NCBI GenBank assembly: GCA_963700285.1 | Contig: CAVOXA010000001.1 | Coordinates: 128,001 to 192,000, forward strand | DNA length: 64,000 bases | Source of the DNA: an uncultured Chloroflexia bacterium | GTDB lineage: Bacteria; Chloroflexota; Anaerolineae; JAAYZQ01 | Direction: 5' to 3' | Shown here: positions 1 through 64,000 of the stretch, piece by piece | How the letters are laid out: every line of letters begins with the position of its first letter | How positions within the stretch are numbered: the first letter of the stretch is position 1 | Notes under the pieces: model-generated | What the model was told of the DNA's origin: nothing | Database searches by the model: none | The model's input: only the letters and a program-made list of their open reading frames with translations | Program-made: the position numbers and the translations under genes

Positions 1-60
1 ACTACCTGCGAACTGCAATCCGTCTTGAGCATCATACGGGGTTGGTTTGTACCTAAGGAT

Positions 61-1488
61 ATGACTCAGATTGTACGGGCCGAGCGCGCCGCCTATCGCT
101 ATCCACAGAACAATCATGGTCTGAGGCTCATCTCCCTGGCCATTGAGCCGGGGGAGCGGGTGCTGGTTGCCGGGCCGTCAGGCTGTGGCAAGAGTACCCT
201 GGTTCGCTGCCTGACGGGCCTCATCCCCCACCTCTATCATGGTACGCTGGAGGGTGAAGTGTGGCTGGATGGGCTGCGTACAGTCGATGCGCCCATGTGG
301 CAACTGGCCGAAAGGGCCGGGCTGGTTTTTCAGAATCCTGCCGCCCAGATGCTGGCCCAGTCTGTCGAAGAGGAGATCATCTTTGGTTTGGAGAACCTGG
401 GCCTGTCGCGAGAGATAATCCGCGAGCGATTGGATGCCACGCTGGACCTTTTTGGTCTGGAGTCGATGCGCAAACGGACGCCCCAGACCCTGTCCGGTGG
501 AGAGCAGCAGAAACTGGCTCTGGCGGCTACTACAGCCCGGCGTCCACAGGTCCTCGTGCTGGATGAGCCACTCTCGATGCTGGATGGTACAGCGGCAACC
601 GAGCTGGTTCAGCACCTGACCCACCTGGCGGACGCGGGTACGACGGTCGTCGTGTGCGAGCACCGTGAGGAGTACCTCGGGACGGTGCCCAAGCTGCGTA
701 CAGTAAGCCTCGAGGGTCCTACTGTCAAAGAGGCCGCGATCCCAAAGCTTGAGCCCTATCTCCATGAGCCTCAAGCTCGGAGGCTAGAAGTGAAGGGACT
801 GACGGTGGCCTTGGGCGGGCAGCCTGTCCTCCAGGATCTGAGCTTCTCGGCAGAGATGGGCCATGTGGTGGCCGTGGTGGGTCGCAATGGCGTGGGCAAA
901 ACTACGCTCCTTCGAGCCTTGGTCGGCCTGCAAAAACACGAAGGATCTATCACCATGAACGGTGGCCGTCCTGACCTGGGTATGGTCTTTCAAAACGCCG
1001 ATCTGCAGCTCTTCAATGCCACCGTCCGCGACGAAATCCTCTACCGGGTGCCCGAACCGGACATGGATCTCTATGGCTGGTTGCTGGAGGCGCTGGGACT
1101 TGCTCACTACGAGGGTGTGCCGCCCCTTCTGCTGAGTGAAGGCGAAAAGAAGCGGGTGGCGCTGGCCACGGTCCTCATGCGCCGGCCGCGCCATGGCCTG
1201 CTGCTCGATGAGCCGTCGCTGGGACAGGACGCGGCTCACAAGAAGCAATTGATCCGGGTGGCTCGCACGCTGGCCGAGGCTGGACAACTGGTGGTACTCA
1301 CCACCCACGATCTGACGCTGGCGGCGCAGGCTGACCGCGTGGCGCTGTTGGGGTCGGATGGCTTTGTGGCCCATGGACCGCCGGCTGAGGTCATGGACGA
1401 CGATGCCTCATGGGCACAGCTTGGCCTTTCGGTGCCCGACTGGGTCAAGCCCTCGGGCGTAAGGGCCGTGGAGGGGCTGGAAGTGTGA
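61..1488 (+). CDS. ECF transporter ATPase with two tandem ABC domains (EcfA/A' fusion)
   Basis: Two Walker A motifs (GPSGCGKS, GRNGVGKT), signatures LSGGEQQK and LSEGEKKR, VFQNP motif typical of CbiO/EcfA; ATG at 61 follows AAGGA. Confidence 0.9.
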   Translation: MTQIVRAERAAYRYPQNNHGLRLISLAIEPGERVLVAGPSGCGKSTLVRCLTGLIPHLYHGTLEGEVWLDGLRTVDAPMWQLAERAGLVFQNPAAQMLAQSVEEEIIFGLENLGLSREIIRERLDATLDLFGLESMRKRTPQTLSGGEQQKLALAATTARRPQVLVLDEPLSMLDGTAATELVQHLTHLADAGTTVVVCEHREEYLGTVPKLRTVSLEGPTVKEAAIPKLEPYLHEPQARRLEVKGLTVALGGQPVLQDLSFSAEMGHVVAVVGRNGVGKTTLLRALVGLQKHEGSITMNGGRPDLGMVFQNADLQLFNATVRDEILYRVPEPDMDLYGWLLEALGLAHYEGVPPLLLSEGEKKRVALATVLMRRPRHGLLLDEPSLGQDAAHKKQLIRVARTLAEAGQLVVLTTHDLTLAAQADRVALLGSDGFVAHGPPAEVMDDDASWAQLGLSVPDWVKPSGVRAVEGLEV

Positions 1489-2213
1489 TCAGACTGGGTA
1501 CGACCGGCCGAACGCGGAACCTGGTACTGCAGGAGGCTTCGCCCCTGCGCCAGGCCGATCCTCGTACCAAGTTGGCGCTGAGCCTGTGCGCCTCGTTGGC
1601 AGTAATGCTGACCCTGGAGAAGCTGGTGGTCTTTATTGCCTTCTACGCGCTGCTGCTGCTCTGGGCGCGGCTTTTGCCCGATGCAGCGCAGCAGATCTGG
1701 CGGCTCAAGTGGGTGCTCGTCGTGCTCTTTGTGGTGGATTGGCTGTTCGTAGGCCTGGATCTGGCCGTCATTGTGACCCTCAGGCTGATTCTGTTGGCGG
1801 CGGCCTTTTCCCTCTTTTTCGCCACAACCACGCCAGGTGAGCTGCGCCTGGCCCTGGAATGGTTTCGTGTGCCCTATCGATACGCCTTTGGGCTGGCCCT
1901 TGCTTTCCAGAGCGTGGGCCTGCTGGATGACGAGTGGCGGGGCATTATCGAGGCACAGCGTGCTCGGGGAGCATGGCCCTCCAAGCCACATTGGCGGGAG
2001 ATACTGGACTATGTACGAGATCTGGTGGCGCTGTCGGTGCCGGCCGTTGTGATGACCACCAAACGTGCCTGGGCCATGAACGAGGCGGCCTATGCACGGG
2101 GATTCGATTCGCCCCACCGGCGCTCCTACCATCAATTGACAATGGGCTGGCTGGACTGGGTGCTGTTGGTTGGTACGGTCGCTGCCACAGCGGCATTACT
2201 GGCCTGGAAGTAG
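1485..2213 (+). CDS. ecfT: ECF transporter transmembrane T component (EcfT/CbiQ family)
   Basis: DPRTKL, TTTPGEL, EAQRARG and ARGF motifs; GTG start overlaps the ATPase stop (GTGA). Confidence 0.85.
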   Translation: MIRLGTTGRTRNLVLQEASPLRQADPRTKLALSLCASLAVMLTLEKLVVFIAFYALLLLWARLLPDAAQQIWRLKWVLVVLFVVDWLFVGLDLAVIVTLRLILLAAAFSLFFATTTPGELRLALEWFRVPYRYAFGLALAFQSVGLLDDEWRGIIEAQRARGAWPSKPHWREILDYVRDLVALSVPAVVMTTKRAWAMNEAAYARGFDSPHRRSYHQLTMGWLDWVLLVGTVAATAALLAWK

Positions 2214-2306
2214 TGTCCGAGCCGCAGGTGGTTGGGGCAGCACTGTGTGCGAGTTCGCTGTCCAGGCATGTCGTGAAACTGGAGGCTGCGTAAATAGGGA
2301 GGCTGT

Positions 2307-2816
2307 ATGGCTCAACGAACCAGGATTTTGATCGGGGTTGCGATGCTCATCATTTTGGTGGTCGCGGTGCTGGGTATCGATCTGCTGCAGCGAGCCTCAA
2401 GAGAGCCCCAGGACCTTGCCAAAGGCGAGCCCACAGTTGCGGCGGGCAGCATCCCCATCCGCCTGGATGGCCGGCTGATGGGCAGTTTTGGCCCCACTGA
2501 CCTGGATACTCTCGAGATGGTGAGTTTTGTCGAAGCAGAGGAGGGCAAGACCGAGGAGGGCTGGCTGCTGCGAGATGCCCTCCTGCTCCACGTGGACGAT
2601 CAAGAACTCGAGCCGGACATGGTCATCGTCGTCAGCAGCAGCAGCCGGGACAAGGCAGCCGAACTGACCTGGGCGGAGGTGGATGACCCGGCCAACTGGG
2701 TGATGTTTGATCTCTCGGGCCGGGGTACGCTCAAGCTGGTGTCGGTGCTGGAGAGGCTGGACACGAGGGATGAGTGGGTGCAGGATGTGGATGGGATCGA
2801 GATCTCGAGCCCGTGA
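2307..2816 (+). CDS. Membrane-anchored or secreted hypothetical protein inside the ECF operon
   Basis: GGAGG RBS; N-terminal hydrophobic helix then an acidic soluble domain. Confidence 0.7.
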   Translation: MAQRTRILIGVAMLIILVVAVLGIDLLQRASREPQDLAKGEPTVAAGSIPIRLDGRLMGSFGPTDLDTLEMVSFVEAEEGKTEEGWLLRDALLLHVDDQELEPDMVIVVSSSSRDKAAELTWAEVDDPANWVMFDLSGRGTLKLVSVLERLDTRDEWVQDVDGIEISSP

Positions 2817-2885
2817 TGACTGACGGCAGACGACAGGCGGGTGTTTGGTCTGGGCCTTGTCCTTTGTCCATCCCTGGGGTGATCT

Positions 2886-3434
2886 ATGAAGGAGCGGTAT
2901 TTTTCGACTTTTGAACTCATCTTGATCGCGCTTTTTGCCGCACTGATTGTGGTGTCCAAGATCGCGCTGCGTCTGCCGCTACAATTGTCCGGCCACTCGG
3001 GGATCTTTTGGATGGCCATCGTCATCGTCGCCACTGGGGTTGTGCCCAAGGTGGGGACGGCCAGTCTGGTGGGTCTCACCTCTGGCTTGGTAGCTGCTTT
3101 CCTGGGCATGGGCGACTTTGGCGCGCTAAACACCTTCTTGTCGTATACGGCCGTGGGTGTCAGTACCGATCTGGCACTCCTGGTGCTGGGCCGCAACCCG
3201 GAAAACCCGGTCGTCGCCATGTTGGCGGGCGCCATTGGTCACTTTGGCAAGTTTCTGGTCAAGTATGGCTTTGCCACCCTGGCAGGAGCGCCGGTAGGGA
3301 TTGTCGTCCTCGGCCTGGCTCGGGGCATTGTGGGCTATATTGTCTTTGGGGCGCTGGGCGGACTGCTCGGCGCGTTCACGCTGCGGGCGCTGCGGCGAGC
3401 TGGCTTTTTTGCCTACCTGGCCGAGAAGAAATAG
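2886..3434 (+). CDS. ECF transporter S (substrate-specific) component
   Basis: 182 aa, about 6 TM helices, N-terminal IALFAAL (AxxxA) motif, co-operonic with ecfA/ecfT. Confidence 0.8.
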   Translation: MKERYFSTFELILIALFAALIVVSKIALRLPLQLSGHSGIFWMAIVIVATGVVPKVGTASLVGLTSGLVAAFLGMGDFGALNTFLSYTAVGVSTDLALLVLGRNPENPVVAMLAGAIGHFGKFLVKYGFATLAGAPVGIVVLGLARGIVGYIVFGALGGLLGAFTLRALRRAGFFAYLAEKK

Positions 3435-3435
3435 C

Positions 3436-3479
3436 GCTCAAAAACAGGGCCACCCCATGGGGTGGCCCTGTTTTTGAGC
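3436..3479. terminator. Bidirectional intrinsic terminator (perfect 44-bp palindrome)
   Basis: GCTCAAAAACAGGGCCACCCCA|TGGGGTGGCCCTGTTTTTGAGC between convergent genes; T-tracts on both strands. Confidence 0.85.
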
Positions 3480-3502
3480 AGTGCACAACCTGCCACTCGC
3501 AG

Positions 3503-4610
3503 CTAGTTTTCCTCGATCTTGATGGTCAGAATCGCGTCGCCGGGGAGGCCAGGGTTCTGCTGCGGATCACGCGGGGTTATCGCGTCCAAGATGTCCTGCC
3601 CCTCAATGACGCGCCCAAATACGGTGTGGCGATCATCCAGGTGGGGCGTGGCGTCGTAGGTGATAAAAAATTGGCTGCCGTTGGTGTTGGGACCAGAATT
3701 GGCCATCGAGAGCACGCCCGGTCCATCGTGGCGCAGCTCGGGATGGAATTCATCGGCAAAGCTGTAGCCGGGGCCGCCCGTGCCTGTCCCCGTGGGGTCG
3801 CCGCCCTGGGCCATGAATCCAGGCAACACCCGGTGGAAAGTCGTGTTGTCGTAGAAACCCTCGCCTGCCAGGAAAACAAAGCTATTGACGGTATTTGGCG
3901 CCTTGTCAGCATAGAGTTCGATCACGATCTCGCCATTTTCGGTCACGATGGTAGCTTGGTATGATTTGTCAGAGTCAATGGTCATCGGCGGCGGATCGGC
4001 ATAGATGCCGTTGCGCTGGGCGGGTTCCAGGTCGCCAGCCTTTTGCCCCGGCGCCAGGGTCGGAATTGGCTCTGGTTCCAGCAACCCCTGTTGGATGAAA
4101 AAGTCCTTTACGGCCACCCGCTCCGCCTCTGGTGCGAGCTCGATGGACTTAACCGCGGCTGAGACGGCCTCGTCGATGTCGCCTTTTTCCTGAAAGAGCA
4201 CAGCAAGATTGGCATAGTTGGCAAAATCATCGGGCGCCATCTCGAGCAAAATCTCGGTCTCGGCGATGGACTCGTCCAGCATTCCCTGCTGGAAATAGAC
4301 GTAGGCCAGCGCGGAATGGGCCTGGATATTCTCGGCATCTAGTTCGATGATCTGCTGGAAGGTCCCTTCAGCCCCGGCCAGATCTCCGCTGTTGATCTGT
4401 TGGCTGCCCTGAACCATGAGTTCCTCGACCGACTCTGCACCGGAGCCGGATTCGGGCGCGGCCGATGCTTCAGGCTCGATGGTTGTTTCCGGTATGTCTG
4501 TCGGTGCGGTCGTGGGCGCCGGCTCCACTGGTGGGTGTGGGACCCACCAGTGGGCCACAAGCTGCCAAGGACAATATCACAAAGGCCAAGAACACGGTTT
4601 GGATCTTCAT
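3503..4610 (-). CDS. Lipoprotein with TPR repeats and a C-terminal cyclophilin-type peptidyl-prolyl isomerase; one frameshift near 4530
   Basis: [22 protein letters not shown] and [17 protein letters not shown] cyclophilin motifs; ATG at 4610 gives [18 protein letters not shown] (lipobox), out of frame with the 3503-4558 ORF. Confidence 0.85.
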
Positions 4611-4715
4611 CTCTTTTCCTCTCTGCGCTTGGGAGTCGCGCGTCGTACTCGCCTGCGCCGCCTCCGGTGGGGGAGCATGCGGTCCCCGGGCTCCCAGGCC
4701 CGGATCAATGCGGGG

Positions 4716-4744
4716 ATTATACCAGGGTTGTTATCCTGGGTCAA
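4716..4744 (-). promoter_or_regulatory. Sigma70-type promoter for the PPIase gene
   Basis: TTGACC-17 bp-TATAAT on the minus strand. Confidence 0.7.
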
Positions 4745-4836
4745 GCACTCTGGTGTGGCAGGCGGGGGCAATCGCGCGTGGCTGGAAGCAGTACCGCACC
4801 ACTCTTACTGACGCTCCCAGATTGCTCGAGGTCAGG

Positions 4837-4906
4837 CTTCGCGGGAATGATAGGTTGGGGGAGTTGTGGTTTGCGGGGCATGGATTCCCACCGGCGCGGG
4901 AATGAC
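4837..4906. repeat. REP-like palindrome ATTCCC-N8-GGGAAT plus a half copy
   Basis: GGATTCCCACCGGCGCGGGAATGAC at 4882-4906 and CTTCGCGGGAATGA at 4837-4850. Confidence 0.55.
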
Positions 4907-4936
4907 GGGTCCCCCCCGAAGAGAAGCGGGGTGAAG

Positions 4937-6112
4937 CTAGGGATAGACCTGTACCCAATCGCCGGCCGCTACCTGAAAGATATAGATCTTTTGTTCCTGC
5001 AAATCACCTTCGGTGGAAAAGCTCAATGTACCCAGCGGCGTCTCGAGACCAGCCAGACCACGGATGGCTTCGGCAACCTGGGCTGCATCAAAGGTCTTGG
5101 CCTGCCTCACGCCCTCGGCCAGTACCTCCAGGGCGCTGTAGCCGTTGATGCTGTAGGTATCGGGGTTGCGGTACTCGACAGCCTGGTAGGCTTTGATCCA
5201 TGCCTCGTCGACAGCAGCCTGGGGACGGGGCCCAAAAGCAGAGACATACATCCCCTCAGCAGCACTGCCAGCCTCATCGATGGTGGCCGCCAAAAAGGCG
5301 CCATCGCTGGCCAGGAAGGGAGCCGTCAGCCCGGCCTCCACCAGCTCGATACGCAAATAAGGCGCTTCTATCTCATAGCCCGCATAAAAGACCGCGTCGG
5401 GTTGGGCAGCCAAGATCTGCGAGACCTCGTCTGGGAAGGTAGACTGCTCTACGGCGACCTGTAGGGACAGCACCACTTCTGCGCCCAGGGACTGCAGCTC
5501 GCTGGCCATCAGTTGGCCAAGGCCCTGGCCATACGGGTCATCGTTGTAGATGACGGCTATCTTTTTCGCTCCCAGGTTGTTGACCAGGAACTCGGCGTCC
5601 ACACGGGCTTGCGTTGCGTCGTTGGCGTTGACCCGAAAAAAGTTCCGGTAGCCTGCTTGGGTCAGGCTCACCTCGCTGGAGGTGGGGGTGATGACTACCA
5701 CTGGCAGATCCTCATAGACTTCCATGGCTGCCAGCGTCTGACCGCTGTTCAAGTGGCCGATTACGCCCAAAACCTTTTTGCCCTGGTTGATGGCGGATCC
5801 GACCTCGCCAGCAATGTCCACGGCTACGCCGGAATCAGCCTCGTCGTCCAGGCCCACGACTGTTACCTTGTAGTCCAACAATCCGCCAGCGCGGTTGATC
5901 TCCTCGGCAGCCAGGCGCGCCCCACCCAAGACCGTCTGTCCTCCATTGGCCATAAAGCCTGACAATGGCACGGCGACGTAGACGATGGCCTCACCCTTGT
6001 TTGGCTCTTTGGGCGCGCCACAGGCGCTCAACAGCAGGCAGCAAACAGCGAGCAACAAGATTGGTAGTTTGACTCGATCGTACAAGGGCCATAGTCCCTT
6101 CATGGATTTCAC
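4937..6112 (-). CDS. Branched-chain amino acid (LivJ/LivK-type) substrate-binding lipoprotein
   Basis: Lipobox LLSAC; GARLAAEEIN, VIGHLNSG, FFRV, DDPYGQGL motifs. Confidence 0.85.
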   Translation of the reverse strand: MKSMKGLWPLYDRVKLPILLLAVCCLLLSACGAPKEPNKGEAIVYVAVPLSGFMANGGQTVLGGARLAAEEINRAGGLLDYKVTVVGLDDEADSGVAVDIAGEVGSAINQGKKVLGVIGHLNSGQTLAAMEVYEDLPVVVITPTSSEVSLTQAGYRNFFRVNANDATQARVDAEFLVNNLGAKKIAVIYNDDPYGQGLGQLMASELQSLGAEVVLSLQVAVEQSTFPDEVSQILAAQPDAVFYAGYEIEAPYLRIELVEAGLTAPFLASDGAFLAATIDEAGSAAEGMYVSAFGPRPQAAVDEAWIKAYQAVEYRNPDTYSINGYSALEVLAEGVRQAKTFDAAQVAEAIRGLAGLETPLGTLSFSTEGDLQEQKIYIFQVAAGDWVQVYP

Positions 6113-6120
6113 CTTCTGCC

Positions 6121-6999
6121 TCAGGGTCTGGAGCCCGACGGGCTCAGACCCAGGCCCAATGGATCAGTACCGGCCTGGTAGATCTGGTCCATGGTATGAA
6201 CCACATCTTGCAGGGCCTGGACTTGATCGGCGATGTCCTGTTGCAGGCGCTGAGCGCGGCCTGAGGCCACGTCCCGCGAGTTGAGGATCATCATCTGCGA
6301 GTAGACAGTGCCCATGGCCGTGATTGTGCTCTCCAGTTGAAACTCGGCCTGCTCCATGACGGTCTGTAGTTTGCGGAGGTTGTCCCGCTGGATCTGCCGC
6401 TGGGCAATGGCTTGGCTAATCTGGCGCTTGACGGCATCGTCGTCCTCCAGAGCGAGGCGCTTCTTGAGCCCATCAATGGCAGGTCCCACGGCCTGCATGT
6501 CCCTGTGGATCGTCTCATCGGCCTCATAGTCATCCAGACGCCTGGCCAGCTGAAAGACGTTTTCCATCCAGGCAGTCATGTCTTGGCTAACATCGGCCAT
6601 GTGGCTGCGCAGCACGCCCTCACGGCTGCCATCGATGGCGATGCCGATCCGGTCGCGATACTCAAGCGCCTGCTCGACCTGCCCACGCCGCTTTTTGTTC
6701 TTGATGTCCCGGGCGTCGAACTTGTCGTGGAACATTTCGGCCACAGCTTTGGCCCGGAACGCGGGATCCTTGATGCTGCTCCACACCATTGCCGCTTCGC
6801 CTAACGCACCCAGGGCGAGCCAAAACCACCACTGCCAGAACGGGAACAGCGCCGGTATCACCCCGGCCAAGGTCAGCGCCGCCAGCCCAACAGTCAGGGC
6901 GATGATCACGGCGCTCTCCCAACGATAGATGGCGCGGGTCAGGATTGCGCGGGTCGCCTTCCGCTCAAGTTCTTTCTGGAAGCTGTTGTTTGCCATCAT
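6121..6999 (-). CDS. Two-TM protein with a long C-terminal coiled coil (XpaC-like architecture)
   Basis: Two N-terminal TM helices then heptad-rich helices; abuts the VWA gene (2-bp gap) and the livJ-like gene (8-bp gap). Confidence 0.75.
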   Translation of the reverse strand: MMANNSFQKELERKATRAILTRAIYRWESAVIIALTVGLAALTLAGVIPALFPFWQWWFWLALGALGEAAMVWSSIKDPAFRAKAVAEMFHDKFDARDIKNKKRRGQVEQALEYRDRIGIAIDGSREGVLRSHMADVSQDMTAWMENVFQLARRLDDYEADETIHRDMQAVGPAIDGLKKRLALEDDDAVKRQISQAIAQRQIQRDNLRKLQTVMEQAEFQLESTITAMGTVYSQMMILNSRDVASGRAQRLQQDIADQVQALQDVVHTMDQIYQAGTDPLGLGLSPSGSRP

Positions 7000-7001
7000 G
7001 C

Positions 7002-8720
7002 TTAGAAATAGGTGGATAGGATCTTGTACAGATCCTCGATCGTCTCCAGGTCCCCCTGGCGAACCTGGCCGCCCGTTGACTCGGCGATGATGCGCAATAC
7101 CTGCATGTCCGCATCCTGGCCGTAGGCGATGGCAAAGACGACCACAGGAACTCCCGAATCATCCCTGAGTTCTTGAACCAAGTTGCTCAGGCTGATCCAA
7201 GAGTTATTCTCCCTACCATCCGTCATTACGACGACGGCGTTGATCCGTTCCCCGTCGCCCATCTCTTTGAGTTGCTGTTGGGCAACATATGTGGCGTCCA
7301 GCAGGGCAGTATCGCCTTCGGCCTCCAGACTGTCAACTGCCAGTTCCAGCGCGGTACGGTTGCGGCTCAGTTCATCCAGAGACACTATTGTGTTCACCTG
7401 CGACGCAAACTCGATCAACCCCACCCGCTCCTGCTCGCCCTTGATCTGGTCAAGAAAGATGCGCAGCGCCTCCTGGGCCTGGGCCAGCTTCTCGTCCCGC
7501 ATGCTTCCCGAAGTATCTACTACCAGGTAGACGTTGGTGTGGCGCTTGGTGTACCACCAAACGTCGCGCACCACTTCGATGATGCTGGCATTGGGCACTT
7601 GGAGTGACGTCTTGGGCTCGGACGGATCCACGCCATTGGGCGCTGTCAGTGGCGACGCAGGCCCGTCCAAAGGGATGGAGAGATCGGCTGGCCGGTATCC
7701 ATAGCTCAGGATGATCTGCTGCGCTTCAGGTGAGAGCAGGTAATCGCGGAACTGGGCAAAGGTCTGACGCTGGAGTGGGGTCAGGTCGCCGGTTTCTAGC
7801 AGGGCCAACGGGTGATCTTCCCACAGGGCGCCCTCGGCGGGGTGGATCGCGACCAGTTTCTCCTGCCCTCCTCCCCGTCGCGTGTTAAAGTGGATCACCA
7901 TCTGTTCCTGGACGACAAAGGCGTCCAAAAAATCGCGTCCTTCCAACAACGCTCTCTCAATGATGGCTGGTTCGTCGCCCTCACCATAGTAGCGCACGGT
8001 CTTTTCCAGCGCGGCCACATAGTCCAAGGTCTCCTGGGCCGTGACATCTTTGATGGTCAGTCCCCGAGTCTTGCCCGCACCGGCATAGAACTCGGCAAGG
8101 GTGGCCAGCAGGCCACTGGCGGAACTGGTGGATGGGTGGCTCCACCGGAAATCGGGATCAGCCTGTGCCCGGTCGAGCAGATCCTGCCAACTGATGGGCT
8201 GGTCGGGCCAGCCCATCTCACGGGCAACCCCTTCCCACATGGCAATGACCACCGGACTGACGGCGTAGCGCGCCGTTTCACCTACCGCCTCGCTGCCAGC
8301 CTGTTCATACCAGGCACTGTCAAGCTGCCCCAACCATACGGACGAGTCGGGCGTCATCACCTGGAAAGAAGCGCCTCCCTCAAGTACGGTATTGACCATC
8401 GCCTCGGGATCAAGCGGCACGGCATCGACCGTCACGCTCTGCCCCTCTGCCGTTTCCAGTCCTTGTTCATTGAACCGGTCCACCAATTCCCTGAAAACCG
8501 GTTCTTTCTCCGGTGAATAGGAAATGGTCAGGGCCGCTTCTGGAGCGGGGATGGTTGGCTCTTCGTCGCCATCGAATAGCCGGCTGAGTAGCGCGTAGGT
8601 GCCACAGCAGAGGCCGATCATCAAGAACAGGAGGACGAGTAGCACGACCAGTACCGTGCGCACATTCGAGTCCGAACGCTGTCTAGAACTCCTACTCATT
8701 CTTGCCTGCCTTTTCATCAC
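7002..8720 (-). CDS. Membrane-anchored solute-binding domain fused to a C-terminal VWA domain
   Basis: N-terminal TM; SPVVIAMW, HPSTSSASG and DHP SBP motifs; intact MIDAS DTSGSM...TALLDA...MTDGREN. Confidence 0.88.
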   Translation of the reverse strand: MMKRQARMSRSSRQRSDSNVRTVLVVLLVLLFLMIGLCCGTYALLSRLFDGDEEPTIPAPEAALTISYSPEKEPVFRELVDRFNEQGLETAEGQSVTVDAVPLDPEAMVNTVLEGGASFQVMTPDSSVWLGQLDSAWYEQAGSEAVGETARYAVSPVVIAMWEGVAREMGWPDQPISWQDLLDRAQADPDFRWSHPSTSSASGLLATLAEFYAGAGKTRGLTIKDVTAQETLDYVAALEKTVRYYGEGDEPAIIERALLEGRDFLDAFVVQEQMVIHFNTRRGGGQEKLVAIHPAEGALWEDHPLALLETGDLTPLQRQTFAQFRDYLLSPEAQQIILSYGYRPADLSIPLDGPASPLTAPNGVDPSEPKTSLQVPNASIIEVVRDVWWYTKRHTNVYLVVDTSGSMRDEKLAQAQEALRIFLDQIKGEQERVGLIEFASQVNTIVSLDELSRNRTALELAVDSLEAEGDTALLDATYVAQQQLKEMGDGERINAVVVMTDGRENNSWISLSNLVQELRDDSGVPVVVFAIAYGQDADMQVLRIIAESTGGQVRQGDLETIEDLYKILSTYF

Positions 8721-8794
8721 ACCCAGACTCCAAGACCTGTGGTTCTCAAGATAGGGATGGTGAAGGCCGGGTGCGGGCTATGGGATGTTGGACG

Positions 8795-9985
8795 TTATCG
8801 TCCAGCCACGTTGAGATCGAACCAGCGCAACAGAGCCTGGAGTACGTCCCTATCGGGCGATCGCATGGCCGTGGTACGGGGGACCACTCCGAGCACACCC
8901 TGGCTTGCCCATTGGTCAAAGAGGCTGTCCTCGCCGGTCACTGGCACCTCGGGGTTCGCCGGTCGCAGGCCATAGGCCAGCGCCTGTTTTTGTACTTTCT
9001 CTGACAACAGGTATCTTTCAAATTCCAATGCGGCGTTCTTTTCAGCGGCCGATGTCTCGGGGCCCATCCACACCGTAAAAGGAAAATCAAACCAGGTCAC
9101 ATATTCTGGGTATACGAGGCGTAACGGATCGGCCCAGCGGGTCTGGATGCCCTGCATGTTGACCAGCAGGTCGCTCTCGAGCAATTGCCCGGCATCTCCG
9201 GTCGTGTAGCCAAAGAGGGCCAGGTCAGACACAGTATAGGTCCCGCCCGACAGGTCGCTCATGGAACTCATGATCTCGCCCAGCCAGGCTTGGAACTCTG
9301 GATCGGTCACGTCCTCGACGCTAATGTTGGTCCGGCCATAGTACTCACCAGCTGCCGCAACCATGGCCGCCAGACCACTGATGTTCTTACGTGGATTGGA
9401 TATGGCCAACTTGAAGTAGCCCCAATCGCTCTCTCCTTCCAGCTCCCCCCAGCCACCAGGGGCGATGGCCGCGTCGTGGATCGTTTGCCAGGAGATCTCG
9501 TCGTATCGTTCTTCCAGCACGTCCGCACGACTGTCATAGATGCCCCAGGCTAGCAGCGAGATGGCCAGTGGCCGCGCACGATACTCCCCATCGGTAAGAA
9601 AGACGTCACGGCCTAGCCGTTCCTTGTAGGCCGCGTTGACCAGTTCCACCAGGTAGCGGCTGTCGGGGATCCAGACGGTAGGCAAGGGGTCCAGTTCATC
9701 CCGTTCGTAACGCCCTTTAGCGGTCAGACCATCCATGGGAGTGACTGTCACCTGGATAGGGCGGCCTTCCAGCGTATGCCCTTCAGCGTTGAACTGGTGG
9801 GCAGCTTCTTGTACCCAGTCCGCCACTGGCAAAGCGGAAGCGATCTGTACTTCCAAGGTCTCGTCACTGGCCTCGGGCGCCAGCGGGTCTGGCTGTTTGT
9901 TCACCTGACTCCAGATCAACCCGCCAGCGACGATCACGATGGCCAGGCCAATGATCACAAAGAAAATGATGCGTGTTCGGTTCAT
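8795..9985 (-). CDS. Membrane-anchored solute-binding-fold protein, paralogous to the SBP part of the VWA protein
   Basis: N-terminal TM; VWIPDS, ISWQ, FDFPF and YLLS..VQ..ALAYGLRPA align by eye with 7002-8720. Confidence 0.8.
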   Translation of the reverse strand: MNRTRIIFFVIIGLAIVIVAGGLIWSQVNKQPDPLAPEASDETLEVQIASALPVADWVQEAAHQFNAEGHTLEGRPIQVTVTPMDGLTAKGRYERDELDPLPTVWIPDSRYLVELVNAAYKERLGRDVFLTDGEYRARPLAISLLAWGIYDSRADVLEERYDEISWQTIHDAAIAPGGWGELEGESDWGYFKLAISNPRKNISGLAAMVAAAGEYYGRTNISVEDVTDPEFQAWLGEIMSSMSDLSGGTYTVSDLALFGYTTGDAGQLLESDLLVNMQGIQTRWADPLRLVYPEYVTWFDFPFTVWMGPETSAAEKNAALEFERYLLSEKVQKQALAYGLRPANPEVPVTGEDSLFDQWASQGVLGVVPRTTAMRSPDRDVLQALLRWFDLNVAGR

Positions 9986-10037
9986 AACCGTGTCCTTAAT
10001 GCCTCAAGAATCCTGCATTACTCCATCGCACCGAATA

Positions 10038-10715
10038 TTAGTCTAACCTCAGACGCGCCTTGCGCTCGGCCAGTTGGGATTCCAGGGCACGCTGCTCCAA
10101 GACCTCGTCCATCTGGGCATCCAGGCTGCTGGCCTGCATCTCGCTCTGTGCCGTGGCCTTGTCCAGCCTGGCCCGGATCCCTTCGGCTACACGCGCGATG
10201 TCGTCGTCACCCGAACCAGTCAGGTCGTCCAGGGACTTGTAGGTCTTGGCCGTCAGCTCCTTGGAGCGAGCCAGATCCAGAAGGGCTTGCAGTTCCTCCC
10301 GTTCCTGCTTGACCTCGGTCAACTTGGCTTCCAGCTTCAGGCGGACTTCTTGCAGGCTTTGGAATTCGGCCTCTTGGCGTTCCAGTACTTGCTCGTAGTT
10401 CTGGATCAAGCGATTGGTCGAGTTCAGCCTGCTCTGGGCGGCCAAGGCCAGGTCATCTTTGCCCTCTCGCAGGAAAATGTCAATGTTGCGGTCGAGGTCG
10501 CTAGCCTTCTGGTCCAGAACTGTCTTCTTGCGGCGCAGAGTCTTGACTTCGCCGCCGACCGTAGCGACGGCGTCCTCCAAGTTCTCCAGGTTGTCTTCCA
10601 CCTCTCGAACGTACTGGTCAAAGACGGCCAAGGAGTTGGCCTTGAGTGCCACGTCTACCATCGCGTGCAGGTTGGCCGAAATCAGCGTCTGAACCTTTTC
10701 CAACAGGCTTGCCAT
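10038..10715 (-). CDS. pspA: PspA/IM30 (bacterial ESCRT-III-like) family protein
   Basis: 225 aa all-helical; amphipathic MASLLEKVQTLISANLHAMVD start; LREGKDDLALAA motif; C-terminal LESQLAERKARL; GGAGG RBS. Confidence 0.85.
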   Translation of the reverse strand: MASLLEKVQTLISANLHAMVDVALKANSLAVFDQYVREVEDNLENLEDAVATVGGEVKTLRRKKTVLDQKASDLDRNIDIFLREGKDDLALAAQSRLNSTNRLIQNYEQVLERQEAEFQSLQEVRLKLEAKLTEVKQEREELQALLDLARSKELTAKTYKSLDDLTGSGDDDIARVAEGIRARLDKATAQSEMQASSLDAQMDEVLEQRALESQLAERKARLRLD

Positions 10716-10817
10716 GAATTGTCCCTCCTACTCAACCTGATAGAAGATTCGTCTTTTCTGCCAAAGCCCTATGACGCCCCGCAAAAGAACGCCAGAGAAG
10801 AGCTTTTTCGTCGACTC

Positions 10818-10871
10818 ATTCTACCATTGACCGCCATGCCTTGCATGACCGGCTGCTGACAGCCTGCTGAC
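10818..10871 (-). promoter_or_regulatory. pspA operon promoter: TAGAAT -10 plus three GTCA direct repeats at 11-bp period (PhoB/OmpR-type boxes)
   Basis: Plus-strand TGAC at 10846, 10857, 10868; ATTCTA at 10818-10823; no consensus -35. Confidence 0.65.
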
Positions 10872-10980
10872 GATGGGGGGGCTCGGTCTGAAGACTGTCA
10901 CCCACTGTTTTCCAAGCATCGGCCCGAAAAAGGCTCTGCGTCCCGCTGATTGGGACTTGGAGCGACTGACAGCATAGGTT

Positions 10981-12357
10981 TTAGGACGTGACCAGCTTGT
11001 AGCCCCTCCCTCGTACGGTGACGATGTAGCGGGGGTTTCGCGGATCCGGTTCAAGCTTGGCCCGCAACCTGCTTAGCAGCTTGTCAATACGGGCATCGTC
11101 TACCTGGTCGATATACTCCTCGCCCCACACCGCTTCGACGATCTGGTACTTGTCACAGATTTTGTTCAGGCGGCCGTAGAGCAAGAGGAGCAGGCGGTAC
11201 TCGAGCTCGGTCAGGGTGGCGGTCTGGCGGCTATCCACCCAAACACTGCCACTTTCGACATCCACACGTACACCCTCGTGGCGCCGTCGTCGGGTCAGGC
11301 GCTGGCGACGGACAAAGCCTTCGAATACAGGGGAGAGGAGGATATCCTCCTCCCTGCGGATCAACCCCTTGTTCCGCAAGGAATCCAGTGTGCGTTCATC
11401 CAGGTCTTCTTCACTGCCAACAATGGTCATCAGTGCATCCTGCTGTACCTCGGTCAGGTCAGTCCATAGCTTGCGGCATTCGGCCTGAATATTGATGTCA
11501 CTGTCGAGTTGTTCTCGTACCTGACGGTGGATCAACCAGTCCTGGCCCTCATCCCGTACCGGCTCGCCGGTGACCTCGCCCAACGCCCGGCAGACAGCTA
11601 GCAACAATCCCTGGTGGCCGTCTGCGTGATGGTACAGAAAAGCCCGGTCTTGGTCGTCAAAAGTGTAGCCCTCCTGGATCGCGACCCAAGTGATGATTTG
11701 ATCCACGTCGGCCCTGTTCAGCGGCCCAAGGAAACGCGTAAATGGCTGAAACAGCTCAACGAATTCATCCACATCCCTCCCGCGGCGGATGTTCGATAGC
11801 CTACGGTTGGTGGCCGTCACATAGTTCAGCCGTTCGCGATACTTGTCCTTGAGCGCCCGGAGATTCAAAAAGGCCCGCCCGTCGATCTGCTCAAAGGGTT
11901 CGTCGAACTCGTCAAAGAGCAGCACCAGGTTCCTGGTCGCCTCCCGGCACACGGCCGTCAGCCCCTCACTGAAACTGAGCGAGATCTGAAAAACGGTGGG
12001 CGGGGAAACCAACGTCTGGTATGCGCTCTGCAACTGGGGCAAGAACTCTGCACTGGGATCCTGGATCGTCAACTCTTCCAGCAGGCAGCGCAGAATGAGT
12101 TCGTAGAACCCTTGCTCGGACGCCTCCAGCATCAAGTTAAAATCCACATAGACAAAGATTCGTTCGTCATCATCAAGGCGAGTGGGTCTGGCGGATTGGT
12201 CGTCCAGCAACCAATCCCTGGTCTCAAGGCGAGCCAGCGAGCGCAACAAATGCGACTTGCCCGTGTTGCTCAGGCCAACCACGGCACAGCAATCGCCTTC
12301 GGTAATCCTCTGCAGGATGTAAGTGCTGTCTTCCTGACGCAGTCTATCTGGTAGCAT
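10981..12357 (-). CDS. P-loop ATPase (STAND/AAA-like) fused to a C-terminal OmpR/PhoB-type winged-helix DNA-binding domain
   Basis: Walker A GLSNTGKS, Walker B LLFDEFD; C-terminal LTELEYRLL...SRLRAKLEPDPRNPRYIVTVRGRGYKL; no receiver domain. Confidence 0.85.
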   Translation of the reverse strand: MLPDRLRQEDSTYILQRITEGDCCAVVGLSNTGKSHLLRSLARLETRDWLLDDQSARPTRLDDDERIFVYVDFNLMLEASEQGFYELILRCLLEELTIQDPSAEFLPQLQSAYQTLVSPPTVFQISLSFSEGLTAVCREATRNLVLLFDEFDEPFEQIDGRAFLNLRALKDKYRERLNYVTATNRRLSNIRRGRDVDEFVELFQPFTRFLGPLNRADVDQIITWVAIQEGYTFDDQDRAFLYHHADGHQGLLLAVCRALGEVTGEPVRDEGQDWLIHRQVREQLDSDINIQAECRKLWTDLTEVQQDALMTIVGSEEDLDERTLDSLRNKGLIRREEDILLSPVFEGFVRRQRLTRRRRHEGVRVDVESGSVWVDSRQTATLTELEYRLLLLLYGRLNKICDKYQIVEAVWGEEYIDQVDDARIDKLLSRLRAKLEPDPRNPRYIVTVRGRGYKLVTS

Positions 12358-12489
12358 CTCTCTCTCTTTCGGCCCAAGTCAAGATACGACCTGGCCCCAT
12401 CCTTTCCTGTAGCGCAAAGTACCGGCTCGGGACAAGGGGCTATCCCCGCCACGGGGCGGCAGGCCCGAAAATCGCGCCCAGATCAGAGA

Positions 12490-13602
12490 TCAGCGGACAA
12501 GCCCAAGGTTGGCCAGTAGGATGCAGGCCAACTCACCGCCATCCAATTCTACCACAGCGACCGGCAATCTGATACCCGAGTCAACCCTCTGTGGCAAGGC
12601 AGGCAGTTCGAGTACTGTGCCCACCACCCCCTGGTAGGGCGCCCGCAAGCCCCGGACGCGCATCCCCACCTGTACCGGTCGGGGATCGGGCTCCTGCGGT
12701 TCTGCATCCTGGGCTGCGTCGCAGGGTATGAACACATTTGGACGCCTACTTTCCCAGCCTGACGGGCCATCTGCGGTGATCGCCGCATTGCGCCCTTCAT
12801 TGGCCTGAAACAAGGTGAAGGCTTCGTGACGCATGCCAAATGCCCCGAACCCTTCGGTCACCAATACGGGGCAGGGCAACGCTTCTAGCCGTGGACGCAG
12901 CCCAGCGTCCACGCTTCCCACGACCAGTCCCCCAATCTGGGTGTCTACTGCCTTGTCCAGGGCTGCTTCGTCCATGATGGCTCCGCCCACTGCCAAGGTC
13001 TTGTGGCCGTATCTGGGGCTGTCGCCGGGACCATCGCCGGTATCTTCCGCGTCAAACGAATCGGCCGTCAGCAGCTGCTCGGGTTCATCTACCAGTACTC
13101 GAAGTATGCCAGCGGCCTCACCACCACTCCCCCACAAGCCCTGGATCAATGCTCCTACCGCGGAGATGACCGCGCCTCGTCCAGGGACAACGTCCGTGAC
13201 GCGTCCGGTGATTTGAGATCGCAGCTCAAGCGTGGTGGCTTCCGCTTCGACCAGGACCGCGCCGTGGCGTATGGCCACCACCTGTCCATCCACTGGTGCC
13301 TGGCAGCGGCGGCTCCGCCAACTGAACCGGCTCTCTCGTTCCGCCAGTACGTCGTTGGCCCGGACAAGGTCACCGACGTTCTGCCTCACATACTGAACGA
13401 CCTGCTCACGGTTGATACCCAGAGCCAGGCTCACATCAGCTACCCAGACTTTGCCTGGCATCTGGCAACGGGCTATTGTGCCGCCTGGTTCTACCCCGTC
13501 GCCCGGCTGTACCAAGACCTCTCCAGGAACGGGCAGGAGTCGTTCTCGCCGGATGATTGTCAGGGGCAAGCTCTGAGACCCTGCGGAATAGCAGGTGGGC
13601 AT
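12490..13602 (-). CDS. Hypothetical protein with barrel-sandwich-hybrid-like and C-terminal KOW-like segments; downstream partner of the GlmL-like gene
   Basis: PGEVLVQPGDGV, APVDGQVVAI, IQGLWGSG, VLVTEGFG, VGMRVR..RAPYQGVVGTV. Confidence 0.7.
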   Translation of the reverse strand: MPTCYSAGSQSLPLTIIRRERLLPVPGEVLVQPGDGVEPGGTIARCQMPGKVWVADVSLALGINREQVVQYVRQNVGDLVRANDVLAERESRFSWRSRRCQAPVDGQVVAIRHGAVLVEAEATTLELRSQITGRVTDVVPGRGAVISAVGALIQGLWGSGGEAAGILRVLVDEPEQLLTADSFDAEDTGDGPGDSPRYGHKTLAVGGAIMDEAALDKAVDTQIGGLVVGSVDAGLRPRLEALPCPVLVTEGFGAFGMRHEAFTLFQANEGRNAAITADGPSGWESRRPNVFIPCDAAQDAEPQEPDPRPVQVGMRVRGLRAPYQGVVGTVLELPALPQRVDSGIRLPVAVVELDGGELACILLANLGLVR

Positions 13603-13706
13603 TTCTTCTCCGAAAGGTTTGCGGTACAGCCAGCTTTCCAGCCGATACAGTCCTGTCCGGTTGCGGTTCTGAAAATACAGGACATCGACCCCGACCTACA
13701 GCCTCG

Positions 13707-16118
13707 CTAGAACGTCTGCGACCCGATGTCTGATAGCCAGCGTTGCATTCTTGCCTGCTGTTCTCCGGGATCCTTGGTCCGGAGCAGGGGCCGTCCCCGT
13801 GCATCGATAATGACCCCCAAAGCGCCACCTTCGACCTCTTTTGTTACAGCCTGTCCTCTGGCCCCCATGCCCAAGGCGAAACGATTGGTAGGCCGGATCT
13901 CCAAGATTGCCCTGTGTCCGGCAGGCAATGGGAGTACTTTGAGCGAGCCAAATGGCACCCTCGCTTCCATGGCTCGACCATCTTTATACTCGATCTTGAC
14001 GGTCAGGGCAACTTTTCCCTCACGCGCTGTTCCCATGGGCGCCACCACGGTCCCCAGCCTCAGCAGGGCATCCCGCTCCAGTACTTGCAGGGCTGCCAAG
14101 GGGCTAACTGCTGCCACTGCACCTACGGCGGCTGCCAAGCCCAAACGATCCAAGGCCAGGCTGCTCATGCCCACCGGCTGCAGCCCATCGAGCAGAATGA
14201 GGGCTGCCAGACCAGGATGAGGGGCGCTGCCCAGTACCCCCCCCGCTCCAATGATCAGGTCGAACTGCGGTGTCGAGCCCGGGTGCGGAGCTGGCCCATT
14301 GGCGCGCTCTTGGGCGCAAGCGGTCATGGTCCAGCCCAAGATCTCACGGGCGATGGCCTGTTCCAGGAACAGATCCTGACGTGTCTGGGGCAGCGTGTGC
14401 GGGTGCAGTTCTTTGTTGTACAGTGCGTTGCGGGCCTCGGTTGCGTCCAGATGAAAGGGCAGCCAGCCCAGCAGCGACTCTAGCGGTACGTGGTCTAGGA
14501 TTCGGGCAGCCTGGTGGCTGGTACCCAGCTCACCGCATATGAACAGGTCAGGCAGCCTGTCCACCATGGTTGCCACTGCCGTTGTCGCGCCGCCCACATC
14601 CACGGCCAGGATATTGGCCAGATCTTTGTCAGGCTGCGCCAAACGCGCTCTGCTGTACTGGGCGAGATACTGGACTGTGAAGGCCAGTGCCCCGGCCGTT
14701 GGCAGCATCTGGGCAGAACTCCATGCTGCCATTGACCTATAGCCCGGCAAGTACTTTGTCGTATGCTGGTCGTGCAGGTCTTTAACAACGGCCCGAAGGG
14801 GGCCGAGATTCTCCATTTCCGCACTGGGCCGTACATCCTCCACGACCTGTAGTCTGGTGGCATCGCCGACAATACGGGATACTTCCTGCTGTAGAGATCG
14901 ATTGCCAGCATAGATGATAGGCGGGCAGCCAGCCGGCGCTCGCAGTGCATTGCAGGCCACGGTCATTGCCTCCACCGACCTCAGTATCGGTTCGCAACCG
15001 GTGCCAGCCTCACCACCTATCACCACAATGGCATCCGGGATTAGCTCTTGGACCAATCGGACCTGGCTTTCAATGTCCTCAGCAAGGACGTTTCCTGTCC
15101 GCCCATCCGCAATGACGAGACCCTCGATCACGGCATAGGAAAGGGACAAGGCGCGTCGGGCGCTTTCCACGGGTGCCTTATGGGTGGGGGCCGCCAGCAA
15201 AAGCCGTAGTGGGCCACTGGCGCTGGTGGTGAGCACCACTGCGTCTACCCCACCTCCTTGCCCTTCGGGACTGATGATTTGCCCCAGATCGTCCAGGATC
15301 CGCACACCAGTCATGCTGACCATCTGGCCCAGTGCCTGCCGGGCCGAGATGGCCATATCACTCCAAGGGGGCTGGAAGCTGCTGGGCGCTTTGGCCCAGG
15401 CGATCAGGCGGAACTCGTCCTCGACCAAGCCAATGAGGAAAGCTCGAGTCAGCGTGCTGCCACAATCAATGGCCAGGATCGACTCGATGGGATCACAAGG
15501 GGTAGTACTTGTTGTCCTATCATTCGCTCGCTCAGGTGATTGCACGAGCTGGGCACCGATTTCCGGCACCGTCCCTGCCGGCAGCGTCACAATCTCGGAA
15601 AAGTGGCGTGCAGCGTCCAAAATTCTTGCATGGCTCGCGCCAGCATCCTGGAAGCTATTCTCCGTGGAGCTAGATTTGGCCATCGCTCGCGAGGGAGACT
15701 GTGCTATCCAGTCCCCTACGGGCAATGGATCCTGAATGCCAGCCAGCAGATTGGATCCCGCAGAGATGAACCTGGGCACTGAAAACTCTATCCCCCCTTC
15801 CGCCATCAATGGACCGGGTGAGAGGGAAGGGTCCTCATCAGGTGGAGGGAGGTCTGCCAACCATGCTGGAGTCCCACTGCTATCCTTGAGAGAGGCAGGC
15901 AGGCTGTCCTCTTGTGCGGTCTGAGGATCTGTGACCTCCACAGAATGCGACGGTGATAATTGTTCCCCGCACTCGTTACAGAGTGCGTCGGCAATAGGGT
16001 TCAGCGCCCCACACCGGGAACACTTGATCTGCATCGAGAGATCGAACTTGACCCCACACTCGTTGCAGTAATTGCTACCGCGGCGGTTAGCGGTCCCGCA
16101 AAGGGGACAGTAGATCAT
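13707..16118 (-). CDS. GlmL-family (glutamate mutase L-like) ASKHA ATPase with an N-terminal double zinc ribbon
   Basis: AIDCGSTLT, AVDVGGATT, IIGAGGVL, IIDARGRP; N-terminal CPLC..CNEC..CSRC..CNEC; start set at ATG 16118 after GAGG. Confidence 0.8.
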   Translation of the reverse strand: MIYCPLCGTANRRGSNYCNECGVKFDLSMQIKCSRCGALNPIADALCNECGEQLSPSHSVEVTDPQTAQEDSLPASLKDSSGTPAWLADLPPPDEDPSLSPGPLMAEGGIEFSVPRFISAGSNLLAGIQDPLPVGDWIAQSPSRAMAKSSSTENSFQDAGASHARILDAARHFSEIVTLPAGTVPEIGAQLVQSPERANDRTTSTTPCDPIESILAIDCGSTLTRAFLIGLVEDEFRLIAWAKAPSSFQPPWSDMAISARQALGQMVSMTGVRILDDLGQIISPEGQGGGVDAVVLTTSASGPLRLLLAAPTHKAPVESARRALSLSYAVIEGLVIADGRTGNVLAEDIESQVRLVQELIPDAIVVIGGEAGTGCEPILRSVEAMTVACNALRAPAGCPPIIYAGNRSLQQEVSRIVGDATRLQVVEDVRPSAEMENLGPLRAVVKDLHDQHTTKYLPGYRSMAAWSSAQMLPTAGALAFTVQYLAQYSRARLAQPDKDLANILAVDVGGATTAVATMVDRLPDLFICGELGTSHQAARILDHVPLESLLGWLPFHLDATEARNALYNKELHPHTLPQTRQDLFLEQAIAREILGWTMTACAQERANGPAPHPGSTPQFDLIIGAGGVLGSAPHPGLAALILLDGLQPVGMSSLALDRLGLAAAVGAVAAVSPLAALQVLERDALLRLGTVVAPMGTAREGKVALTVKIEYKDGRAMEARVPFGSLKVLPLPAGHRAILEIRPTNRFALGMGARGQAVTKEVEGGALGVIIDARGRPLLRTKDPGEQQARMQRWLSDIGSQTF

Positions 16119-16429
16119 CTTAGCCTCGATCTGGTCCAGGACTCGGGTACCCATGTACCTGTGATGACACATGGGTTGCCGCTGTGAGACTGGCCCCGCC
16201 TGCATGTTCGCCTGGTCTAGAAGCTCTTGGAGTTATCCGCTGGGTTCTTGTTTTGGCTCTCACAATGTCAGCCGGATGACAGCCGTGAGAGCAAAGTATA
16301 CCATGCCTCAGCCTGTTGGGCAAGTTGCTTTTGGAAACGTGGGATATCGCACCCGCAGGCACGTCAGCATCCTCGCTCCTTGAAGGGTTTCTAACCGTAC
16401 CTGGGGGAAACAGAAATGCCGTGAAGGAT

Positions 16430-16458
16430 TTGACACGGAAGGATGAGAGGAGTATAAT
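16430..16458 (+). promoter_or_regulatory. Consensus sigma70 promoter for mgtE
   Basis: TTGACA-17 bp-TATAAT. Confidence 0.8.
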
Positions 16459-16510
16459 CTTCTCCAGGATGAAAGAGATGGAAGCGGACGACGGGTCCGC
16501 AGCGCATAGC

Positions 16511-16617
16511 AGGAGACGTATGTCCCGTCACCAGGCTATCAACCACATAGCTTAGCCCCCCGGAAGGCCACCAGATCTTTGTGCTCTGAGCCTCCGGGAG
16601 GGTTTGTTCCCGGAGGC
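16511..16617 (+). promoter_or_regulatory. Candidate mgtE leader: uORF MSRHQAINHIA plus an SD-sequestering hairpin
   Basis: AGGAGA then ATG 16520 to TAG 16555; 10-bp stem GCCTCCGGGA/TCCCGGAGGC (16590-16617) contains the mgtE GGAGG. Confidence 0.5.
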
Positions 16618-16623
16618 GATCTC

Positions 16624-17988
16624 ATGGATACTTTCGTCATGGATGATGTCTTGGCGCAGGTGCGGATCGCGCTGGAGCGCGACGACCTGGCTGGCGCGGC
16701 TGCTGTGATCGAGGCCCTGCAGCCAGCCGACCAAGCTGACCTGGTAGAGGAACTGACTGATGCTGACCAAGTTGCATTGCTCAGCCAGCTCGATCCTGCC
16801 GATTCGGCCAACGTCCTAGAAGAGATGGAGGACGGGGACGCGGCAGCCCTGGCAGAACGACTCCCCGTGGCCGATCTGGCTGACATCCTGGATGCAATGG
16901 AGGCAGACGAGGCGGCTGACGTCTTGGGAGACCTGTCGCCGGAGCTGGCCGCCGAGGCCATGCGTGAGATGGAGGAGGCCGAAGATGTTCTCTCCCTGCT
17001 GCGCTATCCGGACGACACGGCGGGTGGCCTGATGACGCCGGCCGTCGTCACGCTGCGAAGGGACTGGCGAGCCGAGAATGCCTTGCAGGAGTTGCGCCGT
17101 GCCGAGCCCGCTGCGGATAGCGTCTTTTATCTATTTGTGACAGACACTGAAGGAACCTTGAAGGGAGTCGTGGGCCTGCGCGACCTGGTAGTCGCTGCGC
17201 CAGAGACCACCATTGAAGCGATGATGGATCCCAACGTCGTCTCGGTTCCGGTCACTGCTGACCAGGAGGTCTGTGCCCGTACGCTCTCCCGCTACGGGTT
17301 CCTGGCCCTGCCCGTGGTCGACGAGATAGGCCGGTTGGTGGGTGTGATCACCGCCGACGACTTGATCGAGGTGGCCGAGGACGAGGCTACAGAGGACATG
17401 TATCGGATGGTGGGCATCACCGGCGAAGAGCAGGTCTGGGGACCGCTGCATGCTTCGGTGCTCAAGCGACTGCCCTGGCTGGCGATCAACATGGTGACCC
17501 TATTCGTGGCCATCACCGTGGTAGACTTTTTTGAGCCGGTCATCGCTGGGATGGTGATCTTGGCTGTCTTTCTGCCACTGGTGTCTGGTGAGGGGGGCAA
17601 TGCCGGCAGCCAGACCACGACGGTGATCGTGCGAGGTATGGCTCTAGGAGAGGTAGACGAGAACAATGGACTCCGCACGCTCAGAAAAGAATTTGCAGCG
17701 GCGCTGATCAACGGCACGGTTATTGGGTTGGGGACCGGGCTGGCCATCTATTTTTGGAAAGGAGAGTGGGTGATCTCCCTGGCGGTCACGCTGGCCATGA
17801 TCCTCAATTTTCTGATGGCCGCCCTGGCCGGTGTACTGGTACCTCTGGGATTGAAGGCCGCCAAGGTGGATCCGGCGCTAGCTTCGGCCGCCTTTGTCAC
17901 CGGCATCACCGACACGATGGGCTTTCTCTTTTTCCTGGGGATCGCGACGCTCCTGATGGCCGCCGTGTCAGCCTATACCGGGGGCTGA
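16624..17988 (+). CDS. mgtE: Magnesium transporter MgtE
   Basis: Acidic N-domain, YPDDTAGGLM plus CBS pair, KRLPWL, GGNAGSQT, DPALAS motifs. Confidence 0.93.
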   Translation: MDTFVMDDVLAQVRIALERDDLAGAAAVIEALQPADQADLVEELTDADQVALLSQLDPADSANVLEEMEDGDAAALAERLPVADLADILDAMEADEAADVLGDLSPELAAEAMREMEEAEDVLSLLRYPDDTAGGLMTPAVVTLRRDWRAENALQELRRAEPAADSVFYLFVTDTEGTLKGVVGLRDLVVAAPETTIEAMMDPNVVSVPVTADQEVCARTLSRYGFLALPVVDEIGRLVGVITADDLIEVAEDEATEDMYRMVGITGEEQVWGPLHASVLKRLPWLAINMVTLFVAITVVDFFEPVIAGMVILAVFLPLVSGEGGNAGSQTTTVIVRGMALGEVDENNGLRTLRKEFAAALINGTVIGLGTGLAIYFWKGEWVISLAVTLAMILNFLMAALAGVLVPLGLKAAKVDPALASAAFVTGITDTMGFLFFLGIATLLMAAVSAYTGG

Positions 17989-18021
17989 TTCCACCGGGGA
18001 CGCCGGGAAGATGACCGGCTG

Positions 18022-18474
18022 TTAAACATCAAGCCAGCGACCATGGGTCTCGCCACTGCTGCGAAAGTCGATGCCCGAACCATAGATCTGCCAAATGATG
18101 GCGTACCGATCCCGAAAGGTGAGGGATTTGGGCCTGTCCTCCCATAACTCGGCGTCCGAGGGCAGCCGTTTCCGGATGCGGGAGATTTCTCGGGGTGGCA
18201 TGTTGAGGCCGACCATATAGATCTGGCCGGGTTGGGGGTTCCCCGGGAACAGGGCCAGCACCAGAGACCCGCGCCTGAGCGCAAGCATATTTAGCTCAAT
18301 CCCCGCAGCTTCAGCATCCTCCCATGTCTTGTCAGGAGGCAAAGTATACCACAGGTTGTCCTCCAGATGGGCCTCGCGGCCGATGAGGTCCATCCCAAAA
18401 AGGCGCTGGTAGTACTGTTCAGCTTCCCGGAGGTCGGGGACGAATAGGGCGATGTGTCTGACTGTTGCGGCCAT
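18022..18474 (-). CDS. VOC (glyoxalase-like) family protein
   Basis: VRHIALFVPDLREAEQYYQRLFG and FRDRYAIIWQI; AGGAG RBS. Confidence 0.75.
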   Translation of the reverse strand: MAATVRHIALFVPDLREAEQYYQRLFGMDLIGREAHLEDNLWYTLPPDKTWEDAEAAGIELNMLALRRGSLVLALFPGNPQPGQIYMVGLNMPPREISRIRKRLPSDAELWEDRPKSLTFRDRYAIIWQIYGSGIDFRSSGETHGRWLDV

Positions 18475-18478
18475 CTCG

Positions 18479-19888
18479 CTAGGCTCCTGATAATTGTATC
18501 TCTTCTCCGGGCTGAGGGACGACCGTGTTTTGGGCACCTATGTCACGGAAGCTGCTGGCGGCGGCCAGGCTAGCCGGTTCCTCACCGTGGACTACAAAGA
18601 CACCTTTAAGTCTCTCTGCGCCCAATTGACGGACATAGTCTTGCAGACCATCCCGGTCGGCGTGGGCGCTAAAGCCATTGATCGTCTCCACGTCCGCGTT
18701 CAGGCGGTATTCTTCCCCAAAAATCTTGACTTTCGGCTTGTGCTCGACCAAGCGCCGGCCCAGGGTGTAGGGGGACTGCCAGCCAACAATGAGAACTGTA
18801 TTGCGGGGGTCCTCAATGTTGTTCTTCAGATGGTGCAGAATACGCCCGGCTTCGCACATGCCCGAGGCGCTGATTATGATCGCTGGGTCCTGTAAGAAGT
18901 TCAGTTCCTTGGACTGCTCTACCGAACGGATGTAGGTCAACCGCTGGAAGCCAAAGGGATCACGATAGTGGTTGTCAGCCATAAACTCTTTCAATTCCTC
19001 GTCGTAACATTCCGGGTGCAGGCGAAAGATCTCGGTGACGTTAACTGACAAAGGGCTGTCCACAAAGATGGGCAACTCTGGCAGGTCTCGGGCTTTGATC
19101 AGGCGGTGTAGGGCGTAGACCAATTCCTGGGTACGTCCTACCGAAAAGGCAGGGACGATCACCTTGCCGCCCCGTCGGTAGGTTTTCAGCACGACATCCT
19201 TCAATGCCTCATCTGTTGTCTCAATGGGAGGGTGGCGCCGGTCGCCGTAGGTACTCTCGATGATGAGATAGTCCACGTCATCAACCAACTGGGGATCCCT
19301 GAGGATGGGTTTCCCTGCGCGGCCCAGGTCTCCAGAAAAGACCAGGCGCGTCTGCTCGTCACCTTCTTGGATATCCAGTACCGTGACGGCTGAGCCGAGG
19401 ATATGGCCTGCATCACGGAAAGAGAGGGTCACTCCCGGCGAAACCAGCAGGGGGCGGTCGTAGCCCAAGCTGACAAAGTTGCCCAGGCTGGCCGTGGCGT
19501 CCTCCACAGTGTAGAGAGGTTCCAGCGGTTCTTGGCCCCTCCTGGCACGCTGTTTGTTCACATAGATGGTATCCTGTTCCTGTATGTGCCCGGCATCCCG
19601 CAGCATGGCCGAACAGAGATCGCGGCTGGCCGGCGTGGTAAAGATGTTGCCCCGGAAGCCATTCTTGACCAGCGAGGGGATGTTGCCCGAGTGGTCAATG
19701 TGAGCGTGCGACAAGATCATGGTGTCGATGGTTTTGGGGTCGAAGGGCAGATTGCGGTTGCGCTCAAAGCTCTCTTTGCGGCGTCCCTGAACCAGCCCGC
19801 AATCGAGCAGAATACGCGAGCCGTTGACGGTGAGCAAGTGCATTGAGCCGGTCACGGTGCGCACAGCACCCAGAAACTGTACCTTCAT
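18479..19888 (-). CDS. MBL-fold beta-CASP ribonuclease
   Basis: VTGSMH, LSHAHIDHSG, AGHILGS, IESTYG, SASGMCEAGRILHHL, FSAHAD. Confidence 0.9.
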   Translation of the reverse strand: MKVQFLGAVRTVTGSMHLLTVNGSRILLDCGLVQGRRKESFERNRNLPFDPKTIDTMILSHAHIDHSGNIPSLVKNGFRGNIFTTPASRDLCSAMLRDAGHIQEQDTIYVNKQRARRGQEPLEPLYTVEDATASLGNFVSLGYDRPLLVSPGVTLSFRDAGHILGSAVTVLDIQEGDEQTRLVFSGDLGRAGKPILRDPQLVDDVDYLIIESTYGDRRHPPIETTDEALKDVVLKTYRRGGKVIVPAFSVGRTQELVYALHRLIKARDLPELPIFVDSPLSVNVTEIFRLHPECYDEELKEFMADNHYRDPFGFQRLTYIRSVEQSKELNFLQDPAIIISASGMCEAGRILHHLKNNIEDPRNTVLIVGWQSPYTLGRRLVEHKPKVKIFGEEYRLNADVETINGFSAHADRDGLQDYVRQLGAERLKGVFVVHGEEPASLAAASSFRDIGAQNTVVPQPGEEIQLSGA

Positions 19889-19927
19889 CTGATTCTCCTC
19901 CTCGTTCGATCCGTTTTGGCGCGCATC

Positions 19928-20842
19928 CTAGATCCAACGCCGCTTTCTGAAATAGAGCAACATGCCCCCTACCATAAGTACCATAAGCAGCAGGATCAAG
20001 ACAAGGGCGAAAGGACTATGCTCGAGCGGCAGATGGACGTTCATACCATAGATCCCCGACAGCAGGGTCAGCGGCAGCATAATGAAAGAGATGATAGTCA
20101 GGATCTTTATGACCTCGTTGATGCGGTAGGAAGTCAGAGTATTGGCCGTATCGCTCAGTCCGTCGATGACGTCGCGGTGGTCTTCGAGCATGTCCCAGAC
20201 TTTGTACAGGTGATCCAGCACGTCACCGAAATAGACATCCAGGCCCTCGCGGATAAAGGGTCGGTCACCCTGCTCCAGGCTGGCCACAATCGCGATCTGC
20301 GGCTTTACAATGCGCCGCAGGGCGATGATGTCCCGGCGTACCCACGAAAGCTCACGTACGATGTCCGGGACCTGTTCCGTAAAGATGTCTTCCTCGATCT
20401 CGCGAATGTTGGTGCCCACTTTGTAGAGAATGGGAAAGCAATAGTCGACCAGGCCGTCGATGAGATCGTGGAGCAGGCGGCTCGAACCCCGGCCCATGTG
20501 CTTCTGACGGATCTGCTCATCGGCCTGACAACTGTCAAAGAGGTGAGTGATGGGCCACAGGTTCCCATCGTGTAGGGTTACCAGGTAGCCAGCACCGATA
20601 AACATATCCACCTCGCCGGGCCTGCTGACGCGATGGTCATGATCAAAAACGGGGAACTGCATGATGATAAAGAGATAATCGTCGTACTCGTCGATCTTGG
20701 GCCGCTCGATACGGCTCAGGCAATCCTCCAGATCCAATGGGTGGAAGGGGTACTGCTGCCGCAGGGTTTCCATGTCCTGCGGCGTAGGCTTTTCGATGTT
20801 GACCCAGGTCACCTGACCGTGGGTGAGCGCTTTGGCGCCCAT
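19928..20842 (-). CDS. corA: Magnesium/cobalt transporter CorA
   Basis: FHPLDLED, RPKIDEYD, GIYGMN signature, two C-terminal TMs; own TTGACT-17-GATAAT promoter. Confidence 0.92.
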   Translation of the reverse strand: MGAKALTHGQVTWVNIEKPTPQDMETLRQQYPFHPLDLEDCLSRIERPKIDEYDDYLFIIMQFPVFDHDHRVSRPGEVDMFIGAGYLVTLHDGNLWPITHLFDSCQADEQIRQKHMGRGSSRLLHDLIDGLVDYCFPILYKVGTNIREIEEDIFTEQVPDIVRELSWVRRDIIALRRIVKPQIAIVASLEQGDRPFIREGLDVYFGDVLDHLYKVWDMLEDHRDVIDGLSDTANTLTSYRINEVIKILTIISFIMLPLTLLSGIYGMNVHLPLEHSPFALVLILLLMVLMVGGMLLYFRKRRWI

Positions 20843-21128
20843 GGCCGCCTCCTGCCTGCTGAGAGGGGGGAAATGGAGCTTCCCCCTGTGGCCCTCCATT
20901 ATCGCCCCACGGGTTGAAAAAGTCAAATTCTCTGTGGGTTGGCCCAGGGGCAGCAGGCGGACCAAAATAAAATGCAGACCAAGAAAACCAAGTATCGACA
21001 GAACGGGTCTCTCTTAGTTGCTGCTTGCTGTATTCTAGAGTATAATGCGGAGAGTTGGACGGACTTATTGTGCATTGTGTCCGGTACTGCCCGGGATTCG
21101 GGCGTGCCACTCGGGACGCGGGGGAGCC

Positions 21129-22811
21129 ATGCCGACAATCCTTCAGACTTTTCGCCACTTGCGACGCTACCAGCAGATTGCGCGCATCCTGACCCGCTAT
21201 GGCTTTGGCTACATCTTGACCCAGCTAGGCATCGGCCGGGCCATTACACCGGGACTGGAGAAGCTGCACTTTAGCTCCTCCGAGATCCTGCGCGCCACGC
21301 CCCCCGAGCGGGTGCGGATGGCTATCGAAGAGCTGGGGCCGACGTTCATCAAGCTCGGCCAGATCCTCAGTACTCGCAACGACATCATACCGCCGGAATA
21401 TACCAGGGAACTGGAAAAACTACAGGATACTGTACCGCCCACCGATTTTGAGCTGATCCAGGCCCAGGTGGAGAAGGAGTTGAAGAAGCCTCTGGACGAG
21501 GTGTTTCCTACTTTTGACCACGTACCGGTGGCCTCGGCGTCGCTGGGGCAGGTCCATTTCGCCACGTTGGTCGACGGCAAGGAGGTAGCGGTCAAGGTTC
21601 TTCGTCCAGGCGTGGATAAGCTGATCGAGACGGACCTGGACATCCTGCTTGAGCTGGCCGCCCTAGCCGAGAAGCGTACCGATTGGGGCGAGTATTACGG
21701 CGCCATGTCTCTGGCCCAGGAGTTTGCGGAGACGCTGCGCAATGAACAAAACTATGAGCAAGAGGGCCACAACATCGAGCGCTACCAGCAGATGTTCGCC
21801 GGTGAGGGCTATGTCCACGTGCCCAGGGTCTATTGGGAGACCACGACCCGGCGCGTCCTGACTATGGAGCGTCTGGCGGGCATCAAGATCACTGATGTAA
21901 AGGCTCTAGATGCGGCTGGCCTGGATCGCAAGATTGTAGCCCGTAACAACATTGCCATCCTGCTCAAAGCGGTCCTGCATGATGGTCTCTTTCACGCCGA
22001 CCCCCACGCGGGAAATTTTATGGTCATGCCCAGAGAAGTGATCGCCATGATCGATTTTGGCATCATGGGCCACCTGGATCCGATACAGCGCCTGGGACTT
22101 GTCCAACTCTTTGTCGGCCTGTTTCGTCAGGAGACCGACCGGGTGATAGACGCTCTCGCCGACCTGGGCATTGCCACCAGGGCGGCCGACAGGCGCAACC
22201 TGGCGCGTGATCTGGACCGCCTGCGCATGCGCTACTATGGCCTGGACCTGGAAAAGATCCGGGCCCGGTCCTTCGTCGAGGACCTGATGGACCTGGCCTT
22301 TGCCAATCGTCTGAAGATGCCCAGCGACCTGGTGCTGGTTTTTAAGGCAATTGCCATGCTGGAGGGCATCAGCCTGCGGCTCGATCCAGAAATTAACGTC
22401 TTTAGCGAGGTGGAGCCCTACGTGCGCGACGCCCTGTTGGAGCTGCAATCGCCGGTGACCCGGCTCAAGACGCTGACGGAGCAGATGCGCGAATCGGCTG
22501 AAGCGATGATGATGTTGCCCAAACAGCTCCAACGGATGCTGGAAGGGATGGAGGCCGGCGAGGGAAACCTGAGCATGACCATGAAAGGGCTGGATGGGCC
22601 CACTCAGCGGATCACGGCGGCCGCCAACCGGATGGTCATGGCTTTGCTGGCCGTCGCTTTCATTCTTGGGCCGGCTATCCTTGTTCCCCGCCTCAACGAG
22701 GTCTTTCCCGAATTTCGGGTGGGCGCTATCATCCTTGTGCTGGTGGGGTTCGGCCTATCCGGGCTGATCACGTTGGTGCTGCTCTGGTCGATATGGCGTT
22801 CGGGGCGGTGA
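21129..22811 (+). CDS. ABC1/UbiB (AarF) atypical kinase
   Basis: ELGPTFIKLGQ, ASASLGQVH, VAVKV, FHADPHAGN, IDFG; C-terminal TMs. Confidence 0.9.
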   Translation: MPTILQTFRHLRRYQQIARILTRYGFGYILTQLGIGRAITPGLEKLHFSSSEILRATPPERVRMAIEELGPTFIKLGQILSTRNDIIPPEYTRELEKLQDTVPPTDFELIQAQVEKELKKPLDEVFPTFDHVPVASASLGQVHFATLVDGKEVAVKVLRPGVDKLIETDLDILLELAALAEKRTDWGEYYGAMSLAQEFAETLRNEQNYEQEGHNIERYQQMFAGEGYVHVPRVYWETTTRRVLTMERLAGIKITDVKALDAAGLDRKIVARNNIAILLKAVLHDGLFHADPHAGNFMVMPREVIAMIDFGIMGHLDPIQRLGLVQLFVGLFRQETDRVIDALADLGIATRAADRRNLARDLDRLRMRYYGLDLEKIRARSFVEDLMDLAFANRLKMPSDLVLVFKAIAMLEGISLRLDPEINVFSEVEPYVRDALLELQSPVTRLKTLTEQMRESAEAMMMLPKQLQRMLEGMEAGEGNLSMTMKGLDGPTQRITAAANRMVMALLAVAFILGPAILVPRLNEVFPEFRVGAIILVLVGFGLSGLITLVLLWSIWRSGR

Positions 22812-22814
22812 GCT

Positions 22815-23756
22815 GTGGAGCAGATTAAGCAAGGTTTTGAGCGGCTGTACATGCCTGCGGACCGGCTGGTAGGTGGGCGGCTGACCGTCTTGGTCCGGGC
22901 CGCGGTGGCCTTTGATCAGGACGACAGTGCAGTGATGTCCCGTTCGATCGCCTTCTATGCCCTGTTTTCCCTTTTTCCCCTCTTGCTGCTCGTGATGACC
23001 TTTGCCAGTTCGGTGCTGGCTTCCGAAGCTGCCCTGGAGGTTGTCCTCGAAGCGGTGGACAATTTGATGCCCTTTGCCACCGAACTGGTCGCAGAGAATA
23101 TCCAACAGGTCCTCGAGTCGCGGAACACGATCGAGATCCTGGCTGGGATAGGCCTATTGTGGTCGGCCTCAGGCGTGTTCACGGCAATGTACCGGGCGGT
23201 GAACCGGGCCTGGGGGAATCCCAAGTCGGATCTATTTTGGGCTGAGAAACTTTACGGGCTGGTCGTCGTAATGGTGGCCGGGTTGCTTATTGTAACGACG
23301 ACCCTTTACAGCACCATCGTCAGCATAGTCCGAAGCTGGCAGGTGCCGTTTTGGGGCTGGCAGCCCTTTGCCGACCCGGCTAGCGGCCGCTGGGTGGGCT
23401 GGCTTTCGGCGCTGGTGCCAACTCTGATCAGTATCGTCACTTTCATCATCCTGTACCGGACCATGCCGCGCAACAAGATCGGCTGGCGCGACGTGTGGCT
23501 CGGCGGGCTGATTGCGGGCCTTCTTTGGGAAGCGGGCAGACAGCTCTACGCCTGGTACCTGGCCAATTTTGCCCGCTACAGCCTCGTCTACGGCTCGGTA
23601 GGGGTCATCATCGGCTTCCTGTTGTGGGCTTATCTGAGTGCCATGATTGTACTCATGGGAGCGGAATTCACAGCCCAGCATACCCAATGGCGGCGAGCCG
23701 GCCGCCCGATTGAGTCCCGTCCGCCACACCAATGGATTGAGGAGTGGCATAGGTGA
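22815..23756 (+). CDS. YihY/virulence factor BrkB family membrane protein
   Basis: IAFYALFSLFPLL, LWSASG, YSLVYGSVG..IGFLLWAY...GAEF. Confidence 0.88.
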   Translation: MEQIKQGFERLYMPADRLVGGRLTVLVRAAVAFDQDDSAVMSRSIAFYALFSLFPLLLLVMTFASSVLASEAALEVVLEAVDNLMPFATELVAENIQQVLESRNTIEILAGIGLLWSASGVFTAMYRAVNRAWGNPKSDLFWAEKLYGLVVVMVAGLLIVTTTLYSTIVSIVRSWQVPFWGWQPFADPASGRWVGWLSALVPTLISIVTFIILYRTMPRNKIGWRDVWLGGLIAGLLWEAGRQLYAWYLANFARYSLVYGSVGVIIGFLLWAYLSAMIVLMGAEFTAQHTQWRRAGRPIESRPPHQWIEEWHR

Positions 23757-24253
23757 ATGAACCGCTGAATACCATCGTGCTTGCGCTAACCTTGATAGCG
23801 ATGCTCATCGGGTTGATCGGCATCGTACTGCCCGTGATCCCGGGAACCATTATCATCTTTGTGGCCGCGTTCGTCTATGCCCTGGTCGAGGGTTTCCAAA
23901 TCGTCGGCTGGCCCACGCTGGTGGTTCTGGGCTTGCTGACCATCGTGGCCACAACCGCTGACATCTGGGCCAGCAGCGTGGGAGCCAAGGTGGGTGGGGC
24001 CAGCGGCTGGAGCGTATTGGTTGGATTGATTGGTGGCTTGGTGGGGTTTGTGGTATTCAGCTTGCCCGGGGCCATCCTGGGCGCCATTCTGGGAGTGCTA
24101 CTGACAGAGATCATCCGCGTGGGCGACTTGAGACAGGCGTTCAAGGCTGGAGGCGGTTGGGCTCTAGGGTGGGTGCTATCCACTGTTGTGCAATTGGGTA
24201 TTGGGCTGGTGATGGTAGCCATTTTCGTCTGGCAGGTGGTGCAGGGAGCGTAA
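23753..24253 (+). CDS. DUF456-family membrane protein
   Basis: GIVLPVIPG and GAKVGGAS motifs; multi-TM; start overlaps the yihY stop. Confidence 0.8.
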   Translation: MNEPLNTIVLALTLIAMLIGLIGIVLPVIPGTIIIFVAAFVYALVEGFQIVGWPTLVVLGLLTIVATTADIWASSVGAKVGGASGWSVLVGLIGGLVGFVVFSLPGAILGAILGVLLTEIIRVGDLRQAFKAGGGWALGWVLSTVVQLGIGLVMVAIFVWQVVQGA

Positions 24254-24276
24254 GCAACTGGCGCCCGCGCCTTGGG

Positions 24277-24480
24277 GCAGCTGCCCACTATGCCAAAATT
24301 TATGCGGCTCGGTGCGCCGATGTTGTCAAGTACGACCAGCCCCCGGTCAATGCCTACGCTGAGCCCAATTTCGACGCTCGGCTCCTCTTTTCAGCTACGA
24401 TGCAAGTTGACAAAAGCCTGCTGCATCTCGCCGGCAGCACGCGGAGCGTGCTGGGTGGCGTCCACCTGGGGAGAGGCAGG
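24277..24480 (-). pseudogene. Degenerate class III adenylate/guanylate cyclase fragment
   Basis: Reads PASPQVDATQHAPRAAGEMQQAFVNLHRS*KEEPSVEIGLSVGIDRGLVVLDNIGAPSRINFGIVG, matching the cyclase A.EMQ...GIG...G.V..GNIG...R pattern, with an in-frame stop. Confidence 0.7.
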
Positions 24481-24630
24481 CAGGTACGGGTCTATGCTTG
24501 CACTCTGGAAGAAAAGGTGCTACACTATTGATATCCGTTGAAATCAGGTATGCTGCATAGAACTGCTGCAACCTGCGACGGAGAACCGCCTGGGCGCAAC
24601 ACGCGCCTGGCCCACCATTGCACATCCATC

Positions 24631-24659
24631 TTGACAGATAAGAACATTTGTGCTATAAT
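24631..24659 (+). promoter_or_regulatory. Perfect sigma70 promoter with an embedded LexA-type (GAAC-N4-GTTC) box
   Basis: TTGACA(24631)-17 bp-TATAAT(24654); AGAAC-ATTT-GTGCT at 24641-24654, one mismatch. Confidence 0.75.
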
Positions 24660-24705
24660 GGGGTGAGAGTACTCACCCTCGCAAGACTGCGCGCAGGAGA
24701 CAACG

Positions 24706-26730
24706 ATGGCCAAAGCGTACGATACGACGGACATCCAGGTCCTCGATTACCCAGAGAACATCCAGCGCCGGCCGGGGATGTACGTCGGCGGCACAGGGCT
24801 GGATGCGCTGCACCACTTGGCCTACGAGCTGATCGACAATGCTGTTGACGAGGCCCTGGCTGGGTCCTGCACCGAGATTGATGTACAGATCCATGCCGAT
24901 GGGTCCATGACCGTGGCCGATGATGGCCGGGGCATCCCGACCGGGATGCACGCCGAAAAAGGTAGACCCACCCTGGAACTGGTCTTTACCGAGCTGCATG
25001 CAGGTGGCAAGTTCAAAGAGGGCAGCTATTCCACCAGTGGCGGCCTGCACGGCGTGGGCATCAAGGCAACCAACGCCCTATCGGAGTGGTTGGAAGTGCG
25101 GGTGCGCCGCAATGGTGTGATCTACTTCCAACGGCACGAGGGTGGCTTACCCGTTGTCCCCGTCCAGATCTTGGACCCGACAAGCGGCGAGGCGATTGTT
25201 GAGGTGGGGCAGAGGGATGAGGTCAAGGCCACAAAAGCCCACGCTGACAAGAGCTTGGGCACCGGCACCGAGATCAGCTTCAAGCCCAGCTCTCGCTTCA
25301 TGGACACTACTGATTTCGATTTTGACGCCATGGCCCGGCGGCTGCAGGTCATCGCCTTCCTACTGCCGGGCGTAACGGTCAAGTTTGTCGACAATCGCAA
25401 AAAAAGAGCACGTGAGAAAATCTTCCGCTACGACGGCGGTCTGGTGGAATATATCCACTGGCTCAATGAGGGTCGCAAGCCGATCCACCGCATTCCCATC
25501 GAAATCACTGGCGCGCAGAACAGGGTCACCGTCGACGTGGTCTTTCAATGGCACACCGGGGTAGACGACAGCGAGATCGTCAGCTTTGTCAATACCATTC
25601 CTACTCCCGATGGTGGTAAGCACGTGGCCGGCTTCAAGAGCGCCATCACCAAGGCCATCAACCAGTTTGCATCGGAAAAGAAGCTGGTCAAGGGCGAAGC
25701 CAATATCCGCGGCAGTGATACCCTGGCCGGTCTGACTGCCGTACTCAAGCTCTCCATGCACGACCCGCACTTTACCAGCCAGACCAAGACCCAGTTGGCC
25801 AGCGACCAGGTGCAGGGCATTGTCCACAGCATCGTCTACGAAGGTCTCCTGGAAAAACTCCGCAAACAGGTATCGCTGGGCCGGACCATCGTCCAGCAGG
25901 CGCAGGCTGCGGCCCAGGCGCGGGTGGCGGCCAGCAAGGCGCGCTCCCTGGTCATCCGGCGCAGCGTGCTCGACGCCGCCGATTCTGGATTGCCGGGCAA
26001 GCTGGCTGACGTGACCAAAGGTTCGCCGACGGAACAGACGGTGATCTATATCGTCGAGGGAGACAGTGCCGGCGGTTCGTGCAAGATGGCACGCGACCGG
26101 CGCTACCATGCCATCCTGCCCTTGCGGGGAAAGCCCCTGAACGTGGAAGGGGTCAAGCTGACCCGGCTGCTGAACAACAACGAGATCAAGGCCATCGTCG
26201 CCGCCGTCGGCGGCGGCATCGGCGCCGACTTTCAAGTGGACGACTTGCGCTACGGCGGTGTGGCCATCTTGGTGGACGCCGATGTGGATGGCGACCACAT
26301 CCGTACTTTGCTCTATACGCTGTTCTGGCGCTACATGCGACCCATGATCGAGGCTGGCCGGCTCTATGTGGCCGTGGCGCCCCTTTACCTCCTGCGTAAG
26401 GGAAAACAGGAGCGCTATGCCTACTCTGACCGGGAGCGGGACGGCATTCTCGAGGCATGGGGCAAGGACTCTGGACGTGGAGCCGTCACCATCCAGCGCT
26501 ACAAGGGTCTGGGCGAGATGAACCCGGGGCAATTGCGAGAGACGGTCTTTCGGGTGGAGGATAATGGCCCATTTAACGACAGCCTGCGCAGGGTGACGGT
26601 GGAGGATGTGCACCACGCCAACCAGCTTTTCGCCACCCTAATGGGCGGCTCTGCCAGCCTGCGCCGCACGTGGCTGTTGGAACGATGGCGCGAGGAAGAT
26701 CACGTCGAAAACGGAGACGAGCATGACTAG
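24706..26730 (+). CDS. Type IIA topoisomerase subunit B (GyrB/ParE-like, divergent)
   Basis: RRPGMYVG, ELIDNAVDE, GGLHGVG, VEGDSAGGS, PLRGK, DADVDGDHI, QRYKGLGEMN. Confidence 0.92.
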   Translation: MAKAYDTTDIQVLDYPENIQRRPGMYVGGTGLDALHHLAYELIDNAVDEALAGSCTEIDVQIHADGSMTVADDGRGIPTGMHAEKGRPTLELVFTELHAGGKFKEGSYSTSGGLHGVGIKATNALSEWLEVRVRRNGVIYFQRHEGGLPVVPVQILDPTSGEAIVEVGQRDEVKATKAHADKSLGTGTEISFKPSSRFMDTTDFDFDAMARRLQVIAFLLPGVTVKFVDNRKKRAREKIFRYDGGLVEYIHWLNEGRKPIHRIPIEITGAQNRVTVDVVFQWHTGVDDSEIVSFVNTIPTPDGGKHVAGFKSAITKAINQFASEKKLVKGEANIRGSDTLAGLTAVLKLSMHDPHFTSQTKTQLASDQVQGIVHSIVYEGLLEKLRKQVSLGRTIVQQAQAAAQARVAASKARSLVIRRSVLDAADSGLPGKLADVTKGSPTEQTVIYIVEGDSAGGSCKMARDRRYHAILPLRGKPLNVEGVKLTRLLNNNEIKAIVAAVGGGIGADFQVDDLRYGGVAILVDADVDGDHIRTLLYTLFWRYMRPMIEAGRLYVAVAPLYLLRKGKQERYAYSDRERDGILEAWGKDSGRGAVTIQRYKGLGEMNPGQLRETVFRVEDNGPFNDSLRRVTVEDVHHANQLFATLMGGSASLRRTWLLERWREEDHVENGDEHD

Positions 26731-26797
26731 TCCTTGCCCGTCAGAGCCCTCCTGGCCCTGACGGGAGCTGGGTTCAGCATCAATGAGGTGATAGAGA

Positions 26798-29242
<2,445 letters not shown>

Positions 29243-29431
29243 GCAGGCAACGCAGCGACTCAAGCACCAGTGTCCCGGACGCCAGACGATAACGAGGGCA
29301 TTTGGTCAAATTGGCAGGCTTGTGCTATACTGCCAAGCACTGTTGGAATACCTTTCAACAGGGACTGGCTGTTTTCCAGGACTCTCCTATCACACCATGC
29401 TACGAGGAACAGTTTAGCCTGAGAGGGGCTC

Positions 29432-30523
29432 ATGCAGATTTTGGCCGTAGACGTCGGTACCGGCACGCAAGATATCCTGTTGTTCGACACCGACAAGGAA
29501 CCCGAAAACGCACTCAAGCTGGTCATGCCATCCCCGACCATGATGCTGGCGCAGGCCATTGGCGCTGCAACGGCGGCAGGCGAGGACCTGTTACTTACCG
29601 GTGTGACGATGGGTGGCGGTCCATGTGGCTGGGCCGCCGAAGAGCATCTGAAAGCTGGCTACCGCGTTTTTGCAACGCCGGATGCGGCCCGCACCTTCAA
29701 CGATGACCTGGATGAGGTTGCATTCAGGGGCGTGGAGGTGGTTAGTGAAGACGAGGCCGGACGGCTGAGCGGCGTTCACGTCTTACAGATGATCGATTTT
29801 GACTACGTGGCGATAGCTCGTGCTTTTGGCGTCTTTGGCGTGGATCTCGATCAGGTCGAGCTGTTGGCTGTGGCCGTCTTTGACCACGGGGCCGCGCCGC
29901 AGGGCGTCAGCGACCGCCTCTTCCGCTTCGAGTACCTGGCAGAGCGCATCCAAACGGGGTTGGGCTTGGCGGCCTTTGCCTTCCTCCGGGAAGAGATACC
30001 GCCCAGCATGACGCGACTGCAAGCTGCCGCGGCCACAGCCCCTGAGGATCGTCCACTGGTCGCCATGGACACGGCACCAGCTGCTGTCCTGGGGGCATTG
30101 GAAGATGAGCGGGTACGTGCTCAGGACCAGGCTATCATTGCCAACGTAGGGAACTTTCATACCCTGGCCTTCCACCTGCGTCAGGGCGCTATTGCCAGCC
30201 TGTTTGAGCACCATACTGGACGGCTCCGACAGGCTCGGTTGGAAGAGTTGCTGGGCCAACTGGCAGACGGTACGTTGTCACACGACGAACTCTTTGCCGA
30301 GCATGGACACGGCGCCCTAGTACTGGATCCGGTGCCAGGCACCCTGGATTTCGTGGCTGTAACCGGGCCCCGCCGGAGGATGCTGGCTGGCTCAGCGCTG
30401 AGGCCCTACCTGGCGGTGCCCTACGGAGACATGATGATGGCCGGCTGCTGGGGGTTAGTGCGGGCTTGTACCCAGGTCGTGCCGTGGACTGCGGAGGCGA
30501 TTGAGGAGTCACTGGGTACATAA
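29432..30523 (+). CDS. DUF1786-family protein (ASKHA-like fold)
   Basis: ILAVDVGTGTQDILL, GVTMGGGP, ARTFNDD, NVGNFHT, FEHHTG, TGPRR, GDMMMAGC. Confidence 0.78.
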   Translation: MQILAVDVGTGTQDILLFDTDKEPENALKLVMPSPTMMLAQAIGAATAAGEDLLLTGVTMGGGPCGWAAEEHLKAGYRVFATPDAARTFNDDLDEVAFRGVEVVSEDEAGRLSGVHVLQMIDFDYVAIARAFGVFGVDLDQVELLAVAVFDHGAAPQGVSDRLFRFEYLAERIQTGLGLAAFAFLREEIPPSMTRLQAAAATAPEDRPLVAMDTAPAAVLGALEDERVRAQDQAIIANVGNFHTLAFHLRQGAIASLFEHHTGRLRQARLEELLGQLADGTLSHDELFAEHGHGALVLDPVPGTLDFVAVTGPRRRMLAGSALRPYLAVPYGDMMMAGCWGLVRACTQVVPWTAEAIEESLGT

Positions 30524-30582
30524 AACTAGGATCCCACAGCAGGCGACACGGCGTCGAGACCTGGTGGCTTGGGATGACTTGC

Positions 30583-30707
30583 GAGCATTGTGACCACCAA
30601 TGCAAAATCGGTGGTCAGATGGCCTTTGAGAACGTGGGCTCCAAAGGCGCCCTGAGCCACGGCCACGCCCCCGAGATACTGCCTAGTGCAAAGAAGCGTC
30701 GATCCAT
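30583..30707 (-). pseudogene. Truncated, frameshifted DUF423 (YgdD-like) membrane protein remnant
   Basis: GGAG RBS and ATG 30707: MDRRFFALGSIS, a one-base shift in a G-run, then GVAVAQGAFGAHVLKGHL (the GAFGAH hallmark); rest missing. Confidence 0.65.
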
Positions 30708-30861
30708 GTCAATCTCCCGAGGCATTATCGCGTTAGCCCTCGCGGATGGGGCCTGAGAAATCAGTTGAGTTGCAACTGATGCGGCAAATAGATTGCTGTG
30801 TGCAGTGTTTGGGCTTTGCTCTCCCTAACCTGGGCCTTCGCCCCTCGACCTGCTGGATGCC

Positions 30862-31686
30862 TCAGGTTTGGCGCTGCCGGACTGCTTCGTAGATCAGAGC
30901 TGCCGCGGCCGCCGATGCATTGAGCGAGGTGGCCTGACCTGCCATCGGCAGGCGAACGGTGACATCGGCTTCTTCTCGGATGGCCACTGGCAGGCCCTGA
31001 CGCTCGCTTCCGATGAGAAGCACCAGTGGCTTGGCAAAATCCATGTCGAAATAGACCTGCCGCGCACGGGCTGACGAAGCAACGACCTGCAGGGGCAAAC
31101 TACTGGCACGTAGCTCAGCAAACCATGCCGACAATGCCTCCCCATCCGCTAGACGCACGATCGGAAGACCAAAGATGGAGCCCATGGTTGCTCGAACAGT
31201 CTGCGGAGCATAGAGGTCGACCGATGGTTCCACAATGATGACGCCTGTCGCACCGGCTGCATCGGCTGTACGAATGATCGAACCAAGGTTGCCAGGATCC
31301 CGAAGCTGGTAGGCCACCACGACCAGCAAGGGGCCATCCCTGAGGCGGGGATTTGCACAGATGTCAGTGAGGGGGCGATCCTCGATGCGCACCACAGCGG
31401 CAATACCTTGGGGTTGATCCCGGTCCGACAAGCTGCGAAAGACGTCGTCGGAAAGGACGATGCGGCGGTCCGGGTCTACCTTCTCCACTAGTGACTTTGC
31501 ACGCTCGCTCACCAGGAGGTCCGGTGCATAGACCAAAGTCTCCAGCGGGGCGCCGCCGGCCATCGCCTCTCCGACGATGCGAATTCCTTCGATAAGGAAG
31601 CGACCTTCCCGCTGGCGGTACTTGCGCGACCGCAAAGAACGAAGGTACTTGACCTGGCTGTTTCGATGGCTGGTGATGGGCTGCAC
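30862..31686 (-). CDS. TrmH/SpoU family RNA 2'-O-methyltransferase
   Basis: FLIEG, RDPGNLGSIIRTADAAG, GSERQGL, TSLNAS. Confidence 0.9.
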   Translation of the reverse strand: MQPITSHRNSQVKYLRSLRSRKYRQREGRFLIEGIRIVGEAMAGGAPLETLVYAPDLLVSERAKSLVEKVDPDRRIVLSDDVFRSLSDRDQPQGIAAVVRIEDRPLTDICANPRLRDGPLLVVVAYQLRDPGNLGSIIRTADAAGATGVIIVEPSVDLYAPQTVRATMGSIFGLPIVRLADGEALSAWFAELRASSLPLQVVASSARARQVYFDMDFAKPLVLLIGSERQGLPVAIREEADVTVRLPMAGQATSLNASAAAAALIYEAVRQRQT

Positions 31687-31688
31687 GA

Positions 31689-33371
31689 CTATTCTCTTGC
31701 TTTGATGCCGTTAAATTTCTTGTCCCAGCACTCACAGGCAGTACGAACCTGGTCTCCCTGGGTGAGGGTGCCATCGTAAGAGTTGTCGCTGGAGTGGGCC
31801 ACCCAGCCGGAGAGAACAAAGGGCAGCGGTCCGTCAGCAGCGATCCATTCCCCGTTATACTTGCGCGCAATATGGAGGTGGGTCGCTTCCGAGATTCCGC
31901 CCTCGCAGGAGGGGTGGCCGATGGGATCGCCTTGCTTCACACGGGTTCCCACGTCTACGCGACCTTCGGATGCCATGTGGAGATAGAACAATACCCAGCC
32001 GGTTTCTTCGTGCCCATCACCGTCCAGGTCGATCATGACCTCGCCGTGCTGGCTGCGGATGACCAACCCTGAGGCCGCGGCGGTGGCCCAGGATTCAGCT
32101 AGACGGCAGCCAAGTCCCTTTTCCGGTGGCACAAAGTCGAGTGCGGCCCAGGCGCTGCCTTCTTCCCAGCCACCATGGGGACCACTTGTAAAGTACCATA
32201 GCTCGCCTGGCGACCAGGGGAGGGCCAAGGACGGCTGGGTAGTATCGGCTGAGATAAGGGGCTCAATGGCATATTGATCCGGATCACCAAAGAGCCGGCG
32301 ATAGGTGGCAGCAAAGCCCTCCGGGCCGTCGCCCAGCCATGTCTCCCATTGTTCTCTTCCAGCATTCTTGGAAAAAAAGCGTTGCAGGCCGGCGGTAGCC
32401 GCATTCAGAGAAGGATCATAGTTGGTTGCCGTCTTGTCTCTCCAGACGATGGGCGTCATGCCCCTTCCTCGCCAGTCATAGTAACCTTTATTTAGCTCAT
32501 CGGCTGCCCAAGCTAGCTGCCAATAGAGAAGCTCCCAGCCTCCGCCTTTGTAGCCCATGGGGAAGTCGCGTGCATCACTGACCGGGGTGGGGTTGGTCAG
32601 CCAGCCACTCTTCATTTCCAAAATGGCTAGCAGCATCCTGGGGCCAACACTGTAATGTTGGGCGACAAGTGCAACGACTTCAGGCCCGGTTCGGACTTTG
32701 CCGCTGATCTTCTCCGTGTGATTGGGCAGGTAACCACCCTGCTCCTGGGCAAAAGCCTCTATGTCAAAGTCAACGTAGGCCGGGCCATTGACAAATTCGC
32801 TATTAGGCAACAACCAGGTGACTGGACCGGTTTCGGTCTGGCACGAGGCCAATTCGAGCCTTTGTCCTACCAGCAGGTTGTTGGCGTCATCGAGGCTGTT
32901 TTCCGCAGCGAGTCCTTCCAAGTCGCAGCCAAAACGGCCGGCGATGCCACTCAAGGTATCACCCTTGCGCACAACATAGACCTGTGGCAGAGGGTTCGCT
33001 TCGGGCAGTGCGCCTGCATCAGGCAGGCCTGCAACGGCTGGGATGGCAACCTCGGCTTCAACAGTCTCCGCAACAGCCGTCGGTTTTTCAACAGGCGTTA
33101 AGGAAGCAGCCGGCTCTGTTGCCAGAACGACTACATCGATTGTCGCGGTGGGAGATCCAGATGACGGCTGACCACCGCAGCGGGTGAGAAGAGCCAGCAG
33201 CACGCCAACGGCTACGAGACCGCCGATCCACCAAGCCCGCCCCTGCGACAGGGGCCCCATTCCACGCTTTTTGCGTCTGCTCCGCCCGTTGCCACGCTCC
33301 CCAAGGCGAGTCCTTCGCCCTTGGTCAGGGCTTAGTTCTGGACCGGCAGAACGCTTGTTGGTAGTAAGCAT
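31689..33371 (-). CDS. Membrane-anchored LysM plus M23-family peptidase protein
   Basis: TM helix; LysM YVVRKGDTLSGIA; ALDF, YLH, HLHIARK. Confidence 0.82.
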   Translation of the reverse strand: MLTTNKRSAGPELSPDQGRRTRLGERGNGRSRRKKRGMGPLSQGRAWWIGGLVAVGVLLALLTRCGGQPSSGSPTATIDVVVLATEPAASLTPVEKPTAVAETVEAEVAIPAVAGLPDAGALPEANPLPQVYVVRKGDTLSGIAGRFGCDLEGLAAENSLDDANNLLVGQRLELASCQTETGPVTWLLPNSEFVNGPAYVDFDIEAFAQEQGGYLPNHTEKISGKVRTGPEVVALVAQHYSVGPRMLLAILEMKSGWLTNPTPVSDARDFPMGYKGGGWELLYWQLAWAADELNKGYYDWRGRGMTPIVWRDKTATNYDPSLNAATAGLQRFFSKNAGREQWETWLGDGPEGFAATYRRLFGDPDQYAIEPLISADTTQPSLALPWSPGELWYFTSGPHGGWEEGSAWAALDFVPPEKGLGCRLAESWATAAASGLVIRSQHGEVMIDLDGDGHEETGWVLFYLHMASEGRVDVGTRVKQGDPIGHPSCEGGISEATHLHIARKYNGEWIAADGPLPFVLSGWVAHSSDNSYDGTLTQGDQVRTACECWDKKFNGIKARE

Positions 33372-33585
33372 GAACCTGTCTCAGACTTGACGTTTCAACC
33401 TTTGATAACCTATTATACCACAAATCATCGGAATCCGCCAAGTTTGACTGAGCCCATATCTGGCATGCTGAATATCAGCTAGTCATCAGGCCTCCGGGAC
33501 CGTGAGCCGGCCAGTGATGCCAATGTCTGCGCCGTGTGCGGCTTGGCATGACCGGCCAGTCCTGCCCGTAGGACTTTTGCGTCAG

Positions 33586-34326
33586 CTACTGGCCACTGGC
33601 TGCGTACCGGACGAGGAGATCGGGCCTCTTGTCTGCTACGTCTGCGTACAGACCACGGTATTCCGGCGGAAGCATGGCAGCCAGATGGTACATGATCTCG
33701 TCGGTGAAATCCCGGACTTCAGCAGCGCCAGCAATCTCTCCTGAGGGCAAAGGTGGGGGGGCAAAAGGTGGGCCGAACACGATGTGAATGCGCGCCCGGC
33801 GTAGTTTCTTGAGAGCGCCGATGGCGTACTCCTGGCCTGTCACGACGACAGGAACCACGCTAGCGCCAGTGCGATAGGCAAAGTAGGCTGCCCCACCGCG
33901 CCCCCGCTGCATGGCTCCAGTGTCGCTGCGAGTCCCTTCGGGTGCCAAGCCCAGCACGCCGCCCCCTTGGAGCACGGCCAAAGCTTGGCGCAACGCTTTG
34001 CGGTCAACCTCGCCTCGATGGACCCAAATAGCGTCCAGAGAACGAAAGAGCGGGCCAAGGAACCAGTGTTTCTCTCGCTTGGCAGCGGCAAAGACGTAAG
34101 CTCGATAGGGGAAGGCAGCCATCAAAGCAGGCGGGTCAAGCCAGTGCAGGTGGTTAGTGAGCAAGAGGTAGGGACCTTCGCCGGGCACATACTCCAGGCC
34201 CTCTACTTCAGTACGGGTCAGAAGCCAGAGCAAGAAGCGAAGAATTGTCCGGGCTACCCGATACCACCCCTGAACCTCCAGGGAATAAGCCTTTGGCTCA
34301 ACTGATTTGTCCCCGTCTGCGTCCAT
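33586..34326 (-). CDS. plsC: 1-acyl-sn-glycerol-3-phosphate acyltransferase (PlsC family)
   Basis: NHLHWLD (HX4D) and APEGTRS motifs. Confidence 0.85.
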   Translation of the reverse strand: MDADGDKSVEPKAYSLEVQGWYRVARTILRFLLWLLTRTEVEGLEYVPGEGPYLLLTNHLHWLDPPALMAAFPYRAYVFAAAKREKHWFLGPLFRSLDAIWVHRGEVDRKALRQALAVLQGGGVLGLAPEGTRSDTGAMQRGRGGAAYFAYRTGASVVPVVVTGQEYAIGALKKLRRARIHIVFGPPFAPPPLPSGEIAGAAEVRDFTDEIMYHLAAMLPPEYRGLYADVADKRPDLLVRYAASGQ

Positions 34327-34433
34327 CCGCGCTCCTGCTCAATCCGGTCTCTGTCAGCGATAACACCGTCTGCTGACCAGGGATACGGCGCTTCCCCACA
34401 GGCCAACCAGTATCTATCGCCTCAAGTCCCGTT

Positions 34434-35489
34434 TCAGGGGGTAGCTGTCGCTGGTGGCGTGCCCGTGAATTCGGCTGTGGCTGTTGGCACCTGGTAGCCA
34501 ATCCACCAGCCCTGTACCTGAATATCGTAGCGGTCTACTGGCCCCATAGGCGTCAACGTTACCTCAAACGGGGCGATAGCTCCCGCGAGAAAGAACTCGG
34601 CTGCAATGTCCACAACCCGAGCCCCGACTACGTGCCCTTCCTCATTGTACAAGGTGATCACAATGGCGACCTGTTCGGCATCGGCCTCACCGGTATTATG
34701 CACCTTGCCCCGGATCTGATAGTTACGCTCGTCCAGCCAGCCGCCCCAATCCTCTGCGATCTCCAGATCGGGATAACGCGGCCCCAGATGGGTGCTGGGC
34801 ACGCCACTCAGCACCCGAGTCTGATACTGGGCAAAACTGGTAGGAGGTGCGGTAAATAGGAGGGAAAACGGCGCTCGCCCGCCGCTAGCCATGATATCGA
34901 GATGGGTGAACGCCGAACCTGAGGCCAACAACTGCCCCTGTTCGTCATGGAGCGAAACCTGAACCTGGACCTCTTCCGCAGGATCATCGGAGAGGTTGAT
35001 TACTTCACCCAGGCACCATAGACTATCGACAGGCGTCCAGTGAAAACCCAGCCCCTGGATCTGGAGGGCCACGGGCGTTGGCGTAGGCACCGTGGTCGGT
35101 TCACTGTTTTCCTGCTTCAGAGGAACAATGATCTCCTGGTTGATCCGCAGGCGACGGGGATCCGTGATCCCGTTGACCTCCTGGAGAGCCTGTACCGTGA
35201 CGCCAAACTGGCGCGCGATGGCCAGCAAGGTATCCCCTTTCTTTATGACATAGATGATCGGTGTAGGGGTGACGGTAGGAGTTGGCGTATCCGATGGTGT
35301 GGCTGGCACAGGCGTGAAGGTTGCCCGACGAGTAGCGGTCGGCATTGGCGTATTGGTGGGAGTGGCTGGAACGACCGCCACGGCAGTTGGTGTAGGCTGC
35401 TGAAGGATGCGGCCGCAACCAGCCAATATCAAGCTGCTCAGTACCGCCAGCCACACCACCGCCGCTCGACCAATACCCGACCTCTGCAA
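34434..35489 (-). CDS. LysM lipoprotein with two FxLYD-type beta domains
   Basis: Lipobox LAGC, PT-rich linker, LysM YVIKKGDTLLAIA, GEVIN..SLHD..G and GKVHNTG..TLYN..G repeats. Confidence 0.8.
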   Translation of the reverse strand: MQRSGIGRAAVVWLAVLSSLILAGCGRILQQPTPTAVAVVPATPTNTPMPTATRRATFTPVPATPSDTPTPTVTPTPIIYVIKKGDTLLAIARQFGVTVQALQEVNGITDPRRLRINQEIIVPLKQENSEPTTVPTPTPVALQIQGLGFHWTPVDSLWCLGEVINLSDDPAEEVQVQVSLHDEQGQLLASGSAFTHLDIMASGGRAPFSLLFTAPPTSFAQYQTRVLSGVPSTHLGPRYPDLEIAEDWGGWLDERNYQIRGKVHNTGEADAEQVAIVITLYNEEGHVVGARVVDIAAEFFLAGAIAPFEVTLTPMGPVDRYDIQVQGWWIGYQVPTATAEFTGTPPATATP

Positions 35490-35702
35490 TGATCCACTCC
35501 CTTGGTTTCACCTTGACTACGAGGTGTCTCCTGACACAGCGGCGCAGTGCCGGTCGCAGCGTCTGTAGACGGTAGGAATTGTAGCAAAGGTGAGTGGGAA
35601 AGTCAAACATCACTGCTACGGTGTGGCCCGTCAGCCAAGGCATTGTTCTTGAGGGACTGTCTGGATCGTGGTATAATTGGTCCAAGATCACCAAGAGAGG
35701 TG

Positions 35703-37568
35703 ATGGCCATGAAGCAATTGCTTTCAGGTAATGAAGCAGTAGCCCGAGGGGCATGGGAGGCCGGGGTTCAGGTAGCATCGGCCTATCCTGGAACCCCCAG
35801 CACCGAGATCCTCGAGGATTTTGCGCGGTTTCCCAACGTCTACGCCGAGTGGGCCCCCAATGAAAAGGTGGCGGTAGATGTAGCCGTGGGGGCAGCCTAC
35901 GCGGGCCGGCGGGCGATGGCAACCATGAAGCACGTGGGGGTCAATGTCGCCGCCGATTCTGTCTTTTACGCTTCAATGACAGGTATAGAAGCTGGCCTGA
36001 TCATCGTCACCGCCGACGATCCGGCGATGCATTCCTCACAGAACGAGCAGGACAACCGACGCTATGCCAAGTTCACTCGCATCCCCTGCCTGGAGCCGTC
36101 CGACAGCCAGGAAGCAAAGGACCTGGTCGGCGCGGCGATTGCCATCAGCGAGCAGTTTGATACGCCTGTTTTTTTGCGGCTGACCACGCGCATCTGCCAC
36201 TCCAGCACCCCCGTAGAGATGGGCGAGCGTGTACAAACACCTGCTCCGAACGCCAAGTTTCCCCGCAACCCGACAAAGTATGTGATGATACCGGCGCACG
36301 CCCGAAAGAAGCATCCGGTCATCGAGGAACGGATCCAGAAATTGGCTGATTTCGCTGAGACTTTTCCCTTCAACCGGGTGGAATGGGGTGAGTCAGAGGG
36401 GGAGGAATCTCCCTTTGGCATCGTGACCTGTGGCGTGGCCTACCAGTACGTCAAAGAGATCTTGCCCAACGCACCCATACTGCGATTGGGGATGACCTAT
36501 CCCTTGCCTCCCAAGCTGGTCCATACCTTTGCGGCCAAAGTCAAGCGTCTCATCGTCGTCGAGGAACTGGACCCCTTCTTGGAGGAAGAGATCAAGCTGA
36601 TGGGGGTTGCATGCGAGGGTAAGAGTATCTTTCCCCTGTGCGGTGAGTTCGACCCCCGCGTGGTACGCGAAAGCGCCATCGAGGCTGGTTTGCTGCCGCA
36701 GTCGGCCCGTATACCGATAGGTTTGCGACAGATCGAAGGATTGGACGAGCCAGAGATTCCGCCCCGTCCGCCAGTTCTCTGTCCCGGCTGTCCCCATCGG
36801 GCTGTGTTTCACATATTGAGCAAGCGACGAGTGCCGGTAACAGGTGATATTGGCTGCTATACGCTGGGCCTCGTGCCACCTCTGTCGGCTATCCACACCT
36901 GTGGCTGCATGGGCGCTGGCATCGGCGTGGCCCACGGTGCCGCTCAAGCAGGCATTGGCGAGCGGATGGTGGCCGTCATCGGTGACTCGACTTTTTTTCA
37001 CACCGGGTTGCCGGCTCTGGCCAACGTGGCCTACAACCGCAGCAACGTGGTAACCATCATCCTCGACAACCGCATCACAGGTATGACTGGGCACCAGCAC
37101 AACCCCGGCACCGGATACACCCTTCAGTTGCAGGAGACAACGCCCGTGGACCTTGAACCGGTGGTCCGGGCGTTGGGTATTGAGCGGGTCAAGACAGTAC
37201 CTGCCTTCGATGTCAAGGCTCTGGATGAAACCCTCACAGAGTACCTGAAAGCCGATGGCCCCAGCGTACTCATTGCCCGGGACGAATGCGCACTTTTGCC
37301 GGAAGCTCGAAAACGGTGGCAGCCACTGGCGGTGATCGCCGACGAATGCAATGGCTGTACCATGTGCTTCCGCATTGGCTGTCCTGCCATTCTCAAGAGC
37401 GACGAGTTGGACGCAAAGACGCAGCGGCCCAAAGCGATCATCGATCCATTGCTCTGTACCGGCTGTGAGGTATGCGCCCAGGTGTGTCCCTGGCACGCAA
37501 TCCTGTTTCGGGATCAGATGGGGCCGGAGTACAGAGAAGATACTGCCCGGGCGGGCGAGGTGCCGTGA
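35703..37568 (+). CDS. iorA: Indolepyruvate:ferredoxin oxidoreductase alpha subunit
   Basis: LSGNEAVARG, YPGTPSTE, MKHVGVNVA, LCPGCPH, GDIGCY, GDSTFFH, C-terminal 2x[4Fe-4S]. Confidence 0.92.
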   Translation: MAMKQLLSGNEAVARGAWEAGVQVASAYPGTPSTEILEDFARFPNVYAEWAPNEKVAVDVAVGAAYAGRRAMATMKHVGVNVAADSVFYASMTGIEAGLIIVTADDPAMHSSQNEQDNRRYAKFTRIPCLEPSDSQEAKDLVGAAIAISEQFDTPVFLRLTTRICHSSTPVEMGERVQTPAPNAKFPRNPTKYVMIPAHARKKHPVIEERIQKLADFAETFPFNRVEWGESEGEESPFGIVTCGVAYQYVKEILPNAPILRLGMTYPLPPKLVHTFAAKVKRLIVVEELDPFLEEEIKLMGVACEGKSIFPLCGEFDPRVVRESAIEAGLLPQSARIPIGLRQIEGLDEPEIPPRPPVLCPGCPHRAVFHILSKRRVPVTGDIGCYTLGLVPPLSAIHTCGCMGAGIGVAHGAAQAGIGERMVAVIGDSTFFHTGLPALANVAYNRSNVVTIILDNRITGMTGHQHNPGTGYTLQLQETTPVDLEPVVRALGIERVKTVPAFDVKALDETLTEYLKADGPSVLIARDECALLPEARKRWQPLAVIADECNGCTMCFRIGCPAILKSDELDAKTQRPKAIIDPLLCTGCEVCAQVCPWHAILFRDQMGPEYREDTARAGEVP

Positions 37569-37569
37569 C

Positions 37570-38163
37570 ATGACCACGAACTATAACTTTTTGCTGGCCG
37601 GCGTCGGCGGTCAAGGGACCCTTCTGGCCAGCAATGTGATGTCCGAGGTAGCATTAGAGGCAGGGTACGACGTGAAAAAGTCAGAGGTCCATGGCATGGC
37701 CCAACGGGGCGGCAGTGTGAATACCCACGTCCGCTGGAACGTTGAGCGGGTTTACTCACCCTTGATCGGCCTAGGTGAGGCAGATTTCTTGCTTGCCTTT
37801 GAGCTGGCCGAAGCGCTCCGCTATGCCAAGTTCCTGAAACCAGGTGGCATCGCTATCGTCAACCAGTATACCATCGAGCCGATCACGGTCACCTCGGGTG
37901 GGGCCCACTACCCGACGGAGAAAGAGCTGCACACACTGTTCGACGCGGTGACTGACCAACTCCACGTCGTACCGGGGACCGAAATTGCCAAGGAACTGGG
38001 CAATGTGCGCACAGCGAATGTCGTACTTTTGGGCGCACTTTCCACGTTCTTGGACGTACCGGAACAGGCTTGGCTGTGCGTCATTGAAGAACGCGTGCCG
38101 CCCAGATTTGTGGCATTGAATCATCAGGCTTTCTCCAAGGGACGGCAGGCGATATCTGGCTAG
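37570..38163 (+). CDS. iorB: Indolepyruvate:ferredoxin oxidoreductase beta subunit
   Basis: GVGGQGTLLAS, SEVHGMAQRGGSV, ANVVLLGA. Confidence 0.92.
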   Translation: MTTNYNFLLAGVGGQGTLLASNVMSEVALEAGYDVKKSEVHGMAQRGGSVNTHVRWNVERVYSPLIGLGEADFLLAFELAEALRYAKFLKPGGIAIVNQYTIEPITVTSGGAHYPTEKELHTLFDAVTDQLHVVPGTEIAKELGNVRTANVVLLGALSTFLDVPEQAWLCVIEERVPPRFVALNHQAFSKGRQAISG

Positions 38164-38292
38164 GGCTCAGACCGAGACGATCATCAAAAGTATCGGAGAT
38201 GGGAGTGGGCTGGGGATTGATTTCGCCGACGTAGGCTCCGAGCTGCAGGGCCACTGGCGGGAGCGACGCCGCTTTCTATTCAATGGCTTGAT

Positions 38293-38321
38293 TTGACGTC
38301 CCAGAAGATCTGTGTTATCAT
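38293..38321 (+). promoter_or_regulatory. Putative rho promoter (implies a leader of about 440 nt)
   Basis: TTGACG-17 bp-TATCAT. Confidence 0.55.
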
Positions 38322-38769
38322 GGTATGGCCTGAGGGTTATGGGCGTTCCCCAGCGGGAGTCACCGCGTGTTCCAATGTTTTCCTTCGATGCACTCCTGAT
38401 CAGCTTGGGATCTATTTGGCGCCAGGCCCATTGTTCCGGGGCTTGACAAAAGGCATTCTATGAGGTCAGGCCTTTCCCGACAGTCGATCTTACTCCTAGG
38501 ATAACAGTTCTTTGGCGACATTGGAATAGTCTCCAGGTCAGAGTCCAAAGAACTCCAGGGACAACTCTGCCTCTGAGCAATTCAGCCTTGAACGCGGGTT
38601 CCACACCAATTCTTAAAAGTCCGATGTCTTAACCGAACACCCTGGCTTGCAGGAGTGAGAGCTTGCCGAAAGGTGCGATGGCAGTATCACCTTTGCCACG
38701 CCGGGCAGTTGGCTAGGCTACCTGACCAAAGCTGTGTAGCCCCCAAATCACTGCACGTGGAGAGAAGAA

Positions 38770-40020
38770 GTGAATATCGTTGAACTTGAAACCAAGACAC
38801 TAAGCGACTTGCAGGAGATGGCTCGCGAGCAGGACATCACCGGATACAGCCGGCTCAAGAAGCATGACCTGGCAATGCGCCTATTGGAGGCCCAGGCAGA
38901 GAAACAAGGGCTTCTTTTTGGAGGTGGGATCCTCGATATTGTCTCTGAAAGTATCGGATTCCTCCGTTCCGGCGACCTCCTGCCCAATGCCGATGACATC
39001 TATGTCTCCCAGTCTCAGATCAGGCGCTTTGGCTTGCGGGCTGGCGACACGGTGATTGGCCAGGTCCGGCCGCCCAAAGAGAACGAAAAGTACTTTGGGC
39101 TACTACGGGTTGAAGCGGTTAATAGTGTGGACCCGGAGCAGGCCAAACGTCGGCCATGGTTTGATGGGCTGACGCCTATCTTCCCGTTGGAGCAACTGCA
39201 TCTCGAAACTGGACAGTATCCCCTGTCCACGCGCTTGCTTGATCTGTTGGCGCCCATCGGGCGCGGGCAACGTGGTTTGATCGTGTCGCCGCCCAAAGCA
39301 GGCAAGACGACCATCCTGAAGCAGATCGCCAATGGGCTCACAACCAACTACAGTGACCTGCACCTGATGGTTGTACTCATTGGAGAGCGCCCGGAGGAGG
39401 TGACGGACATGGCCCGTTCGGTGGAAGCCGAGGTGATGGCTGCCACCTTTGACGAGCCGGTGCAGCACCACGTGCGCGTCGCCGAGATGGCGCTTGATCG
39501 GGCCAAGCGTTTGGTCGAGATGGGGCGAGACGTTGTCATTCTTGCAGACTCGATCACCCGTCTGGCGCGGGCCTATAACCTGGTTGTGCCTCCCAGTGGG
39601 CGGACGCTATCTGGTGGTATAGACCCAGCAGCGCTTTATCCGCCCAAGCGCTTCTTTGGCGCGGCACGCAACATCGAGGAGGGAGGTAGCCTCACGATTG
39701 TTGCGACCTGCCTGGTGGATACAGGCAGCCGCATGGATGACGTAATCTATGAGGAGTTCAAAGGCACGGGCAACATGGAGATGCAGCTCAACCGCAAGCT
39801 GGCTGATCGGCGCCTGTTCCCAGCCATTGACGTTGAGCGTTCCAGCACACGGCGGGAGGAACTGCTCCTGAGCAAGGAGACTCTCTCCCGGGTTTGGACC
39901 CTGCGGCGCATGATCGATGCCCTGGGTGGTGGAGCCGAGGCTGTAGAGCCAGTGCTAGATCGCCTGCGCAAAACGCAGAGCAATGCCAAGTTCCTGGCCA
40001 CATTGAACCGTGACGCCTAG
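38770..40020 (+). CDS. rho: Transcription termination factor Rho
   Basis: [52 protein letters not shown]. Confidence 0.97.
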
Positions 40021-40231
40021 CACTTGCATATCTTATGCGAGGACTTGAGCAATAAGGCCACTTGCCAACAGAAAAGGAAGGATTCTAGCCAGGCCCCTGT
40101 ATACTTTTGTATAGAAAGAGTCCATTCCCGAGTTGCTTGCCGCCAGAAATTTGGCGGCAACGTTCTTCTGTGGTACAATGGCCGACGTCGCGAGCCATAT
40201 CCATATGGCGTAATCCTTGTGGAGTGCATGC

Positions 40232-41503
40232 ATGATTGAATCGCAAACCGAACTCCCTGCGCAGGAGGGGGGCCAGGCCAATATCTGGGAAAGAAGCCGC
40301 CAGATTATGGCCTCCGTAGCGAGTCAAGTCGGTGACAAGACTCGAGCGCTGCCAGGGAATGGCGGGGTGCAGTTCTCAGAGAGCGTTGGTTCTCTCTTCG
40401 ATAGGGTTAAAGCGCGATCTTTGCTCCAGATCTCTCGGGATGGCATGTCCCACTGGCTCCGTACCGATGCCAGCGACGGTTCTGTCCTTCGCCGCTTTTC
40501 CCTGCATCTGGTCGTTGTCCTATTGGCCCTGAGCGTGCTGGCTGTCAGTCAAATCAGCATCCCGGCCCTCGATTTCCGCCTGGATGCGCCATCCCTGAGC
40601 AAGGCTGACGGTCTGGACCCGACACCGGAACAGAGTGATCCAGCCGTTGGGGTATCTCTCAGCAACCGGGGGGGCGGCCGTTTCGTCGCCAACAATACGG
40701 GTCTCTTTCAAGCACCAGTACCCCATACAATTATCCCCGAACGGGATAGGATGGAGATCATTACCTATACCGTTCAGGCCAACGACAACGTGTGGTCCAT
40801 TGCCACAGGTTTCGGCCTGGAAGTCGAAACGGTCGTTTGGGCCAACCCGGCGGTGGAAAACGCGCCCGATCTGCTAAGTGTGGGTCAGGTTCTTTCCATC
40901 CTGCCCGTGGATGGCATTTACTATACCGTTCAGGCTGGCGACACCGTGGCCAAGCTAGCCAAGGACTTTAAGGCCGAACCGGAAAAGATAACGGCCTTTG
41001 TACTCAATGGGTTGGAGGAGCCCTATGCCTTGACCCCTGGTCAGAAGGTCGTGATTCCTGGTGGCCGGAAAAAGATTGTGGTTGCAAGCAATTACTATCC
41101 GATGACAAGTGTTGGCAAGGCACCCGCCGGTGCGACCAAAGGTTCTGGGAGTTTTGCATGGCCGGCCCAAGGTTGGCTTACTCAGGCATTCTGGAGCGGC
41201 CATCAAGGGATCGACATCGCCAGTCGTACCGGGACGCCAATCCTTGCAGCAGACGCTGGCTACGTTGTGATGTCCGGGCGTGATACCTGGGGCTATGGGA
41301 ATCAGGTCCTCATAGACCACGGCAATGGCTATGTCAGCCGCTATGCCCATCTGCATACCATCGGCGTCAAAGCAGGTATGTCAGTGAACAGGAACCAGCA
41401 GATTGGCACCATGGGCAGTACCGGCCGCTCCACCGGGCCCCATTTGCACTTTGAGATCATTCAGGGACAGGCGCGGCGAAACCCCTTGGGCTTTTTGCCC
41501 TAA
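40232..41503 (+). CDS. TM-anchored double-LysM M23 metallopeptidase
   Basis: Two LysM (YTVQANDN, YTVQAGDT); HQGIDIA, YAHL, GRSTGPHLHFEI. Confidence 0.88.
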   Translation: MIESQTELPAQEGGQANIWERSRQIMASVASQVGDKTRALPGNGGVQFSESVGSLFDRVKARSLLQISRDGMSHWLRTDASDGSVLRRFSLHLVVVLLALSVLAVSQISIPALDFRLDAPSLSKADGLDPTPEQSDPAVGVSLSNRGGGRFVANNTGLFQAPVPHTIIPERDRMEIITYTVQANDNVWSIATGFGLEVETVVWANPAVENAPDLLSVGQVLSILPVDGIYYTVQAGDTVAKLAKDFKAEPEKITAFVLNGLEEPYALTPGQKVVIPGGRKKIVVASNYYPMTSVGKAPAGATKGSGSFAWPAQGWLTQAFWSGHQGIDIASRTGTPILAADAGYVVMSGRDTWGYGNQVLIDHGNGYVSRYAHLHTIGVKAGMSVNRNQQIGTMGSTGRSTGPHLHFEIIQGQARRNPLGFLP

Positions 41504-41517
41504 CATTCTCAAACAGG

Positions 41518-41552
41518 AAAACGGGCGCGAGATTGTATCTCGCGCCCGTTTT
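41518..41552. terminator. Bidirectional intrinsic terminator
   Basis: AAAACGGGCGCGAGAT-TGT-ATCTCGCGCCCGTTTT between convergent genes. Confidence 0.85.
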
Positions 41553-41599
41553 GATTTCTGGATTGCCTGAACGGCGAGGCAGTTCGCCGAAGCTTCCTG

Positions 41600-42856
41600 C
41601 TAGACCCAGCCGCGCAGCCTCATAGCCTCGGCCACGCGAGCGACCGACACGATGTAGGCCCCCATCCGGGTATTGACCTCGTACTGCTGGGTTGCGTCGT
41701 GCACCGCGTGGAAGGCGGCAGTCATCTTTTTGTCCAGCTTCTCATGAACTTCTTCGATCTCCCAGTAGAAATCATAGGCATTCTGGACTTGCTCAAAGTA
41801 GGAGACGGTCACGCCGCCGGCGTTGCACAAAAAGTCGGGAATCACATAGACGCCGTTTTTGTGCAGAATATCATCAGCCTCGGGCGTCGTAGGGCCATTG
41901 GCCAACTCGGCCACGATCTTGGCCGTGACTTTGTCGGCGTTCCACGGGCCGATCTGGTTCTCCAGGGCAGCAGGGATGAGGATGTCGACGTCTAGTTCCA
42001 ACAGTTCCTCGTTGCTGACCTTCTTGGTACCCTCGCAGCACTCGTAGGTGGCAACGGTACCTTCTTGCTGCTTCCACTCCATTACCTTGTCAAAGTCCAG
42101 ACCATGGTCATCGTATACTCCGCCCTTGGAGTCGGAGACAGCGACAACCTTGGAACCGAACATCTCGGTGACAAGCTGGTGAGCAAACTGCCCGGCATTG
42201 CCATAGCCCTGGATGGCGACCGTGGCCTTGGTCAGGTCGATGCCCAAAATCTTGGCAGCCTCGCGGATGGTGTACATGCCGCCCCGTGCCGTCGCGTCGC
42301 CGCGCCCTGCAGATCCACCCAGGGGCAGCGGCTTGCCGGTGATCATCCCAGGCACGTTGTAGCCGCGCATCACGGCGTATTCATCCATCATCCAGGCCAT
42401 GATCTGGGGAGTGGTATAGACATCGGGCGCTGGTACGTCAGTCTCTTCACCGATATAGTGGCCAATGGCCCGCATATAGGCACGGCTCAGACGCTCCAGC
42501 TCACCCATCGACATCTCTTTTGGGTTGCAGATGATGCCGCCCTTGCCGCCACCCAGCGGGATGTCCACCACAGATGTCTTCCAGGTCATCCATGCCGCGA
42601 GAGCCCGAACCGTGTCAATCGTCTCGTCGGGATGGAAACGAAGGCCGCCCTTCGTGGGCCCCCTCGCATCATTGTACTGTACCCGGAACGCGTGAAAAAC
42701 CTTGGTGGTACCATCGTCCATCTTGACCGCAAGGGTCACGTGGAATTCGCGCAGCGGCCAGCGCAGCAATTCGTGGACCGCGGGATCCAGATCCATGATT
42801 TCTGCCGCTTCGGCCAGTTGTGCCTGCGCGATCTTGAAGGGATTCAACTCACTCAT
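41600..42856 (-). CDS. gdhA: Glutamate dehydrogenase (Glu/Leu/Phe/Val family)
   Basis: [49 protein letters not shown]. Confidence 0.93.
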
Positions 42857-43102
42857 TGTTTTGTACTCCTCTGTTGTGATCTAGGAAAAAGAACTGGGCC
42901 GCCATGGAGACAATGGCCCGCTGGCTTGCATGTGGTCTTGCTAGCCGCACAAAAAAACACACCCGAAGTGTCACCTCCTCGCGCGCGGGCATACCTTGAG
43001 ACAAGAAATTGCCGCGCTGCAATCCACTATTGAACTAAATCCAAGGTCGGAACCAACCCTGGCCTAGTTTGCGCATTATAGCACAAGCACGATCCGAAAG
43101 CA

Positions 43103-43138
43103 AAACCGGATGGGGTTGCGGCAATTCCCATCCGGTTT
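43103..43138 (-). terminator. Intrinsic terminator after gatB
   Basis: AAACCGGATGGG...CCCATCCGGTTT stem. Confidence 0.75.
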
Positions 43139-43163
43139 GACCTCACTGTAGACAATCGCCTTA

Positions 43164-44618
43164 CTACGGCTCCAACTTTTCCTCCAGCAGGGTTGTGACG
43201 ATTTTGGGGTTAGCCTTCCCCTGCGTGGCCCGCATTACCTGCCCCAGAAACCATTGCAGCAGAGTCTCTTTCCCATCCCGGTACCTGGCCACCTGTTCTG
43301 GATTGGCGGCAAGCACATCGTCGATGATTTCTCCCAACGCATCGTGGTCTGAAACCTGGGCCAAGCCCTTTTCTGTGACGATCTCGTCCGCAGACCGGCC
43401 CGTAGCAAGCATCTCACCCATCACTGCCTTGCCACTATTGGTGGTGATCGTCCCCCTTTCAACCAGGGCGACAAGCCCCACCAGCGCTGCGGGATCTACT
43501 GGCACCTGTCCAATTTCGGCATCCTCGGCTTTCAGCAAGCGAAACATCTCACCGATTATCCAGTTGCTCACTGTCTTTGGAGGAATGTCCCTGGCCAGGC
43601 CGGCAGCTACAGCTGTCTCAAAATAGACAGCCACATCGCGATCCTCCGTTAGAACTTTGGCGTCGGCCGGCGACAGTCCATATACAGACATGAAACGATC
43701 CCGCTTGGCATCTGGCAGTTCGGGTTGGGCTGCCCCGATCTCTTTGACCCACGCTCGTGGGATGCGCAGTGGTGGCAGGTCTGGCTCAGGAAAGTACCGG
43801 TAGTCGTCTGATTCTTCCTTGACGCGCTGTTCGACGGTACGTCCGCGCTGTTCGTCCCAGCCCATCGTCACCTGGTGGATCTCCCCTCCGCTGTCCTGCG
43901 TCCGGGCTTGGCGCTCGATCTCGTAGGCCAACGCCTGCTTGACCGACCGGAACGAGTTGAGGTTTTTCACCTCCACTTTGGTACCCAAGGCATCTGCGCC
44001 AGCTTGCCGGATCGAGACGTTGGGCTCGCAACGCATCGCCCCCTTTTCCATGTCCCCGGTAGATACGCCCAGATAACGCAGGATCGTGCGTAGTTTGGCC
44101 AAATACTGCCGCGCTTCCTCTGGCGTCCGGATGTCAGGCTCGGTGACAATCTCGATGAGGGGCAGACCAGCGCGGTTGAAATCCACCAGGCTGTGGTCTC
44201 CAACGTGGAACGATTTGGCGGTTTCCTCCTCCAGGTGTACCCGCCGGATGCCTATGTGCCTCATGGCGCCTTCTGGCCCATCCTGATTCTCGATTTCCAG
44301 CCACCCATCCTGGCAAAGGGGAAAATCGTACATGCTGATCTGGTAGGCCTTGGGCAGGTCGGGATAAAAGTAGTTCTTGCGGGAAAAAACAGCCGTTTCG
44401 GCAATCTGGCAGTTGAGGGCCAAGCCAACCATGATCGTCTGTTCGATGGCACGCTGGTTGAGAACAGGCAACACGCCCGGCATGCCCAGGCACACCGGAC
44501 AGACGTGGGTGTTCGGATCTGTGCCAAACACCCTGGCATCACAACTGCAAAAAAGCTTGGATTGGGTCAACAGTTGGGCATGGACCTCCATGCCTATGAT
44601 GGCTTCGTAGTTGGACAT
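43164..44618 (-). CDS. gatB: Asp-tRNA(Asn)/Glu-tRNA(Gln) amidotransferase subunit B
   Basis: [46 protein letters not shown]. Confidence 0.96.
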
Positions 44619-44756
44619 AGGTAGCTCTTTTGTCAATCCTCTCAGTTGACCAAGACTCGGTGCCATTATAGCACATCTCCTCCAGGCCAACAACCTGATG
44701 GTGCACGACACCGGGTAGTTTGACCTTTTGATCCCTTTCGAGTATACTAGGCTGGA

Positions 44757-44833
<77 letters not shown>

Positions 44834-44868
44834 GTGGCCAGAGACAAGCTCCAAAAGTTAGGATCCAA

Positions 44869-44896
44869 AAAGGGAGGAGCTGGTGCCCCTCCCTTT
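44869..44896. terminator. Terminator between tRNA-Pro and the rpoB 3' end
   Basis: AAAGGGAGG...CCTCCCTTT stem with A/T flanks. Confidence 0.7.
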
Positions 44897-44926
44897 GTCT
44901 TTCAGAATGCCAGGCATTGGGCGCGA

Positions 44927-47900
44927 TCAGATGTTCAGCATATCCAGGCCCAGCCCCAGGTCAGGCAAATGTTCTTCCTCTTGGTCCTTGCCAAAGTAAA
45001 GTCTCTCTTCCTCTTCGTCCAGAACCTCCACGGACAAGCCCAGTGATTGCAGCTCTTTGACCAGCACTCGGAACGACTCGGGCACGCCCGGCTCGACAAT
45101 TTCCTCACCCTTGACGATGGCCTCGTAGGTCTTGGTTCTGCCCGTCACATCATCGGACTTGACTGTCAGCATCTCCTGCAGTATGTGCGCTGCCCCGTAT
45201 GCCTCCAGCGCCCATACCTCCATCTCACCAAAGCGCTGACCACCAAACTGAGCCTTGCCGCCCAAGGGCTGTTGCGTCACCAGCGAGTAGGGTCCAGTAG
45301 ACCGGGCGTGGACCTTGTCTTCCACCAGGTGAGCCAACTTCATCATCGAGATCACGCCAACCGTCACCGGCTGGTCAAAAGGTTCGCCAGTTTTGCCATC
45401 GTAGAGGATCATCTTGCCGGTCGTGGGCATCGGGTAACCGGTCTGCAGGCTGAGCTGGATCGCCATCGCCTGCATATCCTCGTCGGATTCAGGGACCGGC
45501 GGTCCATCGCTGGTCCAGGGCCGGCCCTCTCCCTCGAGCTTTTCCTGCATGGCAATGAGCCATTCTCTCAGGCAAACGATCCGCGCTCGTTCCTGTCTCC
45601 TGGTACGCTCGCTCATTGGCGAGTGTTCAAAGCTAAAGGCTATGAGCTGGTCCGGATCATAGCCTCGCTCTCGCAGCCACTCCAACAAGACGATCTGGCG
45701 GGCGTAGACGTGATCCCGGATCAGTCTTTCTTCGTCATAGGACCCGCCGCTCAACCAGTCGAGCAGGTAGAAGCCCAGTACTTCCTCTTCGGTCACATCC
45801 TCGGGCTCGATCTCCATCTCTCTGGCCCAGGTCCAGGCCCGTTCGGTAAACACCTCCCAGGCCCGCTCCAACAGCCACGCGCGCGACAGCTCCGCCTGGA
45901 TCTCTATTTCGTCAGCGCCGTCAAAGACGGGCGAAATCGCCTTGAATCCCAAACGATTAGCGGCCCAACCCAGATGCGTTTCCAAGATCTGACCGATGTT
46001 CATGCGAGCCGGTACGCCCAATGGATTGAGGATCAACTCAACCGGCGTCCCATCAGCCATGTAGGGCACATCCTCAATGGGAACGACCTGGCTGATAACC
46101 CCCTTGTTTCCGTGACGGCCGGCCATCTTGTCACCCTCAGTCAACTTGCGGCGCTGGGCAACCATCACCCGTACCGTCTGCTCTACACCGGCTTTCATGT
46201 CCCGGTGCTCCTCACGCGTGAACTCTTTGACGTCGACTACGATCCCGTGTTCCCCGTGGGGCAAGCGCAAGCTGGAATCCTTGACCTCGCGCGCCTTCTC
46301 ACCGAAAATGGCCCGAAGGAGTTTTTCTTCGGGTGTTAGCTCTGTCTCACCCTTGGGTGTGATCTTGCCCACCAGGACGTCGCCCGGTCCCACCTCGGCG
46401 CCCGTGCGGATAACACCCGTCTCATCCAGATCCTTTAAGGCATCTTCTCCCACATTTGGGATATCACGGGTGATCTCTTCTGGGCCGAGTTTGGTGTCGC
46501 GCGCCTCGATCTCGTGCTTTTCGATGTGGATGGAGGTAAACTTGTCATCACGGACCACCTGCTCACTTACCAGGACTGCATCCTCGTAATTGCCTCCTTC
46601 CCAACTCATAAAGGCCACGAGCACGTTCTGGCCCAACGCCAGCTCACCCATTTCGGTAGACGACGAGTCAGCCAGAACGTCACCGGTCTCGACTCTCTGC
46701 CCCCTGTGCACAATAGGTTTCTGATCCAGGCAGGTGCTCTGGTTGGTGCGTTGGAACCGTCGCAGATTGTAGACTCGGCGGCCGTTTTCTCCCTGAACCA
46801 CAACATCATCACCCGTGATGCTGACAACCTCACCAGGCTCTTCAGCAATGACGATCTGTCCCGAGTCGATAGCAACCTGCGATTCGATGCCGGTGCCCAC
46901 CAGGGGTGCTTCTGGCTGGACCAAGGGTACGGCTTGGCGCTGCATATTAGATCCCATTAGGGCACGGTTGGCATCGTCGTGCTCCAGGAAAGGGATGAGT
47001 GCAGCCGTGACGCCCACGATCTGTTTGGGCGACACGTCCATATAATCCACCTTGATTGCCGATTCTTCCAAGAACTCTTGCATGCGCCGCACTGACACCC
47101 GGTCTTTGACGAATTGCCCCTGCTCGTCCAGTTCTGCGTTGGCCTGGGCAATGGTGAATTGGTCCTCTTCATCAGCCGGCAGATAGATGATCTGGTTGAT
47201 GGCCATCGGCCGGATCTTGATCTCTGGCACCCGGTCCGTTAGAGCTTCCAAGCGCTTTGCGGTCGCTTCATCCACCTGCTGGTTGGCCTCGGCAATGACC
47301 TCACCGCTATCGGGATCGACATACCGCTCCCGGATTGTCTTGCCCACCACCCTGTCCATCCGGTTGGGTACAGAGTGAATCACCTTGCGATAGGGGGTTT
47401 CGATGAAGCCAAAATCGTTGATCCGGCCGTAGGTGCCCAGCGAACCAATGAGTCCAATATTGGGTCCTTCAGGTGTCTCAATGGGACAAATGCGGCCATA
47501 GTGGGAGTGGTGCACATCACGCACGTCAAAGCCTGCCCGCTCGCGCCGCAAGCCGCCAGGTCCCAGAGCACTGAGCCGCCGTTTGTGGGTCAGTTCGTCA
47601 AGCGGATTCGTCTGCTGCATGAACTGCGAAAGCTGGCTGCCACCAAAGAATTCTCGCGTGGACGCCACAACAGGGCGGACATTGACGAGCGAGATGGGCG
47701 TCATCTGCTCGGGCTCGCGGATGCTCATGCGCTCACGTACCACGCGCTCCATGCGCAAGAGACCGATACGCAACTGATTTTGGATCAGCTCGCCCATAGT
47801 CTTGACGCGGCGGTTGCCCAGATGATCGATATCATCTGGTCCCTCGATCCCATTGTTCACCTGGATCACTCGCTCGACGACCCGGACCAAGTCCTCTGGC

Positions 47901-48808
47901 GTAAGGGTACGCGTCTGCAATGGAACTTCGAGACCCAGACGCTTGTTCAGCTTGTGGCGCCCCACCCGTCCCAGGTCGTAGCGGCGAGCGGTAAACAGCA
48001 ACGACTGCATAAAGCTCTTGGCATTGTCGAGTGTAGGTGGATCGCCTGGCCGTAGCTTTTTGTAAAAGTCGACCAAGGCTTCGTCGGTTGTTTTGGTCGG
48101 ATCCTTTTCAATCGTTGCCTGGATGTAGGGATGCTCGGGCATGATATCGGCCTTCTCAAAAAGGCTGTACAGTTCTTCATCGGTGCCATAACCCACAGCG
48201 CGCAGCAGGATTGTAACCGGCAACCTGCGCTTGCGATCTACCTTGACCGACAGGACATCTCGCTTGGCCGTCTCAAACTCCAACCAGGCCCCCCGATTGG
48301 GGATAAGCTTGGCCATGCACATCTCTCGTCCCGTGATACGGTCCTCCTCGACCGTGTAGTATATGCCAGGCGACCGGATAAGCTGGCTGACCACGACGCG
48401 CTCTGCCCCGTTAATGATAAAAGTCCCGTTTGCGGTCATCAACGGAAAGTCGCCCATAAAGACATCCTGGGTCGTCCATTCGTCACTATCTTTGTTCCAT
48501 AGGGCTACCCGGACGTACAATGGAGCAGCATAGGTCATGTCGCGGTCAAGACAGTCCTGCTGTGTATACTTGGGTTCCTCAAAACGATAGTCCAGCCCAA
48601 GCTTCTCATTGATCTCCTCGTTCAGCCCTGGCAGATGAAGCTCCAAGTTTCCATTAAAGCTCTCAATCGGCGAAATCTCGTCAAAGAGCTCCTGCAGGCC
48701 CTCTGTCTGAAACCAGCGGTAAGACTCTAACTGGACCTGGATCAGATGTGGTAGGGGTAGAATATCAGGAATACGCGCGTACGACTTGCGTCGCAATCGG
48801 TTAGGCAT
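44927..48808 (-). CDS. rpoB: RNA polymerase beta subunit (stand-alone)
   Basis: [63 protein letters not shown]. Confidence 0.98.
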
Positions 48809-49004
48809 TCGTTACACTCCTTGGCAATTGGCCAGACAAAGACTTGTGAGTCTTCCTGGCTCTGAGTCGGCAAGTGCGCCCGAGGCCGGAAAAGGGGAGA
48901 CTGCCCGGCCAGTGAGGCAAGGACAATTACTGGATTCTGGCATCAAAATTCAACTCATAAAGGCGCATAAAACCATCCGCGGTCGACAGAAACCGCAAAT
49001 GAAC

Positions 49005-49033
49005 ATTATATTCAGGGGGTTACTATTTGTCAA
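49005..49033 (-). promoter_or_regulatory. Dedicated consensus promoter for rpoB
   Basis: TTGACA-17 bp-TATAAT on the minus strand, about 200 bp upstream of the start. Confidence 0.8.
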
Positions 49034-49083
49034 ATTGCAGGCAGGGGATGAACAAACTCCGAGGCTTTTGTGGTGGGTAAGAT

Positions 49084-50274
49084 TTAGACAGCGACATTAG
49101 CCATTGCCCCATGTCCTAAACCCCAGAGCACCCGGTACAGATTCAGGGCCGCCCCCGCGTCAGCTACAGAAAACAACATGACCATCACCAGGACAACGAT
49201 GGCAACCAGGATAACGACCAGGGCAACCTTGATCCAGCTAATCGGCGCCTGACCCTGTACCTCACCTGTCTGGCCGTTTACCAAAAAGTGGTACACCTTG
49301 TCCCGATAGCGGTAGGAGGCAATCCACACCGGAAAGAGCACGTGTTTGTAGGTCATGTTGGAAAAAGCGGTATCCACGTGCAGGTTGCGCTGGGTGTCAC
49401 CAGGCACCTGGCGCGCGCACGCTTCCCAGACCTCTCTCTCAATGATCTCTTGTCCCGTCTTCCATGCCTCCCTGAGATCTACGGTGTAGGCTTCCGCACC
49501 CCATCCGGATAGGAATCCTGGATCATAGGGCACCAAGGACTTGGTATCAAAGGGGTAGATGTGCTCGACCATGTCCCGCTCGATGCTAGTCGTAGCGGGC
49601 ACAAGCACTTCATCAAAGGAGAGGGGCAGAAAGCCTGAAGTTGGCTCCCAGCGGACCCTCTGGACCTGCCGGGTACGGTGTTCTTGATTGCCACGCTCGT
49701 CAGTCGCCCAATAGCTTTCGGTCTCGTAATAATAGTAGCCTGCGTCAGCCCGCCAGTGCGAAGAGGCATAGGCATCAAAGGTCCAAAAGGGAAGGTACAC
49801 CCCTTGAACTCCAGCCCGGGCATCCTTGGCGATCTTTTTCACCCGATTTGGCCGGAAGAAGCCTCTTCCTAGCCACTGGCGGAAGAGGGCTACAGCCCCA
49901 TCCTGGTCCACTTGGAAGGGAAGCAGCGATTCAGGTTTGATCACCTGGGCCACCTGCTCCTGGGATACTACCTGGTTCGAGCCGCAAAAGGCACACTCGG
50001 TGGAGATGACGTTGGCATCCAGAGTATTCACCGCACCGCAGCTCTCGCATTTGATGGAGCGCTTGTCCTCGCCATAGCCTGTTTCATGGGGGGCAGCGAC
50101 CATCTCCTGGAGGGCAGCCTCCAGGTCGTACTCTAGGATCTCTTGTTCGGTAACGGGAACGGGCGTGGTGTGACCGCAGTAGGCACAGACCAGGGCGCCC
50201 TGCTCTGCGTCAAAGTCGATCTCTGCCCCGCACTTGGGACAGGGAAACTTTTTCACCAGTTCTCCCGACGTCAT
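49084..50274 (-). CDS. Double zinc-ribbon protein with a C-terminal TM (YdjG-like)
   Basis: CPKC..CAYC, CESC..CAFC, GVYLPFWTFD, VLFPVW, VNGQTGEVQGQAP, C-terminal hydrophobic helix; GGAGG RBS. Confidence 0.75.
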   Translation of the reverse strand: MTSGELVKKFPCPKCGAEIDFDAEQGALVCAYCGHTTPVPVTEQEILEYDLEAALQEMVAAPHETGYGEDKRSIKCESCGAVNTLDANVISTECAFCGSNQVVSQEQVAQVIKPESLLPFQVDQDGAVALFRQWLGRGFFRPNRVKKIAKDARAGVQGVYLPFWTFDAYASSHWRADAGYYYYETESYWATDERGNQEHRTRQVQRVRWEPTSGFLPLSFDEVLVPATTSIERDMVEHIYPFDTKSLVPYDPGFLSGWGAEAYTVDLREAWKTGQEIIEREVWEACARQVPGDTQRNLHVDTAFSNMTYKHVLFPVWIASYRYRDKVYHFLVNGQTGEVQGQAPISWIKVALVVILVAIVVLVMVMLFSVADAGAALNLYRVLWGLGHGAMANVAV

Positions 50275-50461
50275 TCTACCTCCATCTGACATGTTCACCC
50301 AGCCCGATTTTACCATATCAAGTGCAAAAGGACAATTGCCCAGAGGAGTGGGCCTCTATGCCGGATCCGTTCCATGCACCAGCCAACCCTGAGAAATTTT
50401 GGCCATTGAAAACATCTTTACCCATTCGCTCCCAACCCGATCCCAGGGACAGATCCAATCT

Positions 50462-50490
50462 TTGACACCCATCCCTGCATCAGGTACAAT
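50462..50490 (+). promoter_or_regulatory. Promoter of the radC operon
   Basis: TTGACA-17 bp-TACAAT. Confidence 0.7.
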
Positions 50491-50547
50491 GAATGACAAG
50501 ATGTGCTGGCCCTCGTCCTGAACTGGAGCAGACAAGGAGACAGAATC

Positions 50548-51252
50548 ATGAGCGCCGAGGCTGGATACCACCCCACTATCATGGAACTACCCAGCAATGA
50601 ACGTCCTCGCGAACGCCTGCTTAACTACGGGGCCAATGCAGTCTCTAACGCCGAACTGCTGGCCATCATTCTTCGGGTTGGCGCCCCTGACCAAAATGTA
50701 ATCCTTGTAGCGCAGGCGCTCCTGTCGAGATTCGGCAGCTTGACCGGTATAGCGAAGGCGAGCACAGCAGAGCTTGCGGAAACAAGGGGCGTAGGCACGG
50801 CCAAGGTGGCCCAACTCAAGGCTGCGCTGGAATTAGGCCGGCGGTTGTTGATTGAATCACCCGATGAGCGCCCTCAGATCCGTTCTCCAGCCGATGCCGC
50901 CAACCTGGTGATGTCCGATATGGGCTTGCTGGAACAGGAGCATCTGCGCACAATGCTGCTGGATACCAAGAATCGCGTGCTGGAAACAACGACTGTCTAC
51001 CAGGGCTCATTGAACACCAGCCTGATCCGGGTAGGAGAGCTGTTTCGGGCAGCCATCCGCGCCAACTGTGCCTCGCTCATCGTCCTGCACAACCATCCTT
51101 CCGGCGATCCAACTCCTAGCCCGGAGGATGTGGCCGTCACCAGGCAGATCGTTGAAGCAGGAAAACTTCTGGACGTGGAAGTGCTGGACCACCTGATCAT
51201 CGGCCGGCAACGATTTGTGAGTCTGAAAGAACGGGGACTAGGATTTGGATAA
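50548..51252 (+). CDS. radC: RadC/JAB-domain protein (UPF0758)
   Basis: [33 protein letters not shown]. Confidence 0.93.
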
Positions 51253-51946
51253 TGGGTTAGCCCATACAGCGGCCTTTTTCGATTTCGACGGTACACTCTA
51301 TGACGGCCACATCTGGCAGGATCTGGCGCGGCACCACTGGAGCACCAGGCGCCATCGCCGCTGGGTCATGGCCTACGTGGCCCGCAACATGGCTCCCTTC
51401 CCTCTCTACAAGTTGGGGCTCCTAAGCCAGGTGGATTTCTATCGTACCTGGGGCGAAACCATGGCCTGGCTGCTGCGCGGCTGGTCTGTCGATGAGGGCC
51501 TGGCCCTCTTTGAGCGCCTGACCGACGAGCAGGTCATCCCTAGCCTACACGAGCAGGTGCTAGACCTCGTCCGCCAACATCAGAGCCAGGGCCATCTGGT
51601 TGCCCTGGTATCGGGCCTCTTTACTCCCTGGCTGGAGACGGTTGCCCAGCGATTGGAGATCGCCCACGCCATTGGCACGCCACTGGAAGTGCGCGATGGA
51701 CACTATACGGGTCGTACCCTTCGCCCCTTGTGCCAGGGTCCCGGCAAATTTGAGAGGGCAGAAACCTATCTCACCCAACGGGACCTGCCAGTGAACTGGG
51801 TGGCCAGCTTTGCCTATGGCGACAGTGGAACAGACGTCGCCCTGTTGAGCCGGGTTGGCCGTCCTGTAGCTGTGTACCCCGACGAGAAGCTGCTGGCTGA
51901 AGCCAAGGTTCAAGGTTGGCCAGTGCTGGGAGAGGATGGCTTGTGA
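51245..51946 (+). CDS. HAD-IB family hydrolase (SerB-like)
   Basis: [25 protein letters not shown]. Confidence 0.88.
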
Positions 51947-52122
51947 AACGTCGTCGTGACTTGATCGTAACGAATATAGTGGCTCTGATGGTGCTGGTTG
52001 TGGCCTTGCTGGCTGGCTGGCAGGAAGCGGCGGTCTTTGGCCTGGCCCTGCTGGTGGTATTGAACTTGATCGTACTCATCAGAGAGCATCAAGCCCGTTC
52101 GGAGGATGATCCAGAAGAATGA
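51943..52122 (+). CDS. Small two-TM membrane protein
   Basis: GTG start overlaps the HAD stop; two hydrophobic helices; overlaps the next gene. Confidence 0.6.
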   Translation: MKRRRDLIVTNIVALMVLVVALLAGWQEAAVFGLALLVVLNLIVLIREHQARSEDDPEE

Positions 52123-53128
52123 CGACGATCAGACAATGACCAAGACAAAGCTACCGGCCAGCATGCTGGAGATCCGACGCCTGTTCGATGCCCTCGACTG
52201 GACGGACTTGACCCGACAGGTTGAGGCGGAGGCGCGTACCCGGGTGGCCATCGTGGGTCCAGTCAACTCGGGCAAGTCCACCCTGTTCAATACGCTCAAG
52301 GGCCGTGAGGTCTCGGCCGTGGCAGCTGTGCCAGGCACCACTCGGGAGCTGCTCCACGAACAATGGGAACCCTTTACCCTCACTGACACCCCAGGCTTTG
52401 GCGAGGTGGGTGGCGTGGACCGGGCAGATATCGCCCTGGATGCAGTCCAGGCTGCTGACGTCATCGTCCTGGTACTGGATGCCGTCGCCGGGGTACGTCA
52501 AGCCGACCATAGCCTGCTCCAGCAACTCAAATCCACGGAAAAACCAGTGGTCGTAGCCCTAAACAAGATCGACTTGTTAGGGGATGCCCGGGAAGCCGTG
52601 GCCGATGATGCTCGCCGGAAACTGGGAGAGCCGGCTTTGGTCCCCATTTCGGCCAAACGGGGGACCAACGTAGCCACGCTGCTTCTGCCCCGGATCGTCG
52701 ATGCCCACCCATCTTTGGTGGTGGCTCTTGGGTGTGCCCTGCCGGGTTACCGCCGGCAGGCCGCCAGCCGCATCATCCGCAATGCCTCACTGCTCAACGC
52801 CCTCGTGGGCTCAGAACCGATCCCAGGGCTGGCCATCCCCTTCCTGTTGGCGATCCAGGCGCGGATGGTCCTGCGGATTGCGGCTATCTACGGCGAGCCC
52901 ATGGGTGTCGAACATGCCAAGACGCTTGTGGCCACCATTGCCGGTGGGTTGAGCCTGCGCTACCTGGCCATCGCCGGGGCAAAGTTCGTCCCCGGTCCCG
53001 GCTGGGTCGTAGCCGGAGCGATTGCAGGGATAGGTACCTGGGGCATTGGCCAGGCAGCCGTCCGCTATTTTCAGCGCAGCGAAGCTCCGAGGCAAGAAAT
53101 GGTACCCCTTCTTGCCGAGATCTCATAA
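52106..53128 (+). CDS. Era-like GTPase fused to a DUF697/YcjF-like membrane domain
   Basis: GPVNSGKS, PGTT, DTPG, NKID, ISAK; C-terminal EPIPG...IQARMV..IA.IYG...KFVPGPG. Confidence 0.82.
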   Translation: MIQKNDDDQTMTKTKLPASMLEIRRLFDALDWTDLTRQVEAEARTRVAIVGPVNSGKSTLFNTLKGREVSAVAAVPGTTRELLHEQWEPFTLTDTPGFGEVGGVDRADIALDAVQAADVIVLVLDAVAGVRQADHSLLQQLKSTEKPVVVALNKIDLLGDAREAVADDARRKLGEPALVPISAKRGTNVATLLLPRIVDAHPSLVVALGCALPGYRRQAASRIIRNASLLNALVGSEPIPGLAIPFLLAIQARMVLRIAAIYGEPMGVEHAKTLVATIAGGLSLRYLAIAGAKFVPGPGWVVAGAIAGIGTWGIGQAAVRYFQRSEAPRQEMVPLLAEIS

Positions 53129-53216
53129 CAGTGCCTCGATGGCTGGGTACGACAGGCAGCAAGAGGCCGCAAGACAGAAGCGCCAAAGAGGCATACGGAT
53201 CAGGAAAGCAGGAACC

Positions 53217-53435
53217 ATGAGCCACGAATTGCCAGAGCTATGTTATAAAGAGGTCTATGCAGCCTATGAGGCCGGGCAAAAGCTTCATTTGGACGGCCGA
53301 ACGTATCTGGTACGCTCTGTGCCAAGGAATGCAGGGGAAGGACCGGTGCTGTGGGTGACGGATGAACGTACCTTGGGCGACTACGGTCTGCTCCTGTTTC
53401 CGGACGGAAGGGTAGAGGCAAAGCAGGTCAGGTAA
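53217..53435 (+). CDS. Small hypothetical protein
   Basis: AGGA RBS, 72 aa with globular composition. Confidence 0.55.
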   Translation: MSHELPELCYKEVYAAYEAGQKLHLDGRTYLVRSVPRNAGEGPVLWVTDERTLGDYGLLLFPDGRVEAKQVR

Positions 53436-53580
53436 CCGTCCGAAAGGAGTCGTTTTCAAGTCCTTGACTGTACCCTTGAATGTGTTAGAATGGTACCAGA
53501 AGTCGCCACCGAATGAAGGCCCATTTGTGCTCAGCCGCAGAGTGGGTTGGGATCAACGGCTGGTATAGAAGGACGGCGCC

Positions 53581-54819
53581 ATGAAAAAACTCGTAGGACA
53601 GCTCAAAGCCGGCTACAAGGCGCTACAGCTCGAAGCGCAGGAACAGGGTATTGTCGTGTACAGCGGTCAGGAGCCTGGTACAAAGCAGACTGTAGCCATC
53701 AAGGTCTTGCCCCATCTATTGGGCAGTGATCCGCAGATTGCCGCCCGCTTCCGGGATCTGGCCCAGGGCATCCGCCAGCTCAATCACCCCAACATCACGT
53801 CCATCCACAAAGTAGGCGAAGAGTCGGGCCTGCCCTATCTCGTCACCCGGGCGCTGGAAAAGGGTCACTCCCTGGCCACCAGATTGGACCAACCCTGGGC
53901 CGTCGACGCAGCCGCTGACGTTGTGATGCAGGTGGGCCAGGCACTCGATCACGCCTACCGCAAGGGCGTCACCCACGGATCGCTCTCACCGGAAAAGATT
54001 GTGGTGCAGGATGATGGCCGGGTGCAGGTTGACGATCTTGGCCTGGCTGAACTGCAGAGGCTCGTGGGCGCGCAGATCGACGAGCCGGTATCTCCGTACC
54101 TGGCTCCAGAACGCGCTGCTGGCCAGGCGCCCGATGCTCAGGGCGACGTTTATGCCCTCGGCGCAGTACTCTATAACCTGCTTGCCAAGCGGAATCCCCA
54201 GGTGGTCCAGGGACAGGTCCTGCCTCCCAGCCGCTTCAATTCCGAGGTTCCACCTGCGATGGACGCCGTGGTTGTCAAAGCCCTGGCTAGCGACCCTCAG
54301 GCGCGCTATCCCGATGCCAGGTCATTTCTGGCTGCATTGGGGGCGGTTACACTGGCGCCAATGGTCAAGCCTCGGGCCTCAGGGAAAAGCGCCCCCTGTC
54401 CCCAGTGCGGAGCCGAGGGCCAGACCGGTCGCTACTGCCGCAAGTGCGGCGCTCAGTTGGAACAAGCGGGCTCGATCCTGGACGAACCAATCCAGATCAC
54501 CAAAATCGACGTAGGACACGTGGAGGTGGGCAAGGGAGTAGAAATGCACCCGGAGATCATTGCTCACCCGATGCCCGTTGCCAGTGGCGGTCTCACTGAC
54601 CTGTTTCCGAAGCCATTGGAGATGCCCGAATTGGACTATACCAGTCTGTGGCCAACCACGAGTGGCCAGGGCCAGGAACCCAAAGAGCAAGGTTCGTCGG
54701 GAGATACTGCATCCGTGATTGCCATGCCGGAGCCACCAGCCATGCCTATCATCGACTGGGCCGAAGTTGCCCCGCCCATGCCCGACGTACCCGTCATCGA
54801 GGATGGGGGGATAGGCTAG
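53581..54819 (+). CDS. Hanks-type Ser/Thr kinase-like protein (probable pseudokinase) with a zinc ribbon and Pro-rich tail
   Basis: VAIK, LNHPNI, YLAPE, DVYALG retained; catalytic loop reads HGSLSPEK; CPQC..CRKC. Confidence 0.8.
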   Translation: MKKLVGQLKAGYKALQLEAQEQGIVVYSGQEPGTKQTVAIKVLPHLLGSDPQIAARFRDLAQGIRQLNHPNITSIHKVGEESGLPYLVTRALEKGHSLATRLDQPWAVDAAADVVMQVGQALDHAYRKGVTHGSLSPEKIVVQDDGRVQVDDLGLAELQRLVGAQIDEPVSPYLAPERAAGQAPDAQGDVYALGAVLYNLLAKRNPQVVQGQVLPPSRFNSEVPPAMDAVVVKALASDPQARYPDARSFLAALGAVTLAPMVKPRASGKSAPCPQCGAEGQTGRYCRKCGAQLEQAGSILDEPIQITKIDVGHVEVGKGVEMHPEIIAHPMPVASGGLTDLFPKPLEMPELDYTSLWPTTSGQGQEPKEQGSSGDTASVIAMPEPPAMPIIDWAEVAPPMPDVPVIEDGGIG

Positions 54820-54896
54820 GGTACTGGGAATAAGCCTCCAACGGGGCAATTGTGGTATACTAGCCTGGCCGGGAGTGTCAGATCGGAGAATATACC

Positions 54897-55535
54897 ATGG
54901 AGATTACCTGGTACGGCCATGCCTGTTTTCGTTTGAGCGAGCGCAATATCGTTGCTGTCACCGACCCATTTCATGAGGATCTGGGCCTTACCCGCCCCCG
55001 CATTCGCGCCGACCTTGTGACCGTCAGCCACGATCATCCCGGGCATGACAATCGGATCGGCTTTCGCGGCGGGCCCCGGTTTTTTGATGGGCCGGGGGAG
55101 TACGAGGTCAAGGGCGTGTTTGTCACCGGCATTGCAACCTATCATGACGGGCGCAGCGGTGCGACACGGGGAGGCAATATCGTATTCCTCTTTGATTTCA
55201 ACGGCCTGACCGTCTGTCACCTGGGTGATTTGGGCCACGTGCCGACCCAATCACAGGTTGAGGCCCTGAGCGATGTGGACGTACTGCTGATCCCTGTGGG
55301 TGGGGTACACACCATCGACGCTCCAATGGCGACGGAGGTGATCAGCCTCATTGAACCAAAGCTCGTGATTCCTATGCACTACAAAACACCCGAAGAGAAA
55401 GCCCGGCTGCACACGGTGACCGGGTTCTTCAAGGCGATGGGATTGGCCCCTATTTCCCCCGTGCCAGAGCTAAGAGTCACCAGATCCTCACTACCAACTG
55501 AAACGCAGATAGTCCTACTCGATCACAAACATTGA
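54897..55535 (+). CDS. MBL-fold metallo-hydrolase (lactamase_B_3-like)
   Basis: ITWYGHACF, TDPF, SHDHPGH, HLGDLGH, IPVGG, IPMHY. Confidence 0.85.
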   Translation: MEITWYGHACFRLSERNIVAVTDPFHEDLGLTRPRIRADLVTVSHDHPGHDNRIGFRGGPRFFDGPGEYEVKGVFVTGIATYHDGRSGATRGGNIVFLFDFNGLTVCHLGDLGHVPTQSQVEALSDVDVLLIPVGGVHTIDAPMATEVISLIEPKLVIPMHYKTPEEKARLHTVTGFFKAMGLAPISPVPELRVTRSSLPTETQIVLLDHKH

Positions 55536-55574
55536 GAATGTTGCTAGGGTGAATTCAGGACCAGCGGGTCGCCC

Positions 55575-56953
55575 CTAGGACACGAGTGAGGCGCCATCCA
55601 AGCCCGCCGGGTGCGACACGTCCATCAGATCCAGGATGGTGGGCATCACGTTCAGCACCGAGAAGCGCGTCTGTGGGATCTGGCGTCCGCCCACGTAGAG
55701 CATGGCGTCGTCAAAGGTGTGCATGCCCACCAACTCGTCACCCTTGTAGGTGAGCGTCTCTTTGTAGAGCGGACCCTTGGGATCGTAGCCGTCGTAGGGA
55801 GCCAGGATCAGATCGGCCGCCTGCTCCAAGATAGGGGCCGTGGTACAGCTCCTCGCGCTTGAAGACGGCCTGAAAGATCGGCTCGCCGCTGTCGGGATCG
55901 CGCAGCTCCAGGGCAGCGGCGGCTATCTCGTCGCGAAGCGCTTCGTACTCGGCGCCCGGCGCCACACAGCCCTCCTTCTCCCGGCCCTGCACGCGGATGA
56001 CCACCCGACCCGGATCCAGGCTGTAGGCCACAGAGCTGGGATCGATCTCGTCCAGCCCCTTTTTGCGGTCGGGCGGCACGTTGCGCAGCTTGAGCCAGCC
56101 ATGGTCCATCAGCCAGCGATTGACGTAGACCTCTTTCTTGATGGTGCAAAAGCCATGGTCGGCCATCCACATCAGGGTCGTGCTGTCGTCCAGCTTGGCG
56201 GCCAGCTTGGCCCAGCATGTCGTCGATGCGCCGGTAAAAATCGTAGAAGGCCGGTGCATAGATAGGGTCGTCCTCGTCCATCTGCTGCCAGAGAAAGTGG
56301 TGCAGGCGGTCGGTCTCCATGACGTGGACGTGCAGATAATCCCATTCCTCATTGTCGAACAGGTGGAACAGGGTGCGGATGCGGGCATCCAGCGCGGCGT
56401 TGACCTCTTGCAGCGCCAGGTCCTTCGACTCGCGGGCCTTCCAGGGATCGGCGTCCACGATGTAGCCCAGCGACTTGAGGGTCGGCAGATAGGAGGCGGG
56501 ATAGACGGCCTTGTCCAGGCTGGGGCTGAGAAAGCCGCCCACCAGGATGCCGTTGACCTGGCGGGGCGGATAGGTGACCGGCACGTTGACGACGACCACC
56601 CGCTTGCCGGCGTCGCTCAGCACCTCCCACAGGGTCTTGGCCTTCATGTGGCGCGAGGTGGGGATGAACTGCTTGTAGGTGGCCGGATCGCGGTCGATGA
56701 AGCCAAAGATGTTGTGCTTGGCCGGGTTGACGCCGGTCATCATCGTGCTCCAGGCCACCGACGACACCCAGGGCCACATCGAGTCCATGCGCAGCAGGCT
56801 GCCCTGCTCGGCCAGCCGGGCAGCATTGGGCGCCCGGCCCTCGGCGATCAGGCGCTGCAGAAAGGTATAGGGCGTGCCGTCCAGGCCGATAAAGACGACT
56901 CGCTGCGGCTTTGCCTTTTCCCTTGCCGACGCAGTTTGCCAAACAAGTCCCAT
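55575..56953 (-). CDS. Alkaline-phosphatase-superfamily (phosphodiesterase/NPP-like) protein; frameshifts near 56212 and 55828
   Basis: IGLDGTP, PWVSSVAWSTMMTGVNPAKH, TDRLHH, ADHGF, GMH, VMPTILDL spread over three frames. Confidence 0.82.
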
Positions 56954-56999
56954 TTCTGGACCGCCTTTCTATCCGCTTTGTACTACCGATCCATACGGA

Positions 57000-57612
57000 C
57001 TACAGATAGCCCAGCGCCGCCAGCCGCGCCTCGATCTCTGCCTCTTCGTCGGCGGTGTAGGCGTCGTTCTCCTCCGCGGCAGGGGCACGTAGCCCAGCTC
57101 TTCCAGCTTGCGTCAGGATCTTGGCCAGGCTCTCCTCGATGCGTCTCGGTGCTGGAGTCGATGGTCACGTCCGGGTTCTCCGGCGCCTCGTAGGGATCCG
57201 AGATGCCGGTAAAGTTCTTGATCTCACCGGCAAGGGCCTTCTTGTACAGCCCCTTGACATCTCGCTCGATGAGCGTCTCCAGCGGCGCGTAGCAATAGAC
57301 CTCGACAAAATTGCCGACCTCTTCGCGCACCTTGGCCCGCACCGCGCGGTAGGGCGAGATAAAGGAGCAGAGCACGGCCACGCCGTTGCGCGTCAGCAGC
57401 TTGGCCACAAAGGTGACCCGCTCGATGTTCTTGTCGCGATCCTCTTTGGAGAAGCCCAGGTCGCGGGTCAGGCTCTGGCGCACGATGTCGCCGTCCAGCC
57501 GCTCGACCTTGAGGCCGCGCTTTCGCAGTTCTTCTTCCAAAGGGATGGCCAGGGCGGTCTTGCCCGCGCCCGACATTCCCGTAAACCAGATGGTTACACC
57601 TTTTTGTTCCAT
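57000..57612 (-). CDS. cysC: Adenylyl-sulfate kinase; C-terminus frameshifted
   Basis: WFTGMSGAGKT, LDGDIVR, LGFSKEDR, RDVKGLYKKA, FTGISDPYE; reconstructed end ...RLAALGYL* at 57000. Confidence 0.9.
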
Positions 57613-57688
57613 GGTATTGTCTCCTTGTCATGCATCTCGCGCACTGCAAAGTGCTGTATGCGTGAGTCGCGTTGCGCGCTAGCGTGCT

Positions 57689-59076
57689 CTAGCTGGCAAA
57701 CGATTGTCCCTGCATATCTGCCGGAGACCGGCACGCCCATCAGATCCAGGATCGTCGGGGCCACGTCCATCAGGTGGCGCCTGGGACCAGCGCCCTGGCC
57801 CTGGCGTCCTGGGGTCGTAGAAGATGTACAGCCCCTCCTGGGCATGGTTGGCGTCGTCGGGGCCGGTGTCGTTCTCAAAGGTATGGATGCTGTTCAAGCC
57901 CCAGGCTGCCCACCGACCGCCAGCCCAGGTCCCCAAAATAGACGATCAGGTCGGGGGCGATGTTGTTGACCTGTCTGATAGATCTCTTCCGGCTTGTAGG
58001 CCACCGAGCCGATGTTGTTGCCCTCTGGGTCGGTGATGGCCGCGATCCGCTCCGCCAGCTCGTCCCGGACCTTCTCATAGTCGGCGGGATCGATGACGCC
58101 CTCGGGCTCGCGGCCCTTGACGTTCAGGAAGAGCCGGGCATAGTAGCCGCCCGACCCCCAGGCCATCGTCCGGCCCCAGTCCACCTCGCATTTTTCCAGG
58201 GGGACGATGCCCTCCGGCTGGTACTCCAGCACCAGGTAGCCCTCCTGCTTCAGCCATTCGTTGAAGCAGATGCCGCCCATCATCGGCTTGGCCGCCGTGG
58301 TCCGAGACGACCAGCACCACCGTGTCGTCGTCCAGCAGAGCCAGCCGCTCGCCAATCTGGCGGTCGAGGTGGATATAGTAGTCGCGGATGGCATTTTCGT
58401 AGGGGTTGCCCGGCTCGTACAGGGGGTGGCGCTCGTCAAAGTACTTCCAGAAGCCATGGTGGATGCGATCCACGCCCATGTCCACGTGCATGAAAAAGTC
58501 CCAGGGCTTGGTCGTCATCAGGTGCTTGACCAGCTGGTGGTGCTGATCGGCCAGCTCGTAGATCTGCTCCAGCAGGTGGTCCTTGTTCTCGGTGCGGAAC
58601 TGGGGCACGTCGAACATGTATTCGCCACCCACCAGGCCCTGCGATCTCGTGCTTGAGTGCTGCCGGGTAGGTGTACTGGCTGTGGGTGCTGGGCGTCAGA
58701 AAGCTGGAGATCATGCAGCCGTTGACCGGCTTGACCGGGATAGGTCTGGGGCACGCCTGCCACGACCACCTTCTTGCCCGCCCGCGACAGGATATCCCAC
58801 ACCCGGTCGGCCTTGACCGATCGCGACGTGGCGATGGTCATCCGCTCGTAGCTATGGTCGGCCCGGTTGCGAAAGCCGTAGAAGCCAAGCTGGCCGGGGT
58901 CCTTGCTGCTGAGCATCGAAGCCCAGGCCGGCACGGTGATGGCCGGGATGGTGCTGGTCAGCTCGCCATAGGTGCCGCCCTCCATCAAGCGGCTGCAGGT
59001 TGGGCAGATGCTCGCCGCCAGCGGTCAAAGACCAGCGTCGGCTCGGCGCAGTCCAGCCCGATGACAAAGACCTTGG

Positions 59077-59080
<4 letters not shown>
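57689..59080 (-). CDS. Second alkaline-phosphatase-superfamily protein; several frameshifts
   Basis: MTKVFVIGLDCAEP, STIPAITVPAW, DRIHHGFW, VSDHG, GGYYARLFLNV, NDTGPDDANH, DVAPTIL across frames. Confidence 0.82.
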
Positions 59081-60277
<1,197 letters not shown>

Positions 60278-60372
60278 GAATTCTCTCCTTGTGATTGCTA
60301 TGGCTCTGCAGCACCAGTTCGAGCCAAAATAAAAGCATGAACCGCATGACCGGGCCGGATTCATGCCGGGGG

Positions 60373-60401
60373 ATTCTAACAAAAAGGAGTGCCTTTGTCA
60401 A
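60373..60401 (-). promoter_or_regulatory. Promoter of the sat operon
   Basis: TTGACA-17 bp-TAGAAT on the minus strand. Confidence 0.7.
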
Positions 60402-60402
60402 T

Positions 60403-61780
60403 TCAGTGGACGATGCGCATGGGGTATTGGGGCCTGAATTCATCGATGATCACACGCAATGTGCTGGATACCCTGTCTCAGATCTTCCAGGCGGATGTTC
60501 TCGTTGGGCGAGTGCCCCCGCGATCCGGTCCAGCCGACTCCCGCCCCGGCGGCCGGCAGGCCCCAGCGCTGGCAGAGTTCGTACATCGGCCCGGTGCCAG
60601 CCATGAGCGGCTTGACCACCGGCTCGTTGCCGTAGGCACGGCTGCGGCCGAGTCGACCACGGCCTCCACCAGCGGATCGCCGGGGTCGGTGCGGGCCGGA
60701 AACTCGGGGCCTTCGACCTCGATCTCGACGTCGGCAAAGCCTTCGTCGTCCAGGTGGGCGCGCAGTTTGTCCAAGATGTCGTACGGATCCTGGTCGGGCA
60801 CCAGGCGAAAGTCGAGCTTGGCCAACGCTTCCGCGGGCAGCACGGTCTTGACACCGGGACCACCGTAGCCGGTGTGAAAGCCACAGATGTTGCAGGTCGG
60901 CTGGAAGAGGAACTTTTCCTTCAGCGCCTCGCCGCTCAGTCCGAGCACAAACTGGTCCGCGCCAAACTCGGCCAGTTCGCCCGCCTCGTCAAAGTCCCAG
61001 GCGGCGAGCATGGCCCGATCGCGGTCGTCGGGCGGGCGCACGTCGTCGTAGAAGCCGGGGATGCAGGATCCGCTCGTCCGGGCCCTTGAGGCTGTTCAGC
61101 GCCCAGATCAGGCGCCAGGCCGGGCTCTCGACGATGGCCGCGTTGGCCGAGTGCAGGTCACGATTAGCGTCCGCGACACGCAGGTCCACGGCCAGGATGC
61201 CCTTGACCCCCAGCGAGATCTCGCAGCCGGTCCTTGGTGTCCTTGTAGCCCGACTCCCAGATGCAGCCATCGGGCCGCAGCTTGTCGCGATGTTCTCCTC
61301 GGCAAAGCGGCCCAGGTTGGGGCTGCCGATCTCTTCCTCACCCTCGACGACAAAGAGGACGTTGAGGGGCAGCTCGCCGCGCACCGCCAGCCAGGCCTCG
61401 ACCGCCGCCAGCCGGGCGACCAGGTTGCCCTTGTTGTCGGCCACACCCCGGGCGTAGAGGTGCCCGTCGCGGATCTCGGCGGCGAAGGGTGGGCTGTCCC
61501 ACAGATCCAGCGGCTCGGGCGGCTGGACGTCGTAGTGGTTGTAGAACATCAGCGTCTTGGATCCGGCACCCGCAAAAGCGCCCCACTGACGACGGGATAG
61601 CCGGCCTGGGCACCAACTCGACCGCGGCGCCGGCCTGCGGCCAGCGTGCACACGCACCAATTCGGCCATCTCGGCCATGCCCACTCCCTGGGCGGCGATG
61701 CTCGGCTGGCGGCAGAAGGCCTGCAGCCGGGCGATGGTGTCCTCCATGTGGCTCTCGATGTAGGCCAAGACGTCGTCCAT
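60403..61780 (-). CDS. M20 family metallopeptidase (ArgE/DapE-like); several frameshifts
   Basis: YNHYDVQP, ARGVADNKG, EGEEEIGS, DLHS, KTVLP, HSPNENIRL; 3' end reconstructed and approximate. Confidence 0.85.
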
Positions 61781-61861
61781 GAGCCCCTCCCGTGTGTTTG
61801 CGCCCATTGTAATCCAGCTACCAGCAAAAGTCAACGAAAGGCGTATTTCCGAACTCCATTC

Positions 61862-61928
61862 TGCACCCATTTGCACCCCAAATTGCACCCCTGGGACGGT
61901 AGCGCCCTGCGTGAAACTATGGTATACT
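61862..61928 (+). promoter_or_regulatory. Promoter with triple TGCACCC repeats (copy 1)
   Basis: TGCACCC at 61862, 61872, 61884; TATACT at 61923. Confidence 0.6.
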
Positions 61929-62100
61929 GGTTACGATGAAGATACTGTCTGCGGGCACTCTGACCTTCGATGGCCCAGCTAGATGCCAGATTGATGTACG
62001 AAGGCCGGTCAATTCTAGATTCTCTATCAGAACCATCTGCCGGCGCCTTCGGCAGAGCCCTCAACCAGAAAGAACCGAAAGAACACAGGGGAGGAATTCG

Positions 62101-62346
62101 ATGGCTGTCCATCAGGTTGAGAACCGGTCGAAACAGGCGAAAGTGGACACCTCTGTGTGGGACTTGGACAAGATGGCTGGTGAGCTTTGGCAGGATTTCC
62201 AGGGGACGGTAAGCCTGCAAATGATCCGGCAGGTACTCACCAGTGTCTCGTTGAGGTATCAGGAGGCGCGCGTCCAGACCTATGTGCCCATCTTTGTGCG
62301 CCAGCGTGCGGTGGACATCCTGCGCCGGGAGATGGACGAATACTGA
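62101..62346 (+). CDS. Small three-helix-bundle (DUF3562-like) protein
   Basis: GGAGG RBS; RYQEARVQTYVPIFVRQRA motif. Confidence 0.7.
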   Translation: MAVHQVENRSKQAKVDTSVWDLDKMAGELWQDFQGTVSLQMIRQVLTSVSLRYQEARVQTYVPIFVRQRAVDILRREMDEY

Positions 62347-62520
62347 GCGATTGGCACGCAAAGCGCTCGACTATACACAGGAGCTGCGTCAGTGCCGAAC
62401 TGTCGGTCAAGGATCAAGACGACACCGTGTCGGCAGTGGACACGCGCGAATTCGCCCCCAAGAGGAGATGCGTGCTGGCGGGGGCGTGGCCCCGGTCAGT
62501 GGCCGGCTCGATGGCCGGCC
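62346..62520 (+). pseudogene. DUF1269-like gene remnant (copy 1, internal 23-bp deletion)
   Basis: RLARKALDYTQEL.../VKDQDDTVSAVDTRE; nucleotide similarity to 63728-63833. Confidence 0.5.
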
Positions 62521-62693
62521 AGGAGGGGTTCGCCATCCAGCAGACGCCGACCGCCACGTTGGTTGAGGACTTGGGCGCCAGCGGAGACGACGAGTTGCCG
62601 TCGTTGGCACGCCAGATGGGAGTCTGCCGGGCCTAGTTGTCAAGGGAAGATGCGTTGGCATCTTCCCTTCATAGAATACGAGGAGGGATGCTC

Positions 62694-63608
62694 ATGACAA
62701 AACAAACGTGGCGTTCAATGTGGTTGATCTTTGTGGTCGCCGTACTGCTCGCGCTGGCTGCGGGCTGCGGGATGTCCGAGCCGGAACCGACTCCCGGCCC
62801 GGTCGAGGCCGGAGCAACGGCGGTAGGTGCAGTGGAGGAGCTCGTGGCCGCCTATCCGCTTGCCGCTACTGCGTGGGACTTGGACTACTTTGGCCCGCCA
62901 GAACAGCCCTTGCCCATACTCCCGGATACACGGGCGACGGTGATCTATTTCTGGGAGCGCTATGCCGGCTTTGACGGCTGCAACTGGTTTCTGGGCGTCT
63001 ACGAGGCGACCGCCGAGGGCGAACTGCGCAACATGACGCCGGCGCGCACGCTCAATCTGTGTGGGCCTGAGGAACTCTACCAGCAGACGGGGATGTTTGT
63101 CTCGAGTCTGCTGAACGTGACCGAATACCAGCTCGAGGGCGAGCAACTGATCCAGAATACCACGGACGACCAGCGGCTCCTCACCCTCAATCCGGCAAAG
63201 CCCGTGCCGATGCCGGGTACGGAGTGGGGACTCGGGTTCTGGTGGCAGGCAGACCGTGAGCAGTGGGCTCCCGTCGTTCCCACCTCGAGGACGACCATTA
63301 CCTTTGGCGAGGGCGGGGAAGCGTCCGGCTCCGGCGGCTGTAACAACTATACGGTGAGCTATGAAGGGGATCTCCAGGTCGAGAAGGTGATGGAAGCAAC
63401 CGACACCTATGCCGAACTGCCCACGTTAACCTTCGGGCCGGTTGCCACACAAATGGTCGCATGCGCCGAACCTGAAGGCATCATGGACCAGGAGCAGGGC
63501 TACTTCACAGTGCTTACCTCGGTCGCCTACTACTTTAAGCTGGGCGGCATGCTGATGATGCTGGACGCCGAAGGCGCTCCTTTGTTGGTGTTTGGCGCCT
63601 ATAACTGA
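62694..63608 (+). CDS. Lipoprotein with two META (HslJ-like) domains
   Basis: Lipobox LAAGC; GFDGCN and GSGGCNNY motifs; TQMVAC..PEGIMDQEQ. Confidence 0.85.
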   Translation: MTKQTWRSMWLIFVVAVLLALAAGCGMSEPEPTPGPVEAGATAVGAVEELVAAYPLAATAWDLDYFGPPEQPLPILPDTRATVIYFWERYAGFDGCNWFLGVYEATAEGELRNMTPARTLNLCGPEELYQQTGMFVSSLLNVTEYQLEGEQLIQNTTDDQRLLTLNPAKPVPMPGTEWGLGFWWQADREQWAPVVPTSRTTITFGEGGEASGSGGCNNYTVSYEGDLQVEKVMEATDTYAELPTLTFGPVATQMVACAEPEGIMDQEQGYFTVLTSVAYYFKLGGMLMMLDAEGAPLLVFGAYN

Positions 63609-63727
63609 TCACGGCCATGGGGTACCCTTCGGGCGATGAGCGCGTTTGCCAGGGAGTCCCTTCTTCCTGGCGCGCGTCTCTCGCCGTGCTGTCTCTACCA
63701 GGGGACGGCCAAGGCGGGCGTGGAACC

Positions 63728-63833
63728 AGCGATTGGCGCGCAAAGCGCTGGACCAGGCACAGGATCTGCACCAGCGCGGCACTGTCAAGCTCTTCAACGC
63801 TGCCCTGTTGGTCAAAGACCGGGACGGCACCGT
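63728..63833 (+). pseudogene. DUF1269-like gene remnant (copy 2)
   Basis: RLARKALDQAQDLHQRGTVKLFNAALLVKDRDGT with no start context or continuation. Confidence 0.5.
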
Positions 63834-63838
63834 TGTTC

Positions 63839-63905
63839 TACACCCTTTTGCACCCAGAATTGCACCCCCTCGGGGCTATCGCTCCCAGCGCAACCGAGTT
63901 ATCAT
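63839..63905 (+). promoter_or_regulatory. Promoter with triple T(G/A)CACCC repeats (copy 2)
   Basis: Repeats at 63839, 63849, 63861; TATCAT at 63900; same 10/12/39 spacing as copy 1. Confidence 0.6.
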
Positions 63906-63964
63906 GTGGAGGATGGAGGATCCCGACCGTATGAGCCTGGAAAGACGTAGCCCGAGGTGAACCC

Positions 63965-64000
63965 ATGTTTGGTGTCAATTCCGAGGTTGGCCAACTGCGC
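63965..64000 (+). CDS. N-terminus of an arginine-deiminase-family protein (cut by the window edge)
   Basis: GAGGTG RBS then MFGVNSEVGQLR, matching the ArcA N-terminal GV.SE.G.LR motif; only 12 codons visible. Confidence 0.6.
   Translation, partial: MFGVNSEVGQLR

Follow-up and report, generated by a model that had tools for sequence, protein, structure and literature searches.

The window, the whole 64,000-nucleotide stretch of DNA that was analysed, carried a cluster of six genes on the reverse strand, each of them single-copy in the genome (Table 1). An ORF check of the window recovered all six at the positions given by an initial sequence-only reading. From pspA downward the genes were, as that reading had described, co-oriented and closely spaced, with 52 bp between pspA and the gene for the solo solute-binding protein (SBP), 74 bp to the SBP-vWA gene, 2 bp to the 2-TM gene and 8 bp to the LivJ-like gene; 265 bp separated the regulator gene from pspA. 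The next gene beyond the LivJ-like one encoded a TPR-cyclophilin and had its own sigma-70 match (11/12) at 4744-4716; the pspA promoter escaped a simple promoter scan, which also saw no terminator following the operon. The same reading had noted three binding proteins without an ABC permease or transport ATPase, and no pspB, pspC, pspF or liaFSR. Both points held: an ORF and Pfam survey of the locus found neither a permease nor an ATPase gene for import within the cluster or next to it, the six proteins had no Pfam or NCBIfam match to PspF, PspB or PspC, and no receiver, kinase or Lia match was found at the locus (LiaH model 21 bits against a cut-off of 380).

Table 1. Coordinates of the genes and DNA elements of the pspA locus, in order of transcription.
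Feature	Position	Strand	Evidence
Regulator, 458 aa	10981..12357	-	Pfam, motifs
Three GTCA direct repeats, 11-bp period; predicted operator of the regulator, over the pspA -35 region	10844..10872	-	
Extended -10-like box TGGTAGAAT, a constant distance downstream of the GTCA repeats	10818..10826	-	
PspA/IM30 (ESCRT-III-like), 225 aa	10038..10715	-	Pfam
N-terminally membrane-anchored class-II solute-binding protein (solo SBP), 396 aa	8795..9985	-	
Membrane-anchored SBP-vWA fusion with MIDAS motif, 572 aa	7002..8720	-	
Predicted 2-TM protein with cytosolic all-helical bundle, 292 aa; no Pfam family	6121..6999	-	
LivJ-like (class-I) binding lipoprotein, 391 aa; final gene of the predicted operon	4937..6112	-	

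PspA matched PspA_IM30 (PF04012) at 64.8 bits against a cut-off of 33.9, was the sole PspA above cut-off in the genome and grouped with mostly operon-linked PspAs in a clade of 24 rows that had support (99/96). The solo SBP reached 21.9 bits with SBP_bac_11, under the Pfam cut-off, and its fold model (pLDDT 89.5) matched class-II binding proteins (Foldseek E 7e-11), the nearest being binders of sulfate, sugar-phosphates or iron. The fusion protein contained Pfam SBP_bac_11 and VWA domains and was paralogous to the solo SBP, with 21% identity. Its MIDAS motif, proposed at the outset to be intact, proved so: DxSGS and TDG were each found in 26/26 orthologs, and the middle Thr, which the search pattern matched in 12/26 orthologs, was present in the window protein. 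The LivJ-like protein matched Peripla_BP_6 (E 3e-51), aligned over ~340 residues with Leu/Ile/Val-binding proteins and had an LSAC lipobox (Cys31, read from the sequence). The permease and ATPase genes that accompany the SBP of an ABC importer were lacking at the locus; Liv-type permeases were encoded elsewhere in the genome (25 matches to PF02653), and the binding proteins might use permeases of that kind.

Hydropathy of the 2-TM protein gave a single clear peak (27-55) and its model two helices (27-44 and 57-77), so that two TM helices are likely. A search of representatives clustered at 50% identity found 842 relatives of it at E<=0.001. The nearest named family in the ESM Atlas was PF25587 Rv2743c (0.91; 199/256 features; 21/30 matches); the PF25587 HMM did not match the 2-TM protein itself, gave E 0.012 on one distant homolog and at its cut-off matched in 0/301 phylum genomes. 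PspM/Rv2743c would be the nearest named look-alike, which we take as a lead only; one PspA species depends on PspM to stay at the membrane (available text of 10.64898/2026.09.09.750162). Profile comparisons did not support identification as TM-Snf7, XpaC or a TelA-locus 2-TM protein. XpaC (PF10112) reached at best E 0.019 in 1/24 sequences and E 0.046 in one fusion homolog, below cut-off, Snf7 reached E 0.0023 in 1/24 sequences, and comparison with the PspA profile gave 6% (hhalign). Foldseek returned no match of the 2-TM model at E<=0.001. The best VIA match (Z 12.6, rmsd 3.6, 148 aligned) stood among unrelated helical bundles; ESCRT-III was absent among the fold matches listed, all of which lay at helical-bundle background, and a PDB sequence search with the 2-TM profile found generic coiled coils only. 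In two split operons, pspA stays with the 2-TM gene and away from the SBP genes (adjacent in L235, one gene apart in L236), and the 2-TM protein may recruit PspA. When PspA (residues 1-225) and the 2-TM protein (1-280) were modelled together, the score was 0.00 and the controls did not fold, a result informative neither way.

The comparison of neighbourhoods called for by the sequence-only reading showed that gene order was shared by many Anaerolineae and was conserved in 29 relatives, as far as contigs extended, so the arrangement is more than chance. Where the contig had room, the neighbour was present in 29/29 cases for SBP-vWA, 28/28 for the solo SBP, 25/25 for pspA, 25/26 for the LivJ-like gene and 16/21 for the regulator, and four genomes outside the class (L050-L053) had the identical five-gene order. 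Mean identity of the genes within the family was 69-83%, the solo SBP being the best conserved of the six (83%). Gene content and order support a conserved, putative PspA envelope-stress locus without a permease.

The regulator ended in an OmpR/PhoB-type winged helix (Pfam Trans_reg_C, E 1e-19) and began with a putative STAND/AAA-like NTPase domain, for which the nSTAND1/AAA_16 matches were weak and below or near cut-off (nSTAND1 31.3 against 27.1). It had Walker A (GLSNTGKS) and Walker B (LFDEFD) motifs, the G/S/N/G/K/S residues of the former and DEFD of the latter being invariant in 17/17 regulator sequences, and profile searches found no receiver domain. The gene was found in 26/41 genomes. 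OmpR/PhoB-type regulators are associated with direct repeats that recur every 11 bp across the -35 region. The locus combined such a winged-helix domain with repeats of this kind (three GTCA motifs) and a -10 box upstream of pspA. The element scored >10 bits in 17/21 relatives having room upstream of pspA, a count made with a matrix partly trained on those same sites, and the -10 box lay at one offset from the repeats in 24/26 training sites with a -10 match. Strict triple-GTCA sites numbered two in the 7-Mb genome, the pspA site among them, with 0.93 expected by chance. The suggested tie between regulator and operon was strengthened by the upstream element, which was gained and lost with the regulator. 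Exceptions ran both ways: G011 kept the pspA element without the regulator, G024 had the regulator and a degenerate element (3.3 bits), and G037 had the regulator and no PspA. In G032 and G034 the regulator was relocated and no 2-TM gene was found, and the element still preceded pspA, which in G034 belongs to another clade. It is likely, from sequence, that the adjacent NTPase-winged-helix protein binds the GTCA element and activates the operon; at least 10 further OmpR-type winged-helix genes in the genome are alternative candidates for binding the repeats.

With such repeats and binding proteins, the locus might instead take up nutrients or sense them, namely phosphate or a different oxyanion and, in the case of the LivJ-like protein, amino acids. 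It would do so by way of permeases whose genes lie elsewhere, and the repeat would be a Pho-box-like site of another OmpR-family regulator. The 11-bp GTCA repeats resemble Pho boxes, related loci lie near pstBS or phoX, and the ligands of the solo SBP's nearest folds, the LivJ-like alignment and the PF02653 matches would suit such a role. We consider it improbable: a pst gene lay downstream of none of the five over-threshold PWM sites in the genome, the element was lost along with this operon's own regulator, among the matches listed for the 29 loci no cluster of import permeases was repeatedly next to the operon, and an SBP-vWA fusion is not known as an importer subunit. PspA with PBPB+OmpA and an ABC transporter, as reported by Ravi et al. 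(PMC11237479), also counts on the uptake side. Two PWM matches (C21:2820 and C4:61041) were discarded because they lay inside ORFs, and one site (C1:1549908) stood at a DUF7544 gene.

A matrix built from pspA sites only found the element before the flotillin operon (Band_7 + Flot) in 18/24 genomes, against 4/4000 random windows. All four family members without the flotillin element also lacked the regulator gene (4/4; genomes 88-95% complete), cases that are related by descent, two of them in one genus; G032 and G038 had the regulator without the flotillin element. pspA itself adjoined flotillin in L234. Further element sites preceded a Zn_peptidase_2 gene (6/11 family orthologs) and an ABC-2 exporter (5/21 loci). 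The flotillin element and its co-loss with the regulator point to a predicted membrane-stress regulon, operon plus flotillin, with a content like that of B. subtilis sigma-W, which controls pspA-ydjGHI, yuaF-floT and xpaC-yaaN (available part of PMC3498285). pspA, a flotillin operon, a protease and an ABC exporter stand under one regulator in both, as a prediction only in our case; an ECF sigma factor serves there, and a one-component NTPase-wHTH activator with direct repeats here.

Our preferred reading is therefore of a conserved operon of Psp type, a new variant, whose adjacent NTPase-wHTH protein likely binds the GTCA element and so activates a small predicted regulon including the flotillin operon. 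We put the probability of this explanation as a whole, regulator and flotillin regulon included, at about 0.6. From the observed genes, order, motifs, element and element-regulator co-loss, we predict the following binding, sensing and regulatory steps. The solo SBP and SBP-vWA likely face outward and, judging by topology and shared inheritance, would join the 2-TM protein in a surface complex that does not transport, acting as sensors rather than importers. The 2-TM protein would be the only member of the complex with a large cytosolic membrane-bound domain, and may tether PspA at the membrane as mycobacterial PspM does. From what is known of the family, PspA polymers would seal or stabilise damaged membrane with the help of flotillin. 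The NTPase domain of the regulator likely gates DNA binding, and by analogy with PspF and ClgR the regulator could be held off by free PspA.

The trio of SBP, SBP-vWA and 2-TM genes is wider than its link to pspA, occurring also with TelA, with kinases or alone. In most other classes it stood apart from pspA, which was nearby in only 6/40 fetched loci; the 2-TM gene accompanied SBP-vWA in 23/40 of these loci, and pspA was solitary. In some variants the SBP, or else the helical domain, forms a fusion with a Ser/Thr kinase, BTAD or TCAD9. TelA (PF05816) was not found in G000 and was found in 1/41 genomes. The proposal that both SBPs are kin to those of TelA loci was supported (hhalign 98.3% for the solo SBP; E<=1e-29 for SBP-vWA), and SBP-TelA-SBP/vWA-2TM loci (Variovorax, Sphaerotilus, G022) share with ours the homologous solo SBP and SBP-vWA followed by a 2-TM helical protein. 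They differ in that PspA is found here for the unrelated TelA, alongside a dedicated regulator and a LivJ-like gene, and the 2-TM proteins of the two kinds of locus had no detectable homology (10% and 3%, from TelA-side alignments of only 3 rows). The further suggestion that PspA takes the slot of TelA holds as gene context and not as equivalence, because PspA and TelA have no detectable homology (hhalign 0.2%), L130 has both loci and the trio also occurs with neither.

An alternative is a co-regulated stress package: the trio would work on its own at the cell surface, and PspA would be transcribed along with it but neither touch it nor exchange signals with it. In 34/40 phylum loci all or part of the trio stood without pspA. 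TelA accompanied it in Variovorax and Sphaerotilus but not in Deinococcus, Thiodictyon or Miltoncostaea. In a quick tree (98 SH-aLRT) the solo SBP domains and those fused to vWA formed two groups whatever the partner, and the element accompanied pspA even in genomes that yielded no trio. However, the pspA-2TM pairs of L235 and L236 and the pspA-2TM-SBP/vWA order of L079 preserve the link between pspA and the 2-TM gene, 9/11 relatives without a 2-TM match also lacked PspA, and 47/47 SBP-positive genomes had PspA, though PspA is itself common (9/14 controls). On balance we judge such a package rather unlikely. In a bolder extension of the preferred reading, the trio could be a widespread complex that spans the membrane, senses damage without any transporter and feeds exchangeable outputs in the cytoplasm (PspA, TelA, Ser/Thr kinase, His kinase). 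The complex of Anaerolineae would recruit PspA via a PspM-like anchor and release a new family of one-component NTPase-winged-helix activators running a sigma-W-like membrane-repair regulon without an ECF sigma factor or two-component system. We offer this tentatively, as possible but doubtful.

We found no description of the operon and regulator arrangement in the Psp surveys and other literature searched, aside from the 2012 Ter/TelA survey of Anantharaman, Iyer and Aravind, which reportedly may describe TelA-type SBP-vWA loci. The main text of Popp 2022 had no mention of Chloroflexi, Anaerolineae, VWA, SBP, solute or substrate terms, vWA, SBP, XpaC and TelA were absent from the main text and supplement 1 of Ravi 2024 (PMC11237479), and Chloroflexi went unmentioned in Makarova 2024 and the 2025 ESCRT-III review. 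Taken broadly, the locus has the makings of a Psp system, namely a PspA/IM30 domain with a linked membrane partner and regulator, linked by gene position and DNA element only. As in E. coli PspF-PspABC (PMC7619361, available text), an ATPase-containing activator adjoins pspA; unlike there, it has no sigma-54 activator domain, its gene is co-oriented, the -10 box is of sigma-70 type and PspB and PspC have no match. Actinobacterial ClgR-PspA-PspM(-PspN) (Rv2745c-Rv2742c) likewise has an activator gene followed by pspA and by the gene of a similarly sized 2-TM membrane protein; here an NTPase-wHTH protein stands instead of ClgR, three binding proteins are added and PspM homology is unconfirmed by HMM. 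Bacillota xpaC-telA resembles the predicted system in acting in membrane stress (available part of PMC6811118). The PspA-PBPB(+OmpA)-TM/Snf7 contexts of Ravi et al. 2024 (PMC11237479) also have a class-II SBP directly after pspA and a TM coiled-coil gene; they differ in Snf7 and, in one listed form, in ABC and double-AAA ATPases, there being no ABC ATPase in our locus, and vWA, a twin SBP, LivJ and NTPase-wHTH are unnamed there. For the sensing of membrane damage and the placing of ESCRT-III in bacteria without PspBC or LiaFSR, the locus provides a full candidate circuit from Chloroflexota that lends itself to testing, with a predicted operator, regulator family, regulon and candidate anchor. 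It is also a first starting point for assigning a function to the common but unexplained 'substrate-binding and VWA domain' proteins, and ties PspA, TelA and flotillin stress modules together; if the model is true, this membrane-stress circuit was hitherto undescribed.

Surface sensing of epibionts by a vWA-based system, Esr, has been shown in Actinomycetes (available text of 10.64898/2026.09.08.750141); from that text Esr is a different system and was rejected as a match. The parallel suggests that the vWA/SBP pair and the STAND-like regulator could detect a biological attack, whether by phage, by predatory or epibiotic bacteria or through pore-forming peptides; PspA and flotillin would then be the effectors of defence. 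The fusions to Ser/Thr kinases, BTAD and TCAD9 described above, and one TelA-type locus near a Wadjet-type jetA gene, are in keeping with such a role. It is nevertheless very unlikely, as the locus has no MoxR, FHA or beta-propeller partner and its genes are single-copy and highly conserved, unlike variable defence genes.

The six reverse-strand genes that the sequence-only reading had taken for an envelope-stress system were borne out (gaps of 265, 52, 74, 2 and 8 bp). None of them had a second full-length copy in the 7.05-Mb genome, whose sole PspA above cut-off is the one encoded here, and close homologs were labelled Anaerolineae by their sources. Profile searches returned, in gene order, NTPase plus Trans_reg_C, PspA_IM30, a weak solute-binding protein (SBP) hit, SBP plus vWA, no family and Peripla_BP_6. 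We conclude that the operon is real and conserved and that it is a Psp system, on its PspA, in a new form with a predicted regulon; the regulon and its GTCA element are additions to the sequence-only reading. By the features tested, the operon was not of the PspFABC, Lia, ClgR or TelA type. Nearest in print were the PspA-PBPB(-OmpA)-TM/Snf7 contexts of Ravi 2024 (PMC11237479), which, in the accessible portion of that paper, name neither vWA, twin SBPs nor this regulator. No published description was found in the literature searched, and part of one could lie in the 2012 Ter survey, Popp's supplements or Ravi's web tables.

Features of the operon, its surroundings and related loci (window positions unless a locus or a contig of the source genome, G000, is named)
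Feature	Position	Strand	Remark
ECF-type transporter genes	25-3434	+	double ATPase, T component, S-like component PF09819
TPR-cyclophilin lipoprotein	3503-4744	-	own 11/12 sigma-70 match; strong terminator 3479-3436
LivJ-like lipoprotein	4937-6112	-	short GTCATTCCCGC-type repeats between operon and TPR-cyclophilin gene
2-TM protein	6121-6999	-	292 aa
SBP-vWA	7002-8720	-	
Solo SBP	8795-9985	-	
pspA	10038-10715	-	
Extended -10	10826-10818		predicted
GTCA repeats	10872-10844		three, 11-bp period; predicted operator
Regulator	10981-12357	-	
Neighbour block	12490-16205	-	370-aa barrel-sandwich-like protein; zinc-ribbon + MutL/GlmL-like protein
Membrane gene and flotillin (L133)	G000:C15:271134-273700		both ORFs frameshifted in this assembly
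ABC-2 exporter (L176)	G000:C22:122954		candidate regulon member
Zn_peptidase_2 (L177)	G000:C3:53295		candidate regulon member
DUF7544 membrane protein (L134)	G000:C1:1549908		candidate regulon member
NMT1 + OmpA-like binding protein	L081:7748-9382; L082:3164-4798		in solo SBP position beside SBP-vWA
Wadjet-type jetA and neighbours	L102:11265-15215		near TelA-type locus; flotillin gene on other side

Neighbourhood conservation, proposed earlier as a check, favoured the operon, as gene order was kept in 29 relatives' loci. The 2-TM gene was matched in 30 of 41 genomes (21/22 in the family, 8/18 in other families of the class). SBP-vWA lay upstream of it in all 29 loci (two had the gene split, one had a partial copy and three carried an inserted gene); counting for each gene just loci with a long enough contig, SBP accompanied it in 28/28, pspA in 25/25, LivJ in 25/26 and the regulator in 16/21. 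The neighbour block, too, was conserved, preceding the regulator in roughly twelve relatives. Across the phylum sample, SBP homologs occurred in 48 of 301 genomes and were patchy even inside the class. Among 40 phylum loci, drawn from 34 of the 47 other SBP-positive genomes, 23 had a 2-TM homolog and six had pspA nearby, four of these, all outside the class, retaining the pspA-SBP-SBP/vWA-2TM-LivJ order. PspA was encoded in each of the 47 genomes, whereas two of the 11 relatives without the 2-TM gene had it; PspA is common, though, and the 253 SBP-negative genomes lie outside this count.

The model of the solo SBP (pLDDT 89.5) had the fold of a class-II binding protein, and the nearest structures, at 12-17% identity, bind sulfate, sugar-phosphate or iron. 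Liv-type permeases are encoded elsewhere in the genome, as uptake would need, but we consider a role of the binding proteins in uptake or phosphate sensing improbable. Zinc ribbon-Ser/Thr kinase-TM-SBP fusions, followed by SBP-vWA (L054-L058, L089), directly tie this SBP family to signalling domains. Phylum loci varied by fusion of the SBP to a Ser/Thr kinase, by its replacement with an NMT1-OmpA-like protein, echoing the PBPB+OmpA partner in the part of Ravi 2024 available, or by a histidine kinase after the SBP/SBP-vWA/2-TM trio (L068, L069, L072-L074, L077, L087), with a response regulator also where checked.

Outside the phylum (8 of 1302 matches examined), Variovorax and Sphaerotilus had SBP-TelA-SBP/vWA-2TM, and Deinococcus the same without TelA. 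Thiodictyon carried the twin SBPs, and a true homolog of the 2-TM protein was found in Miltoncostaea (E 6e-14). Six plasmid-collection records matched the SBP-vWA protein over 80% or more of its length. The TelA-locus solo SBP was homologous to that of the operon (hhalign 98.3%); between the 2-TM partners homology was not detectable. Since vWA-fused and solo SBP domains grouped apart in a quick tree whatever their partner, the twin arrangement likely predates the choice between PspA and TelA. One genome (L130, G022) had both a SBP-TelA-SBP/vWA locus and a PspA-type operon. That the module senses threats seems very unlikely.

The model of the 2-TM protein consisted of helices only, two that probably span the membrane being followed by a long bundle, and no Pfam family was found for the protein. 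Its nearest named family in the ESM Atlas was PF25587 Rv2743c (PspM; 0.91, 199/256 features; 40% of cluster members, 21/30 matches), described as the membrane partner of mycobacterial PspA in the available parts of 10.64898/2026.09.09.750162 and PMC7619361. As HMM tests gave no confirmation, this likeness stays a lead. In P0138, P0180, P0225, P0238, P0250 and P0255 the helical domain is joined to BTAD, to a kinase (with or without TCAD9) or to pentapeptide/2TM domains, which fits a putative interaction module. Among 13 further pspA loci, L235 and L236 paired pspA with the 2-TM gene while their SBPs lay elsewhere, L234 had flotillin, and the rest had neither.

The GTCA and -10 pattern occurred in 16 of the 20 pspA upstream regions first examined, one of them incomplete; two further regions without a located start and four further pspA loci lie outside this count. 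A later scan, its matrix trained partly on these relatives, placed the element before pspA in 17 of 21 relatives with room; of the other four, three were in genomes with no regulator found and G024 had a degenerate copy. G032 and G034, with a relocated regulator and no 2-TM gene found, kept the element before pspA, and exceptions were G011 (element without regulator) and G037 (regulator without PspA). Genes, order, motifs, element and its co-loss with the regulator were all observed directly.

The genome had two strict triple-GTCA sites (0.93 expected), the second before a membrane gene and flotillin; the former, without a Pfam match, we label YqiJ/YuaF from context. Like these two frameshifted ORFs, several elsewhere in the genome look broken, possibly through assembly errors. 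With a matrix trained on pspA sites alone, 18 of 24 flotillin upstream regions passed, against 4 of 4000 random windows. Regulator and element occurred together in 15, the regulator alone in two (other families), the element alone in three (75-81% complete genomes) and neither in four (88-95% complete); the genomes being kin, these reflect a few independent losses and carry no statistic. A combined matrix found five sites, adding the exporter, peptidase and DUF7544 genes; the peptidase site recurred in 6/11 family orthologs (6/26 loci scanned) and the exporter site in 5/21 loci. This predicted regulon resembles the B. subtilis sigma-W gene set, as given in the accessible part of PMC3498285, and that likeness is the best support for a possible membrane-stress role.

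We favour, at a probability of about 0.6, a model whose binding and sensing steps we infer: acting from the GTCA repeats, the regulator would activate the pspA-SBP-SBP/vWA-2TM-LivJ and flotillin operons, the 2-TM protein would join the anchored binding proteins in a surface-to-cytosol complex, and its bundle would tether PspA, which would repair the membrane and, when free, may damp the regulator. Co-regulation of the genes with no contact between their products is a less probable alternative, albeit one to take seriously. Other gene contexts of the regulator (L165-L167, L169), read by eye, place it before a gene for a cNMP-binding protein, before a GAF/receiver pair, or before trmFO-like and ribosomal genes.

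Follow-up and report, generated by a model that had tools for sequence, protein, structure and literature searches.

What switches on pspA in the Anaerolineae, a large and mostly uncultured class whose members abound in sediments and sludge? Membrane repair of the PspA/IM30/ESCRT-III type is universal, but its control is understood for only a few phyla, through PspF, LiaRS and ClgR. The window analyzed here, a 64-kb stretch of DNA from a member of this class, contains a pspA gene and, upstream of it on the same strand, a regulator gene. Between the two lie three GTCA repeats that are a conserved part of the pspA promoter (Table 1). The repeats are likely the binding site of the adjacent regulator, which is predicted to activate a sigma-70-type promoter with an extended -10 and without a usable -35; this reading draws on sequence comparison across the class.

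Table 1 Coordinates of the features discussed, in the numbering of the 64-kb window.
Feature	Position	Strand	Description
832-aa protein	16205-13707	minus	Double zinc ribbon and MutL/GlmL-like ATPase domain (PF13941), 183.9 bits
370-aa cytoplasmic protein	13602-12490	minus	Weak barrel-sandwich-hybrid match
Regulator gene, 458 aa	12357-10981	minus	STAND P-loop NTPase and OmpR/PhoB-type winged helix
Repeat 1, GTCAGCAGGCT	10871-10861	minus	About -60 to -50 from predicted start
Repeat 2, GTCAGCAGCCG	10860-10850	minus	About -49 to -39 from predicted start
Repeat 3, GTCATGCAAGG	10849-10839	minus	About -38 to -28 from predicted start; overlies -35 position; consensus GTCATGca
Extended -10, TGGTAGAAT (TGnTAGAAT)	10826-10818	minus	Sequence reading and geometry of pooled sites
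Predicted transcription start	10811	minus	A, 7 nt past the -10; inferred from spacing alone
pspA, PspA/IM30 family, 225 aa	10715-10038	minus	PspA_IM30, 64.8 bits (cut-off 33.9), residues 4-221
396-aa membrane-anchored protein	9985-8795	minus	Weakly solute-binding-like (Pfam below cut-off); one N-terminal hydrophobic segment
572-aa membrane-anchored protein	8720-7002	minus	Solute-binding-like domain and VWA domain

On the minus strand, the GTCA units follow one another at an exact period of 11 bp (10871-10846), as the initial annotation had described. A pattern search for GTCA-N7-GTCA-N7-GTCA returned this element as the single occurrence in the window, against a shuffle expectation of 0.02 per window and with matches in 2 of 100 shuffles. 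A further GTCA at 10831-10828 is common only to a relative from the same genus (L001) and, on sequence comparison, lies outside the conserved three-repeat element. Rfam gave no match at E ≤ 1 for positions 9900-12600.

The sequence TAGAAT (10823-10818) begins 26 nt past the G of the third repeat and constitutes an extended -10, because it is preceded by TG at 10826-10825; the extension had gone unmentioned in the initial annotation. The proposal that this -10 lacks a consensus -35 holds: at a 17-bp spacing, the -35 position is occupied by ATGCAA, which by our own reading matches TTGACA at three of six positions, and a scan of 9900-12700 for consensus promoters found no two-hexamer sigma-70 site. 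The same promoter and terminator scan detected no intergenic terminator. That the promoter is of the sigma-70 type is likewise supported, since a search to which control genomes responded detected no Sigma54_DBD in this genome, which is 89% complete. A genome-wide search with PF00158 (Sigma54_activat) was dropped as unspecific after all 14 controls gave a response. Metatranscriptome contigs from four runs, which represent small shares of the stretch (9900-10233, 10393-10543 and 10628-10778), fall only on pspA and its leader and none falls on the regulator gene; such contigs show neither start, strand nor level, and the parts they leave uncovered prove nothing.

Across genomes we searched for the strict pattern GTC-N8-GTC-N8-GTC, in which the GTC units are invariant by construction. 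Of 41 regions (40 loci and the window), 35 contained it no more than 270 nt upstream of pspA, whereas mononucleotide shuffles averaged 0.034 and never exceeded 1 of 41; the regulators at the compared loci are 43-96% identical to the query. The presence of repeats upstream of orthologous pspA genes had been set beforehand as a refutation test of the proposal, and in these 35 regions they are both present and positionally fixed. Across the sites, GTCAG or GTCATG is kept and the spacer bases are unconserved; in repeat 1, the GTC is followed by A in 74 of 95 pooled sites and then by G in 90. TAnnnT occurs 25-27 nt past the third GTC in 85 of the 95 and is preceded by TG in 64 of those 85. The distance is exactly 26 nt in 66 sites, an arrangement in which direct repeats of 11 bp replace the -35 as in a pho box.

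When 405 kb from 52 loci was searched on both strands, the strict pattern appeared at the pspA promoter in 40 loci and elsewhere in only two matches, homologous to each other. The regulator gene is directly upstream of the element in 38 of the 40 motif-bearing loci. In the two exceptions (L048 and L051), pspA is 1.5-3.4 kb away from the regulator and the element stays at pspA; it also follows pspA in G024 and G032, and is present at pspA in 4 of 4 genomes in which an unlinked regulator and pspA were found. The possibility that unlinked regulators form a separate paralogous subfamily was rejected, because they are nested among the linked ones in three places and the pspA located elsewhere carries the motif. 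With the window and its closest relative left out of the sites used to build a weight matrix, the window site scored 45.7 bits and the runner-up in the 7.05-Mb genome 24.7 bits. That second match (G000:C22:122953) has two GTC units only.

The initial annotation had read the regulator as a PhoB/OmpR winged helix joined to a P-loop ATPase in place of a receiver domain, and the Pfam matches bear this out: Trans_reg_C aligned to residues 379-455 with 70.7 bits (cut-off 26.2; profile positions 3-77 of 77) and nSTAND1 to residues 7-332 with 31.3 bits (cut-off 27.1), while AAA_16, AAA_22 and TniB matched below their cut-offs. Response_reg had no match, which sets the protein apart from response regulators, and NCBIfam response-regulator models aligned to the C-terminal DNA-binding part only, from about model position 118-160 onward and far below cut-offs. 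The NTPase module (residues ~1-345) comprises a nucleotide-binding domain, a helical lid with the sequence GGHxGLL and a winged helix, and is followed by a linker helix and the OmpR-type winged helix (~360-458); together they take up all 458 residues of the AF2 model (pLDDT 89.9). Invariant in 37 aligned orthologues are the Walker A motif G28-x-S-N-x-G-K34-S35, the Walker B motif D149-E150-F-D152, and G247-H248. The regulator is a STAND NTPase by definition, with GGHxGLL taken, in our own reading, as the GxP motif.

When the sequences of solved structures were searched, the regulator C-terminus matched RegX3 best (1.2e-12), together with RpaA and MtrA, and PhoB chains at E about 4e-5; nothing was found for the N-terminal module. 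Fold search alone placed that module, next to PABY2304, Orc1/Cdc6, SSO1545 and CED-4/NB-ARC, and gave KdpE/RpaA as neighbours of the C-terminus. No repeat family was matched among sensor repeats (TPR, WD40, LRR). The regulator also falls outside the SARPs of the AfsR type (no BTAD match, winged helix C-terminal), the LAL/MalT proteins (no match to GerE/LuxR, the C-terminal HTH type of that class) and the enhancer-binding proteins (no match to PF00158, Sigma54_activat). PADLOC found no defence-system match for the regulator and its four neighbours. OmpR-family proteins bind direct repeats spaced at roughly one helical turn, and the regulator fits the site because it combines a winged helix of this family with invariant Walker A and B motifs and an ORC/STAND-like fold.

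In 40 of the 52 loci, a pspA orthologue in the same orientation follows the regulator. Downstream of pspA in the window, the gene for the 396-aa protein is likely co-transcribed with it across a gap of 52 nt and that for the 572-aa protein is likely the final gene of the operon; they are found in 25 (after pspA) and 22 of the 52 loci, respectively. In 23 of 52 loci, among them five of the nine that have no pspA nearby, the gene for the 370-aa protein is found upstream of the regulator, and that for the 832-aa protein is kept together with it (21 of 52). The 370-aa protein is, speculatively, a candidate input partner of the regulator. No histidine kinase/response regulator pair is part of the conserved neighbourhood at these 52 loci.

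Element and regulator also co-occur. Within the Anaerolineae, 67 of 86 genomes with the regulator carry the strict motif before pspA, compared with 2 of 29 genomes without it, counts that are inflated by kinship because many of the genomes share ancestry. Where both the regulator and a readable pspA upstream region were available, the strict motif was found in 22 of 22 relatives and in 45 of 64 further members of the class. At a weight-matrix threshold of 8 bits the latter number rises to 58 of 64, which is not an independent figure because the matrix was built partly from genomes it scored. In genomes without the regulator, the motif was present in 1 of 25 further class members and, among G011, G015, G021 and G036, in G011 only. 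Two members of the window's own family (G015 and G021, 94-95% complete) have neither the regulator nor the motif at the pspA or flotillin promoters. Conversely, G011 (91% complete) and G141 (90% complete) have the motif at pspA and no regulator was found in them; in G011 an unrelated 174-aa gene occupies the regulator's place. By weight matrix, 6 of the 64 regulator-bearing genomes have no motif within 450 nt of pspA, and in three of these six the "regulator" is merely 32-33% identical. Conservation, fixed position and co-occurrence all support the original suggestion that the adjacent regulator uses the repeats as its operator, and from them we infer binding.

Elsewhere in the same genome (G000:C15:271136), three GTCA units followed after 26 nt by TATACT precede an NfeD-like/flotillin operon, an occurrence missed in the initial annotation. 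The strict motif is present at this operon in 14 of 23 relatives' genomes: 12 of 16 with the regulator, versus 2 of 7 in which no regulator was found. It is missing there in four regulator-bearing relatives. The motif-bearing promoter lies upstream of a second promoter, TGGTATAAT, and in the family members without the regulator (G010, G011, G015 and G021) the flotillin operon keeps only the second one. Since the same element stands before a second operon, the sequences point to a small regulon instead of a single promoter, and the regulator would control a small set of membrane-stress genes, the pspA operon and flotillin; pspA and flotillin are functionally linked in other organisms. A third site (G000:C1:1549909) stands in front of a DUF7544 membrane protein. 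Because no more than 5 of 24 loci, which include paralogues, have the strict motif there, it remains a lead and was not counted as a regulon member.

Other explanations of the repeats can be weighed against these data. They might be free of regulatory function, through chance or passive inheritance, and a single occurrence in one window could be chance, given the 2 of 100 shuffles that matched. Against this, GTC is kept at loci where the spacers have diverged and the regulators are down to 43% identity, the spacing between element and -10 stays constant, an unrelated second operon carries the element too, and 35 of 41 regions far exceed the shuffle mean; a lack of function is therefore extremely improbable. 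It is unlikely, on balance, that the repeats are a true operator bound by another OmpR-family protein, such as a classical response regulator, with the STAND-winged-helix protein being a mere neighbour that has some other target. The genome does encode 23 further OmpR-type winged helices that match this part of the query, the motif is kept in G011 and G141, where the STAND regulator was not found, and PhoB-like regulators also use a GTCA-type half-site. However, nearly all motif-bearing loci (38 of 40) have the regulator gene immediately before the motif, the motif is nearly confined to regulator-bearing genomes (67 of 86 versus 2 of 29), regulator loss in G015 and G021 coincides with motif loss at two separate promoters, and the conserved neighbourhood has no kinase/response regulator pair.

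The regulator could also bind the repeats as a repressor, occupying the -35 region and blocking RNA polymerase until a signal releases it. The third repeat does overlie the -35 position, a two-state STAND switch could equally well let go of DNA, and an extended -10 can function without an activator, so that the TG in 64 of 85 sites could allow activator-independent transcription. Repression is nevertheless quite unlikely, as the conserved position has no recognisable -35 and OmpR-family and SARP proteins on direct repeats that overlap the -35 are typically activators; moreover, what G010, G011, G015 and G021 have lost at flotillin, where only the second promoter is left, is the loss expected of an activator-dependent add-on.

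The preferred reading, activation by the adjacent regulator, can be put as a mechanism. Oligomerization would be governed by the nucleotide-bound state of the STAND module, and three winged helices may line up head-to-tail along a single face of the DNA between about -60 and -28. As with PhoB and SARP activators, the protomer nearest the promoter would then provide the contact with RNA polymerase that the missing -35 cannot make. The regulator would thereby be an ATP-switched oligomeric activator at a sigma-70-type promoter without a -35.

As the regulator has no sensor repeats, it probably receives its signal by way of a partner protein. This partner could be PspA itself or, just as well, the conserved upstream gene pair (370 aa and 832 aa). 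Possible inhibition by PspA was part of the initial annotation; co-folding of PspA with the regulator gave a score of 0.57 compared with 0.00 for the best of three controls, a weakly positive result. MalT, which is held inactive by MalK, MalY and Aes bound to its NOD, is an earlier example of an inhibitory partner of the kind proposed for PspA. A tentative model, one that we consider possible but doubtful, is that PspA binds the sensor-less STAND module in cells free of stress and holds it off, that membrane damage recruits PspA to the membrane and frees the activator, and that ATP-dependent oligomerization on the three repeats turns on pspA and flotillin through sigma-70. If true, PspA as the signal would amount to an independent re-invention of the PspA-PspF partner switch, assembled from wholly different components in a phylum that lacks sigma-54.

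Among known systems, AfsR and the SARPs, MalT, and PhoB with its pho box come closest. AfsR and other large SARP activators of Streptomyces (about 1000 aa) combine an OmpR-type winged helix with BTAD, NOD/NB-ARC and TPR domains, and their operators are direct repeats with an 11-bp period, placed over the poor -35 of the promoter. The regulator shares with them an OmpR-type DNA-binding domain joined to a STAND switch and 11-bp repeats over a poor -35. In contrast, its winged helix is C-terminal, so that the order is reversed, no BTAD or TPR was found in its 458 residues, and it belongs to the Chloroflexota and would target membrane-stress genes, not antibiotic clusters. MalT and the LAL proteins have an N-terminal STAND ATPase and a C-terminal LuxR-type HTH, and activate through ATP-dependent oligomerization on repeated boxes. 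The order of ATPase and DNA-binding domain is the same in the regulator, whereas its DNA-binding domain is OmpR-type, a sensor or arm domain is missing and its size is half that of MalT. PhoB has the same family of winged helix and 11-bp direct repeats with (T)GTCA in place of the -35, but the regulator has no receiver domain and no partner kinase. The pho box consists of a 7-bp conserved core and a 4-bp A/T-rich spacer, with two repeats per box; compared with this consensus, the element has three repeats, a core of about (T)GTCAG(c), and spacers that are unconserved and not A/T-rich.

PspF of Escherichia coli belongs to the sigma-54 enhancer-binding AAA+ proteins; it carries a Fis-type HTH, acts at a -24/-12 promoter and is inhibited by PspA. 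The regulator was originally proposed as its convergent analogue, and this stands as far as the role is concerned: both are dedicated ATPase-containing transcription factors encoded beside pspA, with a possible contact to PspA in our case (co-folding, above). The likeness is one of role only, because the ATPase of the regulator is STAND/ORC-like and not of the enhancer-binding AAA+ type; it has no Sigma54_activat match, no Sigma54_DBD was found in the genome, and the promoter is of the -10 type.

According to the parts of PMC11237479 considered here (main text and one supplementary file), each phylum couples pspA or liaH to a regulator of its own, such as LiaRS in Firmicutes and ClgR in Actinobacteria; the same parts mention no OmpR-type, Trans_reg_C or STAND regulator beside pspA (PMC11237479). 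LiaRS is a two-component system and ClgR a Cro-like HTH protein, whereas the regulator described here combines STAND and winged-helix domains. Such an ATPase-plus-winged-helix regulator is so far undescribed and, if it docks on the repeats, would represent a new kind of switch for membrane-repair genes. The Anaerolineae would gain a defined, testable circuit in which a compact, ATP-switched regulator acts through a clear three-repeat operator on two target operons. The regulator is also a minimal, sensor-less STAND transcription factor, for which one must ask what triggers the switch. The regulator family comprises 1726 matches at E ≤ 1e-5 among 7996 scored candidates, and this family, now labelled hypothetical, would obtain a function and an operator. 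In the source records, its members appear only as "hypothetical" or "winged helix-turn-helix domain-containing".

The 265-nt spacer between the regulator gene and pspA contains GTCAGCAGGCT GTCAGCAGCCG GTCATGCAAGG, followed after 15 nt by TAGAAT. The pattern GTCA-N7-GTCA-N7-GTCA occurs only once in the 64 kb, against a shuffle expectation of 0.02. TG precedes TAGAAT, so the pspA -10 is an extended -10, and a promoter scan identified no two-hexamer sigma-70 promoter in the regulator–pspA region. The GTCA repeats at an 11-bp period and the -10 without a consensus -35 that the initial annotation had described before pspA are thus both borne out. The six genes from the 832-aa to the 572-aa protein form one co-oriented run.

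Positions of the genes around pspA (window coordinates) and of the candidate second target operon (G000, the window's own genome; C, contig; L, locus)
Feature	Position	Strand	Remark
832-aa protein, zinc ribbon and MutL/GlmL-like (PF13941) ATPase	16205–13707	minus	
370-aa protein	13602–12490	minus	
Regulator, 458 aa	12357–10981	minus	
pspA	10715–10038	minus	
Membrane-anchored protein, 396 aa	9985–8795	minus	
Membrane-anchored protein with VWA domain, 572 aa	8720–7002	minus	
Second GTCA ×3 promoter and NfeD-like/flotillin operon	G000:C15:271136–273700 (L061 ~1137–3700)		outside window

Conservation was assessed in 52 related loci, all from Chloroflexota metagenome-assembled genomes, whose regulators are 43–96% identical and which in 40 cases carry pspA downstream of the regulator on the same strand. 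The strict form of the motif, GTC-N8-GTC-N8-GTC, was present no more than 270 nt from the pspA start in 35 of 41 regions (0.034 in shuffles), so the repeats do recur upstream of orthologous pspA genes, where their absence would have counted against the proposed operator. When both strands of the entire 405 kb were scanned, the pattern was found in 40 of the 52 loci, each time at the pspA promoter; two further matches away from pspA promoters are homologous to one another. The pattern is missing from 12 loci: in nine, pspA is not nearby, one stops within the regulator gene and two (L030 and L052) contain a degenerate version. The 95 distinct pooled sites yield the consensus tGTCAGcc...tGTCaG..g...GTCAtGca, some 15 unconserved bases and tG.tA.aaT. 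In 85 of them TAnnnT is located 25–27 nt past the third GTC, the distance being exactly 26 nt in 66. Unlike the spacers, which have diverged, the GTC cores and their geometry are kept, the signature of a putative protein-binding site phased with the promoter.

The element belongs to pspA rather than to the 3′ end of the regulator gene. In L048 and L051, whose pspA is separated from the regulator by 3.4 kb and 1.5 kb respectively, it sits at pspA. Among five genomes with an unlinked regulator, a pspA orthologue was found elsewhere in four, and all four orthologues are preceded by the element, with TGnTAnnAT at the usual distance from it; G024 and G032 show the same arrangement. The possibility that unlinked regulators form a separate subfamily was rejected, as a maximum-likelihood tree of 37 aligned regulators places them at three points nested among the linked ones.

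Several local variants were observed. A fourth GTCA (10828–10831, minus strand) between the third repeat and the pspA -10 recurs in the same-genus relative (L001) but is otherwise unconserved. In one lineage (L152, L153, L168, L178 and L188, from G053, G055, G093, G124 and G154) the third repeat reads TTCAGGAA in place of GTCATG, the first two repeats and the distance to the -10 being unchanged. In one clade (L017, L020, L021, L022, L032, L034, L036 and L049) the motif-bearing promoter directly follows the regulator and pspA begins 240–1230 nt beyond; the gap contains a conserved stretch and, in L021, a 331-aa membrane-protein ORF, and may represent either a long leader or an additional first gene.

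Presence of the element largely follows presence of the regulator gene. Among 40 relatives, the motif was found in all 22 genomes with a regulator and a readable pspA upstream region, the window's genome included. In 201 evenly sampled genomes of the class (≥90% complete), the regulator was found in 92 and a pspA orthologue in 105; division by eye gave 77 with both, 28 with pspA only, 15 with the regulator only and 81 with neither. The 450 nt upstream of pspA were then taken for all 89 genomes outside the set of relatives: with the regulator, 45 of 64 had the strict motif and 58 scored at least 8 bits with a weight matrix, their variants including a TTCA third repeat in one lineage and a decayed first repeat in others; without it, one of 25 (G141) had the strict motif and the other 24 scored at most 3.5 bits. 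Combining both sets, the strict motif stands at pspA in 67 of 86 genomes with the regulator versus 2 of 29 without, counts that are non-independent through kinship, the 29 regulator-less genomes spanning ~13 families. The most telling contrast is within the window's own family, where G015 (95% complete) and G021 (94%) have pspA and the flotillin operon with the motif absent at both promoters, and no regulator was found in either, including when the N-terminal 340 residues served as query. The exception is G011 (91% complete), in which no regulator was found and the flotillin operon has lost the motif, which is still present at pspA; an unrelated 174-aa gene (L090 2173–2906) occupies the regulator slot. 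This 174-aa protein is Pro/Thr-rich with a LAQTG-like C-terminal sorting signal. Beyond the class the regulator orthologue is rare (5 of 200 other Chloroflexota genomes sampled, 28–35% identity, one family).

A weight matrix that excluded the window and its same-genus relative scored the window site at 45.7 bits, the next matches in the 7.05-Mb genome reaching 24.7, 22.7 and 22.5 bits. The 22.7-bit match (G000:C15:271136) reads GTCAGATGGCA GTCAGGAATGC GTCATGCG, with 26 nt from the third G to TATACT, and lies upstream of genes for an NfeD-like membrane protein and a flotillin. These genes appear frameshifted in the window's genome, each split over several reading frames through either assembly indels or decay, and are intact in the same-genus genome G001 (SPFH/Band_7, 6.9e-28; NfeD, 0.0058, under its cut-off). 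Of 23 genomes of relatives, 14 have the strict motif before these genes: 12 of 16 with the regulator versus 2 of 7 in which none was found, both of the latter being less than 82% complete. In these upstream regions (L063–L084) a second promoter with an extended -10, TGGTATAAT, lies ~40 nt past the motif-bearing TATACT promoter, and it is the sole promoter remaining in relatives without the regulator. The pairing of pspA with flotillin is biologically sensible, since band-7/flotillin and YqiJ/YuaF-type genes are recurrent PspA partners according to a comparative Psp survey (PMC11237479). A third GTC ×3 site outside the window (G000:C1:1549909; L062 ~910) is followed at the right distance by TACGAT. 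It stands upstream of a gene for a DUF7544 multi-pass membrane protein and directly after a histidine-kinase gene, and no more than 5 of 24 related loci retain the strict motif.

The regulator belongs to the OmpR-type winged-helix and STAND NTPase superfamilies. Pfam places nSTAND1 at residues 7–332 and Trans_reg_C at 379–455, both exceeding their cut-offs, and detected no receiver, BTAD, LuxR or Sigma54_activat domain, in agreement with the earlier description of an OmpR-type winged helix on a receiver-less P-loop ATPase. Across 37 orthologues (42–80% identity to the query), Walker A (G28, G33-K34-S35), Walker B (D149-E150-F-D152), R167 and a GGHxGLL motif (G247-H248) are invariant; conservation is highest in the winged helix. 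A confident AlphaFold2 model (pLDDT 89.9, pTM 0.74) resolves the whole chain into NTPase domain, helical lid, winged helix, linker helix and OmpR-type winged helix, with no sensor domain. Foldseek neighbours are the archaeal Walker ATPases PABY2304 and SSO1545, Orc1/Cdc6, CED-4 and plant NB-ARC domains for the N-terminal module, and KdpE and RpaA for the C-terminus; a sequence search of solved structures matched the winged helix only. Relatives (1726 matches at E ≤ 1e-5 among 7996 scored candidates) are publicly named only 'hypothetical', 'winged helix-turn-helix domain-containing' or 'Novel STAND NTPase 1'.

The best reading of the sequence evidence is a predicted activator of the SARP/PhoB class II type, because the repeats reach the absent -35, the -10 is extended and no sigma-54 DNA-binding domain was found in the window's 89%-complete genome. 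The repeats would span about -60 to -28, the last covering the missing -35, with an oligomer occupying three evenly spaced half-sites on one DNA face. The intact Walker motifs and STAND fold suggest that nucleotide-dependent oligomerisation would be the switch, as it is in MalT and AfsR. Repression by the predicted regulator is less favoured than activation, since regulator-less relatives retain at the flotillin operon only the constitutive-looking downstream promoter.

As the regulator has no sensor domain, a partner protein is its likely signal source. PspA had been proposed for this role, and co-folding of the two as alignments scored 0.57 (runs 0.57, 0.55 and 0.58; best of three controls 0.00), within the range up to 0.60 that holds only 18 of 157 solved complexes and both passing mismatches, so that such passes are more often wrong than right unless the pair is likely beforehand; the mark itself is reached by 116 of the 157 complexes and 2 of 215 mismatched pairs. 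The runs share at least 77% of contacts, with partner pLDDT of at least 74, and the models lend weak support to a possible PspA–regulator contact. The 370-aa and 832-aa proteins are at least as good candidates, because their genes are retained directly upstream of the regulator (23 and 21 of 52 loci, respectively), including in 5 of the 9 loci from which pspA has moved away; the two proteins could form its input module or be its operon partners.

In comparison with known systems, the regulator differs from response regulators (no receiver), SARPs (no BTAD), LAL/MalT proteins (no LuxR domain) and enhancer-binding proteins (no Sigma54_activat). Any resemblance to PspF, for which a convergent analogue had been suggested, is therefore confined to role. 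In predicted way of working the regulator is closest to AfsR and MalT, and its three-repeat operator most resembles the pho and afs boxes. The main text and one supplementary file of PMC11237479 contain no mention of OmpR or Trans_reg_C, and no OmpR/STAND-type regulator beside pspA was found there; the literature covered by a full-text search for the STAND and OmpR-type combination comprised only SARP, NLR and unrelated papers. Newly described here from sequence are a sensor-less STAND/OmpR predicted activator, its defined putative operator and a candidate PspA–flotillin regulon.
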